A stretch of 37,198 nt of DNA from the IMG/VR virus record IMGVR_UViG_3300000956_000008; one strand, given 5' to 3'. Both the position numbers and the translations under genes were made by a program. Below are positions 1-37,198 of this stretch, piece after piece. Under the pieces are notes generated by a model. The model ran no database searches. It had not been told where the DNA came from and worked only from the letters and a program-made list of their open reading frames with translations. The stretch is from an uncultured virus (IMG/VR IMGVR_UViG_3300000956_000008) (lineage: Duplodnaviria; Heunggongvirae; Uroviricota; Caudoviricetes). Numbering within the stretch: position 1 is the first letter of the stretch; each line of letters opens with the position of its first letter.

Positions 1-54
1 AACTGCGATATCCTGATTACAAAACAGGCGTAATGACCATTATACGAAAAGGGC
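1..54 (-). tRNA. tRNA-Thr(TGT), 3' part outside window
   Basis: Reverse complement GCCCTTTTCGTATAATGGTCATTACG-CCTGT TT TGT AA TCAGG...; D arm and anticodon arm visible. Confidence 0.85.
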
Positions 55-59
55 GAATT

Positions 60-135
60 TGGCGGCTCATAGGGAATTCGAATCCCTCCTTCCTGATAGA
101 CAGTCAAGCGTGCTAACCGCTAACACTAATGAGCC
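60..135 (-). tRNA. tRNA-Asp(GTC)
   Basis: Cloverleaf, anticodon loop CT GTC TA, T loop TTCGAAT, encoded CCA. Confidence 0.93.
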
Positions 136-139
136 AAAT

Positions 140-216
140 TGGTACTCTTGGTGGGACTCGAACCCAACATCAACTGATTGAAAGTCAGCCATCCTATACC
201 TTTAGACGACAAGAGC
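140..216 (-). tRNA. tRNA-Glu(TTC)
   Basis: GCTGA CT TTC AA TCAGT, GTTCGAGT T loop, CCA. Confidence 0.93.
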
Positions 217-224
217 ATTAATTC

Positions 225-350
225 TTATTTGCCGCTGACAGGGTGTTTGTCTTTGCGGGCTTTGTTCGGATGACGACCTTTGCTGTCTTTCAAGCGAGTC
301 TTGTCAACCGGAGCATGTTCTTTTGTTGCATCGTATGGACGTTGTGCCAT
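225..350 (-). CDS. 41-aa basic microprotein (MAQRPYDATKEHAPVDKTRLKDSKGRHPNKARKDKHPVSGK)
   Basis: Translated by hand; AAGGAG RBS upstream; fills the gap between tRNAs. Confidence 0.7.
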   Translation of the reverse strand: MAQRPYDATKEHAPVDKTRLKDSKGRHPNKARKDKHPVSGK

Positions 351-383
351 TTCTTTCTCTCCTTTTATTTAACTTGTTAGAGT

Positions 384-412
384 ATTAGAACATGGGAAAT
401 CCATATTGTCAA
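384..412 (-). promoter_or_regulatory. possible internal promoter in the tRNA cluster
   Basis: Perfect TTGACA, weak -10 (TCTAAT or TAATAC). Confidence 0.4.
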
Positions 413-441
413 TACCTTACTTCAAATTATTTTACTTTATT

Positions 442-516
442 TGGTGCTGGATGTAGGGTTCGAACCTACCTAAAGCGGCTTAGAAGACCGCTGCACATCC
501 AATATACCAATCCAGC
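442..516 (-). tRNA. tRNA-Arg(TCT)
   Basis: GCGGT CT TCT AA GCCGC, GTTCGAAC, CCA. Confidence 0.92.
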
Positions 517-521
517 TTATT

Positions 522-596
522 TGGCGGGCCATCGAGGTTACGATCCCCGTCCACATGGCTTTGGAGGCCAGTATGCTGCCATCACAATCAAGACCC
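522..596 (-). tRNA. tRNA-Trp(CCA), atypical T loop
   Basis: TGGC CT CCA AA GCCA; T loop GATCGTAA; CCA end. Confidence 0.85.
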
Positions 597-606
597 TTAA
601 TTCGTG

Positions 607-682
607 GGAGACACTTATAACACGCTGTCTCCTGAGCGTCACATCACCAGTTGGTTTGGTGATCATACCAAGGCGCGGTATG
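607..682 (-). ncRNA. candidate structured element: two hairpins plus H-type pseudoknot
   Basis: CATACC/GGTATG, ATCACCA/TGGTGAT, ACGCT/AGCGT with loop GGAGAC complementary to downstream GTCTCC. Confidence 0.4.
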
Positions 683-687
683 TTCTT

Positions 688-1248
688 TTATTCGTCACCG
701 TATCCATCAAATGGGTTGCACGTACCAACGAACTGGGCAAAGCCCTTGTTTTTAAACTTCTCTGTGGTCATCTTCCAGCCGAGCCGCACACGCAAATCGC
801 GTGTAGCACTCCAAGGCTTGACACAGTAGTATTCGAATCCAATCAGCTTGTTGCCTTCATACAGCTTGGCAAACATGCCGCCGGGAATCTTAGACTTGTC
901 AGAGATATCAGGATTACCTGTGATGGTCATTGTAGCTGTATCAGACCACTTGATGGCAGAGCGCTTGGCAAGGCCGTACAGAGGGTTTCTGAGCATCCAC
1001 ATGACACGGTTCACGTATCCTTTGAAGCCTGTTGTAACACCGAGGAACAAACAACGTTTGGCTACGAATCCTTGATCACCCTGTGGAGGGTTATCGTATG
1101 TACCCCAAAGCCATCCCCAAGTATATTCAGTCTTACCGTATTCCTGTGCCCGCGTGAACAGAGGAACGATCAATGCTGCGGGAAGTGCAGTGAAGATTGT
1201 CATCAAGATATCAACAACGAGTAGCATTGTGAATCGTAGGTAAATCAT
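688..1248 (-). CDS. hypothetical membrane protein, 186 aa
   Basis: GGAGG RBS before MIYLRF; hydrophobic N terminus; the longer ORF-track start overlaps tRNA-Gln. Confidence 0.8.
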   Translation of the reverse strand: MIYLRFTMLLVVDILMTIFTALPAALIVPLFTRAQEYGKTEYTWGWLWGTYDNPPQGDQGFVAKRCLFLGVTTGFKGYVNRVMWMLRNPLYGLAKRSAIKWSDTATMTITGNPDISDKSKIPGGMFAKLYEGNKLIGFEYYCVKPWSATRDLRVRLGWKMTTEKFKNKGFAQFVGTCNPFDGYGDE

Positions 1249-1265
1249 TGTGCCTCCAGTTTGTT

Positions 1266-1342
1266 TGGAAGAGGGAGTGGGGGTCGAACCCACAATTGCT
1301 GGATTCAAAGTCCAGTGCGTCTACCAGTTCCGCCATCCCTCA
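1266..1342 (-). tRNA. tRNA-Gln(TTG)
   Basis: CTGGA CT TTG AA TCCAG, GTTCGAC, CCA. Confidence 0.92.
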
Positions 1343-1351
1343 ATTAAATTA

Positions 1352-1475
1352 GTACCGAGAGCATTCTAAGGATGGCCATCCGTCGTCAACTCTCTAGTCA
1401 CGTTTCATCCGCTTTGTGAACCACACCCTTTCAGGTGTCCGCCGAGGCTTGGGAGGGAATCGAACCCTAACGCGA
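1352..1475 (-). ncRNA. permuted tRNA-like (YrlA/Y-RNA-like topology) element plus 3' hairpin
   Basis: T arm AGGG TTCGATT CCCT precedes a D-arm-like TTCA CAAAGCGGA TGAA; closing stem TCGCGTT/AACGTGA; no anticodon arm or CCA end. Confidence 0.5.
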
Positions 1476-1490
1476 TTACTTTGTGATGTT

Positions 1491-1564
1491 TGGTGCTTCG
1501 TGAGAGAATTGAACTCCCGTCTGTTGCGTGTAAAGCAACGGCCCTACCATTAGACGAACGAAGC
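1491..1564 (-). tRNA. tRNA-Val(TAC)
   Basis: GTTGC TT TAC AC GCAAC, GTTCAAT, CCA. Confidence 0.92.
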
Positions 1565-1569
1565 TTGTT

Positions 1570-1646
1570 TGGTGGGCCTTCCCAGACTCGAACTGGGAAC
1601 ATCTTCATTTTGAGTGAAGCATGACTGCCAATTGCATCAAAGGCCC
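1570..1646 (-). tRNA. tRNA-Leu(CAA), short variable loop
   Basis: CTTCA CT CAA AA TGAAG, 5-nt variable region, CCA. Confidence 0.88.
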
Positions 1647-1655
1647 ATTTTTGTT

Positions 1656-1745
1656 TGGAGGCGAGTGAGGGATTCAAACCCTCGGACCCCTTTCGGAGTC
1701 GCTAGTTTTCTAAACTAGAGCAATCGTTCACTCTACCAACTCGCC
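1656..1745 (-). tRNA. tRNA-Ser(AGA)
   Basis: CTAGT TT AGA AA ACTAG, long variable arm GACTCCGAAAGGGGTC, CCA. Confidence 0.88.
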
Positions 1746-1752
1746 AAAATTT

Positions 1753-1867
1753 AGAGGTTCAACTTGGGACTCATACCCCTACCGGACTATCGCAACATTC
1801 CGAGTGCAACCCAGCCGCGAACCCTCACGCTGATGCAGTTTTCTTTTCAGGAGCGACCTGAACATCT
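1753..1867 (-). ncRNA. candidate ~115-nt multibranch structured RNA between two tRNA-Ser genes
   Basis: Ends pair (AGATGTTCA/TGAACCTCT); internal stems TGCATCAGC..GCTGG.TTGCA, TCGGA/TCCGG, GGG/CCC. Confidence 0.45.
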
Positions 1868-1956
1868 TGGCAGAGAGCTGAGGTCTTGATCCCCAACCGT
1901 GTTAACGATCCCTTTGTTTAGCAAACAAGGCCAGCCACCTGACTGGGTAACTCTCT
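1868..1956 (-). tRNA. tRNA-Ser(GCT), atypical T loop
   Basis: CTTGT TT GCT AA ACAAA, long variable arm, T loop GATCAAG, GCCA end. Confidence 0.85.
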
Positions 1957-2042
1957 ATGTTAGTGGCAGCAAGCGTAACTGCCTGACATACTGTATTTCA
2001 GAGAATACGCCGCCTAACGTAATCTAACAGTACATCATATTT

Positions 2043-2120
2043 TGGTTGGACGCCCCGGACTTGAACCGGGAACCTACCGGGTAAAAGCCGGTTATTCTAA
2101 GCCAATTGAATTAGCGTCCA
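2043..2120 (-). tRNA. tRNA-Lys(TTT)
   Basis: ACCGG CT TTT AC CCGGT, GTTCAAGT, CCA. Confidence 0.93.
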
Positions 2121-2124
2121 ATTA

Positions 2125-2442
2125 TTACTTAGCGAAGTTAAATACTGGGGCGAGAGGTTTGTCCTCTAGCTCGTCCGGTCCCTCACTTCCTTTTGCTAGT
2201 TGAATCTTCAATGCTTCGTTAGACTTGTATAGATTGTTGTACATATCAACCAACACCTGTTTCATCTTGAAACGGTCCTTAGCTGGAATGGACTCATCAT
2301 CGCTGATTTCAATCATCTTGTCAATAGCCTGTCCGTAAATTCTTTTAAGAATTCTCAAACCAGCATCTAGTTCTGTCTTTGTCACCCCACGTGCAGCCAT
2401 TTCAGCTTTTGTTGGACGACCGCCTTTATTCTTTTGTTCCAT
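2125..2442 (-). CDS. putative terminase small subunit, 105 aa
   Basis: N-terminal KGGRPTK motif, helical body, short C-terminal beta-like tail; heads the tRNA operon; GAGG RBS. Confidence 0.5.
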   Translation of the reverse strand: MEQKNKGGRPTKAEMAARGVTKTELDAGLRILKRIYGQAIDKMIEISDDESIPAKDRFKMKQVLVDMYNNLYKSNEALKIQLAKGSEGPDELEDKPLAPVFNFAK

Positions 2443-2463
2443 TATGCTATACCTCGGATTAGA

Positions 2464-2518
2464 GTGAGTGGTAGGCTTACAGCCCGAAAGGAGGAGGAAA
2501 CAGGCACGCTCCACTCAC
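2464..2518 (-). promoter_or_regulatory. leader hairpin exposing an anti-Shine-Dalgarno loop
   Basis: GTGAGTGG/CCACTCAC outer stem, GCCTG/CGGGC inner stem, loop TTTCCTCCTCCTTT. Confidence 0.5.
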
Positions 2519-2552
2519 ATAACTTGTAGGACATTTCTGTCTAAGTATGGTA

Positions 2553-2580
2553 AGTATACCATGATTGCACTGTCTGTCAA
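2553..2580 (-). promoter_or_regulatory. sigma70 promoter for the TerS-like/tRNA operon
   Basis: TTGACA-N16-TATACT. Confidence 0.7.
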
Positions 2581-2593
2581 CCCCTTGATAGGA

Positions 2594-2788
2594 TTAATTT
2601 TCTTTGATGGGTACTGGCCCTGTCACACCGTCAGTCGGATATCGTCCGCAGACATACTCTTTCTCTGTGTATGAATTGTATACAAGATTTCTGCACACAC
2701 TACAAAAGTCTTCTTCTCTCTGTGCGAGCTTATTCCATGCGGGGCTATCATTATTGATCAGCGGTACATCGCAGCATCGGCATCTCAT
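2594..2788 (-). CDS. small zinc-binding hypothetical protein, 64 aa
   Basis: CRCC...CSVC motif. Confidence 0.7.
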   Translation of the reverse strand: MRCRCCDVPLINNDSPAWNKLAQREEDFCSVCRNLVYNSYTEKEYVCGRYPTDGVTGPVPIKEN

Positions 2789-2894
2789 AGTTTGGTTTCC
2801 TTATATTATTTAGGGTTATTCCATACAATCTCCTTTAGTATCAGTGGTTTAGGTGGTTGTATGTGTTGGTTATTGTATTTGATCTGCTCATGAC

Positions 2895-3118
2895 GCTGAG
2901 TTTCGTATTGGAAGATAGAACTGTCCCAAGGAAAGCCATACAGGAAACCCTGCCTCGACCTACCTTGGTTCTATCTTCCACACTATCTCGTATGAGTTTC
3001 CTCATGACGCTTGAGATCGTGATTGGCCTGCATTGGCAGGAGACAGATTGCTCTGTCAGATTCTGGTCATTCCACCTTGCGGTGTCGTCGCTACGCTTTA
3101 ACCAGATTAGAACTCAGC
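2895..3118 (-). ncRNA. large multi-stem structured element with three GNRA tetraloops
   Basis: Closing stem GCTGAGTT/AACTCAGC; 13-bp stem TGGAAGATAGAAC/GTTCTATCTTCCA; CACC-GCAA-GGTG, GACAGA-GCAA-TCTGTC, ATGAG-GAAA-CTCAT. Confidence 0.6.
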
Positions 3119-3180
3119 TTGCCCAGTAGCATCCTCTTCATAGGCGTGTTCCCTGATGGCCGGTGAGTGAATTCAGACAT
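3091..3180 (-). CDS. possible 29-aa leader peptide (MSEFTHRPSGNTPMKRMLLGKLSSNLVKA)
   Basis: GGAGAG RBS just after a promoter; ORF runs into the 5' strand of the structured element. Confidence 0.35.
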   Translation of the reverse strand: MSEFTHRPSGNTPMKRMLLGKLSSNLVKA

Positions 3181-3200
3181 ATCTCTCCATCAGTTTTTCC

Positions 3201-3229
3201 ATACTAACACGGCAATTGCCCTACGTCAA
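3201..3229 (-). promoter_or_regulatory. sigma70 promoter, leftward of divergent pair
   Basis: TTGACG-N17-TAGTAT. Confidence 0.7.
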
Positions 3230-3233
3230 GGTC

Positions 3234-3261
3234 TTGACAATCAGGAAAACTGTGTTACTAT
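3234..3261 (+). promoter_or_regulatory. sigma70 promoter, rightward of divergent pair
   Basis: TTGACA-N16-TACTAT with TGTG upstream of the -10. Confidence 0.7.
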
Positions 3262-3292
3262 CAGAAATTATCAAATCAATAAGGAGAACCCT

Positions 3293-3721
3293 ATGACCGA
3301 TTTCATTGATGTAGTTGAACACAACCCTATCGTGTTCGTCAAGAGCGTCTGTGAGGCGATTGCAGAAGGCTACGCAATTCAGAACACAATCCCCGGCTAT
3401 CCTCAGTTTGGCGCCTATGGCAACGCTGTACGCATGTTCAAGGCTGAAAAGCCGGGTGGTGTGATCATTTCTGCTGACCACAGTGGACGTGTAGAACATT
3501 ATGAGCCAATGGCCTTCATGCTGCTGGTGCAAAACTTCGTACACGCTGGATACACATTCAAGGAAGGTGGTAATCACTTCTTTGATGAAAAGGGTTTGAA
3601 GAGTATTGAAATGGAGCTTGTCAAAGATGAGCCGAAAGAAGAAAAACCAGCGAAGAAAGCTCCTGCAAAGAAAGCTTTGAAAGCTGAACCAACTATTGAT
3701 GAATTGAAGGAGGCTGAATAA
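3293..3721 (+). CDS. hypothetical protein, 142 aa, Lys/Ala/Pro-rich tail
   Basis: AAGGAG RBS before MTDFIDVVEH. Confidence 0.85.
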   Translation: MTDFIDVVEHNPIVFVKSVCEAIAEGYAIQNTIPGYPQFGAYGNAVRMFKAEKPGGVIISADHSGRVEHYEPMAFMLLVQNFVHAGYTFKEGGNHFFDEKGLKSIEMELVKDEPKEEKPAKKAPAKKALKAEPTIDELKEAE

Positions 3722-3723
3722 TT

Positions 3724-4095
3724 ATGGCAAAACTAACTAAAGCACAACGTGAGTTCTTCTACGACTTCGCAAAGAATGACCTGAGCAATATCCTATTCCC
3801 TATCCTGCACGCACAGGGTTTGCAACTAACGCCAGAACTGGCTGAGAGCTTGCTGAACATGGTTGACCTTGATGCCTATACCGAAATCGTAGGTCAAGCG
3901 TTCCTTGAGCGTGTAGACTTCACCACCATTAAGCGTGTAGACAAGATCATGAAGAGCGATGAGTTCAACAACGTGATTGTTGCATCGCAGCAAGTGAGCG
4001 ACGCTGTAAACGATGAGCGTATCCGTATTCTCGCTGCACTGATTCCAGTTGCAGATGAAGAAGCTCTTGGTCTGACTGACGAACAAGAGGGCTAA
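3724..4095 (+). CDS. hypothetical protein, 123 aa
   Basis: AAGGAGG RBS, operon position. Confidence 0.85.
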   Translation: MAKLTKAQREFFYDFAKNDLSNILFPILHAQGLQLTPELAESLLNMVDLDAYTEIVGQAFLERVDFTTIKRVDKIMKSDEFNNVIVASQQVSDAVNDERIRILAALIPVADEEALGLTDEQEG

Positions 4096-4102
4096 TCTAT
4101 TC

Positions 4103-4124
4103 GGGAGCTTCGGCTCCCTCTTTC
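4103..4124 (+). terminator. hairpin or weak intrinsic terminator
   Basis: GGGAGC TTCG GCTCCC TCTTT. Confidence 0.6.
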
Positions 4125-4137
4125 ATGGAGGTGCATA

Positions 4138-4914
4138 ATGGCTAAGAGAAACCAAGCGAAAGTTATTGGAAAACGCTGGGAAGAAAAAGAACAACGTGGT
4201 CGGGAAGTTAATCCAAAGTTTGTAGAAGCAAGGGAAGATGGCCGCTCCAAAGCCAACACCACGCCGCTGAAGCCACGCAACGACAAACAAGCTGCGTACA
4301 TCCAGTCCATCAACGAAAACCCTCTCACCATCGCCACAGGCTACGCTGGCACATCTAAAACCTACATCCCAACTGTTATGGCATGTGATGCTTACCTGAA
4401 AGGTGAGATTGATAAGATTGTGTTCGTGCGTCCTAACATTTCCAACAGTAAGTCGCTGGGTATGTTCAAAGGCAGTGCGGTAGAGAAGATGGAAATGTGG
4501 CTGATGCCTGTAATCAACATCCTCAAGGATCGTCTGACACCGGGTGGACTTCAAACTGCTATCGAGAACGGGAACATCCAGTATGTACCTCTGGAAGTAT
4601 TGAAAGGTTTCAGTGCTGAGAGCTGCTTCTTTATTGTGGATGAAGGTGAAGACATTAACCAAGAAGAAGCCAAGAACATTGTTACCCGTCAAGGTAAGAA
4701 TTGCAAAATGGTGATTAGTGGCGACGTAAGTCAGAGTGCTTTGAAGAGCCATTCTGGTTTGAAGATGCTGACTCGTATGGCATCTAAGCACACTCATTTG
4801 CCAATCGGTTTTATTGACTTCAACCATGTAAACGACATTGAGCGTAGCCAAGCCTGTAAGGATTGGATCATCGCTTTCGAGAAAGACGAACGGGAGGGCG
4901 TAAAGTATGAGTGA
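4138..4914 (+). CDS. phoH: PhoH-family ATPase
   Basis: GYAGTSKT Walker A, FIVDEGED Walker B, SGDVSQS, IERS. Confidence 0.92.
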   Translation: MAKRNQAKVIGKRWEEKEQRGREVNPKFVEAREDGRSKANTTPLKPRNDKQAAYIQSINENPLTIATGYAGTSKTYIPTVMACDAYLKGEIDKIVFVRPNISNSKSLGMFKGSAVEKMEMWLMPVINILKDRLTPGGLQTAIENGNIQYVPLEVLKGFSAESCFFIVDEGEDINQEEAKNIVTRQGKNCKMVISGDVSQSALKSHSGLKMLTRMASKHTHLPIGFIDFNHVNDIERSQACKDWIIAFEKDEREGVKYE

Positions 4915-5515
4915 AGATATGAACAAACCAAATCGTATTATGATGACACAACACGTTGCGAATGAATACCATCTGAGACTGGCACGTCCTATCACAGAAG
5001 TGGATGACTTTGAAGACGAGTTTCAGTTGTTTGCTGCTGCTGGCGAGCGTGATTTGATCCACATTGATATCGTAACGCCGGGTGGCTCTATGGATACAGC
5101 TCACATGCTGTGTCGTGCCATTCAACGTACACAAGCTCACGTAGTGGCGTATATTGGCCCTACCTGTGCATCTGCTGGTACAGCGATTGCTCTGGCCTGT
5201 GAAGAGTGGGAGATTGATGACATGTCCTCTTTCATGATCCACACTGGCAGCTACGGCTACGTTGGGATGGCTCCACACGTTGAAGCTAACGTTCGCCACA
5301 ACACGAAGATGATTGAACGCTACGTTCGTCTCACCTACGCAGGATTCTTGACTGAGGAAGAGATTGAGCGTGTTATCGACGGTCGTGAAATGTACTTCGA
5401 AGGTGAAGAGCTTGCTCAGCGCCTGTCTGCGTACAGTGTGTACCGTGAAGCGATTCGTGAAGCCAATCGTCACGATGAGCAAGAAGTGGTTGACGAAGAC
5501 CCGTTTAGCGATTAA
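4907..5515 (+). CDS. clpP: ClpP-like protease subunit
   Basis: TPGGS, CASAGTAIALA (catalytic Ser), FMIH. Confidence 0.85.
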   Translation: MSEDMNKPNRIMMTQHVANEYHLRLARPITEVDDFEDEFQLFAAAGERDLIHIDIVTPGGSMDTAHMLCRAIQRTQAHVVAYIGPTCASAGTAIALACEEWEIDDMSSFMIHTGSYGYVGMAPHVEANVRHNTKMIERYVRLTYAGFLTEEEIERVIDGREMYFEGEELAQRLSAYSVYREAIREANRHDEQEVVDEDPFSD

Positions 5516-5526
5516 GATGTGCCCAT

Positions 5527-5555
5527 GCCGGATGCCTTGGTGTCCGGCTATTTTT
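5527..5555 (+). terminator. intrinsic terminator
   Basis: GCCGGA...TCCGGC followed by TATTTTT. Confidence 0.6.
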
Positions 5556-5578
5556 ATGTCTGTCGAAAGGAGGTATTA

Positions 5579-5923
5579 GTGAGCAAGATTAGCCTAATGG
5601 AACAAGTTTTGGAGAAGATGCAGGCTAAGGAGAGCATTTATGTTGTATACACCGTTGACAAACAGAAGATTACGATTGTATCCTACTCAGATTTCGCCAA
5701 ATGGGAATTCATTCCGCCAGCTACATTTTTTATTAAAGACGCAATGGGTGACTACATTTTTATCCACACGGCTAAACGAGCTGTTGCACAGGAATGGGTT
5801 GACAAGGAATACGGAAAAGGGCGATACTCAGTGAATACAAGCCGCTTGCAGAAGGGCAAGCCACTTGGAGAAGACAGCAAGCCTGCCTTCGGAACCGCAA
5901 CTCGCAGAGGACAAAAACGATGA
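5579..5923 (+). CDS. hypothetical protein
   Basis: AAGGAGG RBS before GTG at 5579. Confidence 0.8.
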   Translation: MSKISLMEQVLEKMQAKESIYVVYTVDKQKITIVSYSDFAKWEFIPPATFFIKDAMGDYIFIHTAKRAVAQEWVDKEYGKGRYSVNTSRLQKGKPLGEDSKPAFGTATRRGQKR

Positions 5924-6141
5924 AAGCTAGCCAATTGATTGCACAACTATCTACTCTGATCGCTGAGCGTGGTGATTTGACTGTCATTGGTCAAGCTGAT
6001 CAAGAAGGCAACTCATACGACACTATCCGTGGTGCAGACTTCACATACATCAGCGAAGACCTGCAAACCACCGTAGACTCGCTTCACGAAACTGAGGAAT
6101 ACGGTGAAGAGTTCTCTCCAGTGATTGTGGTTTTTCCATAA
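5920..6141 (+). CDS. hypothetical protein, 73 aa
   Basis: ATGA overlap with upstream gene. Confidence 0.8.
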   Translation: MKASQLIAQLSTLIAERGDLTVIGQADQEGNSYDTIRGADFTYISEDLQTTVDSLHETEEYGEEFSPVIVVFP

Positions 6142-6335
6142 TGTGGATCGCTCAACATCCTTGTGGCACTTGGTGTGCCTACAAGGAGAAGCCCAGAGAA
6201 AAGATGGGAGGCTGGGACGGTGATGTGTATGCCGTCCTTAACCGTGGACTATGGATCATGAGCTGGAGGGAATCACTTGAGTGCATGTCCTTCAAGACAT
6301 ATCAAGACAGGTTCAGGCATAAGGAGGTTCGATGA
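6141..6335 (+). CDS. hypothetical protein, 64 aa, Trp-rich
   Basis: TAATG coupling. Confidence 0.75.
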   Translation: MWIAQHPCGTWCAYKEKPREKMGGWDGDVYAVLNRGLWIMSWRESLECMSFKTYQDRFRHKEVR

Positions 6336-6820
6336 TATGTAGAAAGCATATGGTCGAGTTCTTCGGCAACAACCCAGAGCTGTGTCCAATCTGTGTTGAG
6401 GAAAGACCAAAAGGAGGTAAAATGAATTATGACGAGTCGTATATGGAAACCGCAGAAGCGTTCGCCGCTAAGTCTCAGTGTCCTCGTACTAAGGTCGGGT
6501 GTGCTCTCGTACTGGCTTCGGGTGTCGTATCTCCCGGCCTCAACGGGATGGCAAGTGGTGGACCTAATCAATGGGAATTCTCACCTGACGGGAACCCCGA
6601 GGTTGTACATGCCGAACTTAATTCGCTGGGAAAATGCTTGGAACAGGGGCTCTCCACTAAAGGTGCTACAATGTATGTCACGCTCAGTCCCTGCTTGGAG
6701 TGTTCAAAACTCTTGGTACGGGCAGGGGTCAGGCGCGTCGTTTATCGGGATGAGTATCGATTGACAACCGGACTTGACTATCTTAGGAAATATGGAGTGG
6801 AGGTGGAACAATATGTATAA
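6332..6820 (+). CDS. dCMP deaminase (second in-frame start at 6422)
   Basis: HAELN and SPCLEC zinc motifs, KVGC. Confidence 0.92.
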   Translation: MICRKHMVEFFGNNPELCPICVEERPKGGKMNYDESYMETAEAFAAKSQCPRTKVGCALVLASGVVSPGLNGMASGGPNQWEFSPDGNPEVVHAELNSLGKCLEQGLSTKGATMYVTLSPCLECSKLLVRAGVRRVVYRDEYRLTTGLDYLRKYGVEVEQYV

Positions 6821-6983
6821 TTTTTATCTATTGTGTGCTTGGGACGACTACTACCCTGATAGTGGTCTTGGCAATATCAAAATGTGTGCCAACACTGAAG
6901 AAGAGTTGGCTGATTTGAAAGCCGAGCTTGAGGATGAATGGGACAATGTTCGTGTTTACCATTCTTCGTGGTTGCCGTCGTAA
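6813..6983 (+). CDS. hypothetical protein, 56 aa
   Basis: GGAGG RBS, overlap with upstream stop. Confidence 0.7.
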   Translation: MYNFYLLCAWDDYYPDSGLGNIKMCANTEEELADLKAELEDEWDNVRVYHSSWLPS

Positions 6984-6992
6984 GGAGGTTTT

Positions 6993-7364
6993 ATGCACTA
7001 TAATGAAGCACTAGCTGACAAGCAAGGTTTGACTGATGCTGATCGTGAAGACCTCGACAAGGTGTATGAAGAGTTGTTTTATGCTCTTGAGCATCCAGAA
7101 GTCTTCGCTGATATTGAGGCTAACGTCCGGCAGATTGAATTCAATCTGCAACGGCTCTGGAGATTCCCAGAAGACCCTAAGTTCCATCGCTACCAATTGG
7201 AAATTAAAGGTTGTACCTGCCCACGTATGGACAACTACGAGCTAATCGGGCATACTGCTGACCGTTATCGTGTAAGTGACTGCCCTTGGCATTGGAGTGC
7301 AGAACACCAAGCGAAGGTTGATAAAGTCTATGAAGAACGTGCAAAAATGAGGGAGGGGAAATGA
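6993..7364 (+). CDS. hypothetical protein, 123 aa (CTCP...CPWH)
   Basis: AAGGAGG RBS. Confidence 0.85.
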   Translation: MHYNEALADKQGLTDADREDLDKVYEELFYALEHPEVFADIEANVRQIEFNLQRLWRFPEDPKFHRYQLEIKGCTCPRMDNYELIGHTADRYRVSDCPWHWSAEHQAKVDKVYEERAKMREGK

Positions 7365-7600
7365 CAACTATCGCTGTAGCAATGAGGACTGAATCTGGTG
7401 ACGACTACCTGTCGATGTTCACTGGTGTGACAGGGCCAAAAGACTTTGTTGCCCGTGTAGCAGACGAAATGGGTGAAGAGCTTGCCTATGTCTACTACTC
7501 GCAAATCGTAACTGACGATGGGGAAACCAACGTCTACAAACATGCTCTGCAAGAGCGTATCGAAGAGCAACAACGACTGGAGGACGGTTTCTTTGATTAA
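7361..7600 (+). CDS. hypothetical protein, 79 aa
   Basis: ATGA overlap, GGAGG RBS. Confidence 0.8.
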   Translation: MTTIAVAMRTESGDDYLSMFTGVTGPKDFVARVADEMGEELAYVYYSQIVTDDGETNVYKHALQERIEEQQRLEDGFFD

Positions 7601-8756
7601 GACACTCTATGGCCTTGACAAGAAAGGCGACATGAAGGTTTGGGATATTGAAGTTAAAGATGGCCTAAATGGTGATGCTTACCTTGTGATTAGACACGGT
7701 AAACTAGGTGGTAAGCAGACTGAGAAATCTGAATACTTTGGCTACGGCTCTGGCAAGCAAGGCCGCAACGCTTTTGAGCAAGCAGCCCTTGAAGCTCAAG
7801 CTCGCATCAAGAAGCAGGAAGATAAGAACTACCGTGAGAACACGGCTGATCTTGCCAACCTTGACATTCTGGCTATGCTCGCTGCTGACTACCGTAAGCG
7901 TGGCAAGAGCATCGTATATCCGTGCTACGGCTCTGATAAATATGATGGTGTTCGTGCTCTGGCGAAGAAACGCAATGGCGTTGTAACCATCGAATCTCGT
8001 ACCTCACAGCTTTACGATATCCCGCATATCCATGAAGCTCTTGTGATCCATATGCAAGACGGTGACATTTGGGATGGTGAAATCTACCTGCATGGTGAAG
8101 TGCTGCAAGATATTACATCTGCTGTAGGTCGTACTGACACTCAGGCGAAGATTGATGCTGCTCAGCGTAAATACGAGAAGGTTGTGTGCGACGATAACTA
8201 CGAGGCTCTGCAAGAAGCTATACACATCCATGAGATTCGCCCTAAGCTGGAGTTCCATATCTTTGACGTGCATTCGGATAAGACATTCGATGAACGTGTA
8301 AAAGACCTTGACGAGTTGTGTGGTATTCCTATAGTATCGCCCTGCATTCAGGTTACTCAGTATGTTTGGGTTGCTGATGCGGTAGATATGAAAGTCAAGC
8401 ATGATGATGCTGTAGATCGTGGCTACGAAGGCTTGATGCTCCGCAACTTCAAGGGTTTGTATGAGAGCGGGAAACGCTCGACAGACTTGCAGAAGTACAA
8501 AGAGTTTGTTGACGCTGAGTTTGAGATTCTTGATGTAATCCCAGACAAAGAAGACGGAAGTCGATTCGTTGTTCGAAACAACTTGAACGACCGAACGTTC
8601 ACTGTTACACTGGGCTCTATGGCTCAACGAGCTGAGTATCTGGCAAACAAACATCTTTACATCGGTAAGATGATTACTGTAAGATACCAGTCTCGATACA
8701 AAAAGACAAAACTTCCCCAGTTCCCAACTGGTGTGGTTATCCGTGATTACGAATAA
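7593..8756 (+). CDS. ATP-dependent DNA ligase
   Basis: KYDGVR motif I, DGEIY, FHIFD, EGLMLR, KYK, QFP; TTG start after GGAGG. Confidence 0.93.
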   Translation: MIKTLYGLDKKGDMKVWDIEVKDGLNGDAYLVIRHGKLGGKQTEKSEYFGYGSGKQGRNAFEQAALEAQARIKKQEDKNYRENTADLANLDILAMLAADYRKRGKSIVYPCYGSDKYDGVRALAKKRNGVVTIESRTSQLYDIPHIHEALVIHMQDGDIWDGEIYLHGEVLQDITSAVGRTDTQAKIDAAQRKYEKVVCDDNYEALQEAIHIHEIRPKLEFHIFDVHSDKTFDERVKDLDELCGIPIVSPCIQVTQYVWVADAVDMKVKHDDAVDRGYEGLMLRNFKGLYESGKRSTDLQKYKEFVDAEFEILDVIPDKEDGSRFVVRNNLNDRTFTVTLGSMAQRAEYLANKHLYIGKMITVRYQSRYKKTKLPQFPTGVVIRDYE

Positions 8757-8766
8757 GGAGGAAAAT

Positions 8767-9198
8767 ATGACTCAAGAAACTCAAGAATTCCAAAAGGTTG
8801 ACACCACTGTTATCCAAGTACGCTCTGTGCTGAACTTCATGTACGCACTGGGCTACCGTCTCGATGAAACTTCCAAGACTGGTCGGTTTGTAACCAATCA
8901 TCGTGAACATCAAGGCAACCGTTACCTGAGCATGGGTGTGGCTATCCGTATGCACAACCTCCAGCAGCACCAGTGGGAGGTTTACCAGAACGAAGACTTG
9001 ACCCTGAGCATGACCCTGCCTAAGGGTGTTAGCCTACAGCAAGGCTTCTCGCCTATCGGTGTGAATCTGGCCATCGCTTCTAAGCTGGTACAGAAGGTTA
9101 AGTTCTCCGTCACCCGTAAGGGTAACGTTGTAACTCAAGACGTTATGGTCAAGCCTTTGAACGCCACAGTTCTGGCTCTGATCGAACCAGAAGCTTAA
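8767..9198 (+). CDS. hypothetical protein, 143 aa
   Basis: AAGGAGG RBS. Confidence 0.85.
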   Translation: MTQETQEFQKVDTTVIQVRSVLNFMYALGYRLDETSKTGRFVTNHREHQGNRYLSMGVAIRMHNLQQHQWEVYQNEDLTLSMTLPKGVSLQQGFSPIGVNLAIASKLVQKVKFSVTRKGNVVTQDVMVKPLNATVLALIEPEA

Positions 9199-9203
9199 AT
9201 GAC

Positions 9204-9229
9204 TGCCCGCCCACAAGGCGGGCATCTTT
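9204..9229 (+). terminator. intrinsic terminator
   Basis: TGCCCGCC CACAA GGCGGGCA TCTTT. Confidence 0.65.
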
Positions 9230-9253
9230 ATCCCTGAAATTTAGGAGAACCAT

Positions 9254-9700
9254 ATGTCGTTAGACCTTGAGAAACGTGCTGAAGCCTTTGCCATTGAGAA
9301 GCACAAAGGCCAGAAATATGGTGACAAGGAGTACACCTACCACCTGCGTCAGGTTGTGGAGAATGTCAATAAGCGTAATCAAGGTCATCCGCTGTTGTCC
9401 ACTCTGGTTGCCATCGCATGGTTGCACGATGTTCTGGAGGATACTGACGTTGAGTATAGAGAACTTGAGCGTGAGTTTGGTACTGCTGTTGCGTTCTGTG
9501 TGGCACGTCTGAGCAAACTTGCTGATATCCCTTATCAGGTTTACATGGAAACGATTGTAGCTGCTGCTCTTGCACGTGAAGTTAAAATCTGCGATACTAT
9601 GGCCAATATGGTGGAAAGCATCAAGAGTGGGAACACCAAAGGCTTGGTGAAGTACCCACGTCAACTGACAATTTTGGTAACAGGAGTTTATTATGAGTGA
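9254..9700 (+). CDS. HD-domain protein of RelA/SpoT hydrolase (small alarmone hydrolase/Mesh1) type
   Basis: FAIEKHKGQ, Y..HL..V, AWLHDVLEDT, VKICD..N. Confidence 0.85.
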   Translation: MSLDLEKRAEAFAIEKHKGQKYGDKEYTYHLRQVVENVNKRNQGHPLLSTLVAIAWLHDVLEDTDVEYRELEREFGTAVAFCVARLSKLADIPYQVYMETIVAAALAREVKICDTMANMVESIKSGNTKGLVKYPRQLTILVTGVYYE

Positions 9701-10262
9701 GATTTGGTTCACCAGTGATCTGCACGTAGATCATAAAAACATTATCGAATACTGCAATCGTCCTTGGACGTTTGAGCAACAACGCGAGGAAATCATCACT
9801 CGCTGGAACAGCCGTGTTGGCCTGATGGACGATGTGTATCACTTGGGAGACTTCGTGTTCACTGGCTCCAAAGGTCTGAACAAGGTTGTTGATATCATCA
9901 AAGAGCTGAATGGCAACATCACATTCATCAAAGGCAACCACTGCCAAGCTGGCCTGTGGGATTTGATTGAGCGTCAGAATCTTGCTCACGTCAAGGAGAT
10001 TTGCGACTACAAGGAAATCACCATTGAGCGTAACAAGGTTGTTCTGTTCCACTATCCACTGGAAACTTGGAACAAGGCACACCACGGTGCATGGCACCTG
10101 CATGGTCATTGCCACGGCAGTTTGGCTCCACGTGGGAAGCGTTTGGACGTGGGTATTGACAACCACCCAGATCGTCAGGTATTCTCGCTGGCTGAAATCA
10201 AGATTCACATGGCTAAACAAGAGTTCCAGATTGTAGACCACCATACAGGAGAGCGTGAGTGA
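9693..10262 (+). CDS. calcineurin-like metallophosphoesterase
   Basis: SDLH, HLGDF, GNH, HYP, HGHCH. Confidence 0.92.
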   Translation: MSEIWFTSDLHVDHKNIIEYCNRPWTFEQQREEIITRWNSRVGLMDDVYHLGDFVFTGSKGLNKVVDIIKELNGNITFIKGNHCQAGLWDLIERQNLAHVKEICDYKEITIERNKVVLFHYPLETWNKAHHGAWHLHGHCHGSLAPRGKRLDVGIDNHPDRQVFSLAEIKIHMAKQEFQIVDHHTGERE

Positions 10263-10462
10263 GTAAACTTAAACAGAAAATTCAAAGAGCCCGTGAGAAA
10301 GGTTGTTATGCATTTCGGGCTCACTGGTGTGAACCGGGTAATCCTTGGTGTGTCTACGTTGAGGGTGAGTTTGCCCCACGGGGTTACATGACAAAACGTC
10401 AAGCTGTCAACCTTGCCTACGCAATCTCAATCTCTAAGAAACTTAAACTGGAGGTGCTGTAA
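10259..10462 (+). CDS. hypothetical protein, 67 aa
   Basis: GTGA overlap, AGGAG RBS. Confidence 0.7.
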   Translation: MSKLKQKIQRAREKGCYAFRAHWCEPGNPWCVYVEGEFAPRGYMTKRQAVNLAYAISISKKLKLEVL

Positions 10463-10683
10463 TGGCTAGACTTGAAGTGATTGGAGGGGTTCCAAAGACT
10501 CCGGACCTCAGAGAGGGCGTCTTGATGATCCATAAGAATGAGCCACCAATGGTTGTCATTGTAGATGAAGTGACAGGCGGTGGTGAAGGTTTTTGGGGAA
10601 CAGACCTTGAAACTGGGATCAGGATCGAGTATGATGCTGTACAGTTTGTACCATTCATCGGCAAATTAACATTGGAGCAATAA
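10462..10683 (+). CDS. hypothetical protein, 73 aa
   Basis: TAATG coupling, GGAGG RBS. Confidence 0.75.
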   Translation: MARLEVIGGVPKTPDLREGVLMIHKNEPPMVVIVDEVTGGGEGFWGTDLETGIRIEYDAVQFVPFIGKLTLEQ

Positions 10684-10684
10684 T

Positions 10685-11590
10685 ATGTTTGAAGCACTGA
10701 TTGAGGCTGGACTGGTAAAGCGTAAGCGTTATGAAAACGGCCTCTCGGTCTTCAAGTACGCACGTAAGGTGTTCTACGATAAGCTCTGGGACACTGATGA
10801 TCTGCTGCTGGAGGCACGTGGTATCGTACTGGACGACGACAACTACCCAGTGATCTGGCCTTTCACTAAAGTGTTCAACCACCATGAGAACGGCACTGAG
10901 TGTGAACCTGACCGTACTGTTTGTGTTGCCCGTAAGGTGAATGGTTTCATGGCTGCTGCCCGCTGGTACAACGGTGAGTTGATCGTCTCGACAACAGGCT
11001 CACTGGACTCTGACTTCGCTGCCTTGGCTCGCTCTCACATCGAGAAGCTGAAAACTTCAGAAATGCGTGATATTCTGACGTACATCTTTGAGATTTGTGA
11101 TCCGTCTGATCCACACATTGTTGAGGAACAGGAGGGTGCGTATCTGATTGGCGCTCGTCGTATGGCTAACGGTTATCCAATGGCTCATGAGTATCAGTTG
11201 GATGATCTGGCAGAAGAGATTGGTGCAAAGCGCCCTGAATGGTCTTACATGACATTCCGTGAAGCTCACCACATGGCAGAAACGTGCAAGCACGAAGGTT
11301 TCATGATCCGTGATCCTGATGATGGCACCACTATCATGAAGATCAAGTCTCCACACTACCTCACGAAGAAGTTCCTGATGCGTATGGGGATGAAGAAAGT
11401 GGATGTGATGTTTGACAACAAGGAAGAATTCCTCAAGACGATTGACGAAGAGTTCTACAACGTTGTGCATTATATCACTCGTTGGTTCGATGCCGACAAG
11501 TGGAAAGGCTACACTGACCAAGAACGTCGTGAGATTATTGAACAATACTTCCACGAAATCGTATATGACGCAAAGAAAGGAGAATACTGA
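10685..11590 (+). CDS. RNA ligase, T4 Rnl1 family
   Basis: EARG, PFTKVFN, KVNG motif I, FEI, EGF, KIKS. Confidence 0.88.
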   Translation: MFEALIEAGLVKRKRYENGLSVFKYARKVFYDKLWDTDDLLLEARGIVLDDDNYPVIWPFTKVFNHHENGTECEPDRTVCVARKVNGFMAAARWYNGELIVSTTGSLDSDFAALARSHIEKLKTSEMRDILTYIFEICDPSDPHIVEEQEGAYLIGARRMANGYPMAHEYQLDDLAEEIGAKRPEWSYMTFREAHHMAETCKHEGFMIRDPDDGTTIMKIKSPHYLTKKFLMRMGMKKVDVMFDNKEEFLKTIDEEFYNVVHYITRWFDADKWKGYTDQERREIIEQYFHEIVYDAKKGEY

Positions 11591-11591
11591 T

Positions 11592-12005
11592 ATGACTATG
11601 ACACTACGACTGGATACCGCTGGCCTGCGTTCGATGATCGCTGAGAATCCAACCTTCGCCATTGAAATCCAGCAGGCTGTTCTGAACAACATCCGTGCAG
11701 ATAATATTCAACAGGCCGTGATCGACCGTGTTAACGGTTGTTTGGATAAGATGGCTCCTAAGGAGGGTTATTACAGCACTACCCGAGTTATTAAGGACCA
11801 GAAGATGCTTGACGTGATCAATGCTACTGTCCGTGCTGAAGTGAGTGTTGCCCTTAAAGTTGCTATCGAAGACGCGGTTTCGTCTGCAACCAATGCCATC
11901 GATCTGCGTATTCGTCAAGAGGTCAAGAAGGTGGCTAAAGAAGTGCTTCTGGAGTCTCTGACCGCTGCTGATGCCAAGGCTATCCTGCTGGAGAAACTGA
12001 TGTAA
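11592..12005 (+). CDS. hypothetical helical protein, 137 aa
   Basis: AAGGAG RBS. Confidence 0.8.
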   Translation: MTMTLRLDTAGLRSMIAENPTFAIEIQQAVLNNIRADNIQQAVIDRVNGCLDKMAPKEGYYSTTRVIKDQKMLDVINATVRAEVSVALKVAIEDAVSSATNAIDLRIRQEVKKVAKEVLLESLTAADAKAILLEKLM

Positions 12006-12397
12006 TGGAACTGTACCTGATTCGTGGCTTGCCGGGTTCAGGCAAGTCCACCTTCGCTAAGTCGCTGGCAGATGCTCTGGACTGCAATCACTATGAGCAT
12101 GACAAGTATCTGTACACCGAAGAGGGTAAGTACCTTTGGACTGAGCAGCGTATGGCTTATGCCTATCGTCAATGCCTACGTGACACAGAAGCTACAATGG
12201 CTGAAGGTGAGCCAGTTGTTGTCTCCAACGTCTTCCCAACCTCCAAGTCATTGAAAAACTACCGGAAGCTGGCTGAGAAGTATGGACACCGTGTGACGTA
12301 TATCGTCGTAGAGAACCGTCGTGGTGGTGTGAACATCCATGATGTACCTCAAGAGGCGTTGGATGATATGCGTAAAGCATTTCAAGTGTCGATTTAA
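12005..12397 (+). CDS. stand-alone polynucleotide-kinase-like P-loop protein
   Basis: IRGLPGSGKST, VVVSN, NIHDVP. Confidence 0.85.
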   Translation: MELYLIRGLPGSGKSTFAKSLADALDCNHYEHDKYLYTEEGKYLWTEQRMAYAYRQCLRDTEATMAEGEPVVVSNVFPTSKSLKNYRKLAEKYGHRVTYIVVENRRGGVNIHDVPQEALDDMRKAFQVSI

Positions 12398-12400
12398 CGC

Positions 12401-12435
12401 TTGACAGCAGGGGCCACTCCTGACAGAATGGCCCC
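12401..12435 (+). promoter_or_regulatory. sigma70 promoter with inverted repeat enclosing the -10
   Basis: TTGACA-N17-CAGAAT; GGGGCCA/TGGCCCC. Confidence 0.75.
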
Positions 12436-12458
12436 ACACAAACAAAGGAGGGTCTACA

Positions 12459-13346
12459 ATGACCGAGTTTAACGAAAACCTGTTCTACACTTTGAACCAG
12501 AACAAAAATCATCGCGTGTCTATCAGCACCATGAAGTTTCCCGGTGGTGAAGTGGGTGTGAACATCAACACTGGCAGTCTCAATCCGTTCACCACGGAAG
12601 CACAAGGCGTGATTACTGTTACCCTCACTGCCAAGATTCAATCCAGTGATCATCTGATGCAAATGTTCATGGCGACTGATGCCTTGAAGCGTGTCTACCC
12701 GTTCGCACACATCGACCTGCTGATTCCGTACTTCCCATATGCCCGTCAGGACCGCGTATGCAACGCTGGAGAGGCTTTGAGCGTGAAGGTGGTAGCTCAG
12801 CTCATCAATGCGATGAAATACTCCACAGTGACGGTTGTAGACCCTCACAGCCCTGTTCTGGTGGCTGCCTTGGACCGCTGCTTCGTCATTGAGCAGAAAG
12901 ACGCCTTCAAAGGCATCAAACAAGACTGGCACAACTGGACAATCGTTGCTCCTGATATGGGTGCTACCAAGAAGACCGAAGACTTCGCCAAACTGGTCGG
13001 AGCCAAGGATGTTCTGTACTGTAACAAGAAGCGTAATCTGTCTGACGGTAAGATTCTGGGTATGAGCATTCTCAACCCTGAGATTCTTCAGACGCTCGGC
13101 AGTAAGTTGTTGGTGTTGGACGATATCTGTGACGGTGGCCGTACCTTCATTGAAGTGGCGGGTGCCATCGAGCGTATCTCTCCGGGCTACTACGCAGGCA
13201 AGATGGATTACACCATTGAGCTGGCCGTTACACACGGTATCTTCTCGAAAGGTGTTGGTGTATTGACTGATATGTTTGATCACGTCTACACCACTGACAC
13301 ACTGCCACAACAGGCACATTCTAAACTCACTGTTGTTAAACTGTAA
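12459..13346 (+). CDS. prs: ribose-phosphate pyrophosphokinase-like protein (candidate Adps of NARP1)
   Basis: FPGGE, PYFPYARQDR, DPHS, APDMGA, VLDDICDGGRTF, THG. Confidence 0.92.
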   Translation: MTEFNENLFYTLNQNKNHRVSISTMKFPGGEVGVNINTGSLNPFTTEAQGVITVTLTAKIQSSDHLMQMFMATDALKRVYPFAHIDLLIPYFPYARQDRVCNAGEALSVKVVAQLINAMKYSTVTVVDPHSPVLVAALDRCFVIEQKDAFKGIKQDWHNWTIVAPDMGATKKTEDFAKLVGAKDVLYCNKKRNLSDGKILGMSILNPEILQTLGSKLLVLDDICDGGRTFIEVAGAIERISPGYYAGKMDYTIELAVTHGIFSKGVGVLTDMFDHVYTTDTLPQQAHSKLTVVKL

Positions 13347-13355
13347 GGAGGCTAC

Positions 13356-13778
13356 ATGGAAATTTTGATTATGATTGCAGTTGGTGCTGCTACTCTGGGC
13401 TTGATCTGGCTGATCGTGCGTGAGCCGAAGCCTATCAGGCACTATCAAGTGCCGCCAATGCCAGCAGTGAAGCCGACACGGGTAGAAGTGTCTGAGTTCA
13501 CTCTAGACCAATTGCGAGCTGAGTCTGTTCAGGAAGTACGTGTGAATGCAGGAATCCCACGTGGTGTTCCAGTAGTTGCAAAGTCTCAGCAAAAACCTGT
13601 TGACAAGCCAAAGCCAAAGTCGTATTCTGGCTCCACTTCGGGAAGCAGCTCAAGTCGCTCCAGTCGAAGCAGTGATGATGGCTACAGCAGCTACTCCAGT
13701 TGGGGTGGTGATAGTGGGTCCAGCAGCTCTTCGTGTGACAGCAGCTCTAGCAGCAGCTCTTCCTCTTCTTGTGATTAA
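13356..13778 (+). CDS. membrane-anchored protein with Ser-rich SCD tail
   Basis: N-terminal TM helix; C terminus SSSSSCDSSSSSSSSSSCD. Confidence 0.8.
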   Translation: MEILIMIAVGAATLGLIWLIVREPKPIRHYQVPPMPAVKPTRVEVSEFTLDQLRAESVQEVRVNAGIPRGVPVVAKSQQKPVDKPKPKSYSGSTSGSSSSRSSRSSDDGYSSYSSWGGDSGSSSSSCDSSSSSSSSSSCD

Positions 13779-13792
13779 TTAGGAGTTTCAAA

Positions 13793-14554
13793 TTGAAAAA
13801 GATTATGGCTGGTATGATGGGTTTCTTGATGGTGGGTATGATTGCTGTTGAGGCTGACGCGGCCAGCCGTGTTTCTTCTTCGAGAAGCAGCTTCTCAAGT
13901 TCCCGCTCTTCGTACAGCGCCCCAAAGAGTGCCTACTCTGCCCCAAAGCAACAAGCGGGTACGTCGAGCAATCCGGGTTTAAAAGCACTGGGCTTTTCAA
14001 AGCCTGCTTCTACCCCGACGGTAAGCAATCGAAGTGTGTCCGCATCGTCTAAGCCTGTGGCAAAGACTACAACCACTTCTGGTGGCTGGTTTTCTCAGAA
14101 GCGTGTAAGCTCTACACCAGCTTATAAACCACCAGTCCGCAAGGTGATAAGCCCTACAGCTTATCGTTCACAGCCACGTAACGTGACAGTGATTCAACGC
14201 AATTATTATGGCAATAGCTACGGAGGCTACAATGGATACAATCGAGGTTATGGTGGTGGCTATTATGGTAATCACTATGGTAGTAGCGGCATGGGAACCT
14301 CTATGCTGGGTGGTGCATTGGGTGCGTTCGGCGGAATGATGATCTATGATGCTTTGACCTCTAATAATGAGACTAAACATCTGGAAGCCAAGATGAACAC
14401 CATCCTTGCGAATCAGCAGATTCAGAACCAAAACCTGAGCTTGCTTGAGCAGAAAGTGCCCGTGCAGCAGCCCCAAGTGGTGCCACAATGCTTCCTGCCA
14501 CAAGATGCACCGCTGGTGATGGACCCTAAGTTCTACTGTGAGCAGCCTAAATAA
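13793..14554 (+). CDS. secreted or membrane low-complexity protein (Ser-rich, Gly/Tyr-rich)
   Basis: TTG start after AGGAG; signal peptide ending AEADA-like; glycine zipper GGALGAFGG. Confidence 0.8.
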   Translation: MKKIMAGMMGFLMVGMIAVEADAASRVSSSRSSFSSSRSSYSAPKSAYSAPKQQAGTSSNPGLKALGFSKPASTPTVSNRSVSASSKPVAKTTTTSGGWFSQKRVSSTPAYKPPVRKVISPTAYRSQPRNVTVIQRNYYGNSYGGYNGYNRGYGGGYYGNHYGSSGMGTSMLGGALGAFGGMMIYDALTSNNETKHLEAKMNTILANQQIQNQNLSLLEQKVPVQQPQVVPQCFLPQDAPLVMDPKFYCEQPK

Positions 14555-14557
14555 CTG

Positions 14558-14592
14558 TTGACATGATTTGGGCCAGTCTGTAAGATGGCCCA
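14558..14592 (+). promoter_or_regulatory. sigma70 promoter with inverted repeat enclosing the -10
   Basis: TTGACA-N17-TAAGAT; TGGGCCA/TGGCCCA. Confidence 0.8.
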
Positions 14593-14622
14593 CATAGACA
14601 AACACAAAGGAGAGACAAAAAT

Positions 14623-16416
14623 ATGTTCTTTGAAATGATGTTCGCTACTGATGGTTACAAACTGGGCCACGGTCCAATGTATCGTCGCGGTACTTCCAAA
14701 GTTGGTAGTAACCTGACTCCACGTACTGACAAAATCTACAAACGTGCTTGCACTACATTCTACGACAACCAACTGGTTTGGGTTGGTGGTCAAGCTGCCA
14801 TTCAAGAGCTGACCGAAAACTGGGAACGTTCTTTCTTCACTCAGCCAAAAGCAGAAGTGATTGCTGAATACGAAGAGTTCCTGATGGGCTACCTCGGTCG
14901 TGATCTGCCAACCAGCCAACAAATGGCTGCACTGCACGATCTGGGCTACCTGCCACTGGAGTTCCGTTCTCTGCCAGAGGGCTCGCTGGTTCCGATGGGT
15001 ATTCCTGTCCTGACCGTGACCAACACTCTAGATGAGTTCTTCTGGCTGGTGAACTACCACGAAACTCCGCTGTCTGCCACCACTTGGAAGACTGCAACCA
15101 ACGCAACGATTGCACGTGAATACCGCAAGATTTGTGAACACTACACCAAGCTGACCGGCTGCTACGATGCCTTCACTGTCTCGGTTATGTGCCACGACTT
15201 CTCTATGCGTGGTATGTCTGGTATCGAAGACGCTGCTCGTTCGGGCGTAGGTCACTTGACTCAATTTGTTGGTACTGACACACTGCCAGCCATCCGTCAC
15301 GCTAAGCGTTACTACGATGCAACTGGTTTGATCGGTATCTCGGTTCCAGCAACCGAACACGCTGTAACTTCGAACAACATTATCTCGATTGAGAATGAGT
15401 TGATCGCTGGCACCTACGAATATGCTTGTGAAGAGCAGATTCAGATCATGGTGAACATGGCAATCGCTGGTGAGGAAACCCGCCTGATTGCTGAGGTGAT
15501 GTTCGTGTATGACCTGATCACTCGCATTGTGCCAAACGGTATCGTGTCGAACGTATCGGACACTTACGACTTCTGGGCTATGCTGACTCGCGGCTATCCG
15601 TACCTGAAAGAAGTGATCATGCGTCGTGATCCACTGGGCCTGCAACCGGGTAAAGTGGTAGTACGTCCAGACTCTGGTGATCCTGTTCTGGTGATCTGCG
15701 GCATGAAGCCTGTTTCTGGCTCTGATGGTAAGGCGATTGACTTCGAAAGTGAAGACGCTGCCTATGATTGGTTGGATGTTGATGACCGAATCCGTCAGAT
15801 GAAGGACAAGGATTGCATTAAGATCGGTGGTGTGTTCTACGGGTTTGAGGCTAGCGTATACGACGATTACATCGAAGGTTGTGGTATTGACACTGACGTG
15901 GTGTACCCATACGAAGTTGTTGCTGGTGCGATCCGCACTCTGTACAAAACCTTCGGTGGTACTATCACTTCCACTGGTCACAAACTGTTGGATTCGCACA
16001 TCGGTCTGATCTACGGTGACTCGATCACCACCAAGCGTGCAGAAGAAATCCTGCGTCGTCTGGAAGAACAAGGCTACGCTGCTGCAAACGTTGTATTTGG
16101 TGTGGGTTCTTACACCTACCAGTGTGTGACACGTGACGTGTTCGGCTTCGCTGTGAAGGCAACTAACTCGATCATCAATGGTGACGAAGTGGCTATTTTC
16201 AAAGACCCGAAGACTGACAGCAAGAAGAAATCTGCCAAAGGTCGTCTGTATGTTGGTGAGTTTGAGTTTGAAGATGGTACTCGACGTTTCGAGCTGTCTG
16301 ATAACGTTACTCAGGAAGTTGAAGAACGTCCAGAGAACAAGCTTGAGTTGATCTACCGTGACGGGAAATTCCTGAAACGTGTGACACTCGACGAGATTCG
16401 CCAACGTTCGCTGTAA
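14623..16416 (+). CDS. nadV: nicotinamide phosphoribosyltransferase-like protein (candidate Namat of NARP1)
   Basis: TDGYKLGH, HDFSMRG, GTDT, PATEH, SDTYD, RPDSGDP, YGDSI, KKSAKG. Confidence 0.93.
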   Translation: MFFEMMFATDGYKLGHGPMYRRGTSKVGSNLTPRTDKIYKRACTTFYDNQLVWVGGQAAIQELTENWERSFFTQPKAEVIAEYEEFLMGYLGRDLPTSQQMAALHDLGYLPLEFRSLPEGSLVPMGIPVLTVTNTLDEFFWLVNYHETPLSATTWKTATNATIAREYRKICEHYTKLTGCYDAFTVSVMCHDFSMRGMSGIEDAARSGVGHLTQFVGTDTLPAIRHAKRYYDATGLIGISVPATEHAVTSNNIISIENELIAGTYEYACEEQIQIMVNMAIAGEETRLIAEVMFVYDLITRIVPNGIVSNVSDTYDFWAMLTRGYPYLKEVIMRRDPLGLQPGKVVVRPDSGDPVLVICGMKPVSGSDGKAIDFESEDAAYDWLDVDDRIRQMKDKDCIKIGGVFYGFEASVYDDYIEGCGIDTDVVYPYEVVAGAIRTLYKTFGGTITSTGHKLLDSHIGLIYGDSITTKRAEEILRRLEEQGYAAANVVFGVGSYTYQCVTRDVFGFAVKATNSIINGDEVAIFKDPKTDSKKKSAKGRLYVGEFEFEDGTRRFELSDNVTQEVEERPENKLELIYRDGKFLKRVTLDEIRQRSL

Positions 16417-16422
16417 CAAATC

Positions 16423-16447
16423 GCCCCTCTTCGGAGGGGCTTCTTTT
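16423..16447 (+). terminator. intrinsic terminator
   Basis: GCCCCTC TTCG GAGGGGC TTCTTTT. Confidence 0.85.
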
Positions 16448-16460
16448 CGAAGGAGGAAAC

Positions 16461-16583
16461 ATGGAATTTTTACTTTTCATTCTTGGCCTTGGTGCTCTTG
16501 CACTGGCTGCTGATGTCCATGAGGGTTATCACAAACGACAAATGGTTAAGGCCAAACACTTCAAGGAGACGATCTATGCTTAA
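16461..16583 (+). CDS. 40-aa membrane microprotein
   Basis: AAGGAGG RBS; MEFLLFILGLGALALAAD... Confidence 0.7.
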   Translation: MEFLLFILGLGALALAADVHEGYHKRQMVKAKHFKETIYA

Positions 16584-17073
16584 ATACAAAGTGGGTGATC
16601 TGTGTAAAGCTCTGCTCGACGGTGAAGTGAACGTAATCGGCCACCAAGCCAACTGCTTCAACACGATGAATTCTGGTGTTGCCAAGGCCATCAAGTTGGC
16701 ATTCCATGATGCTTGGGAAGCTGACCAAGAAACCGTGAAAGGTGACAAGGGCAAGTTTGGCGACCTGAGTTTGGGCATCCACTACTACGACAACGGCGGC
16801 ATTGGGGCCATCTACAACCTTTACGGCCAGTACAACTACGGCTACGACCAGAAGGGCTACACTGATTATTCCAAGCTGGAACAGGCTCTGACGGTGATGC
16901 GTGATGACCTCCTGACTGGCAACGGCCCTTGGCATATTGGTTTCCCTAAAATTGGTGCTGGACTTGGGGGTGGTGATTGGGATACAATTGCTGAAATCAT
17001 CGACAAACTGTTCGATGGATTTGACGTAACCATCTACGTGTTGAGGGAAGAAGATGTACCGCGATGCAGTTGA
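16576..17073 (+). CDS. macrodomain (ADP-ribose binding or hydrolase) protein
   Basis: GDL, HQANCFNTMNSGVA, NLYGQY, FPKIGAGLGGGDW. Confidence 0.9.
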   Translation: MLKYKVGDLCKALLDGEVNVIGHQANCFNTMNSGVAKAIKLAFHDAWEADQETVKGDKGKFGDLSLGIHYYDNGGIGAIYNLYGQYNYGYDQKGYTDYSKLEQALTVMRDDLLTGNGPWHIGFPKIGAGLGGGDWDTIAEIIDKLFDGFDVTIYVLREEDVPRCS

Positions 17074-17209
17074 GTACAAACCGGGCCATTGGCTAGCACC
17101 GGGAAGTGAAGCCTTAGAGCTTTACAAAGCCAAGAAGTGGAAGGAGCTTGAAGCTCTACTAAAACAAACTGATGCCGCATGGCGTAAATTAGAAGGGAGA
17201 GATAAATGA
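17054..17209 (+). CDS. 51-aa hypothetical protein (MYRDAVEYKPGHWLAPGS...)
   Basis: Translated by hand; GAGG RBS; ATGA overlap with next ORF. Confidence 0.65.
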   Translation: MYRDAVEYKPGHWLAPGSEALELYKAKKWKELEALLKQTDAAWRKLEGRDK

Positions 17210-17307
17210 TTGATTCTGCACTGAGTTTCTTGGTAAGCATTCTGGCAATGGTTAACGTTGGCCTTCCGAAGGAAGAGCCTAAACCCTCGGGTCGTTCTGT
17301 GGTATGA
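17206..17307 (+). CDS. 33-aa hydrophobic microprotein
   Basis: ATGA overlaps at both ends. Confidence 0.55.
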   Translation: MIDSALSFLVSILAMVNVGLPKEEPKPSGRSVV

Positions 17308-17879
17308 AGTGGTATACAGGCGTTGGATCGAGAGAGACGCCTGCCAACATTCTAACGCTGATGGAGGACGTGGGCTTTGCCCTCGCCTCCCAAGGCTGGA
17401 CACTAAGGTCTGGAGGTGCTGTAGGAGCGGATCAAGCGTTTGAAAGAGGAATGTTCAGGTTTGCTGGATTGGATGGTCCTTACGAGTGGACACCCGCTGA
17501 AATCTACCTACCTTGGGCAGGCTACGAAAACCATCACAGGTATACGCACGGAGGGTTAAACGTCCTTCCAAGCGAAATCCACTTTAACACTGAGTCCATT
17601 GCTGAGGGTATGGCGATGGCAGTTCATCCGGCTTGGGAAGCTTGCAAGCAAGGTGCAAGAAAGATGCACACTCGCAATGTGTTCCAAGTGCTTGGGAAAA
17701 CGCTTGACCAGCCTTCCAAAATGCTGATAGCATGGACGAAGTTGGATAAGCAAGGCAACCCTAAAGGTGGAACTGCCACTGCAATCAAACTGGCAACTGA
17801 GAATGGCGTTCAATGCTTCAACCTGAACAAGGCTGAGGATCATGAACGAATCACCAAATGGATAGGAGGCATGTCATGA
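17304..17879 (+). CDS. SLOG/DprA-like Rossmann-fold protein
   Basis: YTGVGSRETP, LRSGGAVGAD, RN..QVLG, GGTATAI. Confidence 0.82.
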   Translation: MKWYTGVGSRETPANILTLMEDVGFALASQGWTLRSGGAVGADQAFERGMFRFAGLDGPYEWTPAEIYLPWAGYENHHRYTHGGLNVLPSEIHFNTESIAEGMAMAVHPAWEACKQGARKMHTRNVFQVLGKTLDQPSKMLIAWTKLDKQGNPKGGTATAIKLATENGVQCFNLNKAEDHERITKWIGGMS

Positions 17880-18100
17880 AAACAGTAAGAGTTGACTTTG
17901 TACACATTAGCCGCACGGAACAAGGTCGTCCAGCTACCACGTCTTCTACTGTGGTGTGTGAGGATGATGTTGACGGTTACGAAGTCATGACGCACTTCGA
18001 AGGTGCGGTGCTGTTTGGCTGGGTAGTGAGCAAAATGACAACTCTGGAAGAGGGTGTTCGTATTTATCGAGAGGTTTCTGCCAGTGGACATGGGTACTGA
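17876..18100 (+). CDS. hypothetical protein, 74 aa
   Basis: AGGAGG RBS, ATGA overlap. Confidence 0.75.
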   Translation: MKTVRVDFVHISRTEQGRPATTSSTVVCEDDVDGYEVMTHFEGAVLFGWVVSKMTTLEEGVRIYREVSASGHGY

Positions 18101-18296
18101 GGAAATACGTGATCGCTTTATGCGGGGCGTAGAATTGCTGGAAGATGCCGACAGAGACTACATGCTCGACCAGATCGAAGAGGCTCGTTGGCGTACTGGC
18201 CCCACCTACAACAGGGGTGTACATATTCTCATGGATATGGTACAATTAGCTGTAGAGGCGAGTTACGCCTCTCCTAATACAAGGATTACAAAATGA
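18090..18296 (+). CDS. hypothetical protein (start uncertain)
   Basis: Fills operon gap. Confidence 0.65.
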   Translation: MGTEEIRDRFMRGVELLEDADRDYMLDQIEEARWRTGPTYNRGVHILMDMVQLAVEASYASPNTRITK

Positions 18297-18613
18297 CACA
18301 AAGAGTAATGGTTTACATCATCTGCCGTTTGGTGGAAGTTGCTGGACAGGGAACAGGGGCAATCGTAGACGATTGGTGGGTTGACGTGACTACCACTGGA
18401 TCGACAGAAGTTGCTGCTATCAAGGCTGAACGTAACAGTGCAGGGAACAACACCAAAACGTCTGTTGTTCAGTATCACGTCTATTATGCTGACGGCGGAC
18501 ACGCTCGCTTCAAGGAAAACTACTACTTGGTAGAGGAAGCTGCACTGTGGCCTTCTGACCCGTCCTTGCGTCCTGACCCGTTGTACCCTACGCCGGAACT
18601 ACTACCGGCATGA
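18293..18613 (+). CDS. hypothetical protein, 106 aa
   Basis: ATGA overlaps. Confidence 0.75.
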   Translation: MTQRVMVYIICRLVEVAGQGTGAIVDDWWVDVTTTGSTEVAAIKAERNSAGNNTKTSVVQYHVYYADGGHARFKENYYLVEEAALWPSDPSLRPDPLYPTPELLPA

Positions 18614-19113
18614 TGACAGTGGAGGAACTTGCGGCTCTTGACGCACGTCTCTCTGCCAATGCTGATAAGTTGATTGCGAAGAGGGAGAAATCCCTCTACA
18701 ATTTCAAACCAATTAAGGCGGGCCGCAAGCCCGCCTCTTTTTGTAACTTAATTCAGCCAGAGATTCAGCAAATCCGCTATATTGAGGAAGATAGCTGGCC
18801 TTTGTGGGTCGATGATGCCGTTGTTGGCGTGTCAAGGTTAGATTGGTACGACAGGGGGTCTAGAAATATTCCTCTGAGCAGTAAGGGCATCATGCAATGT
18901 TTCGCTTGCCTTGAAGAGATAAATGCTAGTACAATCTCGCATCTGTTGAATATAGGCGAACGTCAAGCACAGAGGTACATGAAAGCGTGTGAACTATTAC
19001 ACGAAAGATTGGTTGACAACTACTGTGACGACAACGTAAGATTGATGAAATACCCAGCAGTCTTCATCTACCCAAGAGAAGACATGCCATTATCAGATTT
19101 GAAGGAGGATTAA
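18610..19113 (+). CDS. putative HTH DNA-binding protein
   Basis: NASTISHLLNIGERQAQRY HTH-like segment. Confidence 0.6.
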   Translation: MMTVEELAALDARLSANADKLIAKREKSLYNFKPIKAGRKPASFCNLIQPEIQQIRYIEEDSWPLWVDDAVVGVSRLDWYDRGSRNIPLSSKGIMQCFACLEEINASTISHLLNIGERQAQRYMKACELLHERLVDNYCDDNVRLMKYPAVFIYPREDMPLSDLKED

Positions 19114-19494
19114 ATGGATAAGTCGGTTAAGATTGAAGGTGCATTGTGGTACGAGTTTGACCAGAACAACTCGGGTGGTTACTATGAGCGTGACGACTTC
19201 GTGTCTGACGTAGTATTCGTTCAAGCTATGAACCCTGATCACGCGGAAGATATCATGCGTGAAATGATTGGTAAGGCTGACGCATGGAACTACTGTGACT
19301 GCTGCGGTGAACGCTGGTCGTTCTGGAACGTTAAAGGTTATGAAGTTCCAACTCGATACGGTGAGCCAGTGACAGAAGGTGTTGACTTGTATTCCAAAGA
19401 CGGGTATATTCTCTTCCACGGATTGAATGGTCGCACACTGAAATGGGATTGCAAGGGCAAGCCCGTTGAACTTGGTAGGAGGGTTAAGGAATGA
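19114..19494 (+). CDS. hypothetical protein (QNNSGG...CDCCGERW)
   Basis: AAGGAGG RBS. Confidence 0.85.
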   Translation: MDKSVKIEGALWYEFDQNNSGGYYERDDFVSDVVFVQAMNPDHAEDIMREMIGKADAWNYCDCCGERWSFWNVKGYEVPTRYGEPVTEGVDLYSKDGYILFHGLNGRTLKWDCKGKPVELGRRVKE

Positions 19495-20618
19495 GTTTGT
19501 TCGCTAAAGCTGGTGTACAAGATGCTGTGAATGTTGGCTTTAAGGTTGGTGAAGTGCCTGTCATTGCAGCACATACCGGTGTGGGTAAGAGTATGTTTCC
19601 GGCTGCCACGCAGCAGTCACCGATTGCACCAATGCAGAACCTCGTAGTGAGTGACGCTGACATTGATAAGATCGGTGAAGATGTGAGCCGTGAGATTGGT
19701 CAAACCACTCAGAAGATCATCGATAAGATGGTTGTAGGTAAGTTTGACGACTTGGGTGCAATCCTGACCCAAATCACTGGCGAAGTGGACAAGCTCGACC
19801 CAGCTTCCTTGCAAAAGGGTGGTATGATCGGCTGGATGCAGAACAAGTTTACTGACGTGAAGGCCACTCTCACCATGCGGTTGAAGAGCGCTCAAGGAGT
19901 GTTCGACAATCTTGAAGGTAAGATTTCCTCGCACATCACTGTTCAACAGGAGTGGGTGAAGGACTTGGAAGCTTTGTATAATGAAAACTTCCACCACTAC
20001 CAAAAGATCATCAAGGAAATGCAGGATGTGGAACGTCTAATCGGCTATGTCGATGACCAGATTAAGAGCTGGCCTGAGATTGACCTGAGCAGCCCAACCG
20101 CTGCAATGTCTATCCAACAGACACGTGACGCTGAATCCAAGCTTAACCGCTTGCGTATGAAGCATGACAACCTGATCCGTCTGAAGGCGATGACCGAGCT
20201 GAACAGCCCGAAGATTCGTCAGCAGCAGGATACAAGTCGTGTGACTATCAGCACGTTGAAGGATATCATCAGTCAGACTATTCCTATCGTCAAGATGGAG
20301 TTTGCACTGTACATCCAGACAGTGGATAGCCAGAAGAGTATCAAACTGACCAACGAGGTGCGAACTTTGGCAACAAAAACCTTGATCAAAGGTGCTGACG
20401 GTGCTAAGATGGCTGCCATTGAAAGCGCTAAAGCATTGAACACCCCGGTGATCACAAGCGACACGCTTCAAATACTGCGTAACCGTGTAATGGAAACCGT
20501 AGTGGAAGTAAAACGGGTTGAATCTGATGCTCAGATCAAACGTGAACAAGAAGCAGTACAGATTGTAGAAGGGCAAAAATCGCTGTTGACGGCGTTGAAA
20601 GCTTCCGGTACAATCTAA
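19491..20618 (+). CDS. telA: toxic anion resistance protein, TelA/KlaA family
   Basis: 375-aa coiled-coil protein; LYNEN, PKIR..Q and TIP motifs; next to vWA/TerC/TerD. Confidence 0.75.
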   Translation: MSLFAKAGVQDAVNVGFKVGEVPVIAAHTGVGKSMFPAATQQSPIAPMQNLVVSDADIDKIGEDVSREIGQTTQKIIDKMVVGKFDDLGAILTQITGEVDKLDPASLQKGGMIGWMQNKFTDVKATLTMRLKSAQGVFDNLEGKISSHITVQQEWVKDLEALYNENFHHYQKIIKEMQDVERLIGYVDDQIKSWPEIDLSSPTAAMSIQQTRDAESKLNRLRMKHDNLIRLKAMTELNSPKIRQQQDTSRVTISTLKDIISQTIPIVKMEFALYIQTVDSQKSIKLTNEVRTLATKTLIKGADGAKMAAIESAKALNTPVITSDTLQILRNRVMETVVEVKRVESDAQIKREQEAVQIVEGQKSLLTALKASGTI

Positions 20619-20639
20619 CACACATTCAAAGGAGGATAT

Positions 20640-21290
20640 ATGGGTATGCCAATGTTAGACCTGACTAAATCGCTGGAACTGAATCTCGAAAAGGCTCAGA
20701 TTTTCACACCAATCACTATGGCCGTTAAGCTGGCTGTAGACAAATCTGGTAGCATGGACGACGAGTTCCGCTGCGGTTGGGTACAAGACACTATCGACCT
20801 GTTCTTGGCTGCTGCCATGAAGTTTGACGATGACGGTAAGATGGAGATTGGTTTCTTCAACACCAGTTTTGACCGCACTCCAGATGCAACTGTTGACGAC
20901 CACGGCCAGTACGTTCGTAAGCACCGCATCACCGCTGGTGGCGGCACCAACTTCGCAGATGCTATCAAAGGTCTGAAGGGGAGTGCAACCAAGCGTGGCC
21001 TGTTCGGTTTCGGCGGTTCCAAGCCTGCAACCCCAACCTACATTGGCTTCATCACTGACGGCAGCAACAACGATCAGCGTGACTTCGAAGCTCAACTGGA
21101 CTCGTTGGAAAACACCTTCGTACAGATCGTGGCAATCGGCAACGGCGTTGACAAGCGTTACCTTGACTTCATCGCTGCGAAGTACGACACTGTTGAAGTG
21201 CTGTACATCCCGAATCCGAAGGCTGTAGATCAGAACAAGTTCTATGAGCTGATTCTGAACGAAGAGTTCAAAGCTTTCGCAGTAAAGTGA
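20640..21290 (+). CDS. vWA domain protein, Ter-associated
   Basis: MIDAS DKSGSM, FDDDG, GGT, FITDG. Confidence 0.88.
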   Translation: MGMPMLDLTKSLELNLEKAQIFTPITMAVKLAVDKSGSMDDEFRCGWVQDTIDLFLAAAMKFDDDGKMEIGFFNTSFDRTPDATVDDHGQYVRKHRITAGGGTNFADAIKGLKGSATKRGLFGFGGSKPATPTYIGFITDGSNNDQRDFEAQLDSLENTFVQIVAIGNGVDKRYLDFIAAKYDTVEVLYIPNPKAVDQNKFYELILNEEFKAFAVK

Positions 21291-21325
21291 TTGACAACCG
21301 AGGGGCTTATCGCTAAGATAGCCCC
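21291..21325 (+). promoter_or_regulatory. sigma70 promoter with inverted repeat enclosing the -10
   Basis: TTGACA-N17-TAAGAT; GGGGCT/AGCCCC. Confidence 0.8.
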
Positions 21326-21355
21326 ACACAAACAAACTGAAAGGGGAACAACATA

Positions 21356-22033
21356 ATGGAATTTTTCGCATCGCTAGACTGGGCTGTGATCTTCAAGATC
21401 GTGATGGTTGACTTGCTTCTCGGCCTTGACAACGCCATCGTAATTGCTCTAGCATGTGCTACACTGGCTGTAAGTGTTCGTGGTAAGGCAATCCTTCTGG
21501 GTACTGCTGGCGCCATCGCACTCCGAGCTGTCCTGCTGGTCTTCGCAACGTTCCTCTTGGGCGTTCCGTTCCTGAAGTTGGTAGCTGGTCTGTACCTTGT
21601 CTGGATTGGTTACTCGCTTCTGACTGGACACGATGAACCACACGAAGTTGCACAGAAAGATACTATCTGGGGCGCTGTTTGGACTATCATCGTAGCTGAC
21701 TTCATGCTCTCGCTGGACAACGTAATGGCTGTAGCTGGTGCCGCTTCTGGTTCGGAACACTCGACAATCTACGCAATCGCTGGTATTGTTCTGTCGATCC
21801 CAATCATCATCTACGGTGCTAAATACCTGAGCGGTTTGATGGATCGTTTCAAGATCATCATCTGGATCGGTGCTGCAATGTTGGGTGTAGTTGGTGCTGA
21901 AATGCTGGTGAGTGATCCATTCTTCGTGAGCCACGTTGGTGAGGTTAACCACTTGCTTGCCAAGACTGTAGGTGGTCTGATTGTTGTAGCTGCTGCTTTC
22001 GCCAACAAACGTTTTGTCGCTAAAACGGCTTAA
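21356..22033 (+). CDS. terC: TerC-family integral membrane protein
   Basis: DLLLGLDNAIVI, ADFMLSLDNVMAV, about 7 TM segments. Confidence 0.92.
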   Translation: MEFFASLDWAVIFKIVMVDLLLGLDNAIVIALACATLAVSVRGKAILLGTAGAIALRAVLLVFATFLLGVPFLKLVAGLYLVWIGYSLLTGHDEPHEVAQKDTIWGAVWTIIVADFMLSLDNVMAVAGAASGSEHSTIYAIAGIVLSIPIIIYGAKYLSGLMDRFKIIIWIGAAMLGVVGAEMLVSDPFFVSHVGEVNHLLAKTVGGLIVVAAAFANKRFVAKTA

Positions 22034-22088
22034 CACCAAACTGAAAAAGAGGGGCACAACGCCCCTCAACACTAAAGAGGACTTGATA

Positions 22089-22664
22089 ATGGAGCTTAAC
22101 TTGAGCAAAAATACTATGATGTTGGACCTGACCAAAGCCGCACCACAACTGACCCGCCTGCGTGGTCTGCTGAACTGGGACTGCCATCCGGTACATGGTT
22201 CTTCGAAAGAATACGGTTTTGACCTTGATGTGTTCGCCTTCTGCACCGATGCAAACGGCAGTATTCAAGGCAACATGAACAACGTTGTATTCTTCAACAA
22301 CATGAGTGCTTTCGACGGAGCTGTTGTTTACCCACGTGATAACCGTACTGGCGAAGGTGATGATGACGAAGAGCTGATCACTGACGTGACCAAGATTCCG
22401 GCTCATATCCACAAGATTGAACACTTCGTGTTCTTGCACGAAGCAGCAAAACGCGGTCAGGACTTCTCGATGATCAAGAATGGTAGCTTCAAACTGTTCG
22501 ATCAGAACAACATCCTGATTCAGGATTACAAGCTGCAAACCTTCGTTAACGGCACTGCCCTGCACATCGGCACCCTGCAACGAGTGGCTGGCGGTTGGGG
22601 CTTCCAGCCTGTAGGTGAGTCAGCAGTAGCTGATCCAAACCAAGTGCTGCAAGCTTTCGCGTAA
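22089..22664 (+). CDS. terD: TerD-family protein
   Basis: LNWD, FDLDVFA, VFFNN, DNRTGEGDDDEE, WGFQPVG. Confidence 0.92.
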   Translation: MELNLSKNTMMLDLTKAAPQLTRLRGLLNWDCHPVHGSSKEYGFDLDVFAFCTDANGSIQGNMNNVVFFNNMSAFDGAVVYPRDNRTGEGDDDEELITDVTKIPAHIHKIEHFVFLHEAAKRGQDFSMIKNGSFKLFDQNNILIQDYKLQTFVNGTALHIGTLQRVAGGWGFQPVGESAVADPNQVLQAFA

Positions 22665-22669
22665 CACCT

Positions 22670-22693
22670 AACCCCGCTTCGGCGGGGTTTCTT
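22670..22693 (+). terminator. intrinsic terminator
   Basis: AACCCCGC TTCG GCGGGGTT TCTT. Confidence 0.85.
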
Positions 22694-22721
22694 GGTATAA
22701 CAAACCCACAGGAGACATACA

Positions 22722-23066
22722 ATGTTCTACGGATATGACGGACCTTCTTGCAGACCAATCGGTCAAATCTCTGACTACCGTCTGGATGATGTAATGAAGG
22801 CCAAAAGCATCAACTTCTATGTGCAAGATGTACCTCTGGTACTGGCTGAAGCAACGATGTTCAACGCTCTTACCTTCGCACTGCCAAGAGGCTTGCCTTA
22901 CGGTGTACGCACCCGAGTTTGGAGCAACTGGTTCCCTGATGCACAGTGGACTGGCGAAATGGTGAGCTACAGCACCTACAACGACCTTGGAGAGGCTGTT
23001 GAAAACATGATTCCATACGCTGAATTTAATATGGTGGCTGTGCCTTGGGACGATATCATCGCCTAA
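22722..23066 (+). CDS. hypothetical protein, 114 aa
   Basis: AGGAG RBS. Confidence 0.8.
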   Translation: MFYGYDGPSCRPIGQISDYRLDDVMKAKSINFYVQDVPLVLAEATMFNALTFALPRGLPYGVRTRVWSNWFPDAQWTGEMVSYSTYNDLGEAVENMIPYAEFNMVAVPWDDIIA

Positions 23067-23124
23067 GCGACCGCGTTGAAAATCTGGGCAAGTTGCTTGC
23101 CCATCACTTTAAAAGGAGAACAAC

Positions 23125-23511
23125 ATGAAAATTGCATCTATCAAACGTGACGACTTCGGTGGTGAACGCTGGTATTCTTACGAAGGCTACGCAATCACCC
23201 TTGAAGATGGAACTCAAATCAAAATGGGTATTGACAATGGTCAGTCCTGCTGCGAGAATTGGGGCTACCTAATGTCTGAGGACAACCTCAGCGAGTATGT
23301 TGGTGCGGAGTATCTGGGCATCGAGGCTGTAGGCCAAGCTCTGGAACACGTCGAAATCAAAGGTGTCTACGAAGGTGGCATCATGTTCATCAACATCAAC
23401 ACTTCCAAGGGTATCTTGCAGTTTGTGGCTTACAACGAGCACAACGGCTACTACTCTCACCAAGCGGTGGTAATTGAAGATGGAACAGTTACACACTCCG
23501 AAAGTCTGTAA
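23125..23511 (+). CDS. hypothetical protein (QSCCE...NEHNGYYSH)
   Basis: AAGGAG RBS. Confidence 0.85.
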   Translation: MKIASIKRDDFGGERWYSYEGYAITLEDGTQIKMGIDNGQSCCENWGYLMSEDNLSEYVGAEYLGIEAVGQALEHVEIKGVYEGGIMFININTSKGILQFVAYNEHNGYYSHQAVVIEDGTVTHSESL

Positions 23512-23668
23512 CCTGTGCGGTGCGGAAGAACCTCAACCTTGGTGGCAACAACCCATGAATGAGACAATCCGTGCCTACGCACAAAGCTACACATCACCAG
23601 TGAAAACCTTTAACACTTCGCTCCTTGCAGAATTAGAAGCTTGGGGCTTATCGGAGGGATTAGAATGA
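23480..23668 (+). CDS. hypothetical protein (start uncertain)
   Basis: Fills gap; ATGA overlap with next gene. Confidence 0.5.
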   Translation: MEQLHTPKVCNLCGAEEPQPWWQQPMNETIRAYAQSYTSPVKTFNTSLLAELEAWGLSEGLE

Positions 23669-23907
23669 CAGCAGTGAAAGAAGTGAGTTTTGTAACACGC
23701 ACAGAACGCCATGCGGCTGAACGTAAAGAGTGGATTGCTGATGCTGTGGGCTATCTGATTGGCCTTGGCATCTACGCACAGGAAGAAGTTGATGGTTGCT
23801 TTGCACTGGCGGAAAGCCTTGAGTTTCACGCACGTGATGAGGGCGGAGAATTGATGTACACTGCGAAAGAAGCAGTCGATGAAGAACTCTCCTACTGGGG
23901 CGACTAA
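23665..23907 (+). CDS. hypothetical acidic protein, 80 aa
   Basis: GGAGG RBS. Confidence 0.8.
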   Translation: MTAVKEVSFVTRTERHAAERKEWIADAVGYLIGLGIYAQEEVDGCFALAESLEFHARDEGGELMYTAKEAVDEELSYWGD

Positions 23908-24086
23908 TGACCCGCCACCAAGAGCTTGAGCAACAACGACGTGCGTTGAGGGAGCGCCTGAGGGGCGCTTCTCTCTTCTTCCACACTACACGTGGCTATG
24001 TGTACAAGCTGAAGGACGACTCATACATGTCTGTGGGTGAGTACAATAAATTGAGACGCCAGTGTGGTATCTATTGGCTATTATAG
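23907..24086 (+). CDS. 59-aa hypothetical protein (MTRHQELEQQRR...)
   Basis: TAATG coupling; translated by hand. Confidence 0.7.
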   Translation: MTRHQELEQQRRALRERLRGASLFFHTTRGYVYKLKDDSYMSVGEYNKLRRQCGIYWLL

Positions 24087-24096
24087 GAGGGACGAT

Positions 24097-24168
24097 ATGA
24101 CAGCAACTGATTTCTGGTTTATATACATGATGCTCTTGGTGCTGGTTGTCGTAGCAGGTGCAACATGA
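24097..24168 (+). CDS. 23-aa single-TM microprotein
   Basis: AGGAGG RBS; ATGA overlap with next gene. Confidence 0.6.
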   Translation: MTATDFWFIYMMLLVLVVVAGAT

Positions 24169-24593
24169 CAGACAAACGACCTTGTTACACAATGGAAACT
24201 GGCTTCACCAGCAGTGACTTCTCCTTCTATCGCAGAAGCCTGAACAGCCTTGATGTTGGGCGTTCCCAAGTTTATGATTTGCAAAGCAGAGCTGGCAAAG
24301 AGAAGTGGTATCTGGAAGACACCTACACATGGAGAGGAAACTTCACGTCTGAGACTGTGCTAGTGTTGACCAACGACAAGGGCGTACAGATCGAGACAGC
24401 TTCCTTCGGATGGAAACGTATTCCTACGGAACATGAGCTTGCACTGAAAGAGAAACGAGAGTATCATGCCTTCATCAACGACCTCGCAGCCTTAGAGGCT
24501 CCTGCTGGCTTACGACGCTGGCACTCTGAGGTTATCGAAATGTTCGAACACACCTACGAAGAAATCCTCTACTACGGAGACGATGATGCTTAA
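24165..24593 (+). CDS. hypothetical protein, 142 aa
   Basis: Operon coupling. Confidence 0.8.
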   Translation: MTDKRPCYTMETGFTSSDFSFYRRSLNSLDVGRSQVYDLQSRAGKEKWYLEDTYTWRGNFTSETVLVLTNDKGVQIETASFGWKRIPTEHELALKEKREYHAFINDLAALEAPAGLRRWHSEVIEMFEHTYEEILYYGDDDA

Positions 24594-25026
24594 CCCACAT
24601 GACCTACGAATCACCAGCTACCTGCCTCAGTCTGGACACGGAGCTGGCGGAATGACCGTTGGACTCACCACCAGTGGTATTATCGTACATCATATGCCTT
24701 CTGGCCTTGGTGTAAGCTGTGACAGTGAGCGGAGTCAGCACCAGAATAAAGAGAAAGCTTTACAACTGCTGGAAGCTCTTATATTTACTGCTGAGAGTGA
24801 GAAAAGCTATAAAGCAGCCATCCTTTCGCCTGTGCTGTCTACACCGGATAGGGTGAGGATGATCAAAGAAGTGCGGATACAAGCAGGCTGTGGACTCAAA
24901 GAGGCGAAGGAAGCAGTAGACCAGTTCTATGATGTTGAAATGGCTATCTTGCACTTGAAGATGAAGAGCCCAATCATCTGTACAATGCCTCAAGGGCATC
25001 CCTCACACTGTGGGTGTGAATGGTGA
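24583..25026 (+). CDS. release-factor (RF-1 domain)-like protein, GGQ replaced by GGM, fused to an L7/L12-CTD- or EF-Ts-N-like domain
   Basis: GAGGMTV...HMPSGLGVSCDSERSQHQNKEKAL; IKEVRIQAGCGLKEAKEAVD. Confidence 0.8.
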   Translation: MMLNPHDLRITSYLPQSGHGAGGMTVGLTTSGIIVHHMPSGLGVSCDSERSQHQNKEKALQLLEALIFTAESEKSYKAAILSPVLSTPDRVRMIKEVRIQAGCGLKEAKEAVDQFYDVEMAILHLKMKSPIICTMPQGHPSHCGCEW

Positions 25027-25145
25027 AGGGCGAATCCCCAACAGGCTGGACAGCCTATGTGCGTGCGTACAAAGAGAAGCATCCTGATGTAATCGTAGAT
25101 TACAAGGAGCTGATGAAACAATACATAAAAGGAGAACCCGTATGA
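25020..25145 (+). CDS. 41-aa hypothetical protein
   Basis: Translated by hand; ATGA overlap with next gene. Confidence 0.6.
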   Translation: MVKGESPTGWTAYVRAYKEKHPDVIVDYKELMKQYIKGEPV

Positions 25146-25336
25146 AACTACCAATGCCAACTGCTCAAGAAATCTACAATATTGCTGAACGTGCGGAACT
25201 AGCCATATACAGCTCTAATAGCCGTACTGCTGATAAACTCATCATTGAGAACGCTATCCGCAATGCTCTGCAAGTGGTTGTAGACCGTCTGAACATCCAA
25301 GTTGCACCAATCAGCATTGACCTGAGTAAACAATAA
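25142..25336 (+). CDS. hypothetical protein, 64 aa
   Basis: AAGGAG RBS. Confidence 0.75.
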   Translation: MKLPMPTAQEIYNIAERAELAIYSSNSRTADKLIIENAIRNALQVVVDRLNIQVAPISIDLSKQ

Positions 25337-25467
25337 TGGACGACTGGAAAGAAATCGAAAATGCGAATGAACCCTGTTCAAGCTCCAACGGTTGGTGTGG
25401 GTGGTGTGGCAAATGCCGTGAACATTCTGAAGATTTGCACAGACAAGCAGACTGGGAGGATGAATGA
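25336..25467 (+). CDS. 43-aa Cys-rich microprotein
   Basis: TAATG and ATGA coupling; WCGWCGKC. Confidence 0.6.
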   Translation: MDDWKEIENANEPCSSSNGWCGWCGKCREHSEDLHRQADWEDE

Positions 25468-25697
25468 AAGAATACGAATTCAGGGTAACTAAGGGTTTCT
25501 GTCGTCTGTGCGAGACAGCCACCAACGCTAAAGCAATCGTAATCCCATTCAGGTATGGCGGTAAGAATGCACCAATCATTCTGTGTGTTGAATGTGTGAA
25601 ACATTTACACAACACTGTGGAGCCAAAGCCAGAGGCGAAGCCTCTATATGGTAGCATTGATGATTGGGAACCTACAATGCGTTTCTTCAGGGACTAG
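25464..25697 (+). CDS. zinc-finger-like hypothetical protein
   Basis: CRLC...CVEC; GGAGG RBS. Confidence 0.75.
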   Translation: MKEYEFRVTKGFCRLCETATNAKAIVIPFRYGGKNAPIILCVECVKHLHNTVEPKPEAKPLYGSIDDWEPTMRFFRD

Positions 25698-25699
25698 TT

Positions 25700-25960
25700 A
25701 TGAGAGCAGAGACAGACACATGGGACACACGACTACTAATGCTCTCCCCAAAGGAGCAACGTCAGTGGTGGCTTGATGAACTCAAAAGGCGAGAGCCCCA
25801 CGGCATGGCCGTAAATTGTAGACACATGCCAAGCTTATCCCGCACTCCGATCTTGCGTAAGCTTATTGAGGATGGACACATCTTGAGAGTGCGAGAGTAC
25901 CGTAGTAAGAAGTGTAACAGGACTGTTTTATTCCTGCCAAAACCAACCCCCGCCGTATAG
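25700..25960 (+). CDS. hypothetical protein, 86 aa
   Basis: Last ORF before the terminator. Confidence 0.7.
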   Translation: MRAETDTWDTRLLMLSPKEQRQWWLDELKRREPHGMAVNCRHMPSLSRTPILRKLIEDGHILRVREYRSKKCNRTVLFLPKPTPAV

Positions 25961-25965
25961 AAAAC

Positions 25966-25992
25966 AGCCTCCTTTATTGGGGGCTTTTCTTT
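25966..25992 (+). terminator. terminator of the plus-strand gene block
   Basis: AGCCTCC TTTATT GGGGGCT TTTCTTT. Confidence 0.8.
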
Positions 25993-26182
25993 GTCTGGAG
26001 AAATATAATCATTGACTTGTACACCCTTTGTGGAACCCAGATTTAAGCGAGAGGTGCTTAACCAAGCAAGAAGGCCCGAGGGCTGGCGCCACGTAAAATG
26101 GAAATAACCTATCGATGTACCCTCAATGATGCATACACTCTATGGGGTGGCTCGCCCGTGGGTCTACCCTATGGGGTGAATT

Positions 26183-26198
26183 CGTTCCACGTGGAACA
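26183..26198. promoter_or_regulatory. parS-like palindrome
   Basis: CGTTCCACGTGGAACA, 15/16 match to TGTTCCACGTGGAACA. Confidence 0.65.
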
Positions 26199-26206
26199 GT
26201 ACAATG

Positions 26207-26308
26207 TGATTCCGACGCACTATATAGAGGACACATTGACAGGATGGACACACGGCAAAGGGTTTTATCATTCAATGGCAAGCCATTTTGATTCCGACGC
26301 ACTATATA
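26207..26308. repeat. 20-bp direct repeat x2 (TGATTCCGACGCACTATATA)
   Basis: Copies at 26207-26226 and 26289-26308. Confidence 0.9.
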
Positions 26309-26407
26309 TAGAGCATCATACACATTCACAAGGACGAACAACTGTCAACATTGGTTAGCACGCAAGGGATATTTGACAGTGCGTACACACTATGAGTGTA
26401 CATTTTC

Positions 26408-26440
26408 TGGCATGCATTATGCTAGGCTAGGATCGTGCCA
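26408..26440. promoter_or_regulatory. inverted pair of sigma54-like -24/-12 boxes
   Basis: TGGCATGCATTATGC (+) and TGGCACGATCCTAGC (-), both GG-N10-GC. Confidence 0.4.
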
Positions 26441-26866
26441 ACCTGTGAGGGATCATCCATTGAATGTATTAATCAATGCTACGCATTGGATAGGAATATA
26501 TTTGAAGATTATGCTTGACATATTTGTCAGGGTGAGATCGCTTCGCTTAGTCTATCGTACCCTAACGGGCACTCAGCCACGCTACCAGCGTACAGGAAAG
26601 GGGTTTAGAACGATTCTGAGGGGTTTTCTTGTTAGCGTATGCTAACGGTTGTACAAAGCTCTAAGCCTTGTAATACGTGGCCTACAGGCCGTTTTAGAGC
26701 CCTTTAAACCGTAGGTTTGGGTCAATCCATGCTAAGCCGATGGCTTAGGTTTTGATATAGTTTTGAGTTAGTTTATTGTTGGTTTTTATAGACAAAAACA
26801 AATCAATTCTAAACGAATTGAAAGGGGTTGGCCTTATGCCTTCGGCATTGATCCGTGCGAAACCTT

Positions 26867-26911
26867 CAAAGCGTAGCTTTGGTTTTATACTACCTTTAAA
26901 GCTACGCTTTG
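26867..26911 (-). terminator. long hairpin closing the minus-strand early block
   Basis: CAAAGCGTAGCTTT / AAAGCTACGCTTTG immediately after the last stop codon. Confidence 0.55.
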
Positions 26912-26914
26912 GGC

Positions 26915-27172
26915 TTATGGAAGATCACTATTAGGGATGAATGGGCAAGTGAAGTCGTATTCATGTATGCGTGTGACGTCTTCCTTGATGTTGTAGGGCT
27001 TCAGCCACTTGGTTAGCTCACGGTTGGCGTATTCATCGCCCCAAGCTTCTGCAAAGCTATCAGAGCGAGCCACAAGCATTGCATGACAATCCTTTTCATT
27101 GTCAAAGCTATCGACAATGTAGTCATTGCAGGATGTGAAGTTGACGCACAAGCTTAGGACAAGGGCAAACAT
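26915..27172 (-). CDS. small exported Cys-containing protein, 85 aa (YebW-like pattern)
   Basis: MFALVLSLC....C......F.....C pattern; AGGA RBS. Confidence 0.75.
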   Translation of the reverse strand: MFALVLSLCVNFTSCNDYIVDSFDNEKDCHAMLVARSDSFAEAWGDEYANRELTKWLKPYNIKEDVTRIHEYDFTCPFIPNSDLP

Positions 27173-27176
27173 TATT

Positions 27177-27266
27177 TTACTTCCTGTAGAGTGTGAACAG
27201 ATATTGAGCGATCACAGCAGCACTGCAAAAGCCTACGATGATACAAGTTTCGGTGATGGTTAGCAT
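27177..27266 (-). CDS. 29-aa single-TM microprotein
   Basis: AAGGAG RBS and own promoter. Confidence 0.7.
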   Translation of the reverse strand: MLTITETCIIVGFCSAAVIAQYLFTLYRK

Positions 27267-27291
27267 GATGTTCTCCTTTGTGTGTGACAGC

Positions 27292-27320
27292 ATCTTATCA
27301 ACCATCACACACCAGAGCAA
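27292..27320 (-). promoter_or_regulatory. early sigma70 promoter
   Basis: TTGCTC-N17-TAAGAT. Confidence 0.65.
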
Positions 27321-27328
27321 GCTTTTAT

Positions 27329-27577
27329 TTACAATTCTTCACTGTAGGACGCCACTTTAGGAGTAGCCATCAAGGTGAATTTGTAGACACCGCCAGCAGC
27401 CATCAGAGACTTAATCACAGCAGCTTTGCCTTCGGCTTGTGCTTTGTCGTCGCCCAGTTGAATCAGGCAAAAGTGAGTGTAGGCTGGCTTTTCGCCTGTC
27501 CAATCCATGCCAGACTTGACAGATACATTCAAGCTGAATGTGTGGCCGTAGACGCTTACAGTGTTTTCCAGTTTCAT
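27329..27577 (-). CDS. early hypothetical protein, 82 aa
   Basis: Own promoter; CATCATG start context. Confidence 0.8.
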   Translation of the reverse strand: MKLENTVSVYGHTFSLNVSVKSGMDWTGEKPAYTHFCLIQLGDDKAQAEGKAAVIKSLMAAGGVYKFTLMATPKVASYSEEL

Positions 27578-27631
27578 GATGTTACCCTATCTAGAGTGGG
27601 GTTGGCTTGATTGCCTTGCCCCTTGAAATAC

Positions 27632-27660
27632 ATTCTAGACCCATGGAAAAGGCATTGCAA
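27632..27660 (-). promoter_or_regulatory. early sigma70 promoter
   Basis: TTGCAA-N17-TAGAAT. Confidence 0.7.
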
Positions 27661-27665
27661 GCGGA

Positions 27666-27893
27666 TTATGAAATTATTTTCATACGGATCATGTCCGATT
27701 TCCAACGATTTTCTAAGCAAGGGGAGAATTCTGGCCACACCTTGTGAGCCTTCCCATACTTCATTATCTCTTTAGCATAAGCCATTGCTGCATCTTTTGC
27801 GGCAAATAGTTTAGGCTCAAACTGAGGGCCAATAGAGCCTGTTACCAGCACACAATCCCCGCTTCCCACGTCTGTTCTGTCTACGATAGGCAT
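27666..27893 (-). CDS. early hypothetical protein, 75 aa
   Basis: GAGGA RBS. Confidence 0.75.
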   Translation of the reverse strand: MPIVDRTDVGSGDCVLVTGSIGPQFEPKLFAAKDAAMAYAKEIMKYGKAHKVWPEFSPCLENRWKSDMIRMKIIS

Positions 27894-27905
27894 TTGATTT
27901 ATTCC

Positions 27906-28148
27906 TCAAGAAACAATCTTGCAAAGCATACCCTTAGGCATGATGAACTGCAAAGCGAATTGCTGTGCGTCCTCAAGCTGTGCAAAGCTTTCAAACTTCC
28001 AACCAACGTCTACGCCACCACTTGTGGTGCTCACCTCATAAGATGGCACGTGGATTGCTTCCATACCCGGCTGGGGTGTGGTTTGAAAGATGTTCGCCAC
28101 TTTGACAGATTCAAGGTTGGCGTTGGTAAAGGTTTGAATCTTTTTCAT
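27906..28148 (-). CDS. early hypothetical protein, 80 aa
   Basis: AGGAG RBS before MKKIQTF. Confidence 0.75.
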   Translation of the reverse strand: MKKIQTFTNANLESVKVANIFQTTPQPGMEAIHVPSYEVSTTSGGVDVGWKFESFAQLEDAQQFALQFIMPKGMLCKIVS

Positions 28149-28179
28149 GCTGCAAGCTCCTACGTTTGGTGTGGGGGGT

Positions 28180-28209
28180 ATTCTATCAAAGCAATGCCCC
28201 GCTATACAA
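28180..28209 (-). promoter_or_regulatory. early sigma70 promoter
   Basis: TTGTAT-N18-TAGAAT. Confidence 0.6.
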
Positions 28210-28212
28210 GCT

Positions 28213-28578
28213 TTATTCTTTGATTCTTTTAATCTCGCCATCGGCATAATACACACCGATATTAGTCTCAAGCTGGCCATACTCGCCAACGCTATACACA
28301 TAGAAGTCAACAAACGCACGACCGTCTTCTGTCAACTCCACACCGTGCTTGACAACGAAGGCCCAATCTTGCTGGTCCCACAAATCAGACTTACTGCAAA
28401 AGTCTGGGGAGTCATCCACCAAAATGCTATTGGTGGATACCTTGAAGTCAGCGCCAGTATTCACAGTTGAAACACGCTGACCGGCTTCAAGCTTCACACG
28501 CTTGCAACCGCTAGCTTTCAATGCTGCTTCACGGATTTGGCGTTTCTGTTCTGCTGTGAACTTCCATACTTTGGACAT
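28213..28578 (-). CDS. early hypothetical protein, 121 aa
   Basis: CATCATG start after promoter. Confidence 0.8.
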
Positions 28579-28609
28579 GATGATTACTCTTTTAAGTGGG
28601 TGTGAAGCC

Positions 28610-28638
28610 ATTGTATCGACTCCACAACCCCAGTGCAA
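28610..28638 (-). promoter_or_regulatory. early sigma70 promoter
   Basis: TTGCAC-N17-TACAAT. Confidence 0.7.
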
Positions 28639-28642
28639 CCCC

Positions 28643-28972
28643 TTAAAAGCCTGTTTTGAGGCTTTCAATCAATTTATTTTGTTCGCTGATTTCCCAAGCG
28701 ATCTGGTCAATCTTCTTGACAACCTGCCCAGCTTCACCATTGCCGTTGACGATACGGCCAGCGAAGCGTTGAGCGTCTTCCCGATACCAGAAGATGGAAG
28801 CGCGTTCAACCCTGCACCACTTGCCTTGCACTTCGTCCATCGGTAGGCGGATTTTATCGCCAACCACTACAATATAGCCATCTGTAGTGTCGATTGCTTC
28901 AAGCTCTGCAATACGGGCTTCAGCTTGTTTGATGGCGTCTGCGAAGTAGGCTTGAGCGGCTTCTTTGTTCAT
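28643..28972 (-). CDS. early hypothetical protein, 109 aa
   Basis: AAGG RBS, CATCATG. Confidence 0.8.
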
Positions 28973-29024
28973 GATGTTCTACCTTTGGTTGGCTGGGAAG
29001 CTGTCTTGCTTCCCTATGTCTGCC

Positions 29025-29052
29025 ATTCTACAGAAGCCACAACACACGTCAA
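29025..29052 (-). promoter_or_regulatory. early sigma70 promoter
   Basis: TTGACG-N16-TAGAAT, AT-rich UP-like region. Confidence 0.75.
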
Positions 29053-29077
29053 CAACTATTTTCAAAGAAAATTGAAA

Positions 29078-29209
29078 TTAGTAGGCCATCCAGCCATCCC
29101 ACCAATAGGTATATTCCTTTGTACCATACTGATATGGGTTAGCTGATTCTGGCATGCCGTTTGCTTTAGCTGCCACACCTTGTTTGTAGATTTCCAATGG
29201 AGTTAACAT
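29078..29209 (-). CDS. 43-aa RMF/CrpP-fold microprotein
   Basis: MLTPLEIYKQGVAAKANGMPESANPYQYGTKEYTYWWDGWMAY. Confidence 0.7.
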   Translation of the reverse strand: MLTPLEIYKQGVAAKANGMPESANPYQYGTKEYTYWWDGWMAY

Positions 29210-29358
29210 TTCAGAGTCTCACGTTTTTCAGGGTTGTGTCAATAGGGGCTAGAAGCTCCTGTAGTGCGTTTTGAGGGGCTTTAGTGTCAATCTATACACT
29301 GGCCTAGCCTACCCTCACAAAACGTCGTGCTTGATTTGTCAATACCCTGTCGATTGAA

Positions 29359-29532
29359 TTATTCTATGTCCTTTGGCTCATATGGCCAGCCTAGTCTATC
29401 CCAAGCTTTAAAGCGGCTCTCTACAGCTTTGTAGTGAGGCATGTTATAGACAAGGCCAGAAGTGAACACCTTTCCAGAGCGAGACACCTCCACAAGCTTC
29501 TTTGCCCTGTCTAGCGTCACTGTGATAGCCAT
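29359..29532 (-). CDS. 57-aa hypothetical protein
   Basis: Translated by hand (MAITVTLDRAKKLVEV...). Confidence 0.6.
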   Translation of the reverse strand: MAITVTLDRAKKLVEVSRSGKVFTSGLVYNMPHYKAVESRFKAWDRLGWPYEPKDIE

Positions 29533-29624
29533 GCAATACCCAACTGATAGACAACGGCTGAAGCTATAACCAAGAAGGCTACAGACAGCACAGTGTTATA
29601 GATTTTCAAATGTTTAGCGTTCAT
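29517..29624 (-). CDS. 35-aa single-TM microprotein
   Basis: AGGAGG RBS; ATGA overlap. Confidence 0.65.
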   Translation of the reverse strand: MNAKHLKIYNTVLSVAFLVIASAVVYQLGIAWLSQ

Positions 29625-29905
29625 GTCAACCTCCTATTGAGGATTGTGCGAACTGTAGCACGACGCAATGCAGCCTTGACAACTTCAGTCACTTCAGTTA
29701 AGCCCCAATCTGCCCCACCATACGCCACAAACTGGCCATTGCCTTTGTAGTCGATTCGCATGATGTTGTGGCCTTTGCGATTCTGGATATACACACGGTT
29801 ATCATGCCCGCCAAGCTCATGACCATTACCCAAGGCAGCACAGCGTAGGCCGTGACGAATCTTTGCGATCATTACTGGATGGGTCAGACTGGTAATGGTG
29901 ATCAT
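29621..29905 (-). CDS. early hypothetical protein, 94 aa
   Basis: AGGA RBS. Confidence 0.8.
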   Translation of the reverse strand: MITITSLTHPVMIAKIRHGLRCAALGNGHELGGHDNRVYIQNRKGHNIMRIDYKGNGQFVAYGGADWGLTEVTEVVKAALRRATVRTILNRRLT

Positions 29906-29931
29906 GGCGAGCGTCCTAGAGTGTTAGGTGG

Positions 29932-30156
29932 CTAGACTTTCTGGAACTGTGAGTTGTAAACAACCCCATTGGTTTCTTTTGCTGCTACTGCTTTGGCAAC
30001 TCCGTAGCTATTCCAACTGGTTTGCCAGATGCCACTTGAGAATACATGAAAATTCATACCACGTTTAGACGCGGCTTCTATGGCTTGCTTTCCGAGTGCG
30101 TTCATTTCGTTTTGCTCCGTTTGTGAACAGGCATCATATCGAAGGGCTCGACTCAT
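29932..30156 (-). CDS. early hypothetical protein, 74 aa
   Basis: AAGG RBS. Confidence 0.75.
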   Translation of the reverse strand: MSRALRYDACSQTEQNEMNALGKQAIEAASKRGMNFHVFSSGIWQTSWNSYGVAKAVAAKETNGVVYNSQFQKV

Positions 30157-30177
30157 TGCAAGCCCTTGAATATGAAT

Positions 30178-30384
30178 CTATTCCACTTTTGCTATCTTGC
30201 CGTCAACCATTGTTACGTTAGCGAAAAACTCACGTTTGTAGCCTGTCAAGTGTGGGCGATTGCAGCCACACAGTTTGCCGTCTGGCTTGTATTCAGGCCC
30301 GAACATGGATGTTTCAGTGAATTTCAAAGGCTGGCCAATGCATTCTTTCATGGCCTTTTTGGTTTCATAATTGAAGATCAACAT
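30178..30384 (-). CDS. early hypothetical protein, 68 aa (ETSMFGPEY)
   Basis: AAGGA RBS after promoter. Confidence 0.8.
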   Translation of the reverse strand: MLIFNYETKKAMKECIGQPLKFTETSMFGPEYKPDGKLCGCNRPHLTGYKREFFANVTMVDGKIAKVE

Positions 30385-30418
30385 GGCGTGTATCCTTTTG
30401 CGTTTGGGGTGTGTAGGC

Positions 30419-30447
30419 ATCTTATCAATACCGCCAACCAATGGCAA
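30419..30447 (-). promoter_or_regulatory. early sigma70 promoter
   Basis: TTGCCA-N17-TAAGAT. Confidence 0.7.
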
Positions 30448-30464
30448 GCGGTATTACTAAAAAT

Positions 30465-30695
30465 CTACATATGAAATTGGCTGTTATCAATCCACTGAAC
30501 AGCCCGCACCATTGCAGCACCGTAGGACACATAATCACCTTCACAAGTAGACAGGTGGCCCCCACAAAAGAGCGAGACAGCAAAGGAGACGTTGCCGTCC
30601 TCCTGTACCATCTTATACACTTTAGCCTCATAGTCTTCACCATAGGCCGCATCGGTGGCACGGGTTAGGATTGTAACGAGTGTGGAAGTGGTCAT
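30465..30695 (-). CDS. early hypothetical protein, 76 aa
   Basis: GAGGTG RBS. Confidence 0.75.
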   Translation of the reverse strand: MTTSTLVTILTRATDAAYGEDYEAKVYKMVQEDGNVSFAVSLFCGGHLSTCEGDYVSYGAAMVRAVQWIDNSQFHM

Positions 30696-30696
30696 A

Positions 30697-30888
30697 TCAC
30701 ACCTCAAAAGGTTCAATGTTAAAAACTATAACAGATACGGTTTCTGCTTTCAAGTAGCAGGTACGATTGCCGTGCTTCTTTTCCAACCATGCCCAAGCTT
30801 CGTGGATAAGAGGTTTACGGTTAAAGGATACATAATACTTAATTACATATCCACCAATGGCTTCGACAGAAATTTCGTAATTATTCAT
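30697..30888 (-). CDS. early hypothetical protein, 63 aa
   Basis: GAGGTG RBS. Confidence 0.7.
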   Translation of the reverse strand: MNNYEISVEAIGGYVIKYYVSFNRKPLIHEAWAWLEKKHGNRTCYLKAETVSVIVFNIEPFEV

Positions 30889-31105
30889 ACGACACCTCAA
30901 AGTCAAACGTCAGGGTTGTGTAGTGACGGGTAAACTTGCCGTCATTGGTTGTCATTAGAGAACTGTAGCCTGTAGCTTCTGAAAAGCGTTTGCGATTGTC
31001 AGCGGCTGTACAACGGCGCCATACGTCACAAATGCGAATGAAGTGCGTCTGCTTTTCAGTCTTATTGTTAATGACTGTCATGATTTCAGACTGATACTTT
31101 GCCAT
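30881..31105 (-). CDS. early hypothetical protein, 74 aa
   Basis: AGGA RBS, CATCATG. Confidence 0.8.
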   Translation of the reverse strand: MAKYQSEIMTVINNKTEKQTHFIRICDVWRRCTAADNRKRFSEATGYSSLMTTNDGKFTRHYTTLTFDFEVSYE

Positions 31106-31132
31106 GATGCTACATCCTGTTTCGGTTTGTGT

Positions 31133-31166
31133 AGGGCCATTCTATCAGAGTGAATGGCCCTTGCAA
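31133..31166 (-). promoter_or_regulatory. early sigma70 promoter with 10-bp inverted repeat over the -10
   Basis: TTGCAA-N16-TAGAAT; AGGGCCATTC/GAATGGCCCT. Confidence 0.75.
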
Positions 31167-31170
31167 GTTT

Positions 31171-31452
31171 TTATTTTGCAGGATATACCCGGCGGTAATC
31201 AGCCTTTGCAAAGTAGACAGAATCCTTCAAACCATGCTTAACAGCACGTTTGCGGTACAGCTCCCACACTTCGACAGTCACGCCACCTTCACCGACATAC
31301 TCGCCATTGGCGTCATAGTTGGTTGTCACTTCAGCAGACCGGCAGCCGTAGTTTGCCATCGTATCACCGAAAAACCGCATGGACGAACGGTCAAAATAGT
31401 GGCTGTCGCCGTTGGCTTGCTGTACGTGATATTTCAGGTCTGAAGGTGTCAT
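31171..31452 (-). CDS. early hypothetical protein, 93 aa (HYFDRSSMRFFG)
   Basis: AAGGA RBS, CATCATG. Confidence 0.8.
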   Translation of the reverse strand: MTPSDLKYHVQQANGDSHYFDRSSMRFFGDTMANYGCRSAEVTTNYDANGEYVGEGGVTVEVWELYRKRAVKHGLKDSVYFAKADYRRVYPAK

Positions 31453-31477
31453 GATGCGTATCCTTTGTTTGTGTGTG

Positions 31478-31509
31478 GCCCATTCTACCGAATTGAATGG
31501 GCAATGCAA
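31478..31509 (-). promoter_or_regulatory. early sigma70 promoter with 8-bp inverted repeat over the -10
   Basis: TTGCAT-N16-TAGAAT; GCCCATTC/GAATGGGC. Confidence 0.75.
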
Positions 31510-31517
31510 GCCCTAGA

Positions 31518-32018
31518 TTAATAGTCCTGCAAGATTTCTTGCATGGCTTGACGTTCGGTGCCAGTGAAGAACGAACGCATTTTTGTCAAGGTTTCACAGC
31601 ATGCATTGTAAATGCCTTGAGCCTTGATGCTGTCTTTATCGTAACCGAAATCGTCGCACCAGTCATGAAAATTCTGTTCGGCGGAACTGGAATCCAGAAG
31701 CAAGCTATGCAGCACGCTGGCCACGTGAGGCGCTACAGCTACCGAATGACGGGCCTTGATGCTTTCGAGGTAACGAGCGCTCGACTTGCCAGCACGACGC
31801 AACTCAAACTCGCCTGCTTTAGTCAACTGGCGGTGACCGGTGCCAGTGTAGAAGTCAGAAAACATTTCCTTACCTTCACGGGTAAACTTACACAACCATG
31901 CGTCACACTCCCAGCCATCGCGATTGCTCGCTACGCCACCGACAGCCATAAACGTAACACCTTGAGCTTTCAGGTATTCAGTGATAGCAGTTTCGATTGG
32001 GTTGATTTGCTTAGCCAT
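31518..32018 (-). CDS. early hypothetical protein, 166 aa (FHDWCDDFGYDKDS)
   Basis: AAGGA RBS, CATCATG. Confidence 0.85.
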   Translation of the reverse strand: MAKQINPIETAITEYLKAQGVTFMAVGGVASNRDGWECDAWLCKFTREGKEMFSDFYTGTGHRQLTKAGEFELRRAGKSSARYLESIKARHSVAVAPHVASVLHSLLLDSSSAEQNFHDWCDDFGYDKDSIKAQGIYNACCETLTKMRSFFTGTERQAMQEILQDY

Positions 32019-32066
32019 GATGCGATTCCTTTTCAGTGTGAAGCGTTGTCGCTTCTGATGTTGGTC

Positions 32067-32094
32067 ATTCTACAGGGTTGAATATCCATGTCAA
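32067..32094 (-). promoter_or_regulatory. early sigma70 promoter
   Basis: TTGACA-N16-TAGAAT. Confidence 0.8.
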
Positions 32095-32224
32095 CACTCT
32101 TTTTAACGAGAAATTGAAAACAGCACCGACAGCGATACCAACCACACAACGAACATAAATGTCAATACGGTTATGATGATTCTTTCTACAGGTGTCATGT
32201 CTGCCAATCTCCCTAGAGGGAAGA

Positions 32225-32248
32225 AAAGCCCCGTTGATTAGACGGGGC
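32225..32248 (-). terminator. terminator after the DGQHR gene
   Basis: GCCCCGT CTAATCA ACGGGGC TTTT. Confidence 0.8.
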
Positions 32249-32261
32249 AAGGGGTTTGCTG

Positions 32262-33719
32262 TTAGGCCGCGTCTACCTTTTCAGCGGTACGGCTTGGGAG
32301 TTTCAACATCCAGCGAATCATGTCACCAATGATTGGGTAAATGTCGTTATGACGTGTACCAAATTTCATCCATTTGTTCTGGCTATCGAACGTCCCAATA
32401 TTCCGGTTAGTGTCACCGCCATCAGGCAGATAGTCACGCAAGCCGTTAAGCTTTTGCTTGATGCGGTCCTGTTCAGTCAGTTCATAAAACCGCCATACAG
32501 GGTTAGTGTGGCTGAAGTTGACTTGTGACAAGCCTTGCAGAAGCCTTTCGAGGTCTTCACCGGCTGTAGCGTCACGACGACGACCAAACCCCAGATCGTA
32601 TACCAGCTTAGCGACAGCTTTGACGACTACAGGCTGTGCCAGCACAGTGTAAGCTTTTGCCCCCGGCTTACCGAAGCCCGGAACGTTAGCGATAGCGCCC
32701 CATGCCCTGCAAGCTGTAGCATATTTCTCTTCTACATCGGCTGGCGTGGCACTGGCAATGCTGGTTTTGTTCAGGAACAGGATAGCGTTAGTCGCTGCAA
32801 GGTCGCGGAATGTCCAGCGGCCTGTATCCTTGTTCCAGTTGGACTGGTCACCGTCTGTTACGTCGTCCCAGTCCAGAATGTGAGGCAGTAGTTCGTTCTG
32901 GATGAACTGGTTAACAGGGTTGGCGCTGTCAAACTTCAGAGCGAGGGAGCGCTCTACCTTCTTAGCAAGGTTGTTCAGGTCGTGAAACAATTGCTGTTCT
33001 TCCCGAACGCCCAAGCCTAGATGAATCTCTACAGCGATCTTGCTAAAGCCCCGTGCCACTTCGTCGCATTCGTCCCATGCCGCCAGCACTTCGGTAGGGA
33101 TTGGTTCCTTGAAGTTGCCTTCAAAGAGTTTTGGTTTGCGTGGATATTTCCGATTGAGCCTGATTTCAGTCAGGAATTCGAAAACCAAATCCATCGCATA
33201 ACGACGGTGCTGACCATCGATCACATACAGCATGTCACGCTGACCAAGGAACACTTTAAAGCACGCCGTCTCACCGTCGGCTTCCATCCGCTTGCCTTCG
33301 ATGCCAGCGCCACCGGGAGCAACGGTGCGAAGGTTGCAAACGATAGGTTGCAAACTCATGTAGGTTTGTGGCCCCATTACCCTTTGTAGTTCATGCAATG
33401 CCAGACTTTCTGGCTTATTGAAGTTGCGACGGTATTCGATAGCCGCTGCAATCATGCCGCGAAGTATGTACTTTGCCAGACCGGTGGCGTGTGCCTCGTT
33501 GAGTGGGCGTTGTGTGGCTGGCGAGCCATCAGGCTGGCGCTCGTTTGCCACCTTGCTCATGGCGTAGAAGTCTTTCATTGGAATCAGGGCAATGAAGGTG
33601 CGGTGCCCCAGATTGTGACCAATGAACACCTTTTCAGGTCTGACTTGAGAGTCAGCTTCTTTCAGCAGGTTGTCGATAGAGGTCAGTGGAGTAGGAAGCG
33701 ATTCATTAGGCATGAACAT
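32262..33719 (-). CDS. DGQHR-domain (DndB-like, ParB/Srx superfamily) protein, 485 aa
   Basis: QRPLNEAHA, YVIDGQHR, EQQLFHDLN; AGGAG RBS. Confidence 0.88.
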   Translation of the reverse strand: MFMPNESLPTPLTSIDNLLKEADSQVRPEKVFIGHNLGHRTFIALIPMKDFYAMSKVANERQPDGSPATQRPLNEAHATGLAKYILRGMIAAAIEYRRNFNKPESLALHELQRVMGPQTYMSLQPIVCNLRTVAPGGAGIEGKRMEADGETACFKVFLGQRDMLYVIDGQHRRYAMDLVFEFLTEIRLNRKYPRKPKLFEGNFKEPIPTEVLAAWDECDEVARGFSKIAVEIHLGLGVREEQQLFHDLNNLAKKVERSLALKFDSANPVNQFIQNELLPHILDWDDVTDGDQSNWNKDTGRWTFRDLAATNAILFLNKTSIASATPADVEEKYATACRAWGAIANVPGFGKPGAKAYTVLAQPVVVKAVAKLVYDLGFGRRRDATAGEDLERLLQGLSQVNFSHTNPVWRFYELTEQDRIKQKLNGLRDYLPDGGDTNRNIGTFDSQNKWMKFGTRHNDIYPIIGDMIRWMLKLPSRTAEKVDAA

Positions 33720-33788
33720 GGCATTTCTCCTGAAACGTTGGGTTTGCCTTTCGGCTTGGGCTTGGCTTGTTTGCCTTGCTTGATTAAG

Positions 33789-33816
33789 AGACTAGCACCC
33801 CTAGAACGAGAGTCAA
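33789..33816 (-). promoter_or_regulatory. promoter of the DGQHR cassette
   Basis: TTGACT-N16-TAGTCT with AT-rich upstream element. Confidence 0.6.
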
Positions 33817-33846
33817 GAAAATTTTCAAATTATTTTTCAGTAATGA

Positions 33847-33871
33847 AAAAGCCCCGACAGGCGGGGCTTTC
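33847..33871 (-). terminator. intrinsic terminator upstream of the DGQHR cassette
   Basis: AAAGCCCCG CCTGT CGGGGCTTTTT. Confidence 0.85.
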
Positions 33872-33885
33872 CTCAGGCTATTGCA

Positions 33886-34182
33886 TCAATCATGCCAATC
33901 TACATCAACATCGTTTGAAGCGGCTAGCTGGCCCTGCAAGCTGTTTTGCAGCTCTTCTTGAAACTCTACCTTGATAGCTTGAAACATTCCCGGCGACAAT
34001 TGCAGCAAGGCGCCCCCCGGCTTTACATTCAGGCCGCAAATTGTCACCTCAGCGTAAGTGTTATCCAGATGCTTTACCAGCTCACTGTCTGACACTTGCA
34101 CAACCCCAAGCTTCACGTCATAACCACGGAAAGCTTTTACAGCTCCTAACGACAGCAAAACAACCTTATTCATACTGCCCAA
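33886..34182 (-). CDS. early hypothetical protein (start 34182 or 34173)
   Basis: AGGAG RBS, own promoter. Confidence 0.75.
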   Translation of the reverse strand: MGSMNKVVLLSLGAVKAFRGYDVKLGVVQVSDSELVKHLDNTYAEVTICGLNVKPGGALLQLSPGMFQAIKVEFQEELQNSLQGQLAASNDVDVDWHD

Positions 34183-34245
34183 TCTGTCCTACTCCTAAGT
34201 GTCCAGCGGGCGCCGTTGTGGCTTGTACCCTAGCTGGTAATGCGT

Positions 34246-34273
34246 ATTCTACAGGATGTTAGGGGCATGTCAA
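34246..34273 (-). promoter_or_regulatory. early sigma70 promoter
   Basis: TTGACA-N16-TAGAAT. Confidence 0.8.
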
Positions 34274-34310
34274 CTAGAAAACTCTAATTAAATCAGTGCC
34301 CCTAGACGGT

Positions 34311-34652
34311 TTATTCAGGCTGTTTATCATCTTCAAAAATGTATTCATCACCGCCAACCTTGCAGCTAGTCATTTTCGACAGTGTGACGTTTACCCAAGG
34401 ATAGGGATTGCCCTTTGCGATCTTGTCAGGATCAGCGGCGGTATAGTTGTCAGGGTTGTGAGCCGCTGGATTAGCCTGTACCACAGCATTAGTGCCACTG
34501 GCAAGGGCTTTATTCATCCATTGCTTTAGCACGCGATGTGTGCTAGTCCCGTCCTTTTTCTGCCACGTCACTGCGAACATCTGGCCTTTGTTACCGTCCA
34601 GAATTTCACGTTTCTTTTCGATTGAAGCGCCTTTGATAATGATGGTAGCCAT
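34311..34652 (-). CDS. WYL_2/Sm-like SH3-barrel protein, 113 aa
   Basis: FAVTWQKKDGT motif; paralogous to 36726-37028. Confidence 0.65.
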   Translation of the reverse strand: MATIIIKGASIEKKREILDGNKGQMFAVTWQKKDGTSTHRVLKQWMNKALASGTNAVVQANPAAHNPDNYTAADPDKIAKGNPYPWVNVTLSKMTSCKVGGDEYIFEDDKQPE

Positions 34653-34684
34653 TTGCTATTACTCCGGTTTGTGTGCCTGTAGTG

Positions 34685-34713
34685 ATTCTAGGTCAGTCAG
34701 TCGCATTCGTCAA
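34685..34713 (-). promoter_or_regulatory. early sigma70 promoter
   Basis: TTGACG-N17-TAGAAT. Confidence 0.75.
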
Positions 34714-34759
34714 GGGCAATTGTGACAGGAAAATCATAATCATCTTCTATACAATCCAT
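34697..34759 (-). CDS. possible 20-aa acidic micropeptide (MDCIEDDYDFPVTIALDECD)
   Basis: Only ORF directly after the promoter at 34776-34803; AAGGGG RBS-like element. Confidence 0.35.
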   Translation of the reverse strand: MDCIEDDYDFPVTIALDECD

Positions 34760-34775
34760 CACCCCTTGAGCGTCC

Positions 34776-34803
34776 ATTGTAGCAGGGTAGAACACTCTGT
34801 CAA
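34776..34803 (-). promoter_or_regulatory. early sigma70 promoter
   Basis: TTGACA-N16-TACAAT. Confidence 0.75.
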
Positions 34804-34844
34804 TAGGATTGTGTACGCCTTTTTTAAATACTTTCCAGAACACT

Positions 34845-35186
34845 TTAGAGCCCTTTATAACAGGCAGCACCGGATTCTGTTAACAGTTCCGAACGGTGCC
34901 ATTCAATGCCCCACACTGTTAACATAGCCTGAAGTTTGCGTGTGTAGTTATTGCCCTGCGCATAGGTGGCTGTCTGCTTATAATACACTTCACCGTCTGG
35001 CTGAATGATAACACCACTTAAACCACTATCTGGCGCGTCATTCTCAAACAAGGCCACACGGTGCCAGCCTTTATGGTCACGAAAAAGCTTAACTATGAAC
35101 CCATTATCTAGGTTAAGGGAGCGTAGCTCAACCTCATAACCTGTAGTGGAGCATTGGTTAAGCGCGTTCCAGATAGTGCAATTCAT
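34845..35186 (-). CDS. early hypothetical protein, 113 aa
   Basis: AAGGGG RBS before MNCTIW. Confidence 0.75.
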   Translation of the reverse strand: MNCTIWNALNQCSTTGYEVELRSLNLDNGFIVKLFRDHKGWHRVALFENDAPDSGLSGVIIQPDGEVYYKQTATYAQGNNYTRKLQAMLTVWGIEWHRSELLTESGAACYKGL

Positions 35187-35190
35187 AGTA

Positions 35191-35883
35191 CTAGCCCCTT
35201 GCAATCAATTCGACAGATTTTGCGGCTGTACCATGAGCGCGAAAGCCGATTATGTAGTCACGTTTTACATCTTGACAAAGGGCACACTTAACACAATTAA
35301 CTTTGTCGTTGTTCTCGGCTGGACAAATCACAACCTTATTACCAGCGGGAGTATAAGATACTTTCTCAGCATCACGCGGCATAATTACAACAACTGGAGC
35401 AACATTTAAAGCTTTCAACTTATCAGCATGATTAACGTCATTGCCACTAACATTAATTGTGAAGCCTTTAACGTTTGCATCTTGAATTAACAAAGCGTTT
35501 TGACGGCTCTCGAATGTATCAGACAGCACGTCATAATGCGTATATGTAAAGCCACGTTTACGACCATTGGCGACAATCAAATCACGCAACTTAGGCCCGT
35601 CAATCATTACAGCATCACCGTTTAAATCACCGGCTTGATTATGACGCCAAAGTGTGTTGTTCGAAAGGGCTTTAATTTGACGGATAAACTGGGGCCACTC
35701 TACAGCGTTCTTAGACTCGCCATTATCCAGTTTACGCCAATGCATACCGACAGGACCATACTTGGCATAACAGCCTTTAGCCTTGATAGGGCAAGCATCG
35801 GGGCAAGTGGTAGAGTTAGAAGTGGAGACAGGCATAGGACCGGTTTTAGTGTTGCCGGAAACTGGATTAAGAACGTAGAACAC
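35191..35883 (-). CDS. gp88-like, radical-SAM-like Cys-rich protein, 230 aa
   Basis: NTKTG, CPDACP....CYA, RHNQAGD, FTYTH, CPA...CVKCALC, GFRAHG. Confidence 0.7.
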   Translation of the reverse strand: MFYVLNPVSGNTKTGPMPVSTSNSTTCPDACPIKAKGCYAKYGPVGMHWRKLDNGESKNAVEWPQFIRQIKALSNNTLWRHNQAGDLNGDAVMIDGPKLRDLIVANGRKRGFTYTHYDVLSDTFESRQNALLIQDANVKGFTINVSGNDVNHADKLKALNVAPVVVIMPRDAEKVSYTPAGNKVVICPAENNDKVNCVKCALCQDVKRDYIIGFRAHGTAAKSVELIARG

Positions 35884-35929
35884 TGCAATTCCTTACTACT
35901 TAGAGGGTTTGTGCTTTTCAATGTCGAGT

Positions 35930-35957
35930 ATTGTACAGCGTTGATATGTAGCGTCAA
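35930..35957 (-). promoter_or_regulatory. early sigma70 promoter
   Basis: TTGACG-N16-TACAAT. Confidence 0.75.
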
Positions 35958-35959
35958 CA

Positions 35960-36340
35960 CTATTTACCAAGAAATTTAAAAAGAATTATGGCCGCAACAA
36001 TATAAATTAGCTTGACTTTCCATTTAGGCCACGGCTTGGTTTGCACCGTCCGTGCCTTGATTTCAACCGTTTTGTCTGGCTTGACGTAACGGCCTGTAGC
36101 CTTGAGCATGGCTGTTTTAGCCCTAGCTTCACGAATATCTAGCGCCTCATGGCAGTCTAGATAGGTGTCATATTCGATCATATCAAGGCTTAGAGCGCGT
36201 TCCAGCTCTATCCTCAGATCGTCGATTGTGTCAACCTCTACAGCGCCTTTGCCTAGAATCCGTTGGTGGAGTGGTGGCTTCACCTTGACTCTGGGTTTAG
36301 GCTGTGCTTTGGGTTGTGGAGCCCGTCGTATGCCAGCCAT
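35960..36340 (-). CDS. early protein with C-terminal TM anchor, 126 aa
   Basis: Basic N terminus, LIYIVAAIILF tail. Confidence 0.75.
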   Translation of the reverse strand: MAGIRRAPQPKAQPKPRVKVKPPLHQRILGKGAVEVDTIDDLRIELERALSLDMIEYDTYLDCHEALDIREARAKTAMLKATGRYVKPDKTVEIKARTVQTKPWPKWKVKLIYIVAAIILFKFLGK

Positions 36341-36341
36341 A

Positions 36342-36455
36342 TTAAAACCCTACGTACCACTTGCCGAAAGCTTTGCCAACCTTGACAGCATAACCGCAAG
36401 TGTCCGCCCACAATACCGCATGATGAATCGAATCAAACCATACATAAAACAACAC
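36342..36455 (-). CDS. 37-aa microprotein (MLFYVWFDSIHHAVLWADTCG...)
   Basis: AGGAG RBS, GTG start, own promoter. Confidence 0.65.
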   Translation of the reverse strand: MLFYVWFDSIHHAVLWADTCGYAVKVGKAFGKWYVGF

Positions 36456-36475
36456 TTTGCAATCTCCTAAAACCG

Positions 36476-36504
36476 AGTGTAGACAACGATTGACAGGCTG
36501 TCAA
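36476..36504 (-). promoter_or_regulatory. early sigma70 promoter with palindromic -35
   Basis: TTGACA GCC TGTCAA; N17; TACACT. Confidence 0.7.
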
Positions 36505-36507
36505 GCC

Positions 36508-36651
36508 CTATTCTTTATCAGCCCAAATGCCCCAAGCTTGGGTGCCCCGGCGGCCCGAACGGCGGCCTATGTCACCCTTTCGGGCTTGCTTCTTGGCTTG
36601 TTCGTACTGGTAGGAGGTTACAAAATCAGATGCTTTGACTGGACGTGCCAT
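36508..36651 (-). CDS. 47-aa basic microprotein (MARPVKASDFVTSYQYEQAKKQARKG...)
   Basis: AAGGA RBS, own promoter. Confidence 0.7.
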   Translation of the reverse strand: MARPVKASDFVTSYQYEQAKKQARKGDIGRRSGRRGTQAWGIWADKE

Positions 36652-36686
36652 TTACTACTTATCCTTAAACCGTTCTTAGTTAGTGT

Positions 36687-36721
36687 GCCGTTATTCTATG
36701 GTTAACGGCTTACCATGTAAA
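36687..36721 (-). promoter_or_regulatory. early sigma70 promoter with inverted repeat enclosing the -10
   Basis: TTTACA-N17-TAGAAT; GCCGTTA/TAACGGC. Confidence 0.75.
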
Positions 36722-36725
36722 GCGT

Positions 36726-37028
36726 TTAATCGAATTTAATTCGACGGCCACCAATGGATAACGCTTTGATAGTTTCCATGTTGACATTGCGGAGTTGTTC
36801 CCGGCCTTTATCGTCCTTCTTATTAAGAACAATCGTCACATACTTTTCAATGTGAGCCGTAGTATTAACGCCACCTTTGCCAGTCTTTCGGATATGACCG
36901 TTTAGTGTGCGTTCGGTGCCGTCCTTCTTAATGAATGTAACACCGAAAAACTTAGAGCCGTTGGCGTGAATCAGTGCGGCAATTTGCTTGCTAACAACAT
37001 CAGTCTTTACAGTCTTCAAAGCTTGCAT
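36726..37028 (-). CDS. WYL_2/Sm-like SH3-barrel protein, 100 aa
   Basis: FFGVTFIKKDGTERTLN...LRNVN; GAGGA RBS. Confidence 0.7.
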   Translation of the reverse strand: MQALKTVKTDVVSKQIAALIHANGSKFFGVTFIKKDGTERTLNGHIRKTGKGGVNTTAHIEKYVTIVLNKKDDKGREQLRNVNMETIKALSIGGRRIKFD

Positions 37029-37068
37029 CTTAGTTCCTCTAGTTGGGGTTGTTTGTTTGTGTGGGGCC

Positions 37069-37096
37069 ATCTTATCACCGTTTGGCATTACGTCAA
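37069..37096 (-). promoter_or_regulatory. early sigma70 promoter
   Basis: TTGACG-N16-TAAGAT then GGCCCCACACAAACAAAC. Confidence 0.8.
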
Positions 37097-37198
37097 CAAC
37101 AAAACGCGATAAACCTTAAAATCTTTTGAGGCGTGCTAGATAAATGAACCGGGCGAGCGCGTGATACAGGATAATTTATTTTTGTCAAGGGCTTGCAT

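Follow-up and report, generated by a model that had tools for sequence, protein, structure and literature searches.

The put RNAs, cis-acting elements of processive antitermination, are about 70 nt long and comprise two stem-loops. Phage T4 has two R-loop origins per genome, oriF and oriG, and identical direct repeats around a template are a mark of template switching, as in the retroviral R sequences, the hepadnaviral DR1 and DR2 sequences, and the DRT2 ncRNA. The locus described here lies in 37,198 nucleotides of DNA from an uncultured virus (IMG/VR IMGVR_UViG_3300000956_000008), the whole of which is referred to below as the window. It belongs to a Pseudomonas myophage close to the Otagovirus group, with about 82% identity to phiPsa374 and VCM over 701 nt. 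The element is predicted from sequence comparison to be a folded leader RNA of Pseudomonas phages, about 315 nt long and encoded on the minus strand at approximately 3197-2881. It is uncatalogued, having neither an Rfam 15 family nor an ncRNA annotation in the GenBank records viewed.

Scanning the whole window against Rfam 15 at gathering thresholds returned seven matches, all of them tRNA. A permissive scan of positions 2400-3500, with E values up to 10, gave five matches, all at chance level and far below threshold. The highest-scoring of them, SCARNA18, reached 19.6 bits where 40 are required, and introns, RNase P, tmRNA, and 6S were not matched. The original prediction of an element outside the known Rfam families is thus borne out by both scans. 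Several candidate identities were also set aside. No Intron_gpI match was found at E up to 10 in 2400-3500, and the RNA is without a 5′ exon because it starts at the promoter. A retron- or DRT-type ncRNA was rejected after PF00078 proved absent in 3/3 genomes in a search confined to RVT_1, which matched 3/14 control genomes. Two features expected of a riboswitch were likewise not seen, since the downstream ORFs are diverse rather than a coherent set pointing to one ligand and no cis complement to the repeats described below was found. In PAK_P3, the covariance model of the element (R1, see below) run with filters off scored at most 7.2 bits, and the RNAs published for that phage, i.e., sRNA1 and sRNA2 (PMC4933390) and the 5′UTR ncRNA upstream of gp49 (bioRxiv 10.1101/2023.10.13.562163), were judged non-homologous. 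The latter, an ONT-cappable-seq study, covered PAK_P3, a phage without the element. No prior description was found in open-access text on PAK_P3 ncRNAs, Otagovirus, or Pakpunavirus RNAs.

The element had been predicted to have its own promoter, TTGACG-N17-TAGTAT on the minus strand, and this promoter is indeed present (Table 1), with the TTGAC of its −35 hexamer invariant in 22/22 aligned phages. TG precedes the −10 hexamer, and a plus-strand promoter at 3234-3261 adjoins this promoter, facing the other way. From the promoter position, transcription would start near 3195. The limits initially given for the domain, 2895-3180, turned out to be too narrow. Comparison widened them to about 3197-2881, because the first nucleotides of P1 lie about 8 nt past the −10 hexamer and invariant blocks lie beyond the reported start. 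In an alignment of 22 phages with flanks, these blocks were GGAGAGAUAUGUC, CACUCACCGG, UAUGAAGAGG, and CAAGCUGA, and they reach upstream of that start. Folding of the 321-nt minus-strand RNA (3200-2880) gave −112.2 kcal/mol, compared with a mean of −90.0 (standard deviation, 5.1) for dinucleotide shuffles (z = −4.4), and none of 100 shuffles folded as well. On the plus strand, the z score was −2.1 and 3 of 100 shuffles were as good. The prediction of a structured RNA on the minus strand is further borne out by covariation and by G:U pairs, which identify the folded strand since they would be C.A mismatches on the opposite one. The strand-marking pairs are the closing G:U of P7c, present in 51/51 sequences, and U:G pairs in P2 (48/69) and P3 (49/69).

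Table 1. Features of the leader element and of the operon behind it, in window coordinates
Feature	Position	Strand	Sequence or remark
Sigma-70-type promoter	TTGACG 3229-3224, 17-nt spacer, TAGTAT 3206-3201	minus	9/12 consensus positions
5′ hairpin domain	3193-3153	minus	P1, P1a, P1.1, and invariant strands
P1	3193-3187 / 3159-3153	minus	CUGAUGG / CCAUCAG; both-side change in 7/7 pairs, 97.5% of cells paired
Invariant strand	3188-3176	minus	GGAGAGAUAUGUC, within the 5′ hairpin domain
P1a	3185-3183 / 3167-3165	minus	GAG / CUC; invariant in 69/69 distinct rows
29-codon ORF	3180-3091	minus	AUG and preceding GGAGAG conserved as sequence
Invariant strand	3169-3160	minus	CACUCACCGG, within the 5′ hairpin domain
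P2	3145-3142 / 3124-3121	minus	GCCU / GGGC; both-side change in 4/4 pairs, 96.7% of cells paired
Closing-helix arms	3118-3111 / 2902-2895	minus	GCUGAGUU / AACUCAGC; 8 bp in the window; CUGA core of the 5′ arm invariant
P3a, P3, and P4 region	3111-3056	minus	R1 alignment
P3	3106-3099 / 3069-3062	minus	UCUGGUUA / UGACCAGA; both-side change in 6/8 pairs, 90.0% paired
P4	3084-3073	minus	CACC-GCAA-GGUG; both-side change in 3/4 pairs, 87.2% paired
P5	3057-3042	minus	GACAGA-GCAA-UCUGUC; covaries in the 32-sequence main clade
P6	3040-3027	minus	CCUGC-CAAU-GCAGG; both-side change in 5/5 pairs, 91.8% paired
Repeat copy 1	3026-3001	minus	CCAAUCACGAUCUCAAGCGUCAUGAG; directly 3′ of P6; exact 11-mer at 3011-3001
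Insertion	3017-2985	minus	Forms AUCUC/GAGAU and AUGAG-GAAA-CUCAU; overlaps the end of repeat copy 1
P7 long hairpin	2980-2909	minus	P7a, P7b, P7c; MAFFT alignment
P7a		minus	UGGAAGAUAGAAC / GUUCUAUCUUCCA, 13 bp; both-side change in 10/13 pairs
P7b		minus	CCAAGG / CCUUGG; both-side change in 5/5 pairs
P7c		minus	GCAGG / CCUGU; both-side change in 3/5 pairs; closing G:U in 51/51
Repeat copy 2	2911-2887	minus	CCAAUACGAAACUCAGCGUCAUGAG; directly 3′ of P7; exact 11-mer at 2897-2887
A-rich, G-poor linker	2886-2789	minus	First 70 nt: A 47%, C 23%, U 19%, G 11%
64-aa Zn-ribbon protein gene	2788-2594	minus	phrog_10364 (family match); first gene of the operon
phrog_3900 gene	2514-2125	minus	Family match
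Eight tRNA genes	2120-60	minus	ARAGORN

The covariance model R1 covers the 5′ 144 nt of the element, comprising P1, P1a, P2, P3a, P3, and P4. In the alignment of its 72 matches (69 distinct rows), which was fitted to the model and hence favors structure, 92.2% of the cells in the 5′ domain were paired, compared with 66.1% in shuffles and 34 to 45% for slid partners, and 462 cells changed on both sides versus 128 in shuffles. The 3′ half was examined in a plain MAFFT alignment of 51 sequences, unfitted to structure; there, 88.7% of the cells were paired versus 75.2% in shuffles and 28 to 47% in slid controls, with both-side changes in 23 of the 28 pairs. All ten helices of the original prediction are present on the minus strand, and seven of them covary; two others are lineage specific, and the helix proposed to close the domain lacks support. 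In P5, the third pair reads CG in 9, GC in 13, UA in 7, AU in 1, and GU in 1 of the 32 sequences. The length of the P1.1 hairpin varies by 1 to 10 nt among members, and GAAA is a frequent cap.

Between the helices, several stretches are invariant and unpaired, namely GGAGAGAUAUGUC, CACUCACCGG, UAUGAAGAGG, CUGA, and GGAAUGA; the near-invariant UAUGAAGAGG is carried in the P2 loop. The P3/P4 region has conserved internal-loop strands, AAGCGUAGCGACGA and GAA, and a U-turn-like UUCUAAU precedes P3. The internal loop of P7 is formed by UCGAGG and a near-invariant UAUGG (2940-2936), which, together with the closing G:U, presumably recalls the 11-nt GNRA tetraloop receptor (CCUAAG...UAUGG), although the opposite 5′ strand reads C(U)UAGG or CGAGG rather than CCUAAG. 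The GNRA loops and this receptor-like loop suggest that the RNA may adopt a compact tertiary fold.

The lineage-specific helices, predicted as ATCTC/GAGAT and ATGAG-GAAA-CTCAT, form an insertion confined to the window and one IMG/VR contig (L024/L086), i.e., 2/38 sequences, and found in 1/22 of the GenBank-phage alignment. In the window, the closing helix GCTGAGTT/AACTCAGC has no mismatch, but the relatives do not support it. Its second pair is C:G in 14, C:U in 16, and C:C in 2 of 32 sequences, and its seventh is paired in 15/32. The helix is broken where both copies of the direct repeat read CUGA, and changes of the 3′ arm from CUCA to CUGA or CCCA are accompanied by the same change in repeat copy 1, while the 5′ arm does not follow.

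The predicted overlapping leader ORF of 29 codons exists and its AUG is invariant, but neither its frame nor its length is conserved. Across 38 sequences, the ORF started at this AUG spans 10 to 62 codons in three frames, with 29 codons in only 5/38, and which of three frames the conserved CACUCACCGG falls in depends on the member. The frame shifts because hairpin P1.1 differs in length. GenBank records leave the region empty or set a short “hypothetical protein” CDS there, and such annotations in several records are what speaks for reading the region as protein-coding genes; the alternative that it is coding, or a structure arisen by chance, is nevertheless hardly credible. The annotated CDS differ in strand and frame from record to record, the window ORFs at 2841-3005 (minus strand) and 2857-3129 (plus strand) match no Pfam or PHROG family, the indels are not multiples of three, the ORF behind the conserved AUG varies as just described, and the compensatory variation is strong. 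The “hypothetical protein” annotations over the element are therefore probably wrong.

Of the 11-mer AGCGTCATGAG, which had been reported to occur twice, the window contains exactly two copies, one at 3011-3001 and the other at 2897-2887, each on the minus strand. This 11-mer forms the perfectly matching center of a direct repeat that extends to as much as about 26 nt and flanks the P7 hairpin. Copy 2 can be parsed as CCAAU-ACGAAACUCA-GCGUCAUGAG. In every clade, a repeat pair occupies the same two places and its sequence differs. Repeats in first paralogs of the element include AUCUACGAGA, ACUUACGAGAA, AUCCCCAUGAGA, AUCCGCAGAA, AUCCAGCAG, and AUCUGCAUG; second paralogs carry AUUCUGGAUAG, GUUUUGGAUAG, AUUCUAGAUAG, AGCAGCACA, AACAGCA, AUUUACAC, and AACGUAAU; and more distant members carry, among others, GCGGACAUG, CCAUCCGGCAUUA, GAAGGCAAAU, CAAGUUAUC, and AAGGUGAU. 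Even single-base variants are shared by both copies, for instance, AGUGUCAUGAG in M5.1 and AGCUUCAUGAG in Pyxpy01. An exact direct repeat of at least 8 nt at a spacing of 60 to 120 nt was found in 60/73 distinct sequences versus 118/1460 shuffles. When 16-nt windows were compared for 42 distinct pairs, identity was 86% within an RNA, a value inflated by anchoring the windows on the detected repeat, versus 56% between RNAs, and the best match for a copy was its own partner in 39/42. The two paralogs of a single phage have different repeats, which assort independently. Copy-to-copy spacing ranges from 75 to 115 nt and is not a multiple of three.

A complement scan found no cis complement to the repeat. 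Between −60 and +450 nt, the best cis duplex with the repeat was weaker than those of shuffled repeats in 25/31 cases, and its position was inconsistent; the repeat tracts thus look selected to stay single-stranded. Elsewhere in the phage genome, no exact complementary-strand match to the repeat was found in 13/13 records, and one-mismatch complementary matches in these records were near the control level. Mini-hairpins of the form CUCA-loop-UGAG could be drawn at both copies in the window and in several phages; they were discarded because the second paralogs do not accommodate them. Mimicry of an anticodon loop by the repeats likewise failed on inspection by eye.

Relatives of the element core were found by blastn in 54 GenBank phage records at 68 to 85% identity, and the Moonstruck element matched 178 GenBank phage records, 123 of which cover at least 80% of it. 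R1 was searched against 24 whole phage genomes of relatives, distinct from the window's own genome. Exactly two matches, about 35 kb apart, were obtained in 21 of these 24 genomes, which belong to the Otago-, Flaumdra-, and Pakpunavirus groups; the copy by the tRNA cluster scored 124 to 155 bits and the distant copy 61 to 110 bits. Pakpunavirus carriers include PAK_P1, PAK_P4, Moonstruck, JG004, and PaP1, among others. PAK_P3 and Ab03 (both Nankokuvirus) and Boevelstad had no R1 match, with syntenic loci scoring at most 7.2 bits with filters off; the element is absent from these phages and their gene order is similar. The second paralog of phiPsa374 occupies an intergenic region of 410 nt between divergent genes, after a TTGACA promoter and before DUF4326 and DFP-like genes. 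Second paralogs are not near tRNA genes, and in many of them repeat copy 2 abuts a Shine-Dalgarno sequence and AUG. A wider search with a relaxed pattern followed by R1 verification revealed further members in IMG/VR. Strong R1 matches were found at 49/73 loci in metagenome contigs, while among contigs of metagenome-assembled genomes (MAGs) 3/18 loci were real, at 68 to 77 bits, in bins assigned to Marinobacter, Gammaproteobacteria, and Armatimonadetes. R1 marked the other 15 bacterial or archaeal MAG loci as chance pattern matches. The distinct members of the family number roughly 120.

The element was originally placed upstream of a packaging/tRNA operon. Eight tRNA genes do follow it, whereas no packaging gene was identified there. 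The linker behind the element carries a conserved 2-codon mini-ORF, and no terminator-like site was found between the element and the operon. The first gene in the window lies about 100 nt beyond the element. Within the operon, only one terminator-like hairpin was seen, a weak one at 1946-1931. Among distant members, the first downstream ORFs (n = 16) were ResIII/DEAD in 3 cases, HNH in 2, and DUF4326, MUG113, and PAPS_reduct in 1 each, with no family in 8. The homologous region of PAK_P4, around 89,160-89,510 of KC862300, is flanked by “promoter_11” and gp171, and the record annotates no ncRNA there. Published RNA-seq of PAK_P4 (PMC5563952, supplementary table) lists 475 to 4738 reads for gp171 at 3.5 min and 7809 to 8538 at 13 min, so the operon is transcribed, a result that concerns the gene and does not map the leader itself. 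A search of sequencing runs for the Pakpunavirus homologue turned up none of RNA.

The explanation that we place first, with somewhat less than even confidence, treats the element as a cis-acting operon-leader RNA whose target is the transcription complex that produces it or the transcript of which it is part. Host RNA polymerase would transcribe the leader of about 315 nt from the conserved sigma-70 promoter, and the RNA would fold from or near its first bases, first through P1-P2, then P3-P6, and then the long P7 hairpin. As one of two paralogs heading two operons, that of the window heading the Zn-ribbon/tRNA operon, it would act in cis on its polymerase or transcript and secure the expression of a long, partly untranslated operon. 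The mode could be processive antitermination or an anti-Rho activity of the put/boxA kind or, as an alternative form where the second paralog is concerned, regulation of the ribosome-binding site next to it; the target would presumably be the polymerase, Rho, or the ribosome. The two single-stranded repeat tracts, behind P6 and behind P7, may serve as effector or recognition sites. A general operon-head device would fit better than a pathway-specific sensor because the downstream genes are diverse (helicase, DUF4326, HNH, and others). This cis-acting leader is supported by the promoter-proximal start, the presence of two paralogs at operon heads, the lack of a terminator-like site before the operon, the presence in the window's operon of eight tRNA genes, which are not translated, beyond a linker rich in A and poor in G, the location of copy 2 by the Shine-Dalgarno sequence in many second paralogs, the transcription of PAK_P4 gp171, and the avoidance of cis pairing by the repeat tracts. 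Against it, antitermination leaves the identity of the variable part of the repeat unexplained, the element is about four times the size of put and has no similarity to put or to any Rfam family, only the one weak terminator-like hairpin (1946-1931) occurs in the operon, and PAK_P3, Ab03, and Boevelstad manage without the RNA despite similar gene order.

The rule that the two copies be identical would be met most simply if the partner of the repeat were its own template DNA or a freshly copied strand, which keeps alive both an R-loop or pre-primer reading and a template-switch reading. Since copy 1 equals copy 2, the template strand of the downstream tract is also the complement of the upstream RNA tract. 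In a self-referential form of this idea, which we regard as doubtful, identity of the two copies, whatever their sequence, would be required so that the upstream tract can pair with template DNA, or with a nascent complementary strand, at the site of the downstream tract, and P7 would set the upstream tract beside the polymerase during transcription of the downstream one. A pre-primer or R-loop RNA at a replication origin, in which the transcript would stay on or return to its template and prime or open the DNA, is a weak alternative that we consider unlikely. It would agree with the presence of two copies in a genome, both of them at divergent promoter regions, with the AT-rich DNA after the element, and with the fact that the phage's own DNA is the only partner guaranteed to complement any repeat, no other exact complement having been found in 13/13 records. 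The cumulative GC skew of phiPsa374 reaches a local minimum at 23 to 24 kb, with paralog A at 24.3 kb, and rises steadily from about 60 kb, with paralog B at 59.9 kb. However, the first of these turns coincides with a switch of gene strand and is confounded by it, and the skew has its global minimum at 55 kb, away from paralog B. Beyond the element, the RNA is also poor in G (11% in the window), which is unfavorable for stable RNA-DNA hybrids, and nascent copy 2 could re-anneal alone, so that a second copy is not obviously needed.

The two remaining readings are both rather improbable in our judgment. One is a riboswitch-like or protein-binding sensor, whose 5′ junctions would bind a ligand or factor and whose repeat-hairpin-repeat part would be an expression platform for translation or termination. 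The invariant unpaired junction stretches, the leader position, the compact fold suggested by the GNRA and UAUGG loops, and the placement of copy 2 next to the Shine-Dalgarno sequence in many second paralogs are consistent with such a sensor, but the 16 downstream ORFs share no common theme, no repeat-complementary segment for an alternative helix was found, and in the window the first gene is about 100 nt further on. The other is a trans-acting product cut from the primary transcript like the tRNAs, whether a stable ncRNA, a ribozyme, or a template with identical flanks for a polymerase jump, excision, or circularization. Here, the element heads a tRNA operon that needs processing anyway, its size and ornate fold resemble those of large phage-associated RNAs of undefined function, and identical direct repeats are generally taken as a template-switch mark. 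PF00078, though, was absent in all three genomes searched, compared with matches in 3/14 control genomes, the spacing of the copies varies from 75 to 115 nt and is not divisible by three, the second paralog lies away from tRNA genes, and the contigs of four runs (contigs only, probably from DNA, and hence a weak indication) spanned the stretch completely with no joined or skipped form. Compared with these readings, the cis-acting leader remains our preferred explanation. From the concerted repeat, one would predict that changing one copy breaks function and that making the same change in both restores it.

A ~300-nt RNA with such covariation, invariant junctions, and candidate tertiary motifs almost always has a specific biochemical job, and few such RNAs are still undescribed in cultured, sequenced phages. 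The carrier groups (Otago-, Flaumdra-, and Pakpunavirus) include phages studied for therapy and biocontrol, and of the two operons headed by the element, one begins with a tRNA array and the other with DUF4326 and DFP-like genes. If the self-referential reading were true, transcripts would have a novel means of switching the elongation complex that makes them, of seeding an R-loop or origin, or of causing a polymerase to jump, and the element would define a novel class of control RNA, carried by most PAK_P1-like therapeutic phages.

Several described systems share part of this architecture. GOLLD and ROOL are, like the element, large, intricately folded, phage-borne RNAs of undefined function, and one paralog of the element adjoins tRNA genes. 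However, they are two to three times longer, they are in Rfam and did not match the element, and to our knowledge they do not occur as paired operon leaders. Template-switch systems likewise have two identical direct repeats of otherwise arbitrary sequence flanking a structured segment, and differ in that PF00078 was absent in 3/3 genomes searched here. ColE1/pMB1 RNA II and the T4 origins oriF and oriG are also driven by a promoter and specifically folded, whereas pairing of the element with its template is hypothetical and the RNA beyond it is G-poor. The boxA/boxB leaders of rrn operons and lambda nut resemble the element in that a hairpin followed by a single-stranded tract is present twice and precedes untranslated genes. 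Each tract begins with a conserved CGAUCUCAA, replaced by CGCUCUCAA in some second paralogs, which we take to recall boxA CGCUCUUA, while the remaining 8 to 11 nt of each tract vary freely between phages and the scaffold is far larger. HK022 putL and putR differ in size and complexity, with about 70 nt and two stem-loops against about 315 nt (about four times larger) and at least ten helices, and they lack the concerted internal repeat that the element has; no similarity to put was seen in sequence or structure, and Rfam may hold no put model. The element and put nonetheless have in common two diverged copies per genome, each just downstream of an operon-head promoter, and both are RNA-only elements in phages that use the host polymerase.

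At its extreme RNA 5′ end the element carries a block in which GGAGAG is followed by a 4-nt spacer and AUG (3176-3188, minus strand). This block is unchanged in 38 of the 38 aligned members; the ORF behind the AUG varies, and the GAG of GGAGAG doubles as part of the short 5′ helix P1a. The block could be a structural core. It could also be a site of translation initiation, in which case translating ribosomes would open up the folded 5′ domain.

Features flanking the element in the window
Feature	Position	Strand	Remark
PhoH-like ATPase and ClpP-like protease genes	4138-5515	+	In divergent operon
Sigma-70 promoter	3234-3261	+	Back to back with the next, just 4 nt apart
Sigma-70 promoter	3201-3229	-	
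Strong Shine-Dalgarno, AAGGAG	2835-2830	-	5 nt ahead of mini-ORF
Two-codon mini-ORF, AUG-GAA-UAA	2824-2816	-	Between element and Zn-ribbon gene
Promoter TTGACA-16-TATACT	2553-2580	-	Near-consensus (11/12 positions), TG present

The AAGGAGAUUGUAUG-NNN-UAA arrangement found in the linker (2816-2835, minus strand) recurs in related phages. Further downstream, the near-consensus promoter lies between the Zn-ribbon and phrog_3900 genes and may therefore serve as a second entry point into the tRNA operon. The back-to-back layout of the sigma-70 promoters is also seen at the second-paralog locus of phiPsa374 (L048, about 1520-1550). In the divergent operon, phrog_5019 and DUF7375 genes precede those encoding the PhoH-like ATPase and the ClpP-like protease.

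In Pakpunavirus, the direct repeat of paralog A (AUCUGCAUG in Moonstruck, L045) nearly equals that of paralog B (AUCUGCAUA, L120), whereas in Otagovirus the repeats of the two paralogs are unrelated. The repeat of second paralogs L078, L121, and L128-L131 terminates in GGAUAG or AGAUAG. In the same RNAs the P7 stem has a similar 5′ strand (GAGAUAGAC), a likeness not seen in other clades.

HNH homing-endonuclease genes are located immediately 3′ of the element in several phages (phage 16Q, L011, and the phages of loci L101 and L217), suggesting that mobile nucleases land preferentially at the site that follows the RNA.

Follow-up and report, generated by a model that had tools for sequence, protein, structure and literature searches.

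The window, by which we mean the whole stretch of 37,198 nucleotides of uncultured viral DNA that was analysed, encodes on its + strand a small protein in which a release factor (RF) domain is followed by a module resembling both ribosomal protein L12 and elongation factor EF-Ts. The gene, its parts and its two immediate neighbours are the following.

24165..24593, + strand: upstream ORF of 142 aa, phrog_37145 (PHROG E=4.4e-57), with an 11-nt overlap with the start of the RF-like gene
24583..25026, + strand: RF-like gene of 147 aa, from the ORF list, phrog_35727 (E=7.6e-56)
24589..24813, + strand: RF domain 3 (RF-1/GGQ domain), residues 3-77, from PF00472, PDB RF1, Foldseek and AF2
24646..24654, + strand: GGM (GGC GGA ATG), residues 22-24, at the catalytic GGQ site, from the sequence and the RF1 alignment
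24727..24747, + strand: ERSQHQN motif at the start of the long helix, from alignment A1, aligned to ERSQHKN of RF1
24832..24927, + strand: match to L12 helices 4-5, residues 84-115, from hhalign, PF00542 and conservation
24841..24963, + strand: predicted three-helix UBA-like bundle, residues 87-127, from AF2, Foldseek, VIA and hhalign
24964..25023, + strand: Cys/His tail ...CTMPQGHPSHCGCEW (last 20 residues), modelled with low confidence (pLDDT <50)
25020..25145, + strand: downstream ORF of 41 aa, phrog_12741 (PHROG E=1.8e-21), whose ATG overlaps the stop of the RF-like gene

The profile of PHROG 35727, a group without assigned function, is matched over positions 1-135 of 162 by residues 2-129 of the RF-like protein. 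The gene is likelier to start at its second ATG, at 24586, because a GGAG (24576-24579) lies 6 nt before it; ML(D/N)P is the N-terminus of most relatives. The Gly and Ala codons preceding Met24 likewise make a GGAG, 8 nt 5' of that ATG (window 24576-24654), and gene calls starting at this internal methionine occur in 5/103 database relatives. We rejected it as the start of the main product, since residues 1-23 are strongly conserved. We also rejected a prfB-like case in which a programmed +1 frameshift would connect the upstream ORF with the RF-like frame, because the upstream protein has no RF-like Pfam match and because in one related locus (L007) the upstream ORF ends ~127 nt before the RF-like start.

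The window phage is akin to the ~98-kb phiPsa374/phiPsa315 group of Pseudomonas phages, genus Otagovirus, and its nearest record (G001) has a single L12-like match, which lies inside the same RF-like gene. The phrog_37145 ORF adjoins the RF-like gene in 4/7 related loci (L004, L005, L006, L008), is found nearby in L007 and is represented by just its C-terminal third in L001 and L009, while the phrog_12741 ORF is matched downstream in 5/7. All these loci belong to one phage group, and the gene order that they have in common therefore says little on partnership. For the upstream ORF (24165-24593), neither a family nor a confident fold was found, Pfam and the ESM Atlas giving no usable match. Upstream of the RF-like gene lies a tellurite-resistance-like set (19491-22664, + strand), followed by small ORFs without assigned function.

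19114-19494, + strand: DUF7296, preceding the tellurite-resistance-like set
19491-20618, + strand: TelA, in the tellurite-resistance-like set
20640-21290, + strand: TerF-type vWA protein, in the same set
21356-22033, + strand: TerC, in the same set
22014-22664, + strand: TerD, in the same set
23125-23511, + strand: DUF7448, after the set

A weak DprA/SLOG-like match lies at 17304-17879 on the + strand (PF02481, E=8.9e-5, below the cut-off). Eight tRNA genes (Asp, Glu, Arg-tct, Gln, Val, Leu-caa, Ser-aga, Lys) occupy window positions 60-2120 on the - strand, opposite in orientation to the ORFs after them.

A word-indexed search returned 104 proteins at E<=1e-3 among 123 candidates, one of which (P0104, RF2-like with a PCRF domain) was set aside, leaving 103 family members. 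According to the precomputed Pfam column, PF00472 and PF00542 are both present in 82/103 members, and 37/103 are encoded on contigs of 89-101 kb. By tblastn the gene was found in 94 phage records; query coverage is 80% or more in 36 of them, and most of the best matches listed come from Pseudomonas phages of ~94-101 kb. As judged from these matches, this is a family of ~100 proteins, all in Otagovirus-like Pseudomonas phages of ~95-100 kb. The RF-like gene is thus already in databases, annotated as 'peptide chain release factor 1' or as hypothetical, and the former name is misleading. Our literature searches turned up neither an account of this family nor one of a GGM variant; in the phiPsa374 literature the release-factor gene appears only as a table entry, and Burroughs & Aravind 2019 mentions neither 'phage' nor 'L12' (0 occurrences each).

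The first-pass annotation had read the N-terminal half as domain 3 of a class I release factor with GGM in place of the catalytic GGQ and with the codon-recognition domains absent, and our searches bear out all of this. Residues 3-77 match Pfam PF00472 (RF-1) with E=6.3e-15 (55.6 bits, the cut-off being 35), and phmmer against the PDB, at E=1.3e-13, retrieved residues 217-290 of E. coli RF1, whose GAGGQ falls opposite GAGGM. In the AF2 model of the whole protein, built from a 53-sequence alignment (A1; mean pLDDT 75.7), this half is predicted to form strands at residues 8-13, 32-37 and 42-46 and a 29-residue helix at 52-80; the best Foldseek matches of the model are domain 3 of RF1/RF2 (E=1.9e-5), with 45-47% identity to E. 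coli RF1 chains over ~77-80 aligned columns. The best NCBIfam match, TIGR00019 prfA over positions 219-290, scored 60.5 bits against a cut-off of 423, and prfB 55.1 bits against 370, all NCBIfam scores being far below the whole-protein cut-offs. A PCRF/codon-recognition domain (PF03462; PxT or SPF reader) was found neither by Pfam at E<=10 nor by NCBIfam. The RF core is invariant in the 53 relatives of alignment A1, both in the ERSQxxN motif (E49, R50, S51, Q52, N55) and at H37 and G43. The GGQ tripeptide that is invariant in class I RF1/RF2 is replaced by GGM at residues 22-24 of the phage protein.

Conservation of GGM, which the first-pass annotation had proposed to check, was tallied over the 103 relatives and the window protein (n=104; P0050, P0068 and P0079 assigned by eye). 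The loop reads GGM in 80/104, GGQ in 12/104, GGL in 1/104 (P0027) and SGM in 2/104 (P0068, P0079); the GG is absent from 4/104 (P0095, P0100, P0101, P0103), and in 5/104 the gene call begins at the Met (P0002, P0061, P0081, P0090, P0099). Only three residues, M (80), Q (12) and L (1), thus follow the 93 intact GG pairs, and one GGQ member (L007) was verified on DNA. The residue after GGQ is H (6), Q (4) or M (2), GGQH being the reading of RF1, and the residue after GGM is T (54), S (9), Q (9), M (4), A (2) or R (2). In alignment A1, conservation of the loop equals that of the core (G22 47/52, G23 52/53, V26 47/52, G27 49/52, S31 49/53, G32 51/53), and the four loop-less and two SGM proteins keep the ERSQxxN core and the C-terminal module.

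A quick IQ-TREE tree was made of 93 rows, leaving out P0104, the five truncated calls and six proteins of <120 aa, two of them GGQ. Parsimony counts 9 changes between Q and M on this tree, a figure to be read with its poor resolution, as 41/90 inner branches are open and the starred branches alone force only 2 Q changes. Two starred sister pairs differ at the Q position, P0053(M)/P0058(Q) and P0008(M)/P0009(Q), and the AU test rejects a single clade of the ten GGQ rows (lnL difference 316.8, p=1.57e-6), on an alignment that included the loop columns, which should, if anything, favour a grouping of the Q rows. Phage recombination could yield the same pattern of Q/M switching. The end branches of P0103 (1.42) and P0095 (1.2) are long against a median of 0.25, and for this reason a change of function after loss of the loop fits these two.

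The earlier description of the protein as catalytically dead was over-confident, and the family data argue against a simple inactivation. Since the site holds M, Q or L only, the loop is conserved, and Q and M swap between sisters, Met looks selected rather than decayed, and the pattern across relatives is that of a site under selection, not drifting. The four loop-less members keep the rest of the protein; therefore a non-catalytic function suffices at least in those. We lean, by a small step, towards GGM members being release-competent. To our knowledge, Gln is present in every characterised active release factor, and GGQ is regarded as invariant; RF1 reportedly keeps substantial release activity with many substitutions of Gln, a finding said to go back to Shaw and Green in 2007. 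The catalytic group is given as the backbone amide of Gln in a passage of PMC6742477, and the relevant lines of PMC5799190 state that release is abolished by the glycine mutations and that the Gln side chain has a packing role. In the model of Aleksandrova et al. 2025, as relayed in a section of PMC13672221, the nucleophile is the 2'-OH of A76, and the part of methyl-Gln is mainly to position the motif.

The main competing explanation is an inert plug or decoy of the A site and the peptidyl-transferase centre (PTC), a possibility that we take seriously and nevertheless consider rather unlikely. The protein would enter the PTC without releasing the peptide while its module holds or titrates a translational GTPase, and would block selected ribosomes, either for host shut-off or to shield peptidyl-tRNA from host rescue or defence factors. 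Active factors otherwise all have Gln, and mutating it, as each of the GGQ residues, is lethal in RF1/RF2 according to a passage of PMC9589212, but relaxed catalysis should let the residue vary, and only M, Q and L are seen. The strongest invariants of the family are indeed the ERSQxxN core and the L12-like motif rather than the Q position, yet sister phages carry GGQH or GGM at one and the same locus, suggesting that both do the same work. Inactive relatives with the RF fold are known, Dom34 and MRPS35 being named in part of PMC6514570, although a general A-site blocker would halt phage translation too. The retention of the rest of the protein in the four loop-less and two SGM members also fits a plug, but the branches of the loop-less members are long, as they would be had the function changed.

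The first-pass annotation had further considered a decoy of PrmC, the RF glutamine methyltransferase. On our understanding of such a decoy, GGM would occupy PrmC unmethylated and thereby lessen the methylation of host RFs. The domain 3 fold is the PrmC substrate, and PDB 2b3t is among the matches, but the 12 relatives with GGQ would be plain substrates, loop-less members could not bind PrmC via the loop, and the conserved C-terminal module would be left without a role; we give this explanation hardly any credence.

For the C-terminal half, a likeness to both the CTD of L12 and the N-terminal domain of EF-Ts had been noticed earlier, and both resemblances are real, in the sense that the alignments score above chance. 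With hhalign, the match to E. coli L12 residues 60-91 reached 95% (E=2.2e-8) and that to E. coli EF-Ts residues 7-44 65% (E=6e-5), and in BLASTP the C-terminal 66 aa gave 13/26 identities with L12 (E=5e-6; E. coli L12 residues 64-89) and 12/40 identities and 26/40 positives with EF-Ts (E=3e-5). The family profile found L12 in the PDB with E=4.9e-7, while Pfam PF00542 matched residues 89-114 to profile positions 11-36 of 67 at E=4.2e-5 (24.2 bits, under the cut-off of 25.9). In sequence, the first two helices of the module resemble L12 helices 4-5 most; the similarity to the N-terminal domain of EF-Ts, though weaker, extends over all three helices. The bundle predicted by AF2 consists of helices 87-101, 105-115 and 118-127 (pLDDT ~90) and recurs when the C-terminal 64 residues are modelled separately. 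Fold searches of this 41-residue module listed almost exclusively UBA, CUE, NAC-UBA and EF-Ts N-terminal domains. Foldseek gave E>0.3 with an rmsd of 1.5-1.7 A over ~40 columns and 32% identity to E. coli EF-Ts, the EF-Ts matches being chains in EF-Tu:EF-Ts and Q-beta replicase structures, and VIA gave Z up to 6.3, with EF-Ts chains at Z 4.9-6.2. Such scores are common for small helical models, and we therefore take the fold as UBA-like and not as proof of kinship with EF-Ts. An L12 chain is absent among the best 50 matches listed by Foldseek and VIA for the C-terminal model, a result that is compatible with kinship to L12.

The module is only a part of either counterpart. The bL12 model TIGR00855 scored 21.9 bits against 84.4 and was matched only at positions 53-94, the N-terminal L10-binding/dimerisation domain of bL12 not being found with it in the RF-like protein. 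A complete alpha/beta L12 CTD was likewise not found, PF00542 staying below its gathering score and strands being absent from the models, nor was the nucleotide-exchange core domain of EF-Ts, the alignment covering EF-Ts residues 7-44 only. Across the family, V91, M93, I94, K95, V97, R98, G102, G104, L105, K109 and D113 are invariant or near-invariant. V91, I94, K95 and R98 align with V66, I69, K70 and R73 of L12 (mature numbering), which we take to be contact residues for EF-Tu, and the G-x-G-L-K-E-A-K turn is kept. Helices 4 and 5 of the L12 CTD bind helix D of EF-Tu, and the L12/EF-Tu interface is homologous to the EF-Ts/EF-Tu interface, as set out in a portion of PMC5770553.

The recruitment of EF-Tu or EF-G that the first-pass annotation proposed may be read from the conserved L12 helix 4-5 motif, and from this only. 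A complex prediction of P. aeruginosa EF-Tu with residues 84-130 (alignment A1) scored 0.01 and weighs neither way. The proposal is weakened by the occurrence of the hairpin in thousands of proteins that do not look like translation proteins. When the C-terminal alignment was used for an exhaustive profile search, 2450 representative proteins matched at E<=0.001, 271 of them at E<=1e-10, most of the 2450 carrying 3-14 tandem copies; the hairpin is thus a widely reused unit. A Pfam scan of 22 hairpin proteins identified 20 as Ribosomal_L12 repeats, often also with DUF6793, and some hairpin proteins have LRV, PASTA or NHL domains or a membrane anchor. Two hairpin proteins that were inspected have hydrophobic N-termini. 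Many of the hairpin-repeat proteins among P0105-P0250 are ~210 aa long with a hydrophobic N-terminus.

An RF domain was found by our own HMM in 0/146 of the best non-family hairpin matches (3/3 positive controls were detected), and the fusion of an RF domain to the hairpin consequently appears confined to this phage family. This bears on a further alternative, in which the protein would work away from the ribosome as a soluble mimic of the L12 stalk tip, its hairpin competing for EF-Tu, EF-G, IF2 or RF3 and its RF domain being secondary. The helix 4-5 positions are conserved as such a mimic would have it, but conservation is as strict in the RF core as in the hairpin. The cassette does occur without a recognisable RF domain in P0109 (64 aa) and P0123 (169 aa), and BFVD lists an EF-Ts-like 59-aa phage protein, yet both Pfam domains are present in 82/103 database relatives, and the 0/146 among other best hairpin carriers indicates that the fusion itself is kept by the family. 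Single L12 CTDs moreover bind factors weakly, and altogether we judge a free stalk mimic very improbable. As for the two proteins themselves, P0109 is the hairpin cassette alone, and P0123 carries the hairpin and a four-cysteine tail behind a Cys-rich N-terminus, is negative with the RF-domain HMM and by tblastn has ~30% identity to RF-like genes of Otagovirus-type phages.

The end of the protein is more variable. A four-cysteine tail of the form C-x-C-GGD-...-GC-x-NW is present in 61/104 members and a QGHPxHCGC tail in 7/104, the window protein included, while a cysteine after the hairpin is absent in 16/104. In one related locus (L008), the window-tail motif is found at the C-terminal end CCMPQGHPSHCGCNW of a separate 59-aa ORF (3725-3904, + strand), and this QGHPSHCGC-ending ORF lies just downstream of an RF-like gene with the four-cysteine tail. 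Because the motif there ends a separate downstream ORF, the tail of the window protein probably came from a deletion that fused the RF-like gene to a neighbouring small ORF.

From the domain identities, the conservation pattern and the family distribution observed here, we infer how the protein may bind the ribosome, take part in hydrolysis, choose its partner and serve the phage. Most likely it acts on host ribosomes. The explanation that we prefer, tentatively and at somewhat less than an even chance, is an ArfB-like, codon-independent factor of the A site and PTC with a selected GGM loop and a docking module of the L12/EF-Ts type. The phage would make a stop-codon-independent RF-like protein out of pieces of two host translation components. 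Its RF1-type domain 3 would most likely enter the A site of the large subunit and place the GG(M/Q) loop in the PTC, where Met would be a selected replacement of Gln rather than a sign of decay and GGM members may promote reaction of, or at least tightly engage, the peptidyl-tRNA; the reading of GGQ members as GGQH, like RF1, in 6/12 speaks for this explanation. In place of the mRNA-channel tail of ArfB, the three-helix module with the factor-binding helices 4-5 of L12 could dock either onto the ribosome, at its factor-binding region, or onto a translational GTPase. Against such docking counts the geometry of the protein, in that only ~6 residues link the long helix to the module in the AF2 model, and RF geometry with a linker of this length would put the module near the decoding centre and not the GTPase centre. 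The likely role of the ArfB-like factor would be to free or re-route stalled host ribosomes early in infection by a phage that carries its own tRNA set. An anti-defence role, which the first-pass annotation had brought up, is speculation.

A more far-reaching version, which we hold to be improbable, joins catalysis and delivery: GGM would be a working catalytic loop in which Met takes the packing role of N5-methyl-glutamine, independently of PrmC, and the module would ride on or be handed over by a GTPase, e.g., EF-Tu. If it were true, the family would be a natural exception to the 'universal' GGQ and a bacterial-virus counterpart of the GTPase-delivered eRF1 or Dom34, of use in clearing stalled ribosomes in infection or under tRNA- or mRNA-targeting defence. 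The ~100 natural sequences, with their preference for Met, their tolerance of Gln and the exchange of the two between close relatives, offer a direct test of what the Gln side chain and its methylation contribute, and the factor-binding hairpin of L12 is a new fusion partner for a release-factor domain. Should the catalytic or docking part of the ArfB-like explanation be true, phages would have a new way to manipulate or rescue host ribosomes; should the protein be inert, it would be a ready-made natural probe of the PTC or A site.

Compared with known systems, the N-terminal half has the fold and core motifs of domain 3 of bacterial RF1 (prfA), with the GAGG-x-V loop and the ERSQHxNK helix kept, but it differs from RF1 in lacking domains 1, 2 and 4 and the PxT reader, in having GGM for GGQ and TVG for HVN, and in three extra residues before the loop. 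With ArfB (YaeJ)/ICT1 it shares in principle the layout described in part of PMC3950681, namely a GGQ-type domain, a linker and a target-selecting C-terminal element. The sequence match to ArfB is weak (PDB 4v95, E=0.0027; NCBIfam ArfB NF006718, 17 bits against a cut-off of 100), and the feature that defines ArfB/ICT1 in the same pages of PMC3950681, a basic C-terminal helix entering the empty mRNA channel, is missing from the phage protein, which has a UBA-like bundle with a Cys/His tail, and GGM, instead. The module keeps the V, I, K, R and G-G-L-K-E-A-K positions of helices 4-5 of the bL12 CTD throughout the phage family, whereas it is modelled as three helices without strands and has no L10-binding N-terminal domain. 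Its predicted three-helix extent matches that of the N-terminal UBA-like domain of EF-Ts, from which it differs by weaker statistics and by the lack of the EF-Ts core and dimerisation domain. Stand-alone RF domain 3 proteins are common in phages, and the phage RF-1 proteins phrog_20323, phrog_3122 and D9I667 of Acinetobacter phage 133 likewise consist of domain 3 without codon readers, but these are 64-136 aa long and comprise the domain only, whereas phrog_35727 adds the L12-like module and mostly has GGM. The family is best placed with the phage stand-alone RF domains already known, from which it departs by GGM and the L12-like module.
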